A stretch of 64,000 nt of DNA, taken from NCBI RefSeq assembly GCF_963921235.1, contig NC_086097.1, positions 58,716,001 to 58,780,000 on the forward strand, in the 5' to 3' direction. Positions 1 to 64,000 of the stretch are shown here, piece after piece (position 1 is the stretch's first letter; every line of letters starts with the position of its first letter). The notes under the pieces are model-generated. The model was not told the origin of the DNA, did no database searches, and was given only the letters and a program-made list of their open reading frames with translations. The position numbers and the translations under genes were made by a program. The stretch comes from Mobula hypostoma (Eukaryota).

Positions 1-1249
1 AGAATTTTGGGCTTGAATTGTATTTAATAGTTGAAAGAAAGTGAACTTGCAGGTGTGTGGGATAGAAAACCAATATTTTAAGGTCAGACTTGCTTTAAAT
101 GCTCCTACACTAGCCAGATGGCTAATAATCCCAATAATATACGGCAAGATATTGAACCAGCGAATTCGAAGTACCAATTTAGAACGGTAATTGCTGATGT
201 GATAACAATCAAACAAATTTGCTACAGCCAAATGCTTTCACTCTGTCACTCTGGAGTAAATTCAATATTCTATTTAACAGTAGTTAAACGATTCTCAAAA
301 TATACAGGTCTCATTGAAGCTTAGGTGATCGGGGGAATTGAAATTAACACAAATAAACAAGGAGTCCAATAATTTTCAAATGAATAACATATTATTTTTT
401 AAAAAGGAAAATCCCATATGATTTTTCAGGTGCTGATTATTTGCTTCATCTGTAATATTGTCTAGTAGAAACAGCACAAAGTACAAGAAATGTTTCGTAT
501 GGCAAAGTACATGATAAATAAATTCCATCATTTTGCATTATATAGAGTCTTTTACAAGATATTATCCAATTATAAATCTATGTTTATTTTTCCAGAAGGC
601 TATTTCCTCTTAAATAAATGTCATTCTCCACTTCACCGTTAATTGTTGCTCCGTTCAATAAAAATGTTCAATTCTAAATCTTACTATAACAATTGAAAAC
701 TTTGTTCTGCTAAATGTTTTTTTTTGTAGAAGTACAAAGAATTTTTAAAAACTCAAGTACAGAGATATTTCTCATTTGCTTTAAGTTCAGCCTTACAGCT
801 TTTTGGACTACATGTGCATGACTTTTCCCTTAGTCATATCAGCTGAGTAAGTATGTTACTTAGAATAATATAGACTGATATACTCAAAGCATCTAAAGTG
901 CAAAATCATTAACCATGAGAATGAGAATCTTGTTCTTTGGGGATGTGATTTGCACATTACTAGGAAAGTCAATGCAGTATACTGCATCATGACATAATTT
1001 CCCACAAAATGTTGGGATAAAGAGGATTTCATCTGTTTCTTTCAAACTGATTGTTAAACTTACCAGAGACAGACCAAAAGCTACCCAGGAAAATTATATC
1101 AACGCATGTCCTTAAGACTAGACGCAGTCATATTGAAATAAAAAACAAATATGATGCTGTAAAATGAATACCAATCATTCACAAAATAGGTACAGTACTG
1201 CATGAGAAATGTCAATTAATGGCATATTTGATCCAACCCATTACTTGCT

Positions 1250-1725
1250 AGCCACCATTTCCAGCCAATTTGGTTCCAACTGTTGTTTACCTCTCCCCTA
1301 ATGGTTCACTTTCTTTCCTCTGTTACTTAGCAGAATTCAGTACTGGTAGCACTTCCTATTCCTGTTTATCTCCCTCTAGCAGCTGTTTCTTATCTTCACA
1401 CTCAGCCCTCCTCACCTTGCTCCCTGTTCTTTTCCCCCGTTTTTTTTATCTCTCTTTTGCCTGCCTCCATCAATCATTCAACTGCCATAGTTTTCCAACT
1501 CTACCTTGGCACACCTCCCATTCCTGGCAGTACTTACCTGTCATCTTGCACCCCTCCTCAGTGCACCACTAACCTCAGAATCCGTTTTTTGGCTTCTCCT
1601 TTTCTCCTCTATTTACTGCCTTTCTTGCCTCTCCACTCTCAGTCCTCACTTTTGACCTATATGATCATCAGTTCCTTTCCACCCGTTAATGTTGCTTGGC
1701 CTCTAAATTCTTCCTGCAGGTTGTT
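1250..1725 (+). mobile_element. Old, decayed Penelope-type 3' tail fragment
   Basis: Pyrimidine-rich tract ending in a decayed version of the tail seen at 27990-28135 (cagtcct...gttgcttggcctctaaattcttcctgcagg). Confidence 0.45.
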
Positions 1726-1979
1726 TATTATGTACTAGCTCTGTGCTGATTGTACAGCTTCCAACTACCTAGAGGCTCCAGACACACTGATGGCCCAGGA
1801 ACAGATGTTTTACCAGCTCTCCTGTTGTTGCTTCCTGAGAATTTGAGAATTCAAGAATACAAGACACTAGTAGAAGGATTAGGCCAAATGGTTTCTCCAG
1901 CCTGTTCCTTCATTCATCATGACTATGACTGATCTACCACAGGCCTGTACTACTGCTGTGTTCCAGCTTCCTGTAGCCA

Positions 1980-2570
1980 TCAACCACCATGAGGCCCTCC
2001 GTTGGTTGGGTTTGACCATGAACGTTGCATCCCAGCTGTCTACGTGATATGTATACCAGGGCAGTACAATATGGAGAGCAAGCTGTTGCCCATGTAGCAG
2101 GCTCCCCCGTCAATGCAGCTGATTCATCCAAAGGGATGGCAGAGACCAATTCAGTTTGCATCGCAGGAGTTGCCAGTCAGCGTTGAACTCAATGTAGGAC
2201 TGCTTTACGGACACCAGTACTGTATTTTTCCTCAGGGTTTACTCTCGAAGCCTTCCTCATGAATGGGTATAGCCGCAGGCAGCAGAATTTGAGATCAGAG
2301 TCCTCCTTCTCCTAGATGAGCTGTTAACCACGGATGACGAGCCCCATCTGCCCGTAGCTACTGGTTTTAAGACACCAGTAACCTGCCTTTGCCCCTTCTC
2401 CTGTCAGTAGAAACTTTTTCTGTCAGGCATAGTGACTAAGCTACACATGAAAGTCAGAAGCTGGATTTGGCTTACAGAGGCTATTTGAGGTGCATGCCAT
2501 TGAGAGCATTTAATAGGTAGTGGGAGCTTATCTCCACTACCACCCCCAGATATAACAACATTAAGGAACC
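1980..2570 (-). mobile_element. Non-coding RTE-related retroposon (non-autonomous element or 5' UTR fragment)
   Basis: GC-richer island in AT-rich flanks that resembles RTE-associated non-autonomous repeats. No coding motif; family assignment is by recall only. Confidence 0.4.
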
Positions 2571-3424
2571 AATCAAGACGCTGAAGTTTCAAGAAAAATA
2601 TCTACTTCCACTTTAAATAATCCTGATGATTAAGCATCTGTGGGCTGGAGAATCCAGATGTTCATGAAAAGATCCAGAGATTCTGAGAAAATACGGAGAG
2701 GATATTTTATGAATCAGCTTTTTGTAATGCATAATGCATGAGATGCAGTATCAAAACTGTGTACGTGGAAAAGCATTGTGAGAATAATCAAATAATCATC
2801 AGAATAAATACCCTTGTCCACATGCAAGAAGGATGAGATGTTGGGTCAGAAGTGAGGACCTTCTGACTCAAAGGTGAAAGCGTGACTGGGCCATAGCGTA
2901 TCAATTTGTTCCAAAGATCAATTGGTAGGTTGAAGTAGATCAATTTTGGTCTGGTAGTTTATTTCACAAATGCTTTTTCATGTTTGAAAGCTTGCAAATC
3001 CATATCCTGAGGTGTCTGGAGTGCAGATTAAATTGCTGTTATTATATTAAATGAAACAATTTGTAGTCTTGTTGCTTCTTTGTCAGTCAGTGAGTCAGAC
3101 ACCTTTTTCTGATCCTTAAAATTTCTCGGTATTGACATTGCTTTTGTGATCTATTCTATGTGCACAGCATGAACCAGAACTTTGTTCAACTGAACATTAC
3201 CGACAGGACAATAAACTTGTTTCCATATCAAGCTAGCTGACAGCAACAGTTTGGAGAATTCCATGCAAATCAACATGCAACAGCAGAACAATAAGAGTCA
3301 TGCATGAGGTATTATCTTGAATACTCTTTTCTTATTAATGAAGGTTTAATTACTAAAATATTAAACAGATTTTTGCATCAGCATTTCATTTACTGAACTT
3401 TCTCCTGAAAATTTACAGTGTTCT

Positions 3425-6400
3425 GGGTCAGCTTACTCACCTTTGGACCCCACCGGACACTCAGCTCTCACCTGAGGGTGCAAGTAGCTATCCGCATGTG
3501 ACAGCAGCCACACCCGAGTACACTGCTTCGACAGGTGAGGGTAGCCAGCAGGCCTCGTACCCTGATGAAATAGGGATGTGCCTGTCCCTGCATGAGAAGT
3601 CAGCTCTGGTGGACTGGCCGGATGAGATTTACAGTGAGATCCAATGGCTAGGAAGGCGGCTCTGCAATGCTCCGTGAAGAGCAAAGGGCATGGCAAGGCA
3701 CAAAAGGTGTCCTAGGCATCCATTGCAACCAAGAGAGACCACAGTTTCTGACGCTTGTTCGTACCACTGGACCTGGATTTCTGAGGTTGAGGGAGTTGAA
3801 CAGCCCCAATGCAATGACTTTTCCACTTAAAAAACTCCCTGCACAGGTTTCCTATCATTGTTGGACATGCTGGACAACTATCACCACCACCACTCGTCTG
3901 AGCGCTACTGGTACCACGTAACCCAGTACTACCTGTCGCATGGTCGGGTGGTTGGCGACTAAATTGGCTCCCCCACCAGGCTTGCCTGGTGAGGAGGGTG
4001 GTTAGACACCCTGCGGGACAAAAAACAGGACCTGTCAAAGGGCGGATGAACCTTCTTGTAGGGTCAACAGCCATCTAGCAAACACGTGCCGTGAAGCGCG
4101 GAAAGGGCATCCCTTGCATTGAAGCTTGGTCTGGCCATTTACTGCAACAGAACTTCCCCTAGCCATCCTGGACCCCGCCATGCCGCTGGATCCGGGAGGG
4201 GATGTCGAGAGGGTGGGTCTGGACCTGTGCAACCTCCTACTCACCTAAAATCCACTCACACACACGCTGTTCCTTTCTGAGGAGTGGGGTATCCTCAACA
4301 CACCCAAGTCCTGTAGCGACGGAGAAGTGGCAAAGTGGTAGGCTTGATCAGCTGGGAGCGGTAGTCACAAGTCTGCACGCAGGCGGTAGGGGTAGAGTGG
4401 TCGCACATGGATTACAGAGCGGGGATCCAGCGAGGCAGCACCCTCTGTGTCTGAGCAGCCCTGTTTAGGGAGGCACTGCTCACCCTATAATTAGGGAAGG
4501 GCCCAGAAAAAGGTGGCTCAAACAAGGCCTACTCACACCAACCTGGCCAGTCTGCCGCGGCTGGTGGGTCATCCAGCGTTAGTAGTAAGAATCACAAGCA
4601 GAATCTGATCGTCGCCTCATGGAACGTATGAAATCTGTTGGACAATGCTAACTCAGATCGCCCAGAGAGACGCACTGCACTTGTTGCTCGTGTGCTCAAG
4701 GACTACAGAGTGGACATTGCGGCTCTCCAGGAGTCCCGACTCCCTGGCGAGGGCACACTTTGTGAAGAGAAAGGAAGGTACACATTCTTCTGGTCTGGCA
4801 GGCCCAAAGAAGAATGAAGAGAATCTGGTGTGTGCTTAGCTATCAAGAACTGCCTCGCAGCAAAGCTACCAACCCTGCCTGTTGCTGTAAATGATCATAT
4901 CCAGACCTTGCGTACACCCTTGCAAGGAAAATGCCACCTCACCATAGCCAACATTTATGCCCCAACTCTGACTAATCCCAGTGAAGTCAAGGAGGCATTC
5001 TACAGTGAGCTGAAAACCACCATCAATAGCGTGGCAACTTCCGATAAGCTGCTGTTGCTGGGAGACTTTAATGCTCGGGTTGGCAAGGAGTCCACTGTGT
5101 GGCCTGGTGTGATTGGACGCCAAGGAGTTGGCAACAGTAATGGTAATGGTCTACTGCTCCTCTCAATGTGCACAGAATTCAAACTGTGCATTACTGACAC
5201 ATTGTTTAGATTGCCAGACAAGCTCAAATGCACATGGAAGCATCCACGATCTAAAAGCTGGCATCTCATCGACTATGTCATCACCCGACAATGAGACATC
5301 TCTGACGTTCGTTTCACCAGAGTTAAGTGTGGAGCTGAGTGCTCAACTGATCATCAAGTGGTGTGGTCGGATCTAGATCTATCGATCCAACCTCCATGCA
5401 GACTGAATGCTGCCAAACCACCCAAAAAGCTGAACACCACTAAATTGAAACATCGCGAGTGTGCTGATGTCCTGAAATCCTCTATGGAAACTGCTGTAAG
5501 CAGACTGGTTGAGAATCCACCAGGCGATATTACTGAGCACTGGAATGCCTTCACAGAAACGGTCTACAGCGCTGCCCAGGACACCTTGGGGAAAGTCAAG
5601 CACAAGCATCAGGACTGGTTTGATGAGAGAATCAACCTTCTAAGAGCTAAGGCAGCTGACCACCAGGCTCCCAAATTCAAGTTCCAAAAACTGTGCCTTT
5701 TTGAGTGCAAAATCAATTTTGCAGAGGCAGCTCAGAGCTATGAAAGACCAGTGGGTGGGCAAACAAGGTCAAGGAGTTACAAGTCTTCGCTGACTGTAAT
5801 GACTCAAGAAGCTCCTATGAAGCAATCAAGGTTGCGTATGGTCCATCAAAACAAGGCACCTCACAACTCCTGAGCAAGGACAGTACATCCATCTTCACTG
5901 AGAAGTCAGAGCACATGAAAAGATGGCGAGAACACTTCCATGAGCTGCTGAACAGACCAGGAACTGATGAAGCACTGTCCAGAGTATACCCTTGACCCAT
6001 ACTGTTCGAGCTAGATGTCTCCTTACTCTTCACGAAGTCATCAGAGCCATCACACAGCTAAAACCCAACAAAGCACCAGGGCCTGATGGAATCGCAGCCG
6101 AGATCTACCAGTATGGTGGTCACACACTGACATCATGCCTACACCAGCTGTTCACAAAGTTGTAGGGAGCTGAAGAACTACCACAAGACTTCAAAGACAC
6201 ATCAGTTGTGACCATCTACAAGAACAAGGGAGACAAGGGAGACTGCAACAATTACCGTGGCATCTCTCTTCTGTCAGTTGCGGGAAAATGCCTCGTGAAG
6301 ATCATCCTTAGACACTTAGTGTCTAACATCAGTGACAACATTCTTCCAGAAAGCCAGTGTGGTTTTCAAACAGGCCGTAGTACAGTGGACATGATCTTTT

Positions 6401-7790
6401 CACTGAGGCAGCTCCAAGAGAAATGTGCTGAGCAGCAGTGAAGTCTCTATGTCACATTTGTTGATCTAACCAAAGTGTTTGACACTCTTGGTAGAGATGA
6501 TCTGTGGAAGCTCCTACCAAAATTCAGTTGCCCCCCCACGCCTAACCAACATCATCCGTCAGTTCCACGAAGGCATGGAAGGCCACATCAACATGTGTAG
6601 TGAGTTGTCAGACCCACTTTCCATCAGCACAGTGTAAAACAGGGTTGTGTTCTGGCTCCTGCTCTGTTTGGACTATTCTTCTCTGCTGTTCTTCAGGATG
6701 CCACATCAGACCTGAAGTTAGGGGTCTTCCTACAAACGAGGGCTGATGGCGGGCCCTCAACCTTGCAAGACTGAGAGTAAAAACAAAAGTCAGGGACATT
6801 GTGGCGCATGAGCTACAGTTTGCTGATGACTGTGCACTGGTTACCCACTCTCTCGAAGACTTACAGGAGATCACCAGTCTTGCCAATGCAGCCAAAAGCT
6901 TCGGACTGACAATCAGCCTAAAAAAGACGGAAGTTTTGTACCAACCGGCTACTGTCCTCATTGATGACACTCGTCTCAATGCTGTCAACAAGTTTTGCTA
7001 CCTGGGCAGCACAATAACAATCCTCAGCTTCTCTGGATGTAGAGATTGAGTCATGAACTAGAAAAGCCTGCTTTGCCTTTGGTCAGCTGAAAGATCGAGT
7101 TTGGTCACAGAACATCAGGTTGGCCACCAAGTGCAAGGTATACAGGGCCGTTGTCATAGCACCCTTATTATACAGATGTGAGACATGGTGACCATATCAG
7201 AGACACTTACACCAGCTTGACAGCAGCATCCCCTATGTTCTCTGATGAAGATCACCTGGTGAGACAAGGTCTCCAATACCGAGGTCCTCTCTCGAGCCGG
7301 AATGCCAGCAGTTTCAACCTTGGTAATGTCAGCCCAGCTGAGCTGGGCAGGACATGTTGGCAGAATGCCTGACGGAAGACTGCCCAAGGACATCTTGTAC
7401 GGCCAACTGTCTAGTGGTACCCGAAAATGAGGAGGCCAGCGACTACGGTACAAGGATGTTCTGCACAGGAACCTCAAGAAAGCTGACATTGCCCCATCAA
7501 CATGGAAGGACCTGGCTCAAGATCGCTCACAGTGGAGGGACGCCATCAGAAAAGGTGTGGACGCTGCTGAGAGCAAGCTCAAAGAGGCAACAGAGGAAAG
7601 GAACAGGAAGTGCCACAACAGAGCTTCTGCCCTGCTGCCGCTCCAGGCCTCACCTGCCAAGCATGTGGCAAGCAGTGTCTGTCAAGGATCGGCCTGCACA
7701 GCCACTCCAGAACGCACATATCAAACCCCACTAAGTGACTGAAAGGAACCATCATCATCCTATGGGATAGATAGCCAGAGAGAGAGAGAG
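3425..7790 (+). mobile_element. Near full-length, inactivated RTE-clade (BovB-like) LINE: ~1.15-kb 5' UTR, APE endonuclease, RT, C-terminal C2H2-like finger, (AG)n tail
   Basis: APE motifs SWNV..DRPERRTALVA (4615-4690), IYAPT, LLGDFNARVG, WHLIDYVI. RT motifs NYRGISLLS, PESQCGF, FADDCAL, FCYLGS. CQACGKQCLSRIGLHSH near 7655-7710. (AG)7 at 7777-7790. Many stops and frameshifts. Confidence 0.92.
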
Positions 7791-7799
7791 ACCACCACC

Positions 7800-8119
7800 A
7801 CTAGTAGTTACAGTTCTTCTGCGTCTTTCTGGAATCTTTGTGATATTGCATGAATATGGGCTACCTGATTGGTTATCTCTTATCAACAAAATTTGAATGG
7901 TATTTATTGCTGTTAGCAAATTGGTATAAGAAGGCCAAACCACATTGCCTTGTCTTTCGCACCTTCACCTTCTCTCACAACTAGGCCCAGGTTTCATTAC
8001 TCTCCTTTCCCAATCCCCTTGTTCTCTTACTGCTAATAAACCATCCTCATAAGCAACATGTTTTATGCCTTGTTCTTGACTTCTGAAGAACCTTGGATCA
8101 AAAACATCAGCATCCGTCA
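7800..8119 (+). repeat. Probable 5' LTR (partial) of the endogenous retrovirus
   Basis: TATAAG at ~7925, AATAAA at 8035-8040, ends ...CGTCA (8119) just before a PBS-like motif. 5' boundary uncertain; no matching 3' LTR seen. Confidence 0.55.
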
Positions 8120-8123
8120 ATTT

Positions 8124-8140
8124 TGGCATATTTGCAGGAT
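8124..8140 (+). promoter_or_regulatory. Decayed primer-binding site, tRNA-Ser type
   Basis: tggcatattt-gcaggat matches 14 of 18 positions of TGGCGTAGTCGGCAGGAT (complement of the tRNA-Ser 3' end); two mismatches fall at CpG sites. Lies 4 nt after the LTR-terminal CA. Confidence 0.6.
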
Positions 8141-8469
8141 GATTGCGAAGATTTAAGAATTCAGAAGAACCCCAGACAAAGTGGAAACTTTTGGTGTGCA
8201 AATTTAAAAGGAAATAAGACCTTGTTCCTTATGTTTTCCAAATCATCTGAGGAATTGCTTCGTTCTTGCTTCAATACACCATCTAGTGGAAGTTTAAGAG
8301 TGAAGGAAAATGTATATGTTGCTATTCTGAAAAAAAAAGAGACTAACACTGAAATTAACATTGGCTCAAATTAAATTTGTGCAAGCCAGTGCAAGACTTA
8401 AGAAATCTTCTGACGTAATCTAGTGCTTAAAATTCATTTAAATTGTACTTGAGTAAGGAAAGCAATTGT

Positions 8470-8752
8470 CATTTGCAAACCAACAAAATATCAATTGCAA
8501 TCCTACAAAAATATCAATTACAATCTTACAAAATACAGATGGTAACACTAAAAGGTAAACTGCATTCCTACAATGTTCTGACTGTAATCCTTCAAAATAT
8601 CGAATGCAATCCTACAAGACTCTGACCGCAATCCTATAAATTTGTGACTGCAATCCTATAAAGTTTCGATTGCTATCCCATGATAGTCCAGTTGCAATCC
8701 TAAAACAATATTTTAATTGCAATCCAATAATATTTCAATTTTAGTCCTATTG
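8470..8752 (+). repeat. Degenerate 22-bp tandem array (~13 units, core tgcaatccta) in the ERV 5' leader
   Basis: Core starts at 8474, 8496, 8519, 8541, 8561, 8583, 8605, 8627, 8649, 8671, 8693, 8718 and 8740; the intervening ~11 nt vary. Confidence 0.85.
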
Positions 8753-8799
8753 ATAAAAAGTACCTACAAATTAGTGTTAAATGAGATTGAATTGAGACA

Positions 8800-10520
8800 A
8801 TGGCCAAAGAAATGAAACATACCTTGCAAAGTGAAAGTTGAGTCTCCCATTGTTACATGTGAACAGATTACAGAGGGTTTGAGTTATTAACTGAATAAAA
8901 AGTTGCAATTTGATAAGATTAATGAAAAAATCCAGCATAAATATACCAATAATATTGAGTCTATTAAGAGGGCTTGTGATGAGATCCAGAGAATGCCTGA
9001 GGAAAAGGTTAAAATCTGGAATATGTGAGTTAATGATACAAACACGTGGTCAGCTTAAAAATCGAACTTGTGAGGTAATGTGGTCAGCTTGAAAATTGAA
9101 TCTGTGAGCTAATTGTGATCAGTTGGGAAAGGAAAGAGAAAGCTGTGATAAAATACTAAAGTGGTATAATAGAGACAGCAAAAGGTCCAAATCCCAAATT
9201 TTTGCATTAACTGAACGAGTAAAAAGCATGATAAGTGTAACCGAATTGAAGTGCATGGTATGGAGTTTCAAAGCAGACTGAAGCAGTATCAAAAAACTCA
9301 GAAGGGACCCCAAACAGTCCAGACAGTGATGGTTCTTTTTGGGAAACACCCTTATGATGGACCGTCCTCTGAGACAACACCACCATCCAATCTTTGAGGA
9401 ATCACTGCATGGTCTTGATATGGACTCTACAGTGACCTCTAGTGAGTCAAGTGAGGATGACAGTGATAAAACAATAGGATTGGCAACCATGGCACAGCTT
9501 GCTCCAATAAAGGCCAAGGAAGTGAAGACATGCAGGACTGAAGATGGAACCTATGAAAGGAGACATATGGTTTTCCATCAACAACCTGAGCTGAAAAAGA
9601 CTGATAAGTTCAACATTCTAAAAAAGGATGTTTAAAGACCTGGGCTGAGCTTCAAAATATTAAGAGCATAAACAAACTGCACCCACGTGATGGAATCTAA
9701 ATTTTGGCTTCTATGTTGTCTTCTCAGCAAATCAGACAGTTGACTTGTAGAGTTGATAACAGCATGGGAGATGACAAACAAAGTATCCAAAGTGGTTGGA
9801 AAATTATTAAGAGCTGTTTGGAAGAACAGCCTCCAATACAAACTGATTGAAGGAAAGTAGTTGACTGCAAGCAGAATGTTTCAGAGGATGTTTCTGAATA
9901 TGAGGAACGCTACAGGACAGGATGGTTAAGTTATTCAGGAGTTCCAGGAATAAACGAAGATGACATAGAGGACTCTACATATGGTCCCTTGAAGTTAATT
10001 TTATGGACATCTTAAAACCAGATTTTGCCAAAATGGTGGAACTGATAAAACTAAATTTGAGTGAAGTTGGTGCTCCACATAGTAAGCTAATGCAAACTGC
10101 CAAATAAGCGGAACAAGATATTGAAATCCAACTATAATCATTGCAAGTGGGTCAGTTACCTGTTGATCATCAGCCACTGACCATGGGTCAACAGTCATTG
10201 CTTCCTAGTTAACAGCGACAGCTGCTGCAGGTGAGTCAACAGGGGAAGCTGGAACAGAATTCACTGTGTGCAACAGCAACACAGCAATCTCAGTGTGAGC
10301 CACAGCTCTGCGGACAATCTCCTAAGACAAAATGTCACCTTTGTGGTAAGAAAGTTCATTGGGGTAGAAGATGTTGGTATAAGAAACAAGATGGACAACA
10401 GAATCAAACTCAACAGCAAGTTCAGTCCCTCCTTGCAAAAGTCAGGAAATTGTAATCTGATGACATGGTTTCAACAAGTAGTGTTAGATGTAATAGAAGT
10501 ATTGTCGCAGTCAAAAAAAT
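8800..10520 (+). pseudogene. gag: ERV gag remnant (capsid MHR-like motif, nucleocapsid zinc knuckle)
   Basis: VDCKQNVSEDVSEYEERYRT (MHR-like, ~9860-9920). CHLCGKKVHWGRRC is a CX2CX4HX4C knuckle (~10333-10375). Multiple stops. Confidence 0.8.
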
Positions 10521-12154
10521 GACTAAGACCTTCTCTGCAGCCCTTGCTTGCCATGATAGAGGGAAACCTAGATGGCTTATGTGTTAATTTATTAGTTGGG
10601 AATGAATGTGCTCAATTTTTTTTTGACTATGATGACCGTGACTCTGCTAGAATAGTAATGTGCCATGAAGATGCAAATTATTACAAGGAAACACTTCTTT
10701 TGAACCCATGTCTGATCCTGTACACCCAGCGATCGGGAGAGGAATTCAAATGGCTGGATGAGCTGTTGTTTCTGGAACTGCAGTGCTGGCATCAAGAAGA
10801 GGCACAACAGAAAGCTCTGATTGAAGCCTGCTAGGTGGCAAAAGGAAGAACAGCTAATACTTACACTGATTCTTGATATGCTTTTGGAGTTGTTCATGAT
10901 TTTGGAAAATTATGGAGACATTGGGGATTTCTAACAGCTGTGGATCCCCAATCAAAAATGGCCAACTAGTGCAATGTCATACAATTGCCATTAGAAGTTG
11001 CATTGAAGTGCAAGGGCCATTCCAAAATGACTACAATGGAAAGCCATGGAAATGCATTCATGGGTGATGTTGCAAAATAGGACGCACAGAAAGGGGTAAT
11101 GGAAACAAAGGAAGTTAAGGAAGTGAAAAAGGTCAAAGAACTAAAAGATGTACTGAGAACATATACAGTGAGCCCGACAAATGGAGTTATGGAAACAAAG
11201 TTGAATTCTGTATCACAGATGGATATACAAGATACTTGAGAGATGCAAGCTAAATGCTTTCCACGGGATGGATGGAGCATGAGGGAAATTAAACAGTAAT
11301 GAACTAGTAGCTCCAATTACATTGCTTCCTTATCTGGCACAGCAGGTACACATTGGAGAGGAAAAGATCAACAGATTCTCCCAATGCTGGTGGAATACAA
11401 AGTTCAGAATAGCTGATAACAAACATTTGAAAGATATATGACAGGCCAGTAAACAAATCCTGGAGCAGTGGAAAAGCTACCACAACTAAGTGTTCCTGTC
11501 CCACTTACAAGCAGTCTACATTACATTGCCCAAGTGTCAAGGACACTCAGATGTACTGGTAATTGTGGTCAAGTATTCAAGATGGGTAGAAGCTACTCCA
11601 GCAAAGAAAGCCAACACACAGCAAAAACTCTGAGCAAGGATTATATTCTTAGTTGGCGATTGCTGTGTCACTTCGACTCTGACCAAGGAACACACTACAC
11701 TGAGAGTTTTTGTCAGGTGTGTCGTTGACTGATGAACAATGTCTGCTTTTCATTGCCCACATCACTCAGAGTCATCAAGAAAAGTCAAACAAATGATGGA
11801 ATCACCAAACAACCACTGACATTATTATGAAGAAGGTGTACCATGGCCTGTGACTCTTTCTATGGTCTTATGTAGCATCAGAGCATCCCCAAACAAGGTA
11901 ACTAAATTAAGTCCATTGAAAGTAATAGCAGGGTATCCTATACACTGCCAGGAGCCCTTGATCTGAGAGAGCCTGATATACATATTATTCTAGACAGTTT
12001 CGTTAAATATTGTGTAAAATTAACTCAAGCTGTACAGTCTTCTTCTCAACAGGTTTTTGCCACTTGGAGAGATTCACAGAAGGAAGACATACCTTGATTC
12101 CTGGTGAGAGGGTCTTGAATAAGAAACTGTACAAGAAACCACTGAGCTCAATGG
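10520..12154 (+). pseudogene. pol: ERV pol remnant: RNase H and integrase (RT domain missing), class I/epsilon-like
   Basis: LILYT...AG*AVV, ALIEAC*VAKGRTANTYTDS*YAFGVVHDFGKLW, SPIKNG, CKGHS..HGN (RNase H). FSRWVEA, DSDQGTHY, WPVTLSMVL, LSP (integrase). Confidence 0.85.
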
Positions 12155-14195
12155 TGCTGTGTATTTAATATTTCAGTAATATTTGAGTAAAATTGTCAAT
12201 ATGTTGTTGATTAAGAATTCTCTGTTTAAGTGATTCATGTAAAATATGAGAATTGCTTAAGTCATGATGCATGCATGTCTCACTAAAGTAAAGAACAAAT
12301 TAAGACTCGCACCTCTTGGCTCTCTTGTTTTCCTTTCAATTACTTTAATGTTTTGTTATTACAAAACTTAACAGTGGTGACAAGGTATTTTTAAAAAATA
12401 AACCCAGATGACTACCTACTTGCTGAAGCGCAGTGAGATGGTTGAGTTAAAAAAATGCACAGCATGTTTCTTTTTTCCTCAAGGCAGCATATTTTATTCA
12501 TAAAAAGGAAAGGTGATTGAGTTTAAAAGAAGGGAGGAAAATGGATGAATTCACGGGTTCATAAACAATGAGTACTGGATGATAATAATCATAAAAATAG
12601 AGCAGAAATGGCTGGCTACATTGGAAAGGTTGATGTGTTTGATGACAAAACAGATAACTGGCACATGTGTATAGAATGTATTGAAGAGTATTTTAGATCA
12701 AATGAATAGCCAAGGAGAAACAAACACCAGTTTTGCTGAGTGCATTGGATGGAAAGCATACAGTTTGCTTATGAATTTGACTGTTGCAACCAAACCAGCG
12801 GAAGTGTGCTTTGTGAAAGTAATGCAGGAACATTTAGACCAAACCCATTGTTGATTGCAGAAAATTTTAGGTTTCATAAGTGGAATCAAAAGGAAGGGTG
12901 CTCTATTTTAGCATATGTGGCTGAATGAAGAGATTGTCTGAGCATTGTCAGTTCAGTGATGGGTTTAATGATGCACTGAGATAATTTAGTTTGTGGAACC
13001 TTCCAAGAAAGCATTCAAAAATGGCCCCTAATTGAAGCATGACGCACATTTAAAAGAACAGTGGAAAGTACTATATCAATGGAAACAGTGGGCAGAGATG
13101 CAATTGAGTTGCAGTCAGGATTGAAAATGAGCTTGAACAAAATTGACATGTGTAAACGGAAACAGGCCTGCATGAACAAGTCGTGTTATCATCTTGGCAG
13201 GGGCTCACATACACCAGACCATTGTCAATTTAAAGTTGAAACTCGCAGACATTGCAACAAAGTAGGATACGTACAGGGAAACAGTCAGGCAGACAAAAAT
13301 AACTAGATTGCACAGGGAAGAAAAAAGATAAAAAAGTCAATTTGCAGTTTCAAAAAGAGCACTAAATTGCATGCTGTTGATGAAATATCTGATAATGGTG
13401 AGAAAGATATAGGACTGTGTAGTCTTAAGATTTACATGTGAAAACTAACAATAGACAAGTAATGATTACACCAAAAGAGAATGGCTATATATTAAAATGA
13501 AATTTGACACTGGCTTGGCTGTTTCTGTCATTTCATAATGAGTTTGAATGGCATTTGGAAGATACTAAACTGAAGCCTGCAGATGTCCAATAAAGAATTT
13601 ATACTGGAGAAAAGATAATTCCTGTAGGAATGATATTTGTAATAGTGAAATACAACAACCCACCCGGCACATTGGATTTGTATGTGGTAAAAACAGGAGG
13701 GCCAACAATGTGGCATCATGATTGGCTGAGACAACTACAACTTGATTAGAGATCCATCCACCTGTAATCGCGTCAATTGAAAGCAAATTAAGAAAGGTAC
13801 TGGATGCTGCCACATCAGTGCTCAGGAATAACATTGGTAAACTTAAACATATCAAGGGTAAAATAATGTTAAATGAAAATGCCACCAAAAGTACTACAAG
13901 GACCATCTGGTTCTTATACCATCCATGATAAATAGAAATTCAGAGACTGAAGGAATTCTTTCCAAGGCTGAGTGGAACCAATGGGCAATGTTAGTGATCC
14001 TAGTAGCTAAGAAGAATGGGTCTGTCAGGATCTGTGATGATTTTAGGGTCACCATCAACCCAATGCTGAAAGTAGATCAGTACCCTCTGCTCTGAATAGA
14101 GGATGTCCTTGCAAATGTTCCCAGAGGAAAACACTTCAGCAAAGTTATCTTAGCTCAGGCCTACCTGTGTATGGAGATAGAAGAATATTGAAAGT

Positions 14196-15705
14196 GTTGG
14201 ATAGAATTTTTGTCACAGTGAGGGGGCATAGGGAGCAAGGGTGGACCCAAATGCAAGACACATCTTGTGAGGTTAATTAAATTTAGTTCATTGTTCGATA
14301 CCAGGAGACGAAGGCAGGAGCAGGAATAATGAACTGGACAAGGTCTCGGAACTACAGCTAGGCTGGGACTAAGGGTCTGGGCTAGTTCTTGGAATCGGAT
14401 CCCAGTAGAGGTGACATGAAGAGGCTACGGTATGGACTCCGAGCCAGGGACTGGGCAAGGACCCAGTACCTGGTTCTTGCCTCGGGCTCAGATCCCAGAA
14501 CCAGGCATGGACATGACATGGGCTGGAGAGAGGAGGAACATGGAAAAACAGAGCTTTGGTCTCGGGAGAGCAGGTACATGGAACCATGAACGCATACACA
14601 GAACACAGAGTCGGGACCCCTCCTTGGGTACAGGACATAGGGCCAGGACTCATGATCCCCCACGGGGCAACGGCAAGACGGCTTTACTTATCCCATGGAG
14701 ACAAGGACAAGACAAGACAAGACATGACCCCCCGCAGGGCAACGGCAAGATGGCCTGACTTACCCCACGGAGGTGAGGACAAGACAAAACAAGACATGAC
14801 CCTCCACGGGGCAATGGCAAGATGGCCTGACTTACCCCACGGAGGCGAGACAAGACAAGACAAGACATGAAAGAACACCAGACAGTACCTATCTAGCTCT
14901 GGTGATAGAACTAGACCAAGGTGCAGGCGAGGGCTGCAGACGAGGGCTAGAGGTGAGAGGGGCAGAGAAGGGATTCAGACAGGGGGGTAGGACAGGAATC
15001 ACAGACCACCAGGGCCAGGACTTGACTCGGAACTTGGATGCCACCAGGGACAGGACTTGATTCGGAACTTGGATGCTGCCAGGGACAGGACTTGACTCGG
15101 TACTTGGATGCCGCCGGGTAGTGACGAACTCTCGACTTGGCCCGGGAACAGTAGACAGCGGTTCTTGATTCCCTCCAGTGGGTTAACTAATGGACCCACC
15201 TTGGTGAGGAAACTTTGCAGGCTCGCCTTGGCGAGGTAACTTGACAGGGTTGTTCCGGTGAGGAAAGGTGAATTACTGGCACTCGCTTCGGGTGGAGACT
15301 AGGGAGTAGGCTTGCTCCGGCCAGATGACATTGGCATGCCGTACCTTTGGTGACTTTGCAGACGCTCCCACGTCGAACAGCTGAAAGCTGGAGACAATAA
15401 ACTACCAGTTCAGCCGGGAGTAAATTGCCCCTAATCACCAAGGCCAAGGGACACGGGAAAACAGGGAACCAAAGGGAAAGAGGGAGTCAATGGTCCGGAT
15501 CGTAACGTAAACAAAGTAAATTTAAAGGGACCCCGATCCGGACCATGACATTTTTGTGTAGTAGGGGAATTAAAGGTTATGGGGAAAAGGCGGGTGGGTG
15601 AAGATGAGTCCATGGCCAGATCAGCCATGATCTTATTGAATGGAAGAGCAGGCTCAACGGGCCAGATGGCCTACTCCTGCTCCTATTTCTTATGTTCTAA
15701 TGTTT
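14196..15705 (+). mobile_element. CR1 LINE 3' end (14196-14210 plus 15551-15705) inserted in the Gypsy RT
   Basis: gttggatagaatttt joins to tgtgtagtaggggaattaaaggttatgggg...atcagccatgatcttattgaatgg...cctactcctgctcctatttcttatgttct, a typical CR1 3' UTR similar to 56085-56237. Confidence 0.8.
14211..15550 (-). mobile_element. 1340-bp solo LTR (TGTCA...TGACA), probably Gypsy-type, with internal 72-bp x3 and 35-bp x3 tandem repeats
   Basis: Termini tgtcac (14211) and catgaca (15550), T-run (tttt) on both flanks. 72-bp units start at 14651/14723/14795; 35-bp units start at 15016/15051/15086. Minus-strand end ...gcatttgggtcc...ctgtgaca. No coding motif. Confidence 0.75.
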
Positions 15706-16831
15706 CTTATTTTTGGAGTAGCATCTGCACCTGCAGTCTGGCAGAAAACTATGGACCAGGTGATGCAAGGCTGCCCAGGCACTCAGTGTTACCTGGATGA
15801 CATCATTGTTACCAATAAGGCTGAACATCTCCAAAAATCTCAAGAAAATGTTAAAAAGATTAGAAGATTATGGGCTCAGAGCTGAACGCAGCAAGTGTGA
15901 GTTCTTTAAACCAAGCATCATTTACTGTGGTTACACCATCAATGCACAAAGATTACAGTGCTGTGCTAAGAAAATTCAAGCAGTGGTGGATTCCCCAAGG
16001 CCAAAAGATGTGTTGTAGTTGCGGTTCTTTTTAGGATTTGTCAATTACTATAACATGTTTCTGCTAAACCTGGCTACTGCGCTCCACCCCCTGAACACAT
16101 TACTCCAGATCAGGAAGAAATGGCAATGGACGAAGCAGTGTGAGGTGGCTTTCCAAAAGACAAATGAAACGGTCATGTCAGACATTGTACTCAGCCATTA
16201 TGATCCATATCGTCCAGTGAGGCTTGCCATACACTGTTCGGAATGCCAACATGCCCAGAAGAAGGTGTCCAGAGCTGTCAGAACCACTTCCTGTAGTTTC
16301 AGAGTCAACTTCTACAACCACCATGGAGGAGGCCCCAGAACCCGAGATTGTTTCACAGCCACAATTCTCTCCTGCCAAGCAGAATAGTGACTAGTGACTT
16401 GTCAGGAAAGGAGTTATTTCACTGGAGTAAGAAGTCCCCCACAGTGATTAACTCTTTAGGCCTAGATGGGACATTTTAAAATTTACTATCCTATAGATGT
16501 GTGTATATAATAGTTGTATTATATAGTATATTGTGTATATCATTGAGATGCATTCTGTATTGAGTTGGAATTTATAGCTAACCAGGGAGGAGGTTGTGTA
16601 ACTTAATATTTCAGTAATCTTGTAAATATATTGTTTGAATAAGCATTCTTTATTTGTTTAAATAATATATTATGGGTTGTATGTAAAAATATGTGAATTA
16701 CATATGTTATGACGCTACCACCCGATATGTGTGCGTCTCGCTAAAGTATAGAAAAACATAAGACTCGTATCTCTCAACTCTCTTATTTTACTTTCAATTA
16801 GTTTCATGTTTTTGTATTACAAAACTTAACA

Positions 16832-16925
16832 GATGGGAAAGTCCTTATCAAATGCCATTAATTACAAACAATAAAAGTAGAAGGTAGAAGCAAGTGGATA
16901 CATGCTAGCCATCACAAGTGAGCTG
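16832..16925 (+). pseudogene. pol: Continuation of ERV integrase (GPY/F module) after the Gypsy insertion
   Basis: WESPYQMPLIT...KVEGRSKWIHASHHK resembles the retroviral RWEGPYQVLL...VKVEG..WIHASH motif and continues KKLYKKPLSS at 12121-12150. Confidence 0.85.
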
Positions 16926-16984
16926 AAGTAGTAGCTGGCAAGGACAACAAGCACTGTGGCTAATGTTGCTAGTAACCTCGAACT

Positions 16985-17383
16985 CTCCTCTAAGTGCACC
17001 ACCACCTTGGTGTAGCTTGCAGTTTTGCATGACTTCATGGCCCGGAGAGCGATGTTGGCTGGAGTCAGGGCTTCATGCCCTGGCCCTTGGTAGGGTCACC
17101 CATTCCAAACAGGTCAAAAGTTAGAGGCCAGGCTAAGGGTGGTCCACCGGTCCTCCAGGCTCAGGGCTAACAACCCTGACTGGTAAAACAATGGGGAAGC
17201 AGCAATGATGGATATTTCTACATCTGTGTGAGGTGGTATTCCTGAGTCTCCACCTGCATGACTATAGTGAAAACCAAGAGGAAGCTACTGACATGATGAA
17301 GGAAGCCTTGAACCCTACCAGCAATAAAGGACCTTCATTGCTACCCTAAATATCAGTGGTATAACAGGCAATAAGTAAGTAAC
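16985..17383 (+). mobile_element. Non-autonomous RTE-related SINE with (TAAG)n tail
   Basis: Ends aataagtaagtaa. Same family as the reverse-oriented copy at 49542-50010 (shared ggctggagtcaggg, gggtcac.cat.ccaaacaggtca, ctaacaaccctgact, aaggaccttc). Confidence 0.65.
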
Positions 17384-17384
17384 T

Positions 17385-17642
17385 ACTGATTCAGTGCCTA
17401 TGCCACAGTGTTACAAAAAAGAAATTACTATCCAGCCAGAAGATTTCGGACAGAGTCGACAATTACTTTTTGCTATTATATTTTTGCCAATTTTCCTTAC
17501 TCAATATGCCAACTGAGATGACTCATAATGTATATTTGCAAGTATCACATGAACTCGCTGATGCACATTGAGATAGTCGTCATGCATAAGATGGTTCTTC
17601 AAAATCGTATGGTATCAGATCTTCTCTTAGGAGTTAAGGAGG
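17385..17642 (+). pseudogene. env: ERV env remnant with immunosuppressive-domain motif and a large internal deletion
   Basis: Hydrophobic signal-like LLFAIIFLPIFL, then HNVYLQVSH (~17524-17550), then EIVVMHKMVLQNRMVSDLLL (17570-17630), resembling the class I TM ISD LQNRxxLDxL. Confidence 0.7.
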
Positions 17643-19074
17643 AAAAAAACAAATGATGGCAGAGAATTGAAAAATAGCAAAGATCTGGCATAAAAGCTGT
17701 GTAACTGTTGTGTATAACTTCTATTTAATGAATGCTGCTTATCAAAGGGTAGAAACCAGCAGAATAAGGTAAAAAAAATCTCTGACAGAGAGACAGAAGG
17801 ACAAGCACATCTAGTATTATAAGAATTATTGATTTAAACAGAATATAAGTGGTGTTTTCCTAGATTTGCACACAATCTTTCAGAAGAACTCTCTCTCTCT
17901 CTTGATTATGAACAAAAACAATTGAAATGTTATATGACATAATCTATAATTCTTTGCTGACATTTGATAAATTCTTCTTTCATCACATGCTGTTTCAAGA
18001 CAGTGCATTCCTCTCATCGTCAAATTCTATTTGCAATTACAAAACGACAGAGTACAAAGTGACAGCATCCAAGGTGTGCTGCAATGTTTTAATCGGAAAA
18101 CCATTCACAGCAACACGGTTTGCAATGATCTTACCAGAAAATAAATTAGATTTTTTTTGGATGAAATACTTAATCTTTTGTGTCAATTTTGATAATGCTG
18201 TCCATTTTCAGGACACTACAAACAACATTCATGAGGTTATTGTGAAAATATAGATAATCAAAAGATGTAGCAAGAGCTGGCAAAGAGAAGAAATATTAGG
18301 TAACGAATAATAGACTGTTAAGAATAAACTGGCTATGGGTAGAGGAAGCAAAGGACAATTATTAAGGAGAGAACAAATATACAGATATTGTTGTATTTGA
18401 AATTCAAGAAAAAATATAGATCTGGTAGAAAATGATATGTATCTGCCCTCCCTAATTTCCATCAACACTTCCTCGAGACACTGCTCATCCCGTTGCTTAG
18501 TAAATAGCTGTTGGTGAGATGCTCAGTATATGAAAGTTGTTATTGAATTCAAATGCCTAAGAAAGGAAGAATGCTTCTCGGCACAGTTCAAGGACAAGTG
18601 ATTATTACTTCGTACGGGCACAATGTTGCCTCAAGTTTGTAATCATCATGTAATGTCTGTGCAAACTGTTTCACACATTACCATGCTAAAACATATTTAA
18701 TATTCTACAAGGATATTTTCATTCTGTAAGATTTATTATTTATGGCTTACACAGTATCGAATGGGTTGCAGTCATTCATATTGATTTAGAAAAAGTCAAT
18801 AATGCTCATAATGTAAGAAAAAACTCCTTAAATATTATGATTGACTTAATTTATACTGAAAGAATAAAGAATTTTAATAAGCTTAAAAATAATGTAGTGA
18901 CTTTTTAAGCCAAACCTGGCCTAATCATATATTGAAAGCATAAAAAGGCCACTTGGACTGAAATTTCAGAGACTATTTAAAAAAATCTTTTGGAAAATGT
19001 GTAAATAGCTGAAAGCTGGTCTAAGGTTTCATTCTGAGAGCTATTCAGAAATACTTGTAACTATTAAAAAATTA

Positions 19075-20325
19075 ACATAGAACATTACAGCAGAAAACAG
19101 GCCATTCGGACCACAATATTATTCCGACCTTTTAACCTACTCTAAGATTAATCTAACACTTTCCTCCCGCATAATCATCTATGTGCCTGTCCAAGAGTCT
19201 GTCAATACCACCAACCTGGCAGTGCTTTCCACACACCCACCACTCACTGTGTAAAAAGCTTATCCTTGACATCCCCCCTAAACTTACCTCCAATCACTTT
19301 AAAATTATGCCCACTCATGATAGCCATTTCTGCTTTGGGGAAAAAAACTTCACTGTCCCCTCGATCTATGCCTCTTATCATCTTGCACACCTCTACCAAG
19401 TCACCTCTCATCCTCCTTCTCTCCAATGTGGAACGTCCTAGCTTGCTTAGCCCAGTGGTCCCCAACCACTGGGCCGTGGACTGGTACCCAACTACGAAGC
19501 ATGTGCTACTGGGCCACGAGGAAATGATATGACTTGGCGATATGAAACAATATGAGTCAACTGCACCTTTCCTCATTCCCTGTCACGTCCACTGTTGGAA
19601 CTTGAACGCACGCGAGGTCATTACCCATGCATCATCCATGTCAGCGTGGGAAGAAGATCAACTCCTCGAGCTTGCAGATGATGGTGGGCTGAAAGGTATG
19701 TTTGACATAACGTCTCTGTCGGCATTCTGGATCAAAGTCAAGGCTGAATATCCTGAGAGCCACAAAAGCACTGAAAACATTGCTTCTATTTCCACCATAT
19801 CTCTGCGAAGTGGGCTTTTCTGCAATGAATGCAATGAAAACTAAGTTGCGGAACAGACTGGACATAAGGAACCCCCTTCGAGTATTGCTGTCTCCCATCA
19901 CCCCTCGATGGGACTGTCTTGTTGCAGGAAAACAAGCCCAGGGCTCCCACTGATTCAGCGATATTGGTGTGTTGCAAAGAGTTTTATATGTTCATACGGG
20001 GAAAATACACGCTGTGTGCTTAATATTAAATTTGTTAGATAAGCCCTTTTAGAAATGAAATTGAGTGTATTAGCCACTTATAAGTGACTTAGTTGACTTG
20101 TCACCTATATTCTGGTCGTGATTAACACCACCACCCCCCTACCGGTCGGCCGGTCCACGAGAATATTGTCAATATTAAACCGGTCCGCGGTGCAAAAAAG
20201 TTTGGGGACCTCTGGCTTAGCCTATCCTCATAAGACATGCTCTCCAATCGAGTAAATTTTCTCTGCACCCTCTTTAAAGCTTCCACATCCTTCCTAAAAT
20301 GAGGTGACCAGAACTGTACACAAGC
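19075..20325 (-). mobile_element. CR1 LINE 3' fragment (19075-19452 and 20215-20325) split by a hAT element
   Basis: LERRRMRGDLVEVCKMIRGIDR...GHNFKVIGGKFRGDV; minus-strand tail near 19075-19110. Confidence 0.88.
19453..20214 (+). mobile_element. Non-autonomous hAT (Charlie/Buster group) DNA transposon, 762 bp, retaining only the C-terminal dimerisation region
   Basis: TIRs cagtggtccccaacc and gtttggggacctctg. Perfect 8-bp TSD GCTTAGCC (19445-19452, 20215-20222). EEDQLLELADDGGLK..FWIKVKAEYPE..YLCEVGFS..KTKLRNRLD..KQAQGSH*. Confidence 0.95.
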
Positions 20326-20384
20326 CGAGGAGAGAGACCTAATAGAGATATGCTACATTTTGTCGGGTTTGATGAAGGTGATGA

Positions 20385-20677
20385 GAAATGCTTCCTCATA
20401 ACTAAAATGTCTAAAGCCAGAGGGGTTTGATTTGATGAGTAATATGGTTAGAGTGGTTTTGAGAAAGAAACAAGTTATTTGGAGTGTGGTTGAAATCTGA
20501 ATCACACTGCCTGAGATGGTAGTGGAATTGGTATTTTCACAACATTTAAAAATTATTTGATCATTGTTTGAATCACCACGGCATAGAAAGCTATGGAACG
20601 AGTGCTGCAAATGGGAGTATTATGGACGGCAGTCACTTCACAAGCTGAAGGGCATGTTCCCATACTTTATGACTCTC
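20385..20677 (+). mobile_element. Old CR1 3' fragment
   Basis: Decayed gtggttgaaatctgaatcacactgcctgagatggtagtgga...gctgaagggcatgttccc.tactttatgactct. Confidence 0.6.
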
Positions 20678-21019
20678 TGAATCAGCTCACTTCCAATGCT
20701 GTGCCCTTCCCAATGCAATTCATGACTTCAGCGAAATAGTCCTCAGAGTGAGGAGACACCTCAAATCAAAGCAAGTGGCCTCATGAATTAGTGCAAACTG
20801 ATTTTCAGGCTATTGATGTTTTAACCATAAGGGTAGCAGGTTGTATGCAGCTGAGCAAGGCTCAGAGTCCGTTTTCTTTTCTTTGTTGAATATATGCTTT
20901 CTCCTGGTTGATACCCCAGCCAGAGATTTAAATTTTCACAAAAAATGGGTCTTTGCCTCTATGAAGAGATCATCTCAATCTATTTCCAAAACCTGCCACA
21001 TTTCAGGCAGTTTAATTTA

Positions 21020-21440
21020 CCATAGTCATAGAATGTTTTCAGTTATTCATCCTGTTCTTCCTCCCCAAGTCTATGTGGGTTTCTCAAGCACAATGTAGCA
21101 AGTCCCTCTTACCTGTCCATTTCCCACAGACCTGATTTATTTAAAGTGCTGAGCCAATTCCCTTTTGAAAGCTGTGATAGAATCTATCAGACAATGGATT
21201 GCAGGTGTTAACTACTCACTCTGTAAAATTAATTTACTCGTGTCACCTTTGGTTCATTTGTCAATCTCCTTAAACCTGTGTCCTCTGGCTTTCAGCTTTC
21301 ACCAGTGGCAACAGTCTCTCTCCATCCTCTCTGTCTGGGCCCTTACCCTTCTATACACTCAATCATAACTTGCACACCTCAGTCTTAATGTCCTTGTCTC
21401 TAGAATACATATACAGGTTTTCCAGCTCTTCCCTATTTAC
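21020..21440 (-). mobile_element. Old CR1 3' fragment
   Basis: ccttaaacctgtgtcctctgg and taacttgcacacctcagtc are reverse complements of the CR1 RGH.LK and DL.EV.K regions. Confidence 0.5.
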
Positions 21441-22014
21441 ATAGGTTCCTCTCCCTCTCTTGCTCTGGAATCAGATTAATGGGAAAACACATAAATAAAT
21501 AAATAAATAAATCTCCTTTGGAAGAAAATGTTGCCTTTTACTGGAACTCAGATGTGACTGTTCAATTGTCAATAATTATACTCACTCTAAGAGGAGCTGT
21601 GGTCACATAATTGAAACACACTCTCTACCAGTGCTCTATTAGTGTGGAAAGATAATAACCTTTCAGCTTTGAAAGAATACATTGATTTAAAGCTGAACAA
21701 TCAATATAATATCTGAATAGTACCCAGCCATTGCACATTGACATTTCTTTGGCATATTCTATTATATATTATTTATGGAAATCTTGAGACCAAAACGGTT
21801 TGCTTTATAATTATATGACATATGTATATTTGTGTGATGCAACTTCAAATGCAATGCAATTTCAGTGAAAGATGACTCATATGGGAGAAATGTGGACAAA
21901 TTCACAGAGGAAGATGTCATTTCACAGCCACAAAATGTGCAGCCCTCTCACCCATAAGCAGCATCTTTTGCAAACTTCCTGATTCCCATGGTTATCTTGA
22001 CTAAACATCTTTGG

Positions 22015-25000
22015 ATTAGATTAGATTAGATTCAACTTTATTGTTATAGTGCTGAGTACAGATACAAAGCCAATGAAATGCATTTAGCATCTGACCAGAA
22101 ATGCAAAGAATAGTGTTATTTACAAAATAACTGCTAATAAAAAGTAAGTGCTACAGCACACAAATATGTGTGTGTTGTTCGTCCTTCGTAGTTGAAGATG
22201 ACCATGGCTTCAAAGTCAAATGGGAGATTAGTGGCTGTGGGTCCGGAGGTGACTGATGAGGCCAATCCGGGCCCTGAAGGCTCGCCCACATGTGGGACAC
22301 AAGTGGGTGGGTGCTGTCGTGGTAGTGGATGCTGCTCAGGCCTTGCGCACAGCACGCTTTCATTGCGCCTCAATGATGCGCCTGACTTCAGCTGCACGGG
22401 CTCCTGTGGTGATCTTGCTGCGCCAAGCTGGACGGTCGAGGGCAATAGTCTCCCACGTGTTGATGTCGACACCCAGGCCTTTGAGGGACGCTTTCAGGCA
22501 GTCTTTGTAACGTTTCTTCTGCCCCCCCCCCCCCCGACTGAGCGCTTGCCCTGACACAGTTCTCCGTACAGCAGCTGCTTAGGCAATCGGCTGTCTGGCA
22601 TTCTGACCACATGTCCAGCCCACCTGGCTTGGGCTTTCAGCAGGAGGGTGTAGACGCTGCAGAGCCCAGCTCGTTCCAGGATTTCCGTGTCGGGAACTTT
22701 GTCCTGCCACCTGATGTGGAGGAGTCTGCGGAGACAGCTCAGGTGAAAGTGGTTGAGCTGTTTGGCGTGTCTGCTGTAGACAGTCCAGGTCTCGCTGGCG
22801 TAAAGGAGGGTGGTAAGGACCACTGCACAGTAGACCTTCAGCCTGGTGGTAAGGCTGAGTCCTCTCCGCTCCCAGACGTTCTCACGGAGTCTCCTAAAGG
22901 CGGCGCTGGCTTTGGCAATCCTGTTGTTGACCTCAGCGTCTATGTTCACTGCGCGAGAGAGTATGCTGCCCAGGTAAAACCTGCCGTCAGTCCTGTATCT
23001 GACGTGGATTCCTTCTTCATAATTACGGAAGGCATCTGTCAGCATGGCAGAGAATACCATACTGAACAGAGTCGGGGCAAGAATGCCTTGTTTGAGGTCA
23101 TTTATCACTGGGAAGGCCTCCGACTCGTCGCCGTCATCCAGAACTTTCACCACCATACCGTCGTGAAACTGCCGGATGATTGTGATGAACTTGCTGGGGC
23201 AGCCAAACTTCTCCATGATCTTCCACAAGCCTTCTCTACTGACAGTATCGAAAGCCTTGGTTAGATCGACAAAGGTCACGAAGAGCTCGCTGTGTTGCTG
23301 CTGGCATTTTTCCTGGAGTTGGCGCGCAGTAAAAATCATGTCCGCGGTCCCACGTTCAGCACGGAAGCCGCACCGGCTTTCTGGGAGCAGACCTTGCTCA
23401 AGATGTTGGAGAAGGCGGTTGAGCAGGACGCGGGCCAGAATCTTCCCCGCAATGGACAAGAGGGAGATGCCTCGGTGGTTGTCGCAAGACTGGCGGTTGC
23501 CTTTCCTCTTGCAGATGTGGACTATGCTGGCATCTTTCAGCTGTTGCGGAACCTGTCCCTTTTTCCACATGGACTGGAAGAGTACAGTCAGCTTTTGCAT
23601 CATGACAGGGCCTCCTGCTTTGTATACCTCAGCAGGGATTGCATCGGGTCCTGGCGCTTTGCCACAGGAGAGTTGCTTCACTGCCTTCCTGACTTCATCT
23701 ACTGTGGGGAGGGTGTCGAGGTTCTAGCTGATCTCTACCTGGGGCAGGCGGGCAATGGCCTCGTCGTTGATGTCGGCAGGGCGGTTAAGGACGTTGTTAA
23801 AGTGCTCAGCCCACCGATCCAGAATCTGCTTCTTCTCTGTCAGCAGCTGCGTCTCATCTGCGTTGAGGAGGGGTGAGGAGCCGGAGGACTGGGGTCCGTA
23901 TACAGCCTTAAGCGCATCGTAGAAGCGCTTTATGTCGTGGCTGTCTGCATAGCCCTGGATTTCATCGGCCTTCTTGCTGAACCAGCTGTCCTGCATCTCG
24001 CGAAGTTTTTTCTGCACCTTTCTTCTTGCGTTGGTAAAGGCATCTTTCTTGGCTAGAGACGTGGGGTCGTTCTGATGCACTCTGTAATGTTGATGTTTCT
24101 CCGTTAGTAGTGCCTGTATTTCTTCATCATTCTCATCGAACCAGTCTTGGTCTTTTCGGGTTGCTGGTCCGAGATGTTCGAGGGCGGTAGTGTAGACAGC
24201 GTCTCTGAAGTCCGTCCACTGTTCCTCAACGCTGGTCCCGTCATCCTGTAGTGTGTCTGGCAGTCTGCCTTCAAGGTCATCGACGAAGTCTTCTGCAACC
24301 CTGCTGCTTTTCAGCTTGGAGACATTCAACCTCTTTGCAGTCTTCTGCCCTTGGGGTCTTCTCATGGGCAGAATGCGAAGCCTGAACTTGGACACAATGA
24401 GGCGGTGGTCGGTCCAGCAGTCGGCACCACACATGGCTCTCGTCACTCTGACATTCATCCTGTCCCTCTTCCTGGTGATGATGTAGTCAATCAGATGCCA
24501 GTGCTTCGAGCGTGGGTGCATCCATGACGTCTTCTTACGGGTGGGTAGGCAGAACAGGGTGTTGGTGATGACCAGGTCGTGTGTGGCACACGTCTTGAGG
24601 AGCAGAAGGCCGTTGTTGTTACACTTGCCAGTGCCGTGTCTTCCAATGATCCCTTCCCAGGTTTGGTAGTCTGTCCTTACTCTGGCATTGAAGTCCCCGA
24701 GAATGATGAGCTCCTCTGACTGTGGGATTGCTGAGATGAGGGCGTCGAGTTCCTCATAGAACTTGTCTTTAATGTCATCTGGGTTGGTCATGGTGGGAGC
24801 GTAGGCACTAATCAGCGTAGCACTCTTCTTGTTTGCAAGTGGGAGCTGAAATCGTTGATGCTCTCTGGTGCTTGGTGAGTTTACGGGCGGGGTTAGAATT
24901 GATGGCAAATCCCACGCCTGCTTCTCGTCGTTCAGCGCTGCTGCAACCCCTTCAGAAGAACGTGTATCCACCACTACGTTCTGTCAGCTGGCCCTTGTCT

Positions 25001-27193
25001 GCTAGGCGTGTTCCGCTGAGAGCTGGTATGTCCACGTTGTAGCGAGCTAGCTCTTTTGCAACCAGTGCAGTTCTTCTCTCTGGTCTGTCTGCCTTGATGT
25101 TATCTAGCAGAGTTCTCACGTTCCATGTGCCAAGGTTGAGCACCATCACTTTCTTCCGCGTTGGGTTTGAAGTCATGACTTGCGCTTGACTTGGATTGAA
25201 GTGAGGGAGAGTTGCGCAGGTCGTCAGCCTCACTCTCTCGTCCCGGCCTATCTGGACCCAGTGGCAAGACATAGTCGAGACGGCTGGAGTTAGGTCAGGA
25301 TGTAGTGGATGGCCAGCAGTGTTCTGTGTGTCTCACTGTGCCCTCTTAGCGCTCCACAACGCATTGCTGAGAATCGCCTTTCTGCCGGTTGAACCAGTGA
25401 TGGTTTCTTCCGCGCAGTCCACCGAATCCAGGCTTCACACGCTAGGTAGACAAGCCCTGAGTGTTGTGGGTCTACGGCAGTTCTTGCGGTGTGCTCGCAA
25501 GCCTCCCTACCCATTGTTGGGCATCCTCATCCACCTTTGCAGCCATTGGGAGATGTCTCCTCTTCCACCTGCTCCGCCGTTGGGATGATCACACAAATAT
25601 AAAAGTACTGAGACAGTACAATATGGATGCGATACTGCTTAGCGCTGTGATGTGAGGTTCAGCAGGGACACAGCCTCAGGGAAGAAGCTCTTCCTGTGCC
25701 TGCTGGTGCAGGAGCGGAGGCTCCTGTAGCGCCTACTGGATGGGAAGAGAGTAAAAAGTCCATGGTTAGGGTGAGATGCATCCTTGATAATGCTTTTCGC
25801 CCTGCCCAGGCAGTGTTTATGGTAGATGTTCTCAATGGTGGGAAATTGGGTGCTGATAATCTGCTGGGCAGTTTTCACCACACGCTGGAGTGCTTTGCAG
25901 TCCGATACGGGACAATTGCCATACCACACTGAGATGCAGTTGGTGAATATGCTCTCAGTGGTAAAGTCCGTCAGTATCCTGGGACAGACTTGAGCTTTCT
26001 TGATGCTTCTCAGGAAATAAAGGCGCTGTTGCACCTTTTTGATCAGAATGGAGGAGTTCAGGGACCAGGTGAGATCCTTGGAAATGTGGACACCAAGGAA
26101 TTTGAAGCTTGATACACGCTCCACTACAGCTCCGTTGATGTAGATGGGGACGTGAGTGTGGCTCCTAGCATGCCTGAAGTCCACAATGACCTCCTCAGTT
26201 TTCTGGGTGTTAAGGGCCAGGTGTACACCACGTGGCCAGGTGCTGGACCTTGTCCCTGTAGGCCGTCTCGTCATCCCCTCTGATCAGGCCAACCATCGTG
26301 GTGTCGTCTGCGAACTTGATTATGGAGTTAGAACCATGTACAGGAAAGCAATCATAGATGAAAAGGGAGTACAGAAGATGGCTCAGCACACAGCCTTGAG
26401 GCACGCTGGTGTTCAGGGTAAGAGTGGAGGAGGAGAGGTTGTCTAACTTAACTGATTGGGGTCTGTTAGTCAGAAAGTCCAAGGTCTAGTTGCAGAGGGA
26501 TGAGCTGATACCAAGCTGGCGAAGTTTGGCCATCATGTTGGAGAGGATCACAGTATTGAATGCTGAACTAAAGTCAATGAACAGCATTCTGAAGTAAGAG
26601 TTGGGGCTGTCCAGGTGGGTCAGGGCAGAATGAAGTGCCGTGGAGATGGCATCCTCTGTTGACCAGTTAGTATGATAGGCAAATTGATGGGGGTCCAGGG
26701 TAGTGGGCAGACAGGATTTCAGATGTGGTAGAACCAGTCTCTCAAAGCACTTTGCAATGATGGGGGAGAGTGCAACTGGGCGGAAGTCATTCAGGCCTGT
26801 GGCAGTGGAATGCTTCAGCACTGGCACGATGGTGGCAATCTTGAAACTTGTAGGGACAACTGCCTGGGCCAGGGACAGATTTAAAATGTCCGTGAAGACC
26901 CCAGCCAACTGCCTGCACAGACTCTGAGCATACGGCCAGGTATTCCATCCGGACCAGCTGCCTTCCGTACATTCACCCTGCTCAGGGTGGCGCAAACATC
27001 GGAGGTGGAAAGTGAGAAAGGCGGTTCACCAGGTGGGAGATCCGCTTTGAGGGTGACCTCTTTGTTCTCTCGGTCAAAGTGAGCGTAGAAGTAATTGAGC
27101 TCATCAGGGAGGAAAGCAGAGCTGGAAGGGGGCACAGTACTAGGTGGTTTGAAGTCTGTAATGACCTGTATGCTATGCCACATGCACCGGAGG
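22015..27193 (-). mobile_element. 5'-truncated Rex1/Babar LINE (22015-22167 and 25590-27193), split by an RTE
   Basis: [57 protein letters not shown]. (TCTAA)n tail at 22015-22031. Confidence 0.92.
22168..25589 (-). mobile_element. Relatively young RTE-clade (BovB-like) LINE with an in-frame deletion of the RT catalytic region
   Basis: GTWNVRTLLDN..RPERRTALVA. ORFs of 416 aa (APE) and 395 aa (RT) are in the same frame and separated by one stop. (CA)n-like tail. Perfect 11-bp TSD CACACAAATAT (22157-22167, 25590-25600). Confidence 0.95.
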
Positions 27194-27199
27194 TAAATT

Positions 27200-28135
27200 T
27201 TCCCACCTGATTTACTGTAAAAAGTGCTTTTCTCAGTTTCCTCATCTCAGCCACATCTACTCCTGGGATGGGGCTTTCTATTCTAGGATGTCCATGCTCA
27301 CCCTGTCTTCCCATTGCCTTAATAGTGATATAGATCTTCTTGTGACCTCTCAGCATCCCATCAGCCTCCATAACCAACATATTATCCTCTGTAACTTCTG
27401 TTATCTCCAAAGGAATCACTTCCTCCATGATTCCCTCCCCACTAGTCTCCCTCCCAGCACTTATTCCTGCAAGCGGCCAAAGTGCTACATCTGCCCATAC
27501 ACCTTCCCCCTCACATCTGTTCAGGGCCACAGGCACTCCTTCCAGGTGAGGCAACACTTCACCTGTGAATCTGCTGGGGCCGTTTATTGCATACGGAGCC
27601 CCTGTTGTGGCCTCTTCTATCTTGGTGGGACGTGTCGTAAATTGGGTGTCTGCTATGTTGAACAGCTCTGCACCATCCACCACAAACGGGACTTCCCAAC
27701 CAAGAGAAGGCCACCCTCATGGCATGAATATTGATTTCTCCTTTCAGTAAACAAATTTTCACTGCCCGTGCTCTATTCCCCATTCTGACATTTTACCTCT
27801 TCTTAACAGCCTACTGTTTTCCCCTGGGTCCCCTCCTCCTTCACTTTCTCCTTTTGTCCACTCTCCTCTCCTCTATCAGATTCCTTCTTCTCCGGCCTTG
27901 ACCTTTCCCACCCAACTGGCCTCACCTATCATCTTTCAGCTAGCCTCCTTCCCTCCCCCTCACCTTCTTATTTTGGCATCTTCCCCCTTCCTTTTCAGTC
28001 CTGAAGAAGGTTCTTGGCCTGAAACATCAACTATCTACTCATTTCCATAGATGCTGCCTGACCTACTGAGTTCTTCCAGCATTTTTTGTGTGTTGCATTA
28101 GATTTACAGTATTTGCAGACCTTTTCATGTTTGTA
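27200..28135 (+). mobile_element. Penelope-like element 3' part (GIY-YIG endonuclease and tail)
   Basis: CKRPKCYICPYT..FQVRQHFTCESAGAVYCIRSPCCGLFYLGGT (decayed VIYC..CGLLYIGET); tail gatgctgcctgacctactgagttcttccagca. Confidence 0.88.
27996..28034 (+). ncRNA. Minimal type I hammerhead ribozyme-like motif (decayed)
   Basis: cagtc-CTGAAGA-agg ttcttgg cct-GAAA-catcaacta. The CUGANGA and GAAA boxes flank a short stem II; the downstream part is a CpG-decayed cGTCgactg. Confidence 0.6.
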
Positions 28136-29864
28136 AGTTTAGTTCTGTCTTTATCTGACAAAAGCAATGCTTGATTAAGCTTCAGCTTGAAATCTGATGT
28201 TTGGTATCTGGCCTATGGAGGCCCCCTTTAATGCTAATCATTATGATGTGTCTCCTTTGGACTCTCATCCTCCTTAAGCTGAGATCCACACTTTGTCCTG
28301 CTCATAAAACCTTTCCAATCATCCTTTCGAATGCTGGCTTTCTGCCCAACCATCTTCCTCTTCAACTTCAGACCTGCTGACCATGCCCTCATCTTCCAAA
28401 TACCAAATCTGCCAACACCGATGCCAACCATCACCGCTTCTTACCTCCAATCTGCTAGCCAGGCCACTCTACTGATTCCCAGCTGCTGACATAGTCACGT
28501 ACCTGCCTTTTCAGTGAGACCAAGACCTGCCTGATTATAGGCCAAGAGCAGAAAATGAGGCTAGTATAAAGTCTTGAGTCTTGTATTTTATAGAAATCTT
28601 GCAGTTGAAGACCCTCAAATAGAACATTCATTTCTCTGTGCCATACCTCGGTCATACTTGATACCTTTCACAGTGCGTTCAACTTCTAAACATCCATTAT
28701 TTCACAAAGTCACTTCACTATTCTTTAGGATTAGCTAATTTAAATTGCTTTTAGTTGTTCTGGTTTTATTTTACATTTAAAATATACATTGAGTTATCAG
28801 TATGCCTAATTAATTTTATTTGAATGTCAGAATAATTTTGGAATATTTAATGTCTTTATCTGTTAGCTCCAAGGGGACTTGGCTTTGATGTCAATTGTTT
28901 TTTTTCTGGCTTTTTACGGGCAGGCTTTATCAGGCCCTGTGCCATGTTGATTTGGAAGTATTAATTATGTTTAGCAATCAATTTTTAATTAAATTCATTA
29001 AGGTAGCACATAAAAAATCATACTTAATGCACCTGAATTCAAGGCCAATATCAATTAGTGCAAGGAAAGGTAGAAAATGCTTCACTGCATTCAATTAGGC
29101 AAGTCATTTTTTTAAAACCAGAAGTGCTCAAGGTACCTTTGTTCCTGTATAAAAAGCATTCCAACATCCATATTCAGTGATGCATTTGTATGACTTATAT
29201 TTAGCAGAATTATACTGAAAGGTATAATGCACGTCAATGAACCTGGGAGTGTGTGTGACAGATGGAGAAATCTGTGTACGTACATATGTGTTTGCATGCC
29301 ATTTTCAATTGCTTATCCATTTCATTCAAACTAGTGCCTTCATGACATGGGTTTCATTATCTGCAATGTTACTCCTCTATATGCCGCGATAAACTGAATT
29401 CATCAAAAGGGTCACTGGAATAGGAAAGGTTTTTGAAGCTTTGGAATGAGATGTTTTGGAATGATCTCCTGAAAAGAAGGGAACAGGATTTCATTCTGCA
29501 TCGCAGATTATTATTTATTTTCCCTTTGAGAGTTTATATTTTTGATGAATTTTTTAGAACATTAGAAAACGAGCAATGGTGGGCCTCCACAGCTCTCTAG
29601 AGTAGGACATTTTAGAGTTTCAGAACTGTCTGTGAGAAAAAGTTCCTACAAGCCTTAACTTTAAACAACTGTCTTCTAATCTTGTAAATATTGCCCTATT
29701 ATGGCGGAAAGGTAGACATTATTGGAAAACTTATTGAAACATTTCTTCTGTATTTAAGAGAAGCACAATGAAACACATTTCCCTGACTCTTTAAGTGTGT
29801 AAATGGCTGTAAGTCTGGGACACTCTCCACGTGCTGTCAAACACATACTTCCACTGGTTAGTGG

Positions 29865-30420
29865 TTCTATTTCATATCAGAGAATGTCTACGGTATTCAA
29901 TCTGAATTTCTTACTCTCTCCGTACATCCACGAAATAGAAGAAAAGACCCAAAGAATGAATGACAGAAAAACATTAGAACCCCAAAGCCCCCTTCTCATG
30001 CACGAGCAGCAGCAAAACATCAATCCTCCCCATCATCCATCCTACAAGCAATAGCAAAGCTCCCAAAGAGACCATGATCTAAAACACAGTTCATCTAGCT
30101 GTTTGACATGCCACAGGGTCCTTCTCTCTCAGTAACAGGGGCAAGGAATTGGGTCATCCACAGGGCCGCACAAGGCTGCACCTCGAAGGTGCATGTCTTC
30201 TAGGCCGGTCCTGGAGGTAACGAAAACGGCAAGCTCTGAAAGTGCAAACCCACCGTGGTGAAGAACCACAGTTTGAGTGCAGTTGTAGGTCATGTCTTCT
30301 GACAGGACCCGAGCCACCTTGAGAAGGAAAGAAGAGGCATCGAAGAGAAGAACTTAAACTGTTTTTGCGGATGGATTGGGAGAAGTCACCCTCCTATGTT
30401 GCAAATTGAGTTTAGTCAGT
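29865..30420 (-). mobile_element. Probable non-coding LINE-derived (Rex1/L2-type) 3' UTR repeat
   Basis: Composition shift and recalled resemblance to LINE 3' UTRs only. Confidence 0.35.
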
Positions 30421-30899
30421 TCACTCTGCTTCTGGACCCCTCTTGGTATTCAACAGCAGAGGCACATTTTGCTGGGGTGCTCCTGCGCTTCTAAATTTAA
30501 TAGAAACATTTACTGTCAATGGAAGAACACTCACGTTCCATTAGGTGGGCAATCAACATTTTGAGGAATCTTGGAAGTGAAGGTCCATGAGGTGCTGCTG
30601 TGGTTCTGTTTTTCAACAGGCCACACCTCTGGAGACAAGCGTATTTCCCGTCTGTAATAACCTCCTCGCCTAGAACAGCATTGGCATGAGCAGGGGTGAT
30701 AGCGAGGAGTAGGAACTACAGATCCGGATTCAAGGTAGCAGACCAGATGACCAGAATCTGATCCATACTTTGAATCGTGAGTACTAACTTTAAGTAAATA
30801 TAAAAGTCAGACTGGAGTCAAATGCAAAGGACAGAAAAATTACCACTTTCTGAAAAGACAATGAGTATTGTGGTACTTCGTTAGAATGCCCAAAATGGC

Positions 30900-31680
30900 A
30901 ATATATTGGAATTCTGTAGTATTCAGTGCAAGGTCAGTGACCTTGTGGCATAAATCAGTACAGTTTTATGACTTAGCGGCCATTACAGTCAATATAGAAG
31001 AATAGGCAGGAAGGTAAAGGAGATGGGGTAGCTCTCTTAATTAAGGATGAGATCAAGGTGATGGTGAGAGATGATATAAGTAGGAAGGAGCAGAATATTG
31101 AGTCCATCTGGGTAGTGATTAGGATTAGTAAAGGGAAAAGAAATCACTGGCGGGAGTTGTTGATAGGCTTCTGAATAGCAACACCGCAGCGGTACAACCA
31201 ATAAACCAAGTAATATCTGATGTATGTAAAAATGCAACAGCAGTGGTCTTGGAGGACTTCAACTTGCACATAGATTGGGTGAATCAACTTGGCTGTGGCA
31301 TTCTTGAGGAGGACTTCATGATAGCTTTCTTGAACACTTTGTTAGTAAACTACAAGGGAAAACACTATATTAGATCTGGCTTGTGCAATGAGACAGGAAA
31401 GAGATAGTGATGGACAAACTAGTGTGCCTAAGGTTAGTTAAATCTCCTGGTGCTGATGGGATACATCACAGGATATTGAAAGAAATGGCAAAAATTATAG
31501 CAAAATTCTCTGAACTCTAGCCATGTTCAGGTGAATTAGAAGACAACTGTCATGTCACAGTTTATGACAGGATGTAGCAAAAGGCAAGTAACTATGGGCT
31601 AGTTAGCTTACTATCTGCAGTCAGGAAAATGTTTGACGTTATCATTAAGGAAGAAACAGTGAGACATCTGGAATCACGTG
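30900..31680 (+). mobile_element. Old, internally deleted CR1 ORF2 (APE to RT start)
   Basis: Decayed R..GKGDGVAL, ESIWV.IR..KG, EDFNLHIDW, KSPGADGIH.RILKE, NYGLVSL. Confidence 0.75.
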
Positions 31681-31699
31681 CAAAGTTCTAAGAAATTAC

Positions 31700-31900
31700 T
31701 GTCATGCCATGTCTTGGTTCCAGGACAAATCCTCTGATATGTTACTGCCAAGGAATTTACTGCTCATCTCCACATCTATTCCTCTTATAAAGAATGGGTC
31801 ATGGATCTTCAGCTTCTCCGTATAATCAATATTCAAATCTTGTTTTGGCTGATGCTGAGCAAGTGGTTTTTGTTGTGACACCACTCAACCAGATTGTCAA
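31700..31900 (-). mobile_element. Rex1/Babar RT fragment
   Basis: SKFLGSNISEDLSW in ORF 31702..31884. Confidence 0.6.
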
Positions 31901-31989
31901 TCTCTCTCTTATATGCCCCTTAAACTCCTACTCATCTCAGATTTATTCTGAAACTCTACTTCCTTCCTGCTGCACATCTCCCCATTTCT

Positions 31990-33095
31990 AGATGTCCCCC
32001 AGTAAGGGAAACATCTCTTCAGCATCAGTCTTCCTCAGAATTTCATAGGCTTCATTAAGATCACCTCTAATTCATCTGAATGCCAATGTGTATTGGCCCA
32101 ACCTACTCAACTTCTCAGCACACATCATCTTTCATCCCAAGAAGCAACCTAGTAAATCTTTCTTGCATTGTACAGCCTCCAGGTGCAACATATACGTCAG
32201 TTTTGTAGTGAGTTGCACCAAGACACCTCTATTTACAATATGCCCAATATTCCATTAGGAATAGGCAAGCTCTATTACGAGAAGATGAGCATCAGAGTTG
32301 TATTGTACATGCATTCTTTGACAATAAAATGAGCCTTTGAACCCTCACCAAACAGATTCTGAACCTCTATATGTTTTGAATTCTCAGATCCGCAGATCCC
32401 ATTGTATCACTACGTTTTATGGTCTAAGTCTACCTACACAGTAACTTGTTTACTCATTCATTTTTCCACTGTGATAGCTACATTTTCTGCACATTATACT
32501 CTATCCGAAAAATTCTTAGTCATTCATTTAACCTATTAAACTAACCATTTGCAGAAACCTCATTTACTCTTACAACTTGCCGACCCACCTTCCTTGTACC
32601 ATCAGCAAATCTGGCCATGTACACAGGTCACTTTAAGTTATTAATATAGATTATGAATAGTTGAGACTCTGCAGCATCTCGCTAGTTACTGATTACCAGT
32701 GATGACTAATGACTCGTATTTTTCTGCAACACACATCAAAGTTGCTGGTGAATGCAGCAGGCCAGGCAGCATCTCTAGGAAGAAGTACAGTCGACTTTTC
32801 CTAGAGATGCTGCCTGGCCTGCTGCGTTCACCAGCAACTTTGATGTGTTGCTTGAATTTCCAACATCTGTAGAATTCCTGTTGTGTTCGTATTTTTCTGA
32901 CTGTTTTCTGTTAATTATCCAATTTCCATCCATTCTGACATATTACTCCCAACCCTATGCACTCTTATCTAGCAACCATTTATATGCAAACTTATCGAAT
33001 GCCTTCTGAAAATATCAATATATTGCATCTGCTGGTTGCTCTTATCCAGCTTGTATAATACAACCTCATGGAGCTCCTGTATATTTCTCAAACAT
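31990..33095 (-). mobile_element. Old CR1 RT fragments
   Basis: Reverse complements of FADGT (~32600-32612) and FQKAFDK (~32990-33012). Confidence 0.6.
32727..32886. mobile_element. 160-bp fold-back Penelope-tail element with 13-bp TSD
   Basis: Inverted arms ~32727-32781 and 32798-32850. Perfect TSD TCGTATTTTTCTG at 32714-32726 and 32887-32899. Confidence 0.9.
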
Positions 33096-33110
33096 GATTG
33101 GCAGCAGTTA

Positions 33111-33370
33111 GGCATTTGAACACTGGCCAATCAAGGATAGGGAGAGTGAGAAGACGTAGCTCACTCAGGTTTTCCAAATAAGTACATAAGACATTGATTC
33201 GTGTCAGTCTGGTGTTTGAATGGTGGCCAATCAGCGATTGGGTGCGTGAGAACACATGGCTCGCTCAGGTTTGCCAACTGAGTACATTCGGCACCGATTT
33301 GCGGGAGCTTCGCATTTGAAAAGCGGCCAATCAGTGATAGGGATAGATTGGCAAGAACAAATATAAATAA
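33111..33370 (+). promoter_or_regulatory. Three 100-bp monomers (TTTGAA..GGCCAATCA; third partial) followed by a TATA-like box, at the 5' end of a CR1
   Basis: Units start at 33111, 33211 and 33311, each with tttgaa-N4-ggccaatca. atataaataa at 33361. Confidence 0.7.
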
Positions 33371-35388
33371 AGCAGGGGCTAGTGGAGTGGTCTTTGTAGT
33401 AGTGGACAACATTCAAGTAGTTATTTGAAACTTTAGCTCTTCAAAGCTTCAGTGATGAGAGGTTTGAGTGAGAGAAGGTGAAAAAGCTATCAGTACATTC
33501 TTTTTTCAACTTATTTATTGTTTCCTTCTTTATACTTGCAGGGTAGGGACGCTCCTCTTGTGGGATGTGGAAAAGCAAGAAGACCTCCAGTGTCCCTGAT
33601 GGCTTAACCTGCAAGAAGTACATCCAGCTGCAGCTTCTAACACTCCATTTTAAAGAGCTGGAGGTAGAACTGGATGAACTCTGGACTATTTGGAGGCAGT
33701 GGGGGTGATAGATAGGACATATGGAGAGGTAGTTATAACCAAGGTGTAGGACACAGGAGGCAGGCTGACAGGCAGAAAGGAGAAAGGGGTTAAACAGTTA
33801 GTGCAGAGTACCCTCTGGTCGTCCCCCTCAACAACCTGTATATCACTTTTCCTAGCACAGAGGAAAGTCGCAGCAGACGGGTCTCTGGCACTAAGTCTGG
33901 CTTGTGACTCAGAAGAGAAGAGGGAAGAGACAAGCTGTGGAGCTGGGGAATTCATTAGGGGAATAGAAAGGACGCACTCTGGACCAAAATGGAATTCCTG
34001 GATGGTGTGTTGTCTCCCAGATGTCAGGGTCGAGTCCTTTGCATTCTTAAATGGGAAGATGAGCAGCCGGAGGTCGTGGTCCATGCAGGAACCAATAACA
34101 TAGGTAGGATGAGTGATGAGGTTCTGCAAAGTGAGTTCAAGGAGTTAGGTGTTAAATTAAAGGGCAGGACCTCCAGGGTTGTGACCTCAGGATTGCTATG
34201 CGTGCTAGGTGATAGTGAGACCAGATATAGGAAGATCATACAGTTTAACACATGGGTAAGGAGTAGGTGTAGGAGAGAAAGCCTAAGATCTTTAAATCAT
34301 TGTGCTCTCTTCCTGGGAAGGTGGGACCTGTACAGAAGAGACGAAGAGACAGTTTGCACCTGAACTGGAAGGGAAATAATGATTTAGTGGGAAGGCTTCT
34401 TAGTGATGCACAGTGGTGGTGGTGGTGGTGGTGAGGGGTGGGGTTAATCTGGAATTGCAGGGTTGGGAACCAGAGTGCTAGAACAGATAGTGGAGAGAAA
34501 TGTTTCTGAGACTTCAGACAAAGTCAGGAATCAAAAGGTTGAGTGCAATGTGACTAATTTTGCAAGTTGAATATATTTTAATGCATGAAGTATCGTAGGA
34601 ATGGCAGATGGGCTCAGGGCATGGATCAACACATGGAATCATGATATTGTAGCCATTAGTTGGATTTGGTTGCAGGAGGGGTAAGACTGGCAGTTCAATA
34701 TTCTGGAGTTCCGTTGTATTAGAAGGAACAGAACGGGAAGAATTAAAGGGGGGGCGGGTATTGCTAGTCAGGAAAAATGTCACAGTAGTGCTTAGTTAGG
34801 ACAGACTGGAGAACTTGTCTAGTGAGGCTTTATGGGTGGAACTGGGGAATATAACCATGTTAATGGGGCTATGTTATAGACCACTCAACAGCCTCAGGAT
34901 TTAAAGGAACAAATTTGCAGAGAGATTGCATAGAAAAAAACATAATGTTTTTATAGTAGGTGATTTTAACTTTCCACATATTGACTAGGACTCCAATACT
35001 GTAAAAGGACTAGATGGGATAGAGTTTGTCAAATGTGTTCAGGAAGGTTACTTTAATCAGTACACAGAAGTCTCAATGAGAGTGTGTGGTACTTGATCTC
35101 CTAATAGGGAATGAGGCAGGGCAGGTGACAGAAGTTTATGTAGGGGAACATCGTGCCTAGTGATCATAATGCCATTAATTTCAAAGTAAATATGAAAAAA
35201 AGATAGATCTGGACTGTAGGTTGAAATGTAAAATTGGAGAAAGGCTAATTTTGGTCATATCAGAAAGGATCTGGCAAGTGTGGATTGGGACAGGCTGTTT
35301 TCTGACACAGGTGTACTTGATAAGTGAAGGCCTTCAAAACTGAAACTTTGAGAGTACAAAGCTTATATGTGCCTGTCAGAATAAAAGG

Positions 35389-36188
35389 TTATGCAGACAA
35401 GTGTGAGGTGTTGCATGTTGGAAGGACAAATCAAGGTAGGACATACACAGTAAATGATAGGGCACTGAGGAGTGCGGAGGAAGAAAGAGATCTGGGAGTT
35501 CAGATACATAGTTCCCTGAAAGTGGCGTCATAGGTGGACAGGGTGATAAAGATGGCTTTTGACATCCTGGCATTCATAAATCAAAGTATTGAGTATAGGA
35601 GTTGGGATGTTATGGCAAAGTTGTGTAAGATATTGGTGAGGCCAAATTTGGAATATTGTGTGCAGTTCTGGTCACCTAACCATAGGAAGGATATCGGTAA
35701 GATTGAAAGTGTGCAGAGAAGATTTACTGGGATGTTGCCGGGTCTTCAGGAGTTGAGTTACAGGGAAAGATTGAACAGGTTAGGACTTTATTCCTTGGAG
35801 CATGGAAGAATGAGGGGAGATTTGATAGAGATCTACAAAATAATGAGGGGTATAGACAGAGTAAATGCAAGTAGGCACTTTCCACTTAGATTAGGAGAGA
35901 TAAATATGAGAGGACATGGCTTTAGCGTGAAAGGGGAAAGGTTTAGGGGGAATATTAAGAGGAACTTCTTCACAGAGAGTGGTGGGAGTGTGGAATGAGC
36001 TGCCATCTGATGTGGTAAATGCAGGCTCACTCTTAAGTTTTAAGAACAAATTGGATAGATACATGGATAGGAGAGGCCTGGAAGGTTATGGACTGGGTGT
36101 GGGTCAATGGGACTAGTGGAATAAAGTTTTGGCACAGACTAGAAGGGCCGAAAGGCCTGTTTTCTGTGCTGTAGTGTTCTATGGTTCT
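35389..36188 (+). mobile_element. 5'-truncated CR1 inserted into the larger CR1
   Basis: DKCEVLHVGR..LVRPNLEYCVQFWSP..RGDLIEIYK..., tail gtgttctatggttct. Host reads across the junctions: gtcagaataaaaggt | aaagataacaag. Confidence 0.85.
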
Positions 36189-37644
36189 AAAGATAACAAG
36201 CATAGAGAACCTTGGTTTTCAGGAGCTTTTGAGGCCCTGGTTAAAAAAAGATGGAGATGCAAACCAGGTATAGGCAGGGAGGGCCAAATGAGATACTTAT
36301 GGAGTATAAGACATGCAGGAGAACACAAGAAAAAAATCAGGAGGGCTAAAAGATGGCATGAGGTTTCTCTAGCAGACAAGGGATCCTACAGATACATTAA
36401 GAGCAAAAGGATTAGAAGGGACAATATTGGTCCTCTGGAAGATCAGAATAGCAATCTATGTGTGGAGCCGAAGGAGAAGGGGGAGATGTTATATTGAATT
36501 TTTGCATCTTTATTTGGTTGGGAGATGGACACAAAGTCTATAGAAATGAGGCAAAACAGCAGGAGGTAATGGACCATATACAGAATACAGAGGAGGAGGT
36601 GTTTGCTGCTTTGAGGCAAATTAGGATGGATAAATCCCTAGGGCCTGATAAGGCGTTCCTGCAGATTCTGCAGGATGCAAGTGCGGAAACTGAAGGGGCC
36701 CTAGCAGAGATATTTAAATCATCCTTAGTGGCAGAAGAGGATACCAGAGGATTGGAGGATAGCCAATGTAGAAGATTGAGGGGTGATTTGACAGAGGTGT
36801 ATAAAATTATGAGGGCTATAGATTGGGTAAATGCAAGCAGGCTTTTTCCACTTAAGTTGGGTGGGATTACAACTGGAGGTTATGGGTTAAGGATGAAAGG
36901 TGAAATGTTTAAGGAAAATATGAGGGGAAACCTTCCATAGGGGTCTGGGAGTGTGGAATGAGCTGTCGGTGCAAGTGGTGCATGCGAGCTTGATTTCAGC
37001 ATTTAAGAGAAGTTTGGATAGGTAAATGGACGTTAAGGGTATGGAGGGGTATAGGAGTAGGCAGTTTAAATGATTTCAGCACAGACTAGATGGGCCGAAG
37101 GGCCTGTTTCCTAGCTGTACTATTCTATGAGTCTATAATTTCCCTTTTATAAAACTGTAACTGTCAGTCTAGGGATATTGAAAATATTCTTCTTTTATTT
37201 GTTTAGAAATAAATTCTAGCCTTTTTGTAATGACAGATAGTAAGCTATCTAGCTCCTTAGTTCCTGCATTCTGTCCCCACTTCTTCCTGCAATAGTACAT
37301 TACATCAACAGCTTACCATCCTCTAGGACCTCCCCAAAATTTAAGAAAAAAAAATCAATCTATTGAAGTATCCTCACCTTCATCTTTTAAAAGTCAATAA
37401 TACCAACTCTGCATATGGCACCTTTCACGTTGCTGAGAAACTGTGGAGCTAGCCCATTACCCAAACTCGCCAATGAGATGCCCACCCATCTGTACCAACC
37501 TGATACTGATATTTAGGACTGATCAAGCTGACTCTTCACGTTTTAGTCTTCCTGCACCTAGAGTCGTCTGACCACTGGGGTCAAGTGACAACCTAGTGTC
37601 TAGTAGTGGATACGCAAACCCCACCACCGGAAAATTCTGATATG

Positions 37645-37765
37645 CAGATACGAGGAAATCTGCAGATGCTGGAAATTCAAGCAATACACACAAAAGATGC
37701 TGATGAACGCAGCGGGCCAGGCAGCACCTATAGGAGGAGATACATTTTGGGCCGGAACCCTTTGT
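37645..37765 (-). mobile_element. Penelope-type tail fragment
   Basis: aaatctgcagatgctggaaattcaagcaatacacacaaaagatgctgatgaacgcagc..gccaggcagca is the reverse complement of the Penelope tail. Confidence 0.75.
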
Positions 37766-39864
37766 TCTTTTTTGTCAGCTTGCTGCTAAGATCCTTCATA
37801 ATTGGAGAACATTCAAGAATCATTTGTGGAATTAAATAATTAAAACTCACATACAGCTCTTTGAAGTCCTAGAAATGAATTACAATATATTAAGAAAAAC
37901 AAACAATGTTTTTGCATTTATCCTGTTAATTAAATTTGGCCAGACCATTCAAGTGATTCGGAATGCTTTACTTACACCAACACAGTCTTCCTTAAAGCTA
38001 AGGGCCCATTGTACTTGGCATCCAGCTTCTCAGCTCAGAACATCAATGCTCACAGCTGGACTCATTGATAACAAACTCAACAGCAGAGTAGAGGCACGTG
38101 AATCATGTCCTAGCTTCAGATCTCTGCCTCTTTGATTCCTGTGCTTCACTGTGCAGGCATCGAGGTTGGCAATGAACTGATCCTTGAGGAGAATGTAGCC
38201 AGCAGTTTTCTATGGAGAATGATTTGCCCCATGGTGAAAATAGCTCTGTCCATACATTTCTCCTTGAGTAACCTAATTTTAAATCTCAGTTATTATTAGA
38301 GCACCCTTCTTTTATTTTGTCTAATCTTGCAGTATTTTGTTCAGAAGGTGCTATGAGTTTCTGCTTAACCTTATGCTCAATAGATAAACAAAAAAAAAAT
38401 GAATGTCAACATATATTTGTCAAACCAAGTTAAAGAACTGCTTTTGTCTTCAAGAGCTTTAAATATTTTTGGTGTTGGTATTATTAATAAGGTTCTTGTC
38501 AAAAGGAAAACATTAAATATAACAGAGTGAACAGCTAAACTGACATGAACAGCTGTGACTGAAGCACAGGTTTCTATCAGAATGAATCAGCTCATTCTTC
38601 ATTTAAACTCAGCAATCCTCTGTAGCCAGTACTTTTAATTGTACCCTCAATTTCTCAATGAACATAAATTAAACATGTTAATTTAAGCACTTAATTGCTA
38701 CAGCATTTTGCAGCTTAGTGCTTTATATTAAATGTTCTAAGATAATTCTTTGTGGTAAAACAGGCAGCATTTAATGCCCCAACATGCCACTGATATAATA
38801 TTCCTTCAATTTCATCTCAGTTGATTAAAATTAAAATTAGCATGTAAGTTATTGTTCAATTAGAGTTCTGTAAGATGTCCATACTTGAGCAGGTGCTGAG
38901 TGAGGAGCACAAAGTTTTTGATACTGGTGAAACATTTGGTCTCTCTGGCAATTACCAGCTGCAAACAATTTCAGTTCAGGTTTAAAATGCAGAACAAAGC
39001 TTCTCGTACCACCTGTCAGAAGCCATTGAATGACACGATGATGACTTTATAACCAAATGTTTATAAGTTTCACTGGGTGATTTCGGTATGTTTTATTCTA
39101 CCCCATATTATGGACAATAATAAAGCAGTTTATTGGGCAATAAAATCACAAAACTTTTGCATCAGAAATGTAATCTGATATGGACAGAGGCAAAGGAAGA
39201 AATCTTTGCAAATTTCCCTTTCCAAAAGACAAAGCTCAAGAAAATAAGCTCAAGAAAAATGATTATAGGACAGACATAGAAAATATATCACCGTTAGTTG
39301 TGTATTTTCAATTGATTACTAATCAAGAGTGAAATATTGAAATAGATAAGGTGGTGAGCTGCTGTGAAAGGAAAGTCATTATCATCCTTTCACAGCACCT
39401 GTTTAATCTCATTCAGGGATAGTCACTAATTAGATACCACACTTCACCAACTTCTACGGCTCGCTTAGAAATTCCAATAAAAATGATGATTTTGTGCATC
39501 CTGCTGTCCAAAGGCCTGAGCTGAGGATTATTGTAATGGACCAGAACCTGTTGTACAAAGAGGGTTCTCATGTCTGTGCTGATCTGTAAGATAACTACAG
39601 ACATCTCCTCAAGATATGCAAGTTTTGGCCTGTTGCCTGAAGCCATTCTGATTCAAAATGTCAAACTTGCTACAGATTTTGAACATGATTGAATATCCTT
39701 GACATTCAGAAGCATTCCAAAGTTACTACTAGGCACTGAAAAGATTTAAAAGATTTCTAAATTAAAATATAATTGTTGAAAAAATCCTTTAGAGAGATAA
39801 GGACATCTTTTCAATAATTAATATACTGTATATAAGCAATTCCAATTAACTTATAGGAGATAAA

Positions 39865-40025
39865 AGCAACTGCAGATGCTCAAATCAGGTGCAAAAGATA
39901 AACAGATCTAGTTTCTTAGCGGGTTGATCAGCATCTGTAGAGGCAAATGGATAAATAACATTTTGTGCAGGGTCTCATGAACCATCTTGTCTCCACAGAT
40001 GCTACTTGGTTCAATTAGTTCCTTG
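39865..40025. mobile_element. Old fold-back Penelope-tail element
   Basis: gcatctgtagaggcaaatgg pairs imperfectly with ccatcttgtctccacagatgc. Confidence 0.5.
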
Positions 40026-40749
40026 TTCAAACTCAGCCCCCTCCTTTCAAATTAATGTGCTGACTCTTCCTGGGCCAGGTTCTAACCTACTTAAGATTCC
40101 CTAAGCTTTTGGCACTAGGGAAATCCAGCATGTTTGTATTCTACTACTGGCAAAGATTCTTTCACTGTTCAAGATTGCTTCTAGCTGTATTTCTCCCCAC
40201 AACTTGTTTTCTCTGTGATCTCCCTTCCCTGACTATGTTTCCTCTGATCACAATACTCTCAACCACAAAATCTCCCTCTCTTCTTAAACCTCCCATCAAC
40301 TGATTCAGTTTGATCATCAGTAGCCTCCCAATCCCCATACATTCTTTCCCTTCATTCATTGTTCTTTCAGTTGTTACCTTGTGCTGCCCTCCTGCAGCCA
40401 ATAGATCAAACTTAGACACTCACTTTTAGAGTAACCCTGAGGAAATGTTTAATAATTGGTATACTTACATTGTACATATTCAAATACAGTAAGCACTTTG
40501 TAGTCACAGGTAAAATTGGACTTTAATAAAGCTGACGGCTTCTCGCCTGTCAGAGGATATTTCCACCCATTTTAACACCACCCCCCAATTCTTACATTAA
40601 ATCTGTAGTTGACATCAGTGGCATTCATTGGGAATAGGGATGCTTGGAGTCATGTCTGAACTAATGGTCTGTATCATATTAGTTTCTAAAAGTTTCTAAT
40701 TACCCTTGGCTGCAAAATGAGCAAGTACAGTTGTAGTAGCACCACAGTC

Positions 40750-41228
40750 CAGGTAGTTATGGTGCCAAGGCAGGGCATGAAACAATGCAGCCTCACTTTA
40801 CAGCTGGTTGTGGTGCCAAGGCAGGGCATGAAACAATGCAGCCTCACTTTACAGCTGGTTGTGGTGCCAAGGCAGGGCATGAAACAATGCAGCCTCACTT
40901 TACAGCTGGTTGTGGTGCCAAGGCAGGGCATGAAACAATGCAGCCTCACTTTACAGGTAGTATTGGTGCCAAGGCAGGGCATGAAACAATGCAGCCTCAC
41001 TTTACAGCTGGTTGTGGTGCCAAGGCAGGGCATGAAACAATGCAGCCTCACTTTACAGGTAGTTTTGGTGCCAAGGCAGGGCATGAAACAATGCAGCCTC
41101 ACTTTACAGCTGGTTGTGGTGCCAAGGCAGGGCATGAAACAATGCAGCCTCACTTTACAGGTAGTTTTGGTGCCAAGGCAGGGCATGAAACAATGCAGCC
41201 TCACTTTACAGCTGGTTGTGGTGCCAAG
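40750..41228. repeat. 51-bp minisatellite, ~9.4 units (resumes at 43471-43542)
   Basis: Unit ggtgccaaggcagggcatgaaacaatgcagcctcactttacag(ctggttgt or gtagt.tt), starting every 51 bp from 40761. Confidence 0.97.
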
Positions 41229-42710
41229 TCAGCCTCTCACTGCTACGGGCGGAAGTTCCCACTTGCTTCGAAAAGGCGACAATTATGCAAGTGCCTAAGA
41301 AGAATAATGTGAGCTGCCTTAATGACTACCGCCTAGTATCACTCACATTGACAGTGATGAAATGCTTTGAGAGGTTGGTCATGACTAAAATGAACTCCTC
41401 CCTCAGCAAGGACCTGAGCCTATTGCAATTTGCCTATCGCCACAATAGGTCAACAGCAGACGCAATCTCAATGGCTCTCCACACGGCTTTAGACCACCTA
41501 GGCAACACAAACACCTACGTCAGGATGCTGTTCATCGACTAAAGCTCAGCATTTAATACCATAATTCCCACAATCCTGATTGAGAAGTTGCAGAACCTGG
41601 GCCTCTGTACCTCCCTCTGCAATTGGATTCTCGACTTCCTAACCGGAAGACCACAGTCTGTGTGGATTGGAGATAACACATCCTCCTTGTTGACAATCAA
41701 CACTGACGCACCACAGGGGTGTGTGCTTAGCCCACTGTTCTACTCTCTGTATACACATGATTGTGTGGCTAGGCATAGCTCAAATACCATCTACAAATTT
41801 GCTGACGATACAACCACTGTTGGTAGAATCTCAGGCGGTGACAACAGGGCGTTCAGGAGTAAGATATGCTAACTAGTGGAATGGCGCCGCAGCAAAAACC
41901 TGGCACTTAACGTCAGTTAAACAAAAGAGCTGATTGTGGACTTCAGCAAGGGTAAGACGAAGGAACACATACCAATCCTCATAGAGGGATCAGAAGCGGA
42001 GAGAGTGAGCAGTTTCAAGTTCCTCGGTGTCAGGATCTCCGAGGATATAACCTGGTCCCAACATATCGATGCAGTCATAAAGAAGGCAAGACAGTGGCTA
42101 TACTCTACTACGAGTTTGAAGAGATTTGGCGTGTCAACAAATACACTCAAAAACTTCTATAGTTGTACCATGGAGAGCATTCTGACAGGCTGCATCACTG
42201 TCTGGTATGGAGAGGCTACTGCACAGGACCGAAAGAAGCTGCAGAAGGTTGTAAATCTATTCAGCTCCATCTTGGGTACTAGCCTACAAAGTACCCGGGA
42301 CATCTTTAGGGAGCGGTGTCTCAGAAAGGCAGCGTCCATTATTGAGGACCTCCAGCACCCAGGGCATGCCCTTTTCTCACTGTTACCATCAGGTAGGAGG
42401 TACAGAAGCCTGAAGGCACACACTCAGCGATTCAGGAACAGCTTCTTCCCCTCTGCCATCTGATTCTAGAATGGACATTGAAGCTTTGGACCCTACTTCA
42501 CTTCTTTTAATATACAGTATTTCTGTTTTTGCACATTTTTTAATCTATTCAATATACTTAATCGATTTACTTGTTTATTTATTATTATGTTTTATTTTAT
42601 TTAATTTTTTTCTCTCTCTGCTAGATTATGTATTGCATTGAACTGCTGCTGCTAAGTTAACAAATTTCACATCACATGTCGGTGATAATAAACCTGATTC
42701 TCATTCTGAT
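41229..42710 (+). mobile_element. 5'-truncated Rex1/Babar LINE inserted in the minisatellite
   Basis: [53 protein letters not shown]; tail aataaacctgattctcattctgat. Confidence 0.93.
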
Positions 42711-43470
42711 TTCCAGGAGGGTAAGATGAAGGATCACTTACCAATCCTGAGGGATCAGAAGTGGAGAGAGTGAGCAGCTTCAAGTTCCTGTGTGACAAGA
42801 CCTTTGAGGATCTAACCTGGTCTCAACATATCGATGCAGTTGTAATAAAGGCAAGATAGCGGGTATTCTTCATTAGGAGTTTGAAGAGATTTGGTGCTAC
42901 AACAATACACTCAAAAACTTCTATAGTTGTACCATGGAGAGCATTCTGACAGGCTGCATCACTGTCTGGTGTGGGAGGGGGGCTACTGCACAGGGCCGGA
43001 AGAAGCTACAGGAGTTTGTAAATTTACTCAGCTCAATCTTGGGTACTAGCCTACAAAGTACCCAGGACATCTTCAGGGAGCGGTGTCTCAGAAAGGCAGT
43101 GTCCATTATTGAGGACCTCCAGCACCCAGGACATGCCCTTTTCTCACTGTTGCCATCGGGTAGGAGGTACAGAAGCCTGAAGGCACACACTCAGTGATTC
43201 AGGAACAGCTTCTTCCCCTCTGCCATCCGATTCCTAAATGGACATTGAACCCTTGGACACTACCTCACCTTTTTAATATATAGTATTTCTGTTTTTGCGC
43301 AATTTTCAATCTATTCAATATACATATACTGTAATTGATTGATTGATTATTATTATTTTTTTAGCTTGTTTTTTTTCTTCTATATTATGAATTGCATTGA
43401 ACTGCTGCTGCTAAGTTAACAAATTTCATGTCACATGACGGTGATAATAAACCTGATTCTGATTCAGATA
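42711..43470 (+). mobile_element. Second, shorter Rex1/Babar copy joined head-to-tail to the first
   Basis: Similar but not identical to 41945-42710, with its own tail aataaacctgattctgattcagata. Confidence 0.9.
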
Positions 43471-43542
43471 CAAGGCAGGGCATGCAACAATGCAGCCTCA
43501 CATTACAGCTGGTTATGGTGCCAAGGCAGGGCATGAAACAAT
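43471..43542. repeat. Distal remnant of the 51-bp minisatellite
   Basis: caaggcagggcatgcaacaatgcagcctcacattacagctggttatggtgccaaggcagggcatgaaacaat. Confidence 0.9.
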
Positions 43543-44959
43543 ACTACAGTGGTATCAGTGAACACATGAGATACAAAGGCAAACATATTAATCTTTGACA
43601 TATTCCAAGATAAATAAAAACACTAAGAAATAGATCTATTAATAAATGCAAATTAATGAATGCCACCACAAAACAACTAAGTTTATGTCATGTTTGACAT
43701 TAGCAATAAACCTGATTCTGATTCTGATTCTGAAGTAGAGCTGCCAATGAAGAGATTACATCAGATGCCATTTCAAATTATGACAGGAGAATGCCTCAAG
43801 AACTTTGCTACTGATACTGACATGACATTTAATTTGGTCTTGTCAGGCCAATAACTTGGTGTACCTGCACAGTTATATGGAAATGGATGACTGACATCAG
43901 GGGAAATATCAAATGCTGTCTACTTGTTTGTGTAAGATAGAAATTTGAGAAAAAATATTTTGGAAGAGGGATAAAGATATACAATAAATAAAAAAACTTC
44001 AAAAGGTAAGGAGAGACTTGGGAAGTCTGTTACGTATATTTGGAATTGTAACACAAGTTGATTTGCGAAAAACACACAGTATTCTCAGTTTTATAAACAG
44101 ATGCATGGAGTGTTCAGGTAAAAATGGTAGTGCAAGAGGCACACAAATCATTGGTTAGAAAACTGTACATCTAATTTCAGAGAAGAAATCAAATCCACAG
44201 GAAGGCACAGAAGGGATTCAATAATATCATTTTGATTTTGTGCTAGTATTTCCCTTTAGCTTTCTTTTGGCTTTCCTACTTTGTCTGTTACTAACTGCAT
44301 TTTTCTTTGCAGGTAACATTTAGGAGGATAAGCCAATAATGCATCATACAGAAATTAATTTGAAAAATCTTCCACTGCATTCATTTTATCCAACACCAGA
44401 ACTATCCGGATTACTGTGAACAGTCACTGTTTCATCGTTGAAGTCTGCTTATTGAATTCAAAAATCCAAAAGCATTTTGCTGTACCAAAATTTAACCGAA
44501 TCATATTATGATAACTGCAAGATAAATGGTCTTGTACCATTAGGCTGCTAACAACATCTGGCTCATTACTTAACACTAAATCTAATCTGCAACACTGAGT
44601 TGGGTGACAGGACTGTGTTGCAAACAAAATATCAAACATATACAAAACATTTATTGGGTCTGATGTCCTTGCCTGTGCCTTGTCTTCATCCAATCAAGCT
44701 GCGTGACAATACTGAATGTTTATGCATGGAATTGCATGCTGACCTTCCAACAACTCACCCTGTCCAAGGCCTTCCTTAATTTCTAAATGTCTCTGATGCT
44801 CATGACATTTGCAAATAAGAAAAACAAATCATTACAAACAAACATTGACAACATACAAAATTGTAATCAATTGAGTAAAATCAAATATATTGTGAAGAAA
44901 ACAAATATAACAATTGTATTAGTTTACCTTTAAAGTGAAGGCTGACAAGCACATTCAAA

Positions 44960-45512
44960 TCACAAAGAAGAGAAAATCTGCAGATGCTGGAAATCTGAGC
45001 AACACACTCAAAATTTTGTAGAACACAGCAGGCCAGGCCGCATCTATGGAAAGGAGTATAGTCGATGTTGCGGGCCAAGACCCTTCACCAGGACTGGAAA
45101 AAAAGACGAGCAGTCAGAGTAAGAAAGTGGGAGGTGGGAGGGGGGAGGGGAGGAGAGGTGAGGTGAAGCGCTGGGATGTTGATTATTGAAAGAAATACAG
45201 GGCTGGAGAAGGGGGGATCTGATAGCAGAGGACAGAAGGCTATGGAAGAAAGAAAAGGGGAGGAGGACCAGATGGAGGTGATGGACAGGTAAGGAGATAA
45301 GGTGAGAGAGGGAAATAGGAATGGGGAATGGTGAAGAGGGGGGCACTACCGGAAGTTTGAGAAATCAATGTTTATGCCATCAGGTTGGAGGCTACCTAGA
45401 TGGAATTAAAGGTATTGCTCCTCCACCCTGAGTGTGGCCTCATTGCAACAGTAGAGGAGGCCATAGACTGACATGTTGGAATGGGAATTAAAATGGATGG
45501 CCACTGGGAAAC
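44960..45512 (-). mobile_element. Penelope-like element 3' fragment with a mutated hammerhead-like motif
   Basis: Minus strand cagtcCTGGTGAagggtcttggcccGCAAcatcgact at ~45060-45096. Homologous to 27700-28135 and 51480-52010. Confidence 0.85.
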
Positions 45513-45517
45513 CCCAT

Positions 45518-48500
45518 TGTGGTAAACCATGTATATAGGTTGTAACTAAGTTACCTGTTGGACATGCCTGGATATGCCCCTCTGCTGACTGCTCCTGTGG
45601 CTCCTCCCACAGACCCCTGAATAAAGGTCATTGTGTCACTGCTCCTCCCTCATTCCAGGACAGATATTCAGCATGGACGTTGGTCCATTTTACTGTTAAT
45701 AAAAGCCTTTCAGTATTTACTCTACTTCCAGTCCTTTGGAGTAATTGATAGTGCATCAATTTTATTAACAGTAATTTTAAAGCATGGAACACGTCCTGAG
45801 ACCCGACAAGCTAGACCCTGATCCGCAAATACCTGAAGCCAGAAATGCTTTCGAACTCTGGTTGGCCTGCTTCGAATCATACCTGGAGGAGATTGAAGTG
45901 ACCAAGTCTGCCGTGAAGCACAGAGTTCTCCTCTCTAGGATCAGTCCACGGGTCTACTCAATGATTCGAGACCAGCTGAGCTACGATGGCGCGATGAGCG
46001 CCCTCAGAAGACAATACCTACGGCCGGTAAGCCAGAGGGTCGCCATGGCTTCCAGGTCGCATACAACAGACATCCGGGGGGGGGTTGTGTAGCAACGCCA
46101 GTGGTTCAGGGCACAGAATATCGAGACTTTATGTTACTGGTCATGCCTGAACTGTGTGCCCCTGTGCTATTGGGGCTCGACTTCCAGAGCCACCTGAGGA
46201 GCATGACAATGGAGTATGATGGGCCCCTCCCACCAATTACTGTCGGAAATCCTCAGTTTTGTAGGGATACATCACATACCCCGCTACTGACCGCACACAC
46301 ACACCAACCCACACGTCCAACCCAACACCATGCCAACAGCCGCACTACCGATGCTACTTGTGGCCTCTCCACCCTCAAGATCCCTCCCCCACTGCTGTTC
46401 GCCAACCTGACCCCTGACTGTAAATCTGTGGCCACTAAAAGCAGGAGGTACAGCGCGGGGGACAGAGCTTTCATTAAGTCGGAGGTGCATCGGCTGCTCA
46501 GGGAGGGGGTCATTGAGGTAAGCACAAGTCCTTGGAGGGCCCAGGTGGTCGTTCTTCAGAACGGGGAGAAGAATAGGATGGTTGTGGACTATAGCCAGAC
46601 CATCAATAGGTTCACGCAGCTCGACGCGTACCCTCTACCCCGCATCGTGGATATGGTCAATCAGATAGCACAGTGCAAGGTGTACTCGACCATAGACCTA
46701 AAATCTGCTTACCATCAGCTCCCCATTCGCCGGGAGGACCACCCTTACACCGCCTTCAAGGTGGACGGTGGGCTGTATCAATTCCTGTGCATCCCCTTCG
46801 GTGTCACGAATAGTGTATCTGTCTTCCAGAGGGAAATGGACCGGATGGTGGACCAGTGCCAACTGAAGGCCACGTTCCCATATCTGGATAACATCACCAT
46901 CTGCGGTCACGACTGGCAGGATCACGACAATAACCACCAAAAATTTTTCCAAGCGGCCAAAGCTTTCAATCTCATCTATAACAAGGACAAGTGTGTTTTC
47001 AGAACCACCCGACTTGCTATCCTTGGGTGTGTTGTGGAGAAGGGAGTCATTGGCCCGACCCCGACCGTATGCACCCCCTGTTGGAACTCCCTCTTCCCAA
47101 CACCCTCAGAGCCCTCAAAAGGTGCCTGGGCTTCTTTTCATATTACGCCCAATGGGTCCCTAACTACGCAGACAAGGCCCGCCCCCTGGTCAAGTCCATC
47201 ACATTTCCCCTCTCAGCCGAGGCCCGTGCAGCCTTCAGCTGCAGTAAAGGGGACATTGCCAAAGCAGCAATGCATGCGGTGGATGAGGTCATTCCCTTCC
47301 AAGTAGAGAGTGACGCCTCCGACTTCGCGCTGGCTGCTACCCTCCACCAGGCTGGAAGACCAGTGGCGTTCTTCTCCCGTACCCTTCAAGGCCCTGAACT
47401 TCGGCACTCCGCGGTGGAGAAAGAGGCCCAGGCCATAGTGGAAGCTATTAGGCACTGGAGGCACTATCTCGCCGGCAAAAATTTCACCCTGCTGACTGAC
47501 CAGCAGTCAGTCGCATTCATGTTTAGTAACCAACAGCGGAGCAAAATCAAAAATGATAAAATTCTGAGGTGGAGAATCGAACTCTCCACTTACAACTATG
47601 GCATCATGTACAGGCCTGGGAAGCTCAATGAGCCCTCCGATGCCCTATCCTGGGGAGTGTGCGCCAGCGCGCAGATCGACCAACTATACGCCCTACATGC
47701 AGATCTTTGCCACCCGGGAGTCATCCGGCTTTTCCACTTCGTGAAAGCCCGGAACCTGCCTTACTCCCTTGAGGAGATCAGGATGATGACCAGCGACTGC
47801 CAAGTCTGCGCAGAGTGCAAACCGCACTTCTACTGACCCGAAAAGGCACCACTCATCAAGGTCACCCGCCCCTTTGAGCGACTGAGTGTTGACTTTAAGG
47901 GCCCCCTTCCCTCCACCGACTGCAATGTGTACTTTCTTAACGTTATCGACGAGTACTCGCGGTTCCCCTTCACCATCCCCTGCCCCGACACCACTACCAC
48001 GTCAGTTATAAAAGCCCTGCCCAAGCTCTTCACTCTGTTCCGATACCCATGCTATATCCACAGTGACAGAGGGTCCTCGTTTATGAGTGACGAGCTGCGC
48101 CAATACCTGCTGGCTAGGGGAATTGCAACTAGTAGGACCACGAGCTATAATCCCCCGGGGAACAGACAGGTGGAGAGGGAGAATGGCACGGTGTGGAAAG
48201 CCACACTCTTAGCCCTCAGGTCAAAGGGACTTCCAGTCTCTCACTGGCAGGAGGTCCTTCCCGAGGCACTCCACTCCATCCGCTCCCTGTTACGTACGTC
48301 CACCAATGCCAGCCCTCATGAGCGACGTTTTTCTTTTCCCAGGAAGTCGACCACCGGGACCACCCTATCAACTTGGCTGACGTCCCCAGGGCCAGTGCTG
48401 CTCCGGAAACATGCGAGGAGAAATAAATACTCCCCGATGGTCGAGAGGGTTCACTTACTTCATGCGAACCCTCAGTATGCCTACGTGGTTTTACCTGATG

Positions 48501-49125
48501 GGCGGGAGGACACGGTCTCCATCCGCGACCTGGCGCCCGCAGGAGCTCCGGGCCCCTACCCTGAACACTCCGTAGTGACTATTGACCCCGTACCCACCAA
48601 TGTATGTACCCATGAGACACCACACACTCCAAGCCCTACACAGACACCACACGACACTCCCATACCGGGCGCAACGCACACGCATGAGGGATTACCGACG
48701 CCTAACGTGCTGACACCTGAAGTCAGGCTGGAGCCAGCACAACCGCCATCGCCTGTGCAATCACCGCCGGTGCTACGTAGATCACAGCGACGGACTCGAC
48801 CGCCTGATAGACTTGACCTGTAAATATACTTGTTTTAAATATTGTCAGTCACTTCACCCCGCGGAACTCTCTTTTTTTAAAAGGAGGGGTGAATGTGGTA
48901 AACCATGTATGTAGGTTGTAACCAGGTTACCTGTCTGGACATGCCCCTCTGGTGACTGCTCCTGTGGCTTCTCACACAGACCCTTGAATAAAGGCGATTG
49001 TGTCACTGCTCCTCCCTCGTTCCAGGACAGATATTCAGCATGGACGTGGGTCCATTTTACTGTTAATAAAAGCCTTTCACTATTTGCTCTACTTCCAGTC
49101 TTTTGGAGTAATTGATAGTGCATCA
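45518..49125 (+). mobile_element. Gypsy/Ty3 LTR retrotransposon, 3608 bp: gag/protease partly deleted, RT-RNase H-integrase nearly intact
   Basis: LTRs 45518-45758 and 48894-49125 (TG...CA, ~14 substitutions plus indels). TSD CCCAT on both sides. PPT aaaaggaggggtgaa at 48879-48893. gag MEHVLRPDKL; RT SPW..RMVVDY..DLKSAYHQ..YLDN; RNase H ESDASD..EKEA..TDQ; integrase H..HPG..CQVC, VDFKGP, HSDRG, VERENG. Confidence 0.97.
46101..48823 (+). pseudogene. pol: Gypsy pol (protease tail, RT, RNase H, integrase) with one frameshift (~47058) and one in-frame stop (47834-47836)
   Basis: ORFs 46101..47306, 46991..47836 and 47927..48823 join into one pol. Confidence 0.92.
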
Positions 49126-49541
49126 CCCATTCAAATGTCCAGTGGTGGAGCAGATACCTCCCTATGTGACCTCCAGTACGTCCTTAATTTTTGCACTGCA
49201 GTGCACAAGCACGAAGTCCAGAACACAGTGCTGTAAGTCCATGGATCAATATTAAATTCCCACCCATTATCATTCTAACAATAGTTTGTTTGCTTATTTC
49301 TGACTTCATGAAATTGAAATCTCAGTTTAAAACAGTTCCGCTTGTGGACCATTTGTCTAATCTATACAGTTACACATTCTTTTACCCTTTCTCTTTATCT
49401 TTTATCTACCTCTAAAATCCCCACTGTCTGCAGTGAACATTCATTATATCCCCTCCCATGATTAATGTGATTGTATTATCATTTAAGGCTTCCTCATTCC
49501 TGTTCCTATTTTTATTTGCTTGCCTTTGTTCAAATACTTGG

Positions 49542-50010
49542 TTACTTACTTACTGCCTGTTACACCGGCTGGCGTTTAGGGCAGCAACGAAGGTCCTTCA
49601 TCTCAGTTAATCAATTCTAGTCTTGGTCTTGGCAGTGTCTATGGGTTCTTTCATCATGCCAGGAGCTTCCTTTCAGTTTTCACCACTGTTAGCCTTGCAA
49701 GTCCCAGCTGGGGACTCAGGAATTCTGTTTCACACAGATGTACAAGGATTCTTCACTGCTGTTTCGGTAAGTTTTGTTTGACTAGTCAGGGTTGTTAGAC
49801 ATAAGCTGAGCCCCCAAACCTGGGGGACCAGTAGACCACTCTTAGTCTGACCTGTTTGGCATGTGTGACCCTACCTCGAGGCAAAGCACAACACCCTGAC
49901 TCCAGCCAGCAAAGCACTACGGGTTATTGAAGCATAACACCGTGACTCCAGCCAGCATAGCACTCCGGGTTATTGAAGCACGCAGGCCTCCAAACCATGA
50001 CAAGCTTGTA
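49542..50010 (-). mobile_element. Non-autonomous RTE-related SINE, same family as 16985-17383, with a short internal duplication
   Basis: (TTAC)n at 49542-49554; tgactccagccagca.agcact.cgggttattgaagca occurs twice (~49897 and ~49943). Confidence 0.7.
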
Positions 50011-50879
50011 GCCCTCTTAGTGGATGTGCTTAGTTGCAAATCCAAGGAAAGAAAAAGATCTTTGGAAGTTATGAGGTTCAAGATTTGCAGCTACTAAGAT
50101 AAATAATTCAGACAATTAATAGCAAATTTGCAGCTAATTAATTGATAAATAATCCCACAGAAAAAAATGTGATAGCTATTAGAGAAATTTGTAAAAGCTG
50201 ATGGAAAGGTGACAGTTCAGTGCCTTTGTTACAATTTTTATCCTAGATATCCAAATGTAGACTAGAGTTTATTATAAGTCTCTTCAAATGACATGGATTA
50301 TTGATTGACAGTAATTACACAAAAATATACACGAACTTCAGCATGTCAATAACATGGATTTTCAACAGCAAATGGATTTTTCTGATACATATTAAGCTAC
50401 CGTTCAAACCAATTGGTGCATTCCATTTCAACAGTGTTATTGTCATGGGATTTATTGATACAAAGCAGACAATTTTCTGTATTCAGAAAGCTGTCAGATG
50501 CTAAGGAATAAATTTAATAAGAACAGGTATAAGATCACAGTACATCATTTAAAAAAAAACCTCAGTTAAATCTGATGCCACTCAAAAGATTACACAGCTT
50601 GCTATTATTTTGAATAGAAAATGCTTTGTGTTGTCAGTTGTCATAGTTCCCAATGGCAAAGCAATATTAACAAATTTGAGAAATGCATTTAAAAATGAAG
50701 GTGAAGAAAGAAACAGTAACACCCTGGTGAAAATGAACTACAAATTTCTTTGCTTGCTACCTTTCAGCTGGCATTGTAATACTATGTGGACTCTATAGTG
50801 ATGCTTGGATATATCGATCTATCTGAAGATTTACCGGTTGGCAGTAAAATCACAAATATCGTTTTTCAGCAACATTTGT

Positions 50880-51470
50880 AGAACATAGAAGAGGACAACG
50901 TAGTACAGGCCAGTGATGTTGTGCTGATCCTTTAACCTACTCTAACGTTAATTTAACTCCTTCCTCCCACATCGCTCTCCATTTTTCTTTCATCCACATG
51001 CCCGCCTAAGAGTCTTTTAAATGTCCCTAATATATCTGCCTTTGCCACCACCCCCAGTGGCGTGTTCCATATACCTACCACTTCGTGTAAAAAAAACTTT
51101 CCTCTGACATGCCCCATTTACATTCTTCCAAACACCTTCAAGTTATAGTCCCTCTTATTAGCCATTTCCACCTTGGGAAAATATCTAGCTGTCCACTCTA
51201 TTGATATCTCTTATCATCCTCTACATCTCTATCAAGTCACCTCTCATGCTCCTTCGCTCCAAAGAGTAAAGACCTAGATTGCTCAACTTATCATCTAAGA
51301 TATTCTCTCTAAGCCAGGCAGCATCCTGGTACCTCTCCTCTGTACCCTCTCTAAAGCTACCTATAATGAGGCAACCAGAACTGAACATGATACTCCAAGT
51401 GAGGTCCAACCAGAGTTTTATAGAGCTGCACCATTACCTTGTGGCTCTTGAACTCAATCCCCCAACTAAC
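50880..51470 (-). mobile_element. CR1 3' fragment
   Basis: LGLYSLERRSMRGDLIEM; similar to 19075-19450. Confidence 0.85.
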
Positions 51471-51477
51471 ACATCAT

Positions 51478-52828
51478 ATCATGAAAAAATCTGCAGATAC
51501 TGGAAATCCAAAGGTACACACACAGAATGCCGGAGGAACTCAAAAGGTCAGACAAGATCTAAGGAAAAGAGTAAACAGTTGACATTTTGGGCCGTGGCCC
51601 TTCTTCAGACCTGAGAGGGAAGTGGGGAAATGCCTGAATTAAATGGTTAGAGGAGGGGAAAGAGACTAGCTGGAAGCTGAGAGGTGAAGCCAGGTGGGTG
51701 AGAAAGGTCAAGAACTGGTGAAGAAGGAATTGGATAGGAGAGGCAAAAGGGAAGGAGGATGGGATCCAGGAGGAAGTAATAGATAAATAAGAAGAAGTAA
51801 AAGGTTAGTGTGGGAACAAATGATAGGTGGGGGAATATTTTCACCAGATGGAGAAATCAATATCCATACTATCAGGTTGGAGGGTACCCAGACAGAATAT
51901 AAGGTGTTGCTCCTCCACCCTGAGGGTGGCCTCATCTTGGTACAAGAGGAGGCCATGGATTGACATACCAGAATGGGAATGGGAATTGGAATTAAAATGT
52001 TTGGCCACTCGGAATTCCCGCTTGTGGCAGATGGTGTGGAGGTCTTGACCAAGTGGTCCCCCAACTTATGACATGTCTCACCAATGTAGAGGAGACTGCA
52101 TTGGGAGCACTGGACATAATAGATGACCCTACCAGATTCTCAGGTGAAGTGTTGACTCACCTGGAAGGACTGTTTGGAACCTTGAATGGAGGTGAGGGAG
52201 GAGGTGTATAGGCAGGTGTAGCATTTAAGCCGCTTGCAGGGATAAGTGCCTGGAGGGGGATTAGTGGAGAGGGATGAATGGACAAGGGAATTGTGCAGAG
52301 AGTGATCTCTGCTGAAAGCGGGGGAGGGGGAGGGGGAGGGGGAGGTAAAGATATGTTTAATGGTAGGGCTCCTTTAGAGATAGAGGAAGTTGTGGAGAAT
52401 AATATGTTGGATATGGAGGCTGATGGGGTGAGGTGATAGGTAAGGACAAGAGGAACTCTATCAATGTTAAGGTGACGGGAATATGGGGTAAGTGCTGAAG
52501 TGTGGGAAATGGAGGAGATGCAGGTAAGGGCAGCATCAATATTAAAGGGCACAAAACCCCATTCTTTAAAGAAGGAAGACATTTCTGATGTTCTGGAACA
52601 GAAAGCCGTGACCAAGGTATAGATGCAGTGGAGGCAAAGAAACTGAGAAAAGGGAATAGCATTTTTACAGAAAACAGTTTGGGAAATGGTATAGTCGAGA
52701 TAACTATGGGAATCAGAGTTTTATAAAAGATGTTGGTTGACAATTTATCTCCAGAAATAGAGACAGAGAGACCAAGAAAGGGAAGAGAAGTGTCAGAGAT
52801 GGACCAAGTGAATTTAAGGGTAGAGTGG
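51478..52828 (-). mobile_element. Penelope-like element (RT C-terminus, GIY-YIG, tail with hammerhead-like motif)
   Basis: LKFTWSISDTSLPFLGLSVSISGDKLST, VPLVLTYH, LLYIGET. Minus strand CTGAAGAagggccacggcccAAAAtgtcaactg at ~51577-51608. Confidence 0.9.
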
Positions 52829-52829
52829 C

Positions 52830-53940
52830 CATAAGAAGTGCCAGAGGATTGGAGTGCAGCAAATATTATTCCTTTGTTCAAGAAAGTTAATAGGGATACC
52901 ACTGGAAATTATAGAATTGTGAAACTTAAATCAATGGTGGGCAAATTATTGGAGAGAGGATATTTAGAGACAGGATTTATGAACATTGAGAAACATAGTC
53001 TGATTACATATAGCCAATGTAGCTTTGTGAGGGGTAGGGCCATGACTGAATTCTTTGAGGAAGTGACAAAAGAAATTGATGAAGGCAGAGCAATGGATGT
53101 TGAGTATATAGATTTTAGTAAGGCATTTGACAAGGTTTTCCATGGTAACCTCATTCAGAAAGTCAGCAGACATGGGATCCAGGTAAACTTGGCCAAGCGG
53201 ATTCAGAACTGAGTTCAGAATTTTTCAGATTTAGGAAGTGGAGGATAGATTAGTAAGTTTACCGATCACATGAAGGTTGGTGATGTTGTGGATAATGTAG
53301 AAGGTTGTTATCGGTTATAAAGGGACATTGAAAACATGCATAGCTGGCTAAGAGGCTGCAGATGGAGTTCAATCCAGAAAAGTGTTACGTGATTCACTTT
53401 GGAAAGTCAAACTTGAAGGAAGAACTTGGTAAAGAAGGCAAAATGCAATGTTGGCATTTATTTCAAGGGGAATAGAATATAAAAACAAAGAGATAATGCG
53501 GACCCTTTATAAGACACTGGTCAGACCACACTTAAAGTATTGGTAACAGTGTTGGGTCCCATATCTCAGAAAGTGTTGTCATTGGAGAGAATCCAGAGAA
53601 GGTTCACAAGGATGACTCCAGGAATTAACGGGTTAACCTATGAGAAGTGTTTGGCAGCTTTATCCCTGTACTCACTGGAATTTAGAAGAATGCATGGGGA
53701 TCTCATTGAAGCCTACTGAATGTCCGAAAGACTAGACTGGGTGGATGTGGAGAGGATGTTTCCCATTGTGGGGGTATCCAGAACTAGATCCAGCATAGCC
53801 TCAAAATTGAGGGGTGACCTTTTAGGACAGAAGTATGGAGGAATGTCTTTAGCCAGAGAGTAGTGAATCTGTGGAATGCTCTGCCACATACTGTGGTGGA
53901 GGCTGTCTGTGGGAATACTTAAGGTGGAATTTGAGAACCA
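52830..53940 (+). mobile_element. CR1 RT fragments
   Basis: PEDWSAANIIPLFKK, YIDFSKAFDKV, LYKTLVRPHL. Confidence 0.85.
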
Positions 53941-54084
53941 AGTTCTTTGTGGTCTTTCATTGATTCTATTATGGATAATTTCCTATAATGGCATTATTGA
54001 GAGTGCCTGCAAGAAAATGAACCTCAGGGTTGTATATTGTAACATCTATGTTCTTTGATAATAAATTTAATTTGAATTTTGAAC

Positions 54085-54445
54085 TCAATGATCATTGCCA
54101 AAGGACAGCAATCTCTTCCCTTGTTTCCCTTAGTAACCTGGGGTACATCTCACCTGGCCCTGTGGACTTATCTATCCTAATGTGTTTCAAAAGTTCCTAC
54201 TCATCCTATTTCTTAACATTGACAATTTCCAGCATATCAGTCTGTTTTATGCTGATCTCACATTTATTAAGGTCCCTCTCACTGATGAATAACGAAGCAA
54301 ACTATTTATTAAGGATCTCCCTTCCTCTTTGGACTCCACGCAATTGTTTCCTCTATTATACCTGATTGGTTCGACTCTCATTTTAGTCCTCCTCCTGTTC
54401 TCCACGTACTTGTCGAGTGCCTTAGAGTTTTTCTTAATCCTACTC
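54085..54445 (-). mobile_element. CR1 ORF2 fragment
   Basis: Reverse complement of DKSTGPGEMYPRLLRE at ~54128-54175. Confidence 0.7.
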
Positions 54446-54464
54446 CACTGGGAGTGGCCATAGC

Positions 54465-55620
54465 CATTGCTGGATTGGCCATTGTTGGTCTGGACCAGTG
54501 TTAGAGTGGTCAAGCTTTGGTGAGAACAGACAGAGGCAAGGTTGCTGAGTCATTTGGAATCATTCAGTTGATTCCAGAATTTAAACTTAAGGCAAAGGTA
54601 TAGCAAGTGCAGGCAGGATGGTAGTTAAAGCTCCTCCTGTAAGACACGTGATTGCAGTGTACCCAGCGGTCTCCCTGATGATTGCACCTGCAAGAAGTGT
54701 ACACAACTTCAGCTCCTGACTGACAAGGTCAAGGAACTGATGCTAGAGTTGGAGGTACTGAGGACCATCTGGGAGGCTGAAAACCTCAGAGACGAGACTT
54801 TTACTGACACGGTCACACCCAGAGTGCAGTTTTCAGATAGAAGATGGGTGACCCCCAGGACGTAAGCAGTTAGTGCAGGGTCCCCTTGTGGCCATTCCAC
54901 TCAGCAAGAAGCATACTCTTTGGGTGCTGCAGGGGTGGATGACCTATAAGGGCACAGCAGCAGCAGCCATGCCAGTGGCACTGTGGCCAGCCCTGAGGCT
55001 CAGAAGGGAAGGGTAAAGTCAGGCAGAGTGATAGCAATAGGAGTCTAGATAGTTAGGGTGACAGACAGGAGATTCTGTGGCTGTGAAAGAGACACCAAAA
55101 TGGTATGTTGCCTCCCAGGTGCCAGGATCAAGGATGTCTCAGAGCAGCTGCAGATGATTCTCAAGAGAGAGGGTGACCAGTCAGAGGTTGTGGTACACAT
55201 TGACACCAATGACATGGGTAGAAAGGGGGAGAAAGGTCCTGCACAATGAGTATTGAGGGTTAGGGAAGTGGCTGAAATGCAGGACCTCCAATGCAGCAAT
55301 CTCTGGGTTACTCCCAATGCCATGTACTAGTCAGGGCAGGAATAGGATGACAGTACAGATGAATGAGTGGCTAAGGAACTAGTGAAGTGGGCAGGGTTTC
55401 AGTTACTTGGATAACTGGAACCTTTATCTGGGGCAGCAGTGACCTGTACAAGAGGAACAGCTTGCAACTAAACTGGAGGAGAACCAATACTGTGGCCGAG
55501 AGATTCACTAGTGCTACTAGTGGGAGGGTTTAAGCTAGTTTGGCAGGAGAATGGGAATCAGGGTGCCAGGTCAGAAAGTGGAGGCATGAAGAGGAAGGTA
55601 GATGTCAGGGGAGTAAAATC
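54465..55620 (+). mobile_element. CR1 5' part with ORF1 (zinc finger and esterase)
   Basis: ggattggccattg 5' region; LPDDCTCKKCTQLQLL; TDRRFCGCERDTKMVCCLPGARIKDVSEQL..EVVVHIDTND. Confidence 0.85.
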
Positions 55621-55629
55621 AGGCAGGAG

Positions 55630-56237
55630 CAAAGTAATAGATATATTGAGGCTCTATAAGGCACTCGTGAGACCACACTTGGTGTATTGTGTGCGGTTTT
55701 GGGCTCCTTATTTTAGGAAGGATATACTGACATTGGAGAGGGTTCAGAGAAGATTCACGAGAATGATTCTGGGAATGGAAGGGTTACTGTATGAGAAACG
55801 TCTGGCAGCTCTTGGGCTGTATTCCCTGGAGTTCAGGAGAATGAGGGGGATCTCATAGAAACATTCCGAATGTTAAAAGGACTGAACAGATTAGATATGG
55901 CAAAGTTATTTCCCATGGTGGGGGATTCTAGGACAAGAAGGCATGACTTTAGGATTGAAGGACTTCCTTTTAGAACTGAGATGCGGAGAAATTACTTTAG
56001 TCAGAGAGTGGTAAATCTGTGGAATTTGTTGCCACGAGTGGCTGTGGAGGCCAAGTCATTGGGTGTATTTGACGCAGAGATAGATAGGTTCTTGACTAGC
56101 CAGGGCATCTAAGGGTATAGGGTGAAAGCAGGAGAGTAGGGATGACTGGAAGAATTGGATCAGCCCATGATTGAATGGCAGAACAGACTCGATGGGCTGA
56201 ATAGCCTACTTCTGCACTTATACCTTATGGTCTTATG
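55630..56237 (+). mobile_element. CR1 3' fragment
   Basis: [35 protein letters not shown]; tail cttatggtcttatg. Confidence 0.88.
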
Positions 56238-56244
56238 AAATGAG

Positions 56245-56795
56245 GACAGGAATTTAAACGTTTAGTCACTGCAAAGTCTTGCTTTTTGTGGATGGATCAG
56301 AGTGCTCAACCAAGCGGTCCCACGATTTACATCAGGTCTCACCAATGTAGAGGAGGCTACACTGGACACAGTAGACAACTCCAACAGATTGGCGAGTGAA
56401 GTGTTCAGACATGTGGAAGGACTGCTTGGGGCCCTGAATGGATGTGAGGGAGTAGGTGAATGGGCAGGTGTAGCATTTCTGCAGCTTGCGTATATATGCC
56501 AGGAGGCAGATTAGTAGGGAGGGTTGAGTGGATAAGGAAATTGTGGAGGGAGCGATCCCTGTGGAAAGCGCAGAGTGGTGTGAGGGGGTGGAGAGGTTAA
56601 AATGTATTTGTTGGTAGGGTCCTATTGAAGATGACGCAAGTTGCAGAGAATAATATGTTGGATGTGAAGGGTCATGGGGTGGTAGCTGAGGACAAAATGA
56701 ACACTATTTCTGTGTAGGCAGCAGAAAGATGGGGTGAGCATGGATGTCTGGGAAATGGAGAAGATGCAAGTGAGGGCAGCATTTATGGTGGAGCA
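56245..56795 (-). mobile_element. Penelope-like GIY-YIG fragment
   Basis: Reverse complement of LLYIGET (gtctcaccaatgtagaggag at 56337-56356); homologous to 52070-52540. Confidence 0.8.
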
Positions 56796-56799
56796 AGGG

Positions 56800-57740
56800 G
56801 AACCACTGACCCCTGCACCAGTTTCTCAGCCACACATTTATCTGCCAAATCATTCTATTCCTACCCTCACTGGCATATAGCACAAGCTGCAATCCAGAGA
56901 TTACTACACTGGAAGGCCTGTTTTGCAGCCTTCTACCTATGTAGCTCCCTAAAATATCTCCTCAGCTTGTCTCCCTATGTCATGGTGCCAATATGTACCA
57001 GGACTTTTGGCTGCTCACCCTCACACTTGAGAATGCCATTGACACAATTCGACACATCTCTGACCCTGGCACCTGGGAGGCCACATATCATCCGGGTGTC
57101 ACTATTGTGCCCACAGAATCTCATTTGTGTTCCTCTGATTATGGAATCTCCTATCAAAACTACAGTTATCTTCACCCCTCTGCTCTCAGAGCCACAGCAC
57201 CAGACTCAGTGCCAGAGACCCGGTCACTGGTGGCTCCCCCACCCCCCAGCAGGTCATCGCCCTCAACAGTATCTAATGTTGTATACTTATTATTGAGGGG
57301 AACGGCCACAGGAATACTCTGCACCAGCAGTGCATTTCCTTTCCTTCACCTGACAGTCACCCATTTACCTGTCTCCTGCAACCTCGGGGTGACTACTTCT
57401 CTGTAGCTCCTGTCTATCACTTCCTCGGTCTCCGATATGAGTCGAAGGTCATCGAGCTGCTGCTCCAGTTCCTTAATACGTTCTCTCAGGAGCTGCCACT
57501 CGGTGCACCTGGTGCAAATGTGTTTATCAGGGAGACTGGAGATCTCCCAGACTTCCCACATCCCATACACAGTATAAAACTCGGCCCTTGGAGCCATTTG
57601 CACTGCAGCGCTCCGCCCTAAAAGATGGGGAATGAACAAATAAGAACAAAAACAGAGACACTTACCAGATACTTTACTTGCCCGAGCCTGATCTCGCCTA
57701 AGCCCGATGAGCCAAAGCCACTCCAAACAATGGCACACTC
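56800..57740 (-). mobile_element. CR1 5' part with ORF1 (zinc finger and SGNH esterase)
   Basis: GMWEVWEISSLPDKHICTRCTEWQLLRERIKELE; VLIGDSIIRG..MICGLPGARVRDVS..VLVHIGT. Confidence 0.88.
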
Positions 57741-58237
57741 AAAAGAATGCCCACTCCAAGGATTTGCCCATGAGTCTTTACTTAGGATAAGAATTCTGAG
57801 AAAGGACAGTGGCATAGTTTACTTATACTTTGAATGAACTTAGTGAATTTGCAGAGCCTATGTTTTGTGTATTCTTGCTGTGGCTTGACATTTCAGTTAT
57901 AGGCATTCAAGATCTTAAACATATAGGAGGGTAGGGCTCACTATTCTGGTAAACTATGATGTACAAACGTAGTTCTGCAATACTGTAGATCTAGGGTTCT
58001 CAACACTCTGCAGGATTCCTGCAAAATTGAATCCATGAGAACATGACTTCCCTGTAATCCCAAATGAAACTGGTGGATGTCTCCTAGATTGTGCATTTCA
58101 ACAATGTTTCTATTTGTAACATTTCATCAATCCAACTCAAAAATGCAGGGTGTTTCGGGGGCTCATGGAACACATCTTGAGAAAGGAGAGGAAACCAGGG
58201 GCAGCACAAAATATTCTGTGAACATTGGAAATCTTGA

Positions 58238-58426
58238 GGAACGCAAAGTGCTGGAGGAACTCAGCAGCTCAGGCACCTGTGGAGGGAAATGAACAATCAA
58301 TGTTTCACGCTGAGGTCCTTTATCAGGATTGGATAGGAAGGGGCAAAACCCAAAATATCAATCATTTATTTCACTCCATAGGTGCTGCCTGAACTGCTGA
58401 GTTCCTCCAGCATTTTGCGTGTTGCT
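58238..58426. mobile_element. Fold-back Penelope-tail element with a decayed hammerhead-like motif in the loop
   Basis: acgcaaagtgctggaggaactcagcagctcaggca pairs with tgcctgaactgctgagttcctccagcattttgcgt. Minus strand cctgataaaggacctcagcgtgaaacattgattg. Confidence 0.8.
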
Positions 58427-58787
58427 GAGAGGAATCTAAGGCAACTATAATAATTAGTTTAACATTACTTGTATACAGCATCTGAAACCTGAACTGGAGG
58501 AATAAGTTAGTGAACACATGAAGTGTGCAGAATATTATTATTCAGCTGGATTGGTTAAGAAAAGTCACATTGAACAACATTGAAACATTTTGAAGGAGCA
58601 ACCATTAATGAGGAAATGAAAATCCACTATGTATATTTGACAAACTGTTATATAGGAGATACTTCACAAAAATAAAGTTGAGCAACTTTATGATAAATAA
58701 ACATGAAGAAATTAAAGTGCTGATTGATCAATACAAAAACAAATTTTAAAGATAGTGACTGCTGCTGATATTGGAGGAATGTGTCCA

Positions 58788-60331
58788 AATCAGAATCCGA
58801 ATCAGAATCTGATTTTACTATCGTTGACATATGTCGTGAAGATTGTTGTTCTGTAGAGGTGGCACAGTGCAATATATACAACAACCTTTAAATTACAATA
58901 AGAAATATACACAAAGCATTAAATTAAATAAATAAGGCAAAAATAGTGAGGTAGTGTTTATGGGTTGGTTCATTGCCCATTCATTGCTACATTCCTCCTT
59001 AGAACACTTGGAGAATAAGGACTCATACGTAAGGCTCCTTTTCATTGACTACAGCTCTGCCTTTAATACCATCATTCCAAATAAACTGATTCCTAAGCTC
59101 CGGAACCTGCGCCTTAGCACTCAGATCTGCAGCTGGATCTTCAACTTCCTCACAGACAGGACCCAGGCTGTAAAAATAGGGGACAAGCTCTCCTCTGCAA
59201 TTGCTCTGAGAACCAGTGCCCCACAAGGCTGATGTACTCAGCCCCCTGCTGTACTCACTGTACACCCATGATTGTGTAGCCAAGTTTCCATCAAACTCAA
59301 TATATAAGTTTGCTGATGACACAACAATTGTAGGCCGTATCTCGGGTAATGATGAGTTTGAGTACAGAGAGGAAATTAAGAACCTGGTGGCATGGTGCGA
59401 AGACAATAACCTATCCCTCAACATCAGCAAGACGAAGGAATTGGTTGTTGACTTCAGAAGGAGTAGCGGACCACACGACCCAGTTTACATCGGTGGTACG
59501 CAAGTGGAACAAGTCAAAAGCTTTAAGTTCCTCAGGGTCAATATCACAAATGACCTGACTTGGTCCAACCAAGCAGAGTTCACTGCTAAGAAGGCCCACC
59601 AGCGCCTTTACTTCCTGAGAAAACTAAAGAAATTTGGCCTATCCCCTAAAACCCTCACTAATTTTTATAGATGCACCATAGAAAGCATTCTTCTAGGGTG
59701 CATCACAACCTAGTATGGAAGTTGTCCTGTCCAAGACTGAAAGAAGCTGCAGAAGATCGTGAACACGGCACAGCACATCACACAAACCAATCTTCCATCC
59801 TTGGACTCACTTTACACCGCATGCTGTCGAAGCAGTGCTGCCAGGATACTCAAGGACATGACCCACCCAGCCAACACACTTTTCATCCCTCTTCCCTCTG
59901 GGAGAAGGCTCAGGAGCTTGAAGACTCATATGGCCAGATTTGGGAACAGCTTCTTTCCAACTGTGATAAGACTGCTGAACGGATCCTGGCCCAGATCTGG
60001 GCCGTACCCACCAAATATCTGGACCTGCCTCTCGTTTTTTTTTGCATTACCTTACTTTCCATTTTTCTATTTTCTATTTGTGATTTATAATTTAATTTTT
60101 TAATATTTACTAATTTTTACTATTTTTAATATTTAATATTTGTAATCCAGGGAGTGGGAAGCGCAGAATCAAATATCGCTATGATGATTGTACGTTATAG
60201 TATCAATTGTTTGGCGACAATAAAGTGTAAAGTAATCCAAGTAAAGTAATCCAGTAATCCAGAAATCTGATGGCGGAGGGGAAGAAGCTGATCCTAAAAT
60301 GTTGAGTGCGTGCCTTCAGGCTCCTGTACCT
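58788..60331 (-). mobile_element. Rex1/Babar 3' end (58788-58981 and ~60259-60331) split by an opposite-strand Rex1/Babar
   Basis: (AATCAG)n tail at 58788-58810; host resumes cagaaatctgatggcggaggggaagaagctg (reverse complement of SFFPSAI). Confidence 0.8.
58982..60258 (+). mobile_element. 5'-truncated Rex1/Babar LINE
   Basis: [44 protein letters not shown]; tail aataaagtgtaaagtaatccaagtaaagtaatcc. Confidence 0.92.
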
Positions 60332-60429
60332 GTATATGCAATGTGTCTATTCTTGGAGGCAGTTTTTAGTCCAACTCATGTCCTGAAATATGCCTGTATT
60401 CGGATGATTTGGACCTGAGATTAATGAAT

Positions 60430-61020
60430 AGTATATTATACCATGCTACAATTGTTATATATGCAGATGTACTATAGATGGACTGTAAAATGGATAAGTG
60501 GATTAATGGAAATGGCAGACCAATATGCAGGTGCACTTGCTGATGAAGAGGGCAAATAGATTAGCTTTTATCCTGAAAGAGTTTGACAAAGTAGTAAGGA
60601 AATATTATTATAAATATACAGGATCTTAGTAAGGCTAGATGTAGTCTTCCTATGAAGTGATATGTTTGGCAAAGTATGAGTTCGGTGAAGGTTTACCAGA
60701 CTGGTTCCAAGCATGACAGGTTTGCTGAATGAGGAGAGATCTAGTAAACTGAGAATGTATTTTCTAGCAGAATGAGATGAGATCTCATCAAAATGTACAA
60801 AATTTTTAAAAGGTTTGACATGCTGGATGTAAGGAGGATATTTCCCCTGACTAAGGATTCTGGTACTAAAGGGAAAGAGTTTGAGATTAATGGGTAGGCT
60901 GTTTAGGACAGCAGTCAGAAGAAATTTCTTCACTCAGACGGTGGTCATTCTTGGGAGTTCTCTATCTTAGATGGCTATGGAGGTTGAGTCAGATAATATT
61001 CAAGGTGTATGGGAATGATG
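60430..61020 (+). mobile_element. Old CR1 3' fragment
   Basis: gatctcatcaaaatgtacaaaatt, agaaatttcttcactcagacggtgg. Confidence 0.7.
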
Positions 61021-61029
61021 CTGTGGAAG

Positions 61030-61280
61030 AAGATAGTGCAGTAGTTAGTGTAATGATATTACAGCACCAGTGATCCAGGTTCAATTCCAGCGTCTGTCTG
61101 GAAAAGAAGTTTGTACATTCGCCATGTGATTCTATGGGTTTCCTTCAGGTGCTGTAGCTTTCTCCCATATTCTTATGGTGTAATTGTTAGGTGGTTAATT
61201 GGTCCCATGGGTGTAATTGGACCGCGTGTGCTTGTTGGGCTGGAGAACCTGTTACATGCTGTATCTCTAAATAAAAAAAA
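61030..61280 (+). mobile_element. tRNA-derived V-SINE (HE1-like)
   Basis: A-box-like tagtgcagtagttag, B box ggttcaattcc (61078-61088), V-domain agtttgtacattc.ccatgtga.tctatgggtttccttcaggtgct.tagctttctccca, A-rich end. Confidence 0.8.
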
Positions 61281-62439
61281 CTTGTGATGTTAATATATGT
61301 AAGTCAGAATAAAGTTGAAGGGTCAATGCTTCTATTATTTATGCACTTATGTAACTTAATACAAATACAGTATGTGGAGCGGAACTATTGAGAAAGATAT
61401 AGAAGATCTGGACACTGAATAGTCTGGAGAAAGGGAAAGTTGGTGTTTCAAGCCCATAATTCACTTTGAAGGTGAAAATAGAACCATTGAAAGCTGATCA
61501 ACATTTTAAGTAATAGAAACTGGAAAAAAAAAGAATGAAAACTTTGGATAAGAAAATGGTTAGATCACACTTTGGGGCAGTTTGAAAGATATTACAAGCA
61601 TATATTACAACTTGGAAAGATAATGATGGGGACTGAAAACTGCAGTAATAGAGGCAGATAAAACTCTGGTGCCAATTTCACTGGTAGATAGAAAGCAAAG
61701 TTGAAATTCAGTGGGGATATTAGAAACAAAAGATTTTGACGGGGAGAATTGGTACAAACCTTTTTTTGCAGCAAGTGATGAAGTGTTGCCGATCAAAATT
61801 GTCATTGAGATATAGGAACAGAGAAAACATAGATTGCTGTTAGCTCATAAAATGCTATATTAGTACGACTAAAGGATTACTGCATCTTTTTTGGTCAGGC
61901 TGAATGGAGAAAGGACATTCAAAAAACACAGTGATGGTGGGCTCAGGTCAAGGAAGGGAAGTGTAGTTAGTCATGGGCTGTTCCAGTGAGGAACTGAGGC
62001 ATGTAGAATGGTTTTGTATTCAGGATGACCTCTACCACTCACTGCCTGGCACCTCACTACTACTACTATCCTCCAGCACCACAATTGATGGAAGATAGTT
62101 AAAAAGTGAAATAGAATGTATGCTCACCAGTTGCACATTAAGTTCACCAAAATTATCTGGAATCTCCTTGTTTGTATGTCACAGCTTACCTTTATCGGCT
62201 AGACCAGTTTTATGGAAGCTTGTTTATTGATGTTATGCAAATATTACCTGATAGATTTCACTGCTGGAGAATCAAAAACTTTGATTTCCTGGCAAATAAA
62301 TGTTACTTTCCTTTGCAGGTCTGGATAGAATTTATTTGCTGCTATTAAAGTTTCATTCGGGTTTGTGGCAGGTTAATGAATCTCTTTTTGTTGAAATGGG
62401 CTATTCTGCCGACCCAAACTGAAACATGCTTTAAGCAGA

Positions 62440-64000
62440 CGAAGGTGCATTGCCACGACTGAAAGTGAGAGAAGTGGGGAGGGCTCCAAGTCATGGCTAA
62501 AATGAAGCAGCAGGAAACTTCCTCTATCCGGCATCTTGTTAGTAAATGTACAGTTGCAGGAGAACATGATTGAGTACCCAAAGGCAAGGTTGCTGTATCA
62601 GAGGGAAATGAGGAATTGCTGCAGTCTATGTTTCATGGAGACATGGTTCACTTTGAACACACTGGATATATCTGTAAATCCTGAGGGCTTCTCGATACAC
62701 AGGATGGACTGGACTGCTGATTCGGAGAAGGCAAAAGGCGGCGATCTGTATTTCACAATAAACTCATCATGGTGCTTGGACACAGTGGTCTTGTCGCTCC
62801 CAACCTGGAAGACCTAACAATTCTACTTACCATGGTGCTGACCATTCTACTTACCAAGAGAGTTCTCCTCTGTGATCCTGACAGACCACCAAAGGCTAAT
62901 GTTAAGCAGGCACTCGATGTATTGAGTGCTGATATCTTCAAACAAGAAACAGCCTAACCTGATGCTTTTCAAATCATTGTTGGTGACTTTAGTCAGGCTT
63001 TCTTGAAGAAATATTTGCCCAATTATCATCAACATAACACCTGCAGTACCAGGGGTCTCAACACACTTGACAACTCGACCACACTCGACTGAGATGAGGA
63101 ATGTCTACCATACCATGCCTAGACAGTTTCTCATGAAATCTTGGCTGCCCTCTTTCTACCTACATACAGGCAAGAATACAGAGATAAGGACAACAAAGAG
63201 ATGGTCATGGGAGGCAGAGGAGCAGTTATGGGATTGCTTCAAGTTGGTGCACTGGGCCATGTACAAGGACTAATCAGAGGATCTGAACTAATACACCATG
63301 GTTGTCACAGACTTTATAAAAACAATTGTAGAGATATGTGGTCCCTCACAAATCATTCAGAATCTTTCCCATCCAGAAGTTCTAGATGAACCATGAGATC
63401 CACAATCCGCTGAGGGCTAGTTCGGTGGTGTTCATGTCTTGTGACCAAGTAAAATACAAGAAGTCCAGGAACAACCTCCAGAAAGCCATCTCACCTGTGA
63501 TTTGCCATGTCTGGACTAAACCTGAATGACAGAAAGATGCTTGCCAGGCATGTCAGGGCTTGAATAATATGACTCCTACAAAGGGAAACCAGGTGGCATA
63601 GGCTTTGATCCCAGATGAGCCTAATGCCTTTTATGCTCGCTTTGGCCATCAAAACATGGAGTCATCTTCATTAATTTCCACAGACTCTGATGACCCCTCT
63701 GATTTCAATCTCTGAGGCCAGTGTGAGAGTATCCTTCATGAGCATTAACCCACTGCTCAGACAGGCTACCTGTGCTGATCGACTGGCCAGAGTGTTCACT
63801 GAGATCTTTAGCCTCCTGCTTCGGCAGTCTGAGGTACCCACCTGTTTCAAGCAGGCTTCAATTATTTCAGTGCCTAAGAAGAATATGGTAACCTGCCTCA
63901 ATAACTATTGTCCAGTAGCACTTAACATTTGACAGTAATGAAGTGCTTTGAGAGGTTGGTGATGGAACATATCATCTCCTGCCTGGATCCAGTTCCAATA
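62440..64000 (+). mobile_element. Decayed Rex1/Babar LINE (APE to RT start), running off the window end
   Basis: PLSGILLVNVQLQEN, LCFMETW, GFSIHRMD, IVGDF, EVPTCFKQASIISVPKK..CLNNYCPVAL. Confidence 0.85.

Follow-up and report, generated by a model that had tools for sequence, protein, structure and literature searches.

The window analysed here is a 64,000-nucleotide stretch of the Mobula hypostoma genome (contig NC_086097.1), in which positions 45518-49125 hold a defective Gypsy LTR retrotransposon with the order reverse transcriptase (RT), RNase H and integrase (IN), distributed over three separate open frames. Its features, all on the + strand, are as follows.

45513..45517, +, left target-site duplication CCCAT, repeated at 49126-49130
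45518..45758, +, 5' LTR, TG...CA, 241 nt
45620..45625, +, TATA-position hexamer of a predicted promoter, AATAAA here and TATAAA in the sister family
45650..45655, +, Initiator-like TCAKTY, start predicted at 45652, 38 nt upstream of the paired segment
45673..45688, +, 6-bp hairpin, not conserved
45690..45704, +, putative self-primer segment, containing AATAAA at 45698-45703
45705..45708, +, conserved RCCT past the predicted cut between 45704 and 45705, often opening a predicted helix stacked on the primer duplex
45724, +, position matching a poly(A) addition site and predicted R end (weak evidence from one contig of a related organism, run X2, 14 A)
45759..45759, +, one-base spacer between the CA of the LTR and the primer site
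45760..45774, +, primer-binding-site position, no TGG, complementary to 45690-45704
45784..46092, +, gag 5' remnant
45939..47306, +, open frame with reverse transcriptase (RVT_1)
46982..47836, +, open frame in another phase with RNase H, stop at its end
47837..48823, +, integrase core, with no chromodomain or SH3_Tf2-1 after it
48879..48893, +, polypurine tract
48894..49125, +, 3' LTR, 232 nt, with a copy of the segment at 49057-49071
49126..49130, +, right target-site duplication CCCAT, copy of 45513-45517

The TG...CA LTRs, the target duplication, the polypurine tract and the RT-RNase H-IN order place the element among the Ty3/Gypsy LTR retrotransposons, and the best solved-structure match of its RT is the RT of Ty3. 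Fifteen substitutions and one 9-nt indel separate the two LTRs. Two siblings have about 840-990 nt more in the gag-protease region, the gap in the window copy lying near 46030. By RT, its nearest named relatives come from rays and sharks (70-87% identity), with cnidarians and insects next (~60% identity). A search of Rfam with positions 45400-46000 gave no match, no relative was found in IMG/VR, and the Atlas search returned generic Gag clusters only. The element was inserted into a high-copy repeat (45354-45490 and 51708-52139, minus strand), a related copy of which contains a 143-aa frame that appears GIY-YIG endonuclease-like by eye and in which Pfam found nothing. Elsewhere in the window, a tandem array of ~10 copies of a 51-nt unit occupies 40636-41334, with a detached copy at 43471-43542, 2.3 kb away.

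A preliminary description of this element had reported a perfect complement to its own LTR in place of a tRNA primer site, and this could be confirmed. Positions 45760-45774 are the exact reverse complement of LTR positions 45690-45704, with 15 of 15 pairs and no extension on either side; no TGG lies within 32 bases past the LTR end at 45758, and AATAAA is found inside the paired LTR segment at 45698-45703. None of 5000 dinucleotide shuffles of the LTR reached a self-complement of at least 13 nt (maximum 12), and in the window background 13 of 12,734 25-mers reach 15 nt against their own preceding 241 nt. Two accompanying observations are correct as such but carry little weight. The segment is identical in the 3' LTR, yet when 15 of 232 sites differ between two LTRs, an unchanged 15-mer is expected with P=0.37, so that this identity is uninformative and was dropped as support. 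The 6-bp hairpin just upstream is present, but no more than 10 of 30 copies keep all of its pairs, no other part of the LTR varies as much as the one it falls in, and the sister family lacks it; it was accordingly rejected as a component of the system.

The clade is abundant in the genome, with 2630 first-look candidates. Forty matches to the LTR-gag junction were scored, and the best 30 made up the family sample; pairing is complete (15/15) in 16 of these copies and reaches at least 13/15 in all 30, none of which carries a TGG-starting site. Since these copies were picked by their likeness to the query, what they show is a family-wide trait, not selection. A further twenty, more distant loci taken from a gag search belong mostly to one sister family with a different 16-nt arm pair (LTR ...GTACAGCGAATAAAA), in which both arms have changed together. 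Seventeen of the 18 loci with a site in this sister set pair with their own LTR at 13-16 of 16 positions, the remaining one being without the LTR segment, and two further loci were unscored. At one pair position, scorable in 55 of 57 loci, T-A occurs in 40, C-G in 9, T-G wobble in 5 and C-A in 1. The nine C-G copies are probably one subfamily, and hence one event, and the excess of wobble over mismatch would, in these small numbers, fit pairing on the sense RNA.

Other Gypsy elements of the same genome served as controls. The negative control comprised twenty other Gypsy loci from an RNase H search, in which the self-complement is 5-8 nt in all 18 scored rows and a TGG lies 2-7 nt past the LTR in the 15 elements with a resolved LTR end. 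The positive control comprised twenty loci with a Tf2-type SH3 domain, and Chromo plus SH3_Tf2-1 domains were found in all three elements tested. This chromodomain family (L220-L237, e.g., L222 and L237) contains an 11-nt self-complement, the known pattern of Tf1/sushi, with ten clear junctions matching their own LTR at 8-11 of 11 positions, the downstream arm beginning one base past a CA (the CA-N register), and an A-rich TATA-like word ~30-35 nt upstream in the three inspected. The test therefore tells tRNA-primed elements from the known self-priming ones, and the clade of the window element sides with the latter.

Distant animal relatives were collected from metagenomes and genomes. Among 87 loci, 57 were without a gag start and 2 had too little upstream DNA, leaving 28 scorable, in which the longest perfect inverted repeat within 336 nt before gag was determined. 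A repeat of at least 10 nt was present in 24 of the 28 loci against 198 of 2800 shuffles, with lengths of 10-18 nt, and one of at least 13 nt in 20 of 28 against 8 of 2800. The downstream arm starts in the CA-N register in 20 of the 28 loci, and in 12 loci the LTR end was set independently by the 3' LTR. L125 pairs only with one mismatch, and L130, L150 and L160 have no pairing upstream of gag, none of these three possessing a clean LTR pair. Three loci re-inspected outside these counts gave a 14-nt complement (L109), a 12-nt complement (L101) and none (L100). Among the collected contigs, L109, L112, L120, L171 and L173 are ~4 kb long with overlapping ends, which fits one-LTR circles or collapsed repeats, and the seven contigs L171-L177, assigned to bacterial genome bins, carry animal-type retrotransposons and are probably host DNA contamination.

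For comparison of the paired letters, 22 families were picked by eye, three from this genome and 19 others, some of them closely related; the RTs of paired families are 41-61% identical to that of the window element, and named homologs place the clade in arthropods and cnidarians. Their site 12-mers include 20 distinct ones, and no site starts with TGG. Positions 2-12 are paired in 21-22 of the 22 families, and each of positions 4-12 shows two to four kinds of pair, in a table that is partly true by construction, as the arm segments were defined via the repeat itself. As registered, the CA-N register occurs in 22 of 22 families, 20 of which have CAA. The conserved letters are those of the arm end (AA then A) and the following RCCT (R 22/22, C 20/22, C 19/22, T 18/22), together with a G ten bases before the arm end in 21 of 22 families, whose neighbours vary. 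Pairing is thus kept through two-sided changes both within the genome and across distant families, a point on which the preliminary description had made its interpretation depend. The A+T-rich arms and the broken state of the window copy might suggest chance, or an inverted duplication that arose once in a dead element; besides the shuffled LTRs, the retention of pairing with changed letters across such distant families refutes this reading, leaving it a nearly negligible probability.

A host RNA was considered as the primer. Among tRNA genes of four isotypes (Lys, Cys, Thr and Ile), the match to the window site never goes beyond 6 nt, with at most 5 perfectly matching nt in 54 Lys, Cys and Thr genes and 6 nt in three tRNA-Ile genes. 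Half-tRNA priming is known in copia lineages (accessible text of PMC6317226), so that a tRNA half (tRNA-Ile cleaved within its anticodon loop, for instance) or some other small host RNA could be proposed to prime the element, the LTR match being a by-product. The L184-type arm, which has 10 nt in common with the anticodon arm of tRNA-Ile(AAT), would be bound by this tRNA nearly as well as by the LTR (-12.7 vs -13.4 kcal/mol), a match that may be chance or a trace of half-tRNA priming. For the window site, however, the tRNA-Ile duplex amounts to -8.5 against -15.0 kcal/mol for self-pairing, and in 21 of 22 families self-pairing is the more stable of the two. When the genome was searched with a pattern placing the arm upstream of a T-loop, 42 hits were obtained against 40 in the control, a chance-level count, and no tRNA was among the 30 of these 42 hits that were examined. 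Moreover, 20 different sites each match their own LTR, therefore no small set of host RNAs could match them all. Priming by a host RNA is accordingly considered very improbable.

The position of the transcript start determines whether the paired segment lies at the 5' end of the RNA. The three ray-type families contain a TATA-position hexamer 66-73 nt and an Initiator-like word 35-39 nt before the arm, and in 16 of 20 sister-set loci the Initiator-like word (TCAKTY) follows the TATA by 31-32 nt. These promoter motifs may make the primer of the ray-type families internal to the transcript, unlike that of Tf1. No common TATA position was found across the 19 non-ray families, of which 14 have AG at -11/-10, resembling an Initiator. 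As a start site, this AG would give an 11-nt Tf1-like primer, yet the pairing reaches 12-13 nt. The conserved G, or AG at -11/-10, could be either a start site or an enzyme contact.

The LTR of the window family has two AATAAA words, one at the TATA position (45620-45625) and one in the paired segment. The preliminary description had suggested that pairing could also mask the 5' poly(A) signal. In its stronger form, this suggestion would have the duplex serve to hide the signal, in the manner of the HIV-1 poly(A) hairpin, with priming carried out by something else. In 15 of 22 families the paired arm does contain a poly(A)-type hexamer, the pairing partner is present only beside the 5' LTR, and the signal looks functional, given a contig that ends in poly(A) 21 nt after AATAAA, a single contig whose status as RNA is a guess. 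Nevertheless, 7 of the 22 families pair a hexamer-free segment, three of them having a hexamer elsewhere in the loop; the fixed CA-N register is needed for priming and not for masking, and no other primer site is visible. Masking as the purpose of the duplex is hence unlikely. In the window family the duplex would also hide the AATAAA, as a side benefit and not as a general purpose; masking is at most secondary, since no more than 15 of 22 families have the hexamer within the arm.

Given the pairing kept through two-sided changes, the fixed CA-N register and the lack of a tRNA match in a partial test, it is likely that this lineage of compact elements, in which the primer-site position pairs with 12-16 nt of the LTR, primes minus-strand DNA synthesis from its own R region, with a predicted cut between AAA and RCCT; we give this best reading, which is drawn from sequence comparison, a probability of roughly 0.78. 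The primer position of LTR elements defines the DNA end used by integrase, hence a fixed register adjoining the LTR end is what a primer needs. In the proposed course, the R segment would anneal to the primer site within the transcript, and the RNA would be cut between the terminal AAA and RCCT (between 45704 and 45705), probably by the RNase H of the element, as in Tf1. RT would then extend the AAA 3' end through U5, leaving ~20 nt of R (45705 to about 45724) for the first strand transfer.

The predicted leader folds with the duplex (z = -4.2). A helix beginning right at RCCT was not significant in the first test (62/1000 shuffles) and gave 0/100 in a second one, which was chosen after the first and in which the families are non-independent and the L179 row is one base out of register, so that a stacked helix after the predicted cut is only suggestive. 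A "pretzel" third duplex downstream of the site was not enriched (62/200 shuffles).

The primer could alternatively be supplied by the 3' copy of R, from the same or a co-packaged RNA, instead of the 5' end. Pairing of at least 12-13 nt in nearly all families extends past the AG seen at -11/-10 in 14 of 19 non-ray families, and if this AG were the start site, the extra bases would exist only in the 3' copy. Cutting the 3' copy, however, would take from the transcript its poly(A) end and some of the acceptor used in strand transfer. No precedent was found, and the 5' copy is just 55 nt away in a stable fold. We regard a 3' origin of the primer as rather improbable and retain self-priming from the 5' R segment. 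More tentatively, the clade might have evolved tRNA-free priming independently of Tf1/sushi, with one duplex that serves both to excise an internal R primer at the conserved AAA/RCCT junction, just past the poly(A) signal, and to silence this signal at the 5' end only; this fuller scenario is possible but doubtful.

In trees of RT (40 rows), RNase H (27 rows) and integrase (25 rows), which sample one chromovirus lineage and contain no fungal or named references, the clade forms its own branch with SH-aLRT values of 97-100, and a sister relation to the chromoviruses is not rejected (AU p=0.50). Repbase is said to note self-complementary primer sites in some animal Gypsy families. In the literature searched, with Repbase and GyDB entries outside that search, no description of the priming of this clade was found. 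The accessible parts of PMC4600332, PMC5341516, PMC3601003, PMC5445492, PMC6238403 and PMC10680173 do not describe the clade; in the main text of PMC6238403 the words PBS, primer and self do not occur. In the portions of the literature available to us, Gypsy self-priming is tied to Tf1/sushi chromoviruses. If our reading is true, this would be a second, chromodomain-less self-priming clade, meaning that tRNA-free priming arose again or predates the chromoviruses. Two self-priming designs within one genome would allow direct comparison of how RNase H chooses its cut site in an RNA duplex, and LTR finders demanding a tRNA site will under-call such elements in genome annotation.

Several known systems could be compared with the window clade. 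Tf1 uses its first 11 bases for pairing, RNase H cleaving the RNA between bases 11 and 12 (accessible text of PMC7175516), and Tf1/sushi is a chromovirus sublineage with a three-duplex leader (available part of bioRxiv 10.1101/2022.12.06.519325). Tf1 and Tf2 of Schizosaccharomyces pombe, Tj1 and Tf1/sushi have in common with the window clade that they are Gypsy-type, lack a tRNA site and show complementarity between the site and their own R. Unlike Tf1/sushi, the clade has a chromodomain or SH3_Tf2-1 in 0 of 39 full-length homologs and none in the window, its duplex is longer (10-18 nt) and its loop shorter (21-68 nt vs 168-228 nt), its arm ends in AAA followed by RCCT and often holds the poly(A) signal, the duplex downstream of the site is not enriched, and the segment may be transcript-internal. 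The chromodomain elements of the same genome share the CA-N register, but their RT identity to the clade is 25-29%. The tRNA-primed non-chromovirus Gypsy elements of the genome, namely Gmr1-type elements and a TGG-bearing RT-IN lineage, probably Mag-type, belong to the same superfamily and would likewise be expected to lack a chromodomain, but differ in their TGG 2-7 nt past the LTR and their 5-8 nt self-complement; furthermore, Gmr1-type elements have IN before RT, whereas the window element has RT before IN. For the TAR/Houba/Osr-1 lineage of plant Ty1/copia elements, self-priming was predicted from complements of 10 nt or more that begin 0-5 nt past the LTR (accessible text of PMC6317226), which is the same type of evidence as ours in a different superfamily (Copia) and in plants, therefore the trait is not confined to Tf1/sushi. 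Because it has no chromodomain and groups apart from the self-priming chromoviruses of its own genome, the clade is set apart from Tf1/sushi, and judging from these sequence comparisons it most likely works like Tf1/sushi but stands outside the chromoviruses.

Follow-up and report, generated by a model that had tools for sequence, protein, structure and literature searches.

The window analyzed here is a 64,000-nucleotide stretch of the Mobula hypostoma genome. Toward its right end lies a Ty3/Gypsy (Metaviridae) retrotransposon, recognizable by its TG...CA long terminal repeats (LTRs), target-site duplication and polypurine tract, and lacking an env gene (Table 1). The surviving pol domains run in the order reverse transcriptase (RT), RNase H and integrase; seven of the eight long homologues scanned have the full protease-RT-RNase H-integrase order, and the eighth gave no protease match. 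Relatives encode a single gag-pol frame; those in the same genome measure 4.4-4.7 kb, and most of the metagenome loci are 3.8-4.4 kb long. Two CCHC zinc knuckles are present in 71 of the 77 long clade proteins, GP[YF] was found in the last 220 aa of none of these 77, and none of the eight long homologues scanned matched a chromodomain.

Table 1. The YLDN-bearing Gypsy element and its parts (window positions)
Feature	Position	Strand	Remarks
Target-site duplication, left copy	45513..45517	.	5 bp, CCCAT
5' LTR	45518..45758	+	TG...CA, 241 bp; 90% identity to 3' LTR
Fold-back LTR arm	45690..45704	+	putative self-primer; ends in AATAAA hexamer
Primer-binding site (PBS) position	45760..45774	+	15 nt exactly complementary to 45690-45704
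gag start	45784..46030	+	ended by ~0.8 kb internal deletion
RT polymerase domain	46401..47054	+	Pfam RVT_1, E 4e-24
First catalytic Asp (IDLKSAY)	46695..46697	+	kept
YLDN motif	46881..46892	+	retains second catalytic Asp; Asn (AAC, 46890-46892) at third position
Connection and RNase H	47039..47833	+	downstream of frameshift near 47040-47090
Integrase core and tail	47837..48823	+	without chromodomain match
Polypurine tract	48879..48893	+
3' LTR	48894..49125	+
Target-site duplication, right copy	49126..49130	.	5 bp, CCCAT

This copy is old, and it is dead: about 0.8 kb of gag-protease is deleted and both a frameshift and a stop follow. By comparison with two other copies, the deletion at ~46020-46030 removed ~0.76-0.87 kb, so that the remainder of gag with its two zinc knuckles is gone, as is the first part of the protease; the D[ST]G motif is absent from all three frames of 45760-46400. 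The frame shifts near 47040-47090, and a TGA stands at 47834-47836. The first-pass annotation of the window had described a well-preserved pol with one frameshift and one stop, both of which are there, but the missing gag-protease segment has to be added to the damage.

The distinguishing feature of the element is the reading TAT CTG GAT AAC (YLDN), in frame inside the RT, where the canonical Metaviridae motif is YxDD. The closest match among solved structures, in sequence as well as in fold, is the Ty3 RT (4OL8), and in the alignment with Ty3 the Asn faces the second Asp of YLDD. A model of the RT predicted from a 53-row alignment (mean pLDDT 85.6) again has Ty3 RT as its best match (TM 0.83-0.87) and would place YLDN at the turn that joins two palm strands. 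The motif and its frame, as first annotated, thus stand, and so does the remark that a GAC-to-AAC change would fall outside a CpG site, the preceding base being T.

A second, older Gypsy element, which we take to be Mag-like, occupies 12277-16832, with LTR-like repeats that are 84% identical; it has, as annotated, the canonical YLDD at 15790-15801, in the context GTQCYLDD. Elsewhere in the window, a tandem array of about 10 copies of a 51-base unit (40636-41334, with a further piece at 43471-43542) adjoins a 765-base duplication (41984-43469), two head-to-head SINE-like repeats at 32731-32848 make up an inverted repeat of 51 bases (98%) whose arms lie 16 bases apart, and a GC-rich stretch at 22494-24983 contains, on the minus strand, two long open frames (409 and 419 aa), probably another retroelement.

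Asparagine in the family and in a wider animal clade

A protein search of the M. hypostoma genome returned 12,912 candidates, of which 150 were scored and 30 loci taken. Among the 29 loci other than the window in this best 30 of 12,912, 27 read YLDN, one YLDS and one YLGN, and none YLDD. Because the protein query itself contained the Asn, exact 27-base contexts were counted additionally across the genome, which gave 814 copies with Asn, 6 with Asp and 7 with Ser. The Asp and Ser codons are each a single A>G change away from AAC, and since the two counts are about equal, the Asp copies can be attributed to the ordinary background of mutation and decay. A further 19 copies were chosen mostly for long open frames; 18 of these have an LTR pair (86.7-99.6% identical) and all 18 read YLDN, one copy having escaped the motif pattern. 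No variant letters at 46887-46892 appeared in contigs of seven public runs from several organisms at thresholds of 5% and 1%. Asn is an inherited, family-wide state of this high-copy Gypsy family, as the first-pass annotation had suspected when it proposed a lineage-wide variant in place of decay.

Homologous proteins extend this picture well beyond one genome. Among the 120 listed of 1094 matches, 105 have YxDN, 14 have Y/FxDD and one has another reading. The closest named proteins among the matches listed come from rays (up to 87% identity), and N-bearing named homologues include those of catsharks, an electric ray, corals and a sea anemone, whereas the damselfly homologue has D. The 147 new 50%-cluster representatives divide sharply by similarity: at 42% identity or more (n=93), 47 are DN, 40 DD, 4 other and 2 unaligned; below 42% (n=54), 52 are DD, none is DN and 2 are unaligned. 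The 80 metagenome loci taken from 503 found, on contigs that look invertebrate-like, comprise 52 with DN (39 AAT, 13 AAC), 23 with DD and 5 that are other or unaligned. The viral contigs scanned yielded no relative.

In the combined alignment, the 279 clade rows retain the first Asp in 271 cases and the second in 272, and the fourth position of the motif is N in 201, D in 76 and Y in 2; all 49 outgroup rows have D there. With this column left out, a FastTree tree was built from 328 rows, and on it the N/D distribution calls for 21 changes (13 when weak nodes are collapsed), as against a mean of 67 and a minimum of 59 for shuffled states. IQ-TREE, run on 59 rows picked by hand so as to be rich in D tips, recovers the clade with 100% SH-aLRT and forces at least 6 N/D changes. 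The deep branch order differs between the two trees. The order in which Asp members are basal and the fold-back described below predates Asn came from the FastTree tree and changed in the 59-row IQ-TREE subset, and we have discarded it. As judged from these alignments and trees, YxDN is the majority state in a large animal Gypsy lineage in which N and D switch repeatedly.

Several observations, purifying selection among them, suggest that the N-bearing RTs are functional. N is present in 62 of the 80 uninterrupted clade proteins of at least 1000 aa. Across 25 N-N pairs of metagenome loci with usable synonymous distance, which share members and are accordingly non-independent, the median dN/dS is 0.08 and the maximum 0.42. 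An LTR pair was found in 19 of the 80 metagenome loci, 17 of them DN, and in 6 of these 17 the aligned LTR stretches are 100% identical over 102-220 bp, some of the stretches being cut by contig ends. The annotation had proposed looking for Asn in copies with intact frames and identical LTRs, and these counts bear it out. Within the M. hypostoma genome, the mean dN/dS is 0.44, an ungapped estimate distorted by indels, by the selection of copies on protein similarity and by decay after insertion; the RT copies of this genome show no split into subfamily groups.

A self-complementary primer-binding site

The position of the PBS begins one base past the end of the LTR and holds no TGG-type tRNA site; instead, it is complementary to a segment of the LTR itself (Table 1), with a fold z of -3.67 that none of 200 shuffles equaled. 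Fold-backs of 15-16 exact bases occur in 12 of 18 copies from the same genome, and the two arms change together between subfamilies, a pattern of covariation. Where the metagenome loci extend far enough upstream, a fold-back of at least 11 nt that starts one base past CA is present in 22 of 36 N loci, comprising 16 different arm sequences, versus 2 of 10 D loci; control stretches yielded no fold-backs of 11 bases or more. The D-bearing loci L100 and L105 share the fold-back in the same position, and so does L116, likewise with D, with one G-U pair.

From these comparisons, the self-complementary PBS is a real trait of the clade, as surmised when the window was first annotated, and it is not tied to Asn because Asp-bearing members have it too. 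The accompanying idea, that YLDN and this PBS together define a mechanistically distinct clade, is not supported: 76 of the 279 clade rows have Asp, the two residues alternate repeatedly, and the three Asp-bearing loci just named carry the same fold-back.

The fold-back geometry fits priming toward U5, as in Tf1-type self-priming (PMC4600332, PMC6317226), for which the PBS is expected to start 0-5 bp from the LTR end (PMC6317226). It seems likely, from the pairing and its position, that minus-strand synthesis in this clade is primed by a fold-back of the element's own RNA rather than by a tRNA. In 24 of 25 metagenome fold-back cases (L051-L126) the LTR arm ends in [AT]TAAA, an AATAAA/ATTAAA-like hexamer resembling a poly(A) signal, and the arm in the window has AATAAA at its end. 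The 5' poly(A) signal would then be covered by the hairpin, and the masking of this signal could be an alternative to self-priming or a second role alongside it. Somewhat short of even odds, we would say, is the broadest picture that can be drawn from all this, that of a pan-animal, still-spreading Gypsy clade with a remodeled RT in which the third Asp is freely exchangeable with Asn, and in which the poly(A) signal forms the primer end of the LTR-PBS fold-back, so that one hairpin would serve both for priming and for masking the 5' poly(A) site.

The third catalytic position and its possible explanations

The reading that we favor, with a probability of roughly 0.8, is that YLDN is inherited in the family and in most of the wider clade, and that the RT likely needs only two catalytic aspartates to copy the RNA of the element, either Asn or Asp being tolerated at the third position. 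The metals would be bound by the two kept aspartates, as in Ty3 RT, while the amide of Asn may take over the supporting role of the third carboxylate. Clade-wide changes elsewhere in the RT, common to N and D members, would offset the loss of rate by which transposition is blocked in the D-to-N mutants of Ty1 and Ty3. Minus-strand synthesis would begin on the LTR segment paired to the PBS, in a Tf1-like manner, as a feature separate from the Asn.

The mutants of the yeast elements bear closely on this scheme. In Ty3 RT, polymerase activity is lost in D151N and D213N and survives, at lower processivity, in D214N; each of the three mutations is lethal for transposition (PMC5371799). The Ty1 mutant D211N polymerizes with a 223-fold lower kpol, prefers Mn and does not transpose, although RNase H suppressors restore transposition in part (PMC2148107). 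Neither element can do without the other two catalytic aspartates (PMC2148107, PMC5371799), and retroviral RTs require all three (PMC2148107, PMC554778). The clade keeps exactly the two aspartates that are essential in Ty1 and Ty3. The likeliest explanation that we infer from the alignment is that the background of the RT has become permissive, so that the third carboxylate is no longer required. The clade RT departs from the outgroups at many conserved columns of fingers and palm, whether a member has N or D; within 46401-47054, these departures include SPWRAQ, whose Gln replaces a Pro present in 98% of outgroup rows, and DYSQTIN, which is longer by one inserted residue than in Ty3. No column closely tracks N versus D, the largest column difference among the 279 clade rows being 0.53. 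A single compensating residue was considered as the explanation, and none was found among the clade columns; because no such residue tracks the two states, it is from the shared remodeling that we infer compensation. The repeated returns to Asp could mean that Asp is favored at times.

Other origins of the Asn fare less well. A private mutation that arose after insertion might be expected in a copy so old and broken, but this possibility is rejected, given the 814 versus 6 exact contexts in the same genome, the Asn at the other genomic loci and the 105 YxDN among the 120 homologues listed. It is also conceivable that the Asn enzyme is dead and that N elements are copied in trans by the Asp-bearing RT of a related family. 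Asp-bearing members do occur throughout the clade (76 of 279 rows), and D-to-N blocks the transposition of both Ty1 and Ty3. A dead RT, however, would not hold the site to N or D alone, nor fit with 97% conservation of the other two aspartates and the low median dN/dS of the N-N pairs, and within the 27-base pattern the Asp copies of the M. hypostoma genome stand at the level of the neutral control (6 versus 7), all of which makes copying in trans quite improbable.

Recoding presents another facet of the problem. If AAY were turned into an Asp codon by A-to-I editing of the RNA, or if the Asn were deamidated, the working enzyme would be YxDD after all. An A>G change leads from AAC to GAC, as it does from AAT to GAT, and Asp tips sit within groups of Asn relatives; if edited RNA were reverse-transcribed, such scattered returns to Asp would follow, improbable though the scheme is. 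The excess of GAY that editing predicts is absent (6 GAY, 7 AGY, 814 AAY), and no G is seen at 46890 in the few contigs of runs guessed to be RNA. Asn followed by I or V is not known as a fast deamidation context, and the Asn here precedes I or V, which counts against deamidation in turn, so that we give recoding only the slimmest of chances. Unlikely too, if less so than copying in trans, is a coupling between Asn and self-priming, whereby an altered or slower active site would be adapted to the fold-back primer or tolerated only with it. The anchored fold-backs are proportionally more frequent among N than among D loci (22/36 versus 2/10), and within our sample both traits are confined to the clade, but the 10 D loci make up two related groups, which renders these counts non-independent, and L100, L105 and L116 (the latter with one G-U pair) combine Asp with a fold-back in the same position. 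Moreover, YVDN is found in nematode BEL elements, which belong to a different superfamily (PMC554778). A one-way dependence, with self-priming permitting Asn, is possible.

Relation to known elements

YxDN is not unprecedented among LTR elements. A close likeness is found in nematode BEL/Pao elements (Cer7-Cer12 and Atlas virus), where a natural YVDN is a lineage feature, present also in intact BEL elements with identical LTRs (bioRxiv 10.1101/2021.11.23.469668, PMC554778); the 2005 paper left the activity of these enzymes open (PMC554778). These belong to another superfamily, whereas the present clade has the Ty3/Gypsy domain order and fold, no env and a length of 3.8-4.7 kb, and its members alternate between N and D at the site. 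The same position is altered in Ty1 D211N and Ty3 D214N, which keep polymerase activity (PMC2148107, PMC5371799), but these mutants do not transpose, whereas the present clade has spread to hundreds of Asn copies. Several aligned RTs of the tick HEART retroelements, a separate LTR-like lineage, read xxDN (PMC11673190), and the single YLDN match in the 418-element reference set of the same paper is the fungal Dane-1.

A PBS that matches part of the 5' LTR in complement recalls the Tf1/Sushi chromoviruses, as well as plant Tcn1 and the Copia element TAR, and, as in Tf1/Sushi, the LTR arm faces U5 with its 3' end. In Tf1/Sushi the primer is cleaved off from the transcript, whose 5' end it forms. 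The clade differs from Tf1/Sushi in having neither a chromodomain nor GPY/F, in having two zinc knuckles and in the poly(A)-signal-like hexamer at the end of the LTR arm. Two CCHC knuckles, loss of GPY/F and absence of both chromodomain and env are shared with the Cigr-1 clade of GyDB; the protease flap of Cigr-1 is listed as TANG (PMC2774666), whereas the clade flaps, compared with it by description only, are of the MAS/LAS type (by a crude pattern that parsed 16 of 77 proteins: MAS 11, MAT 2, LAS 2, AAS 1). The Kuafuorterviruses (Troyka), with an IADD/VADD/LADD motif and a length of 5-6 kb (PMC11673190), differ from the clade in both respects. RT words typical of the clade are absent from the reference alignments of PMC11673190 and from the searched supplement parts of PMC6238403, PMC8556966 and PMC2774666. 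The literature searched, which covered sources other than Repbase, GyDB and most subscription journals, contains no description of a YLDN retrotransposon and no match to a self-priming Repbase Gypsy. The clade is not tied to a named one, and it may have been catalogued earlier.

The role of the third Asp in the RT triad is a long-standing question, inasmuch as Ty1 and Ty3 polymerize without it and yet cannot transpose. What the clade supplies, as a likely case of a natural two-aspartate Gypsy RT, is many natural and closely related N/D pairs from young families, through which the role of the third carboxylate and its replacement become directly testable. It would also extend probable self-priming to a non-chromovirus lineage of animal Gypsy elements. 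For genome annotation, the practical consequence is that YxDN should not be scored as the mark of a dead RT.

Some database labels within the clade call for caution of a different kind. A ray gene model named as a PSTPIP1a isoform (P0018) contains this RT, with YLEY, and is probably an annotation fusion, and two clade proteins labeled as integrases of bacterial metagenome-assembled genomes (P0019, P0080) likely reflect contamination of the bins.
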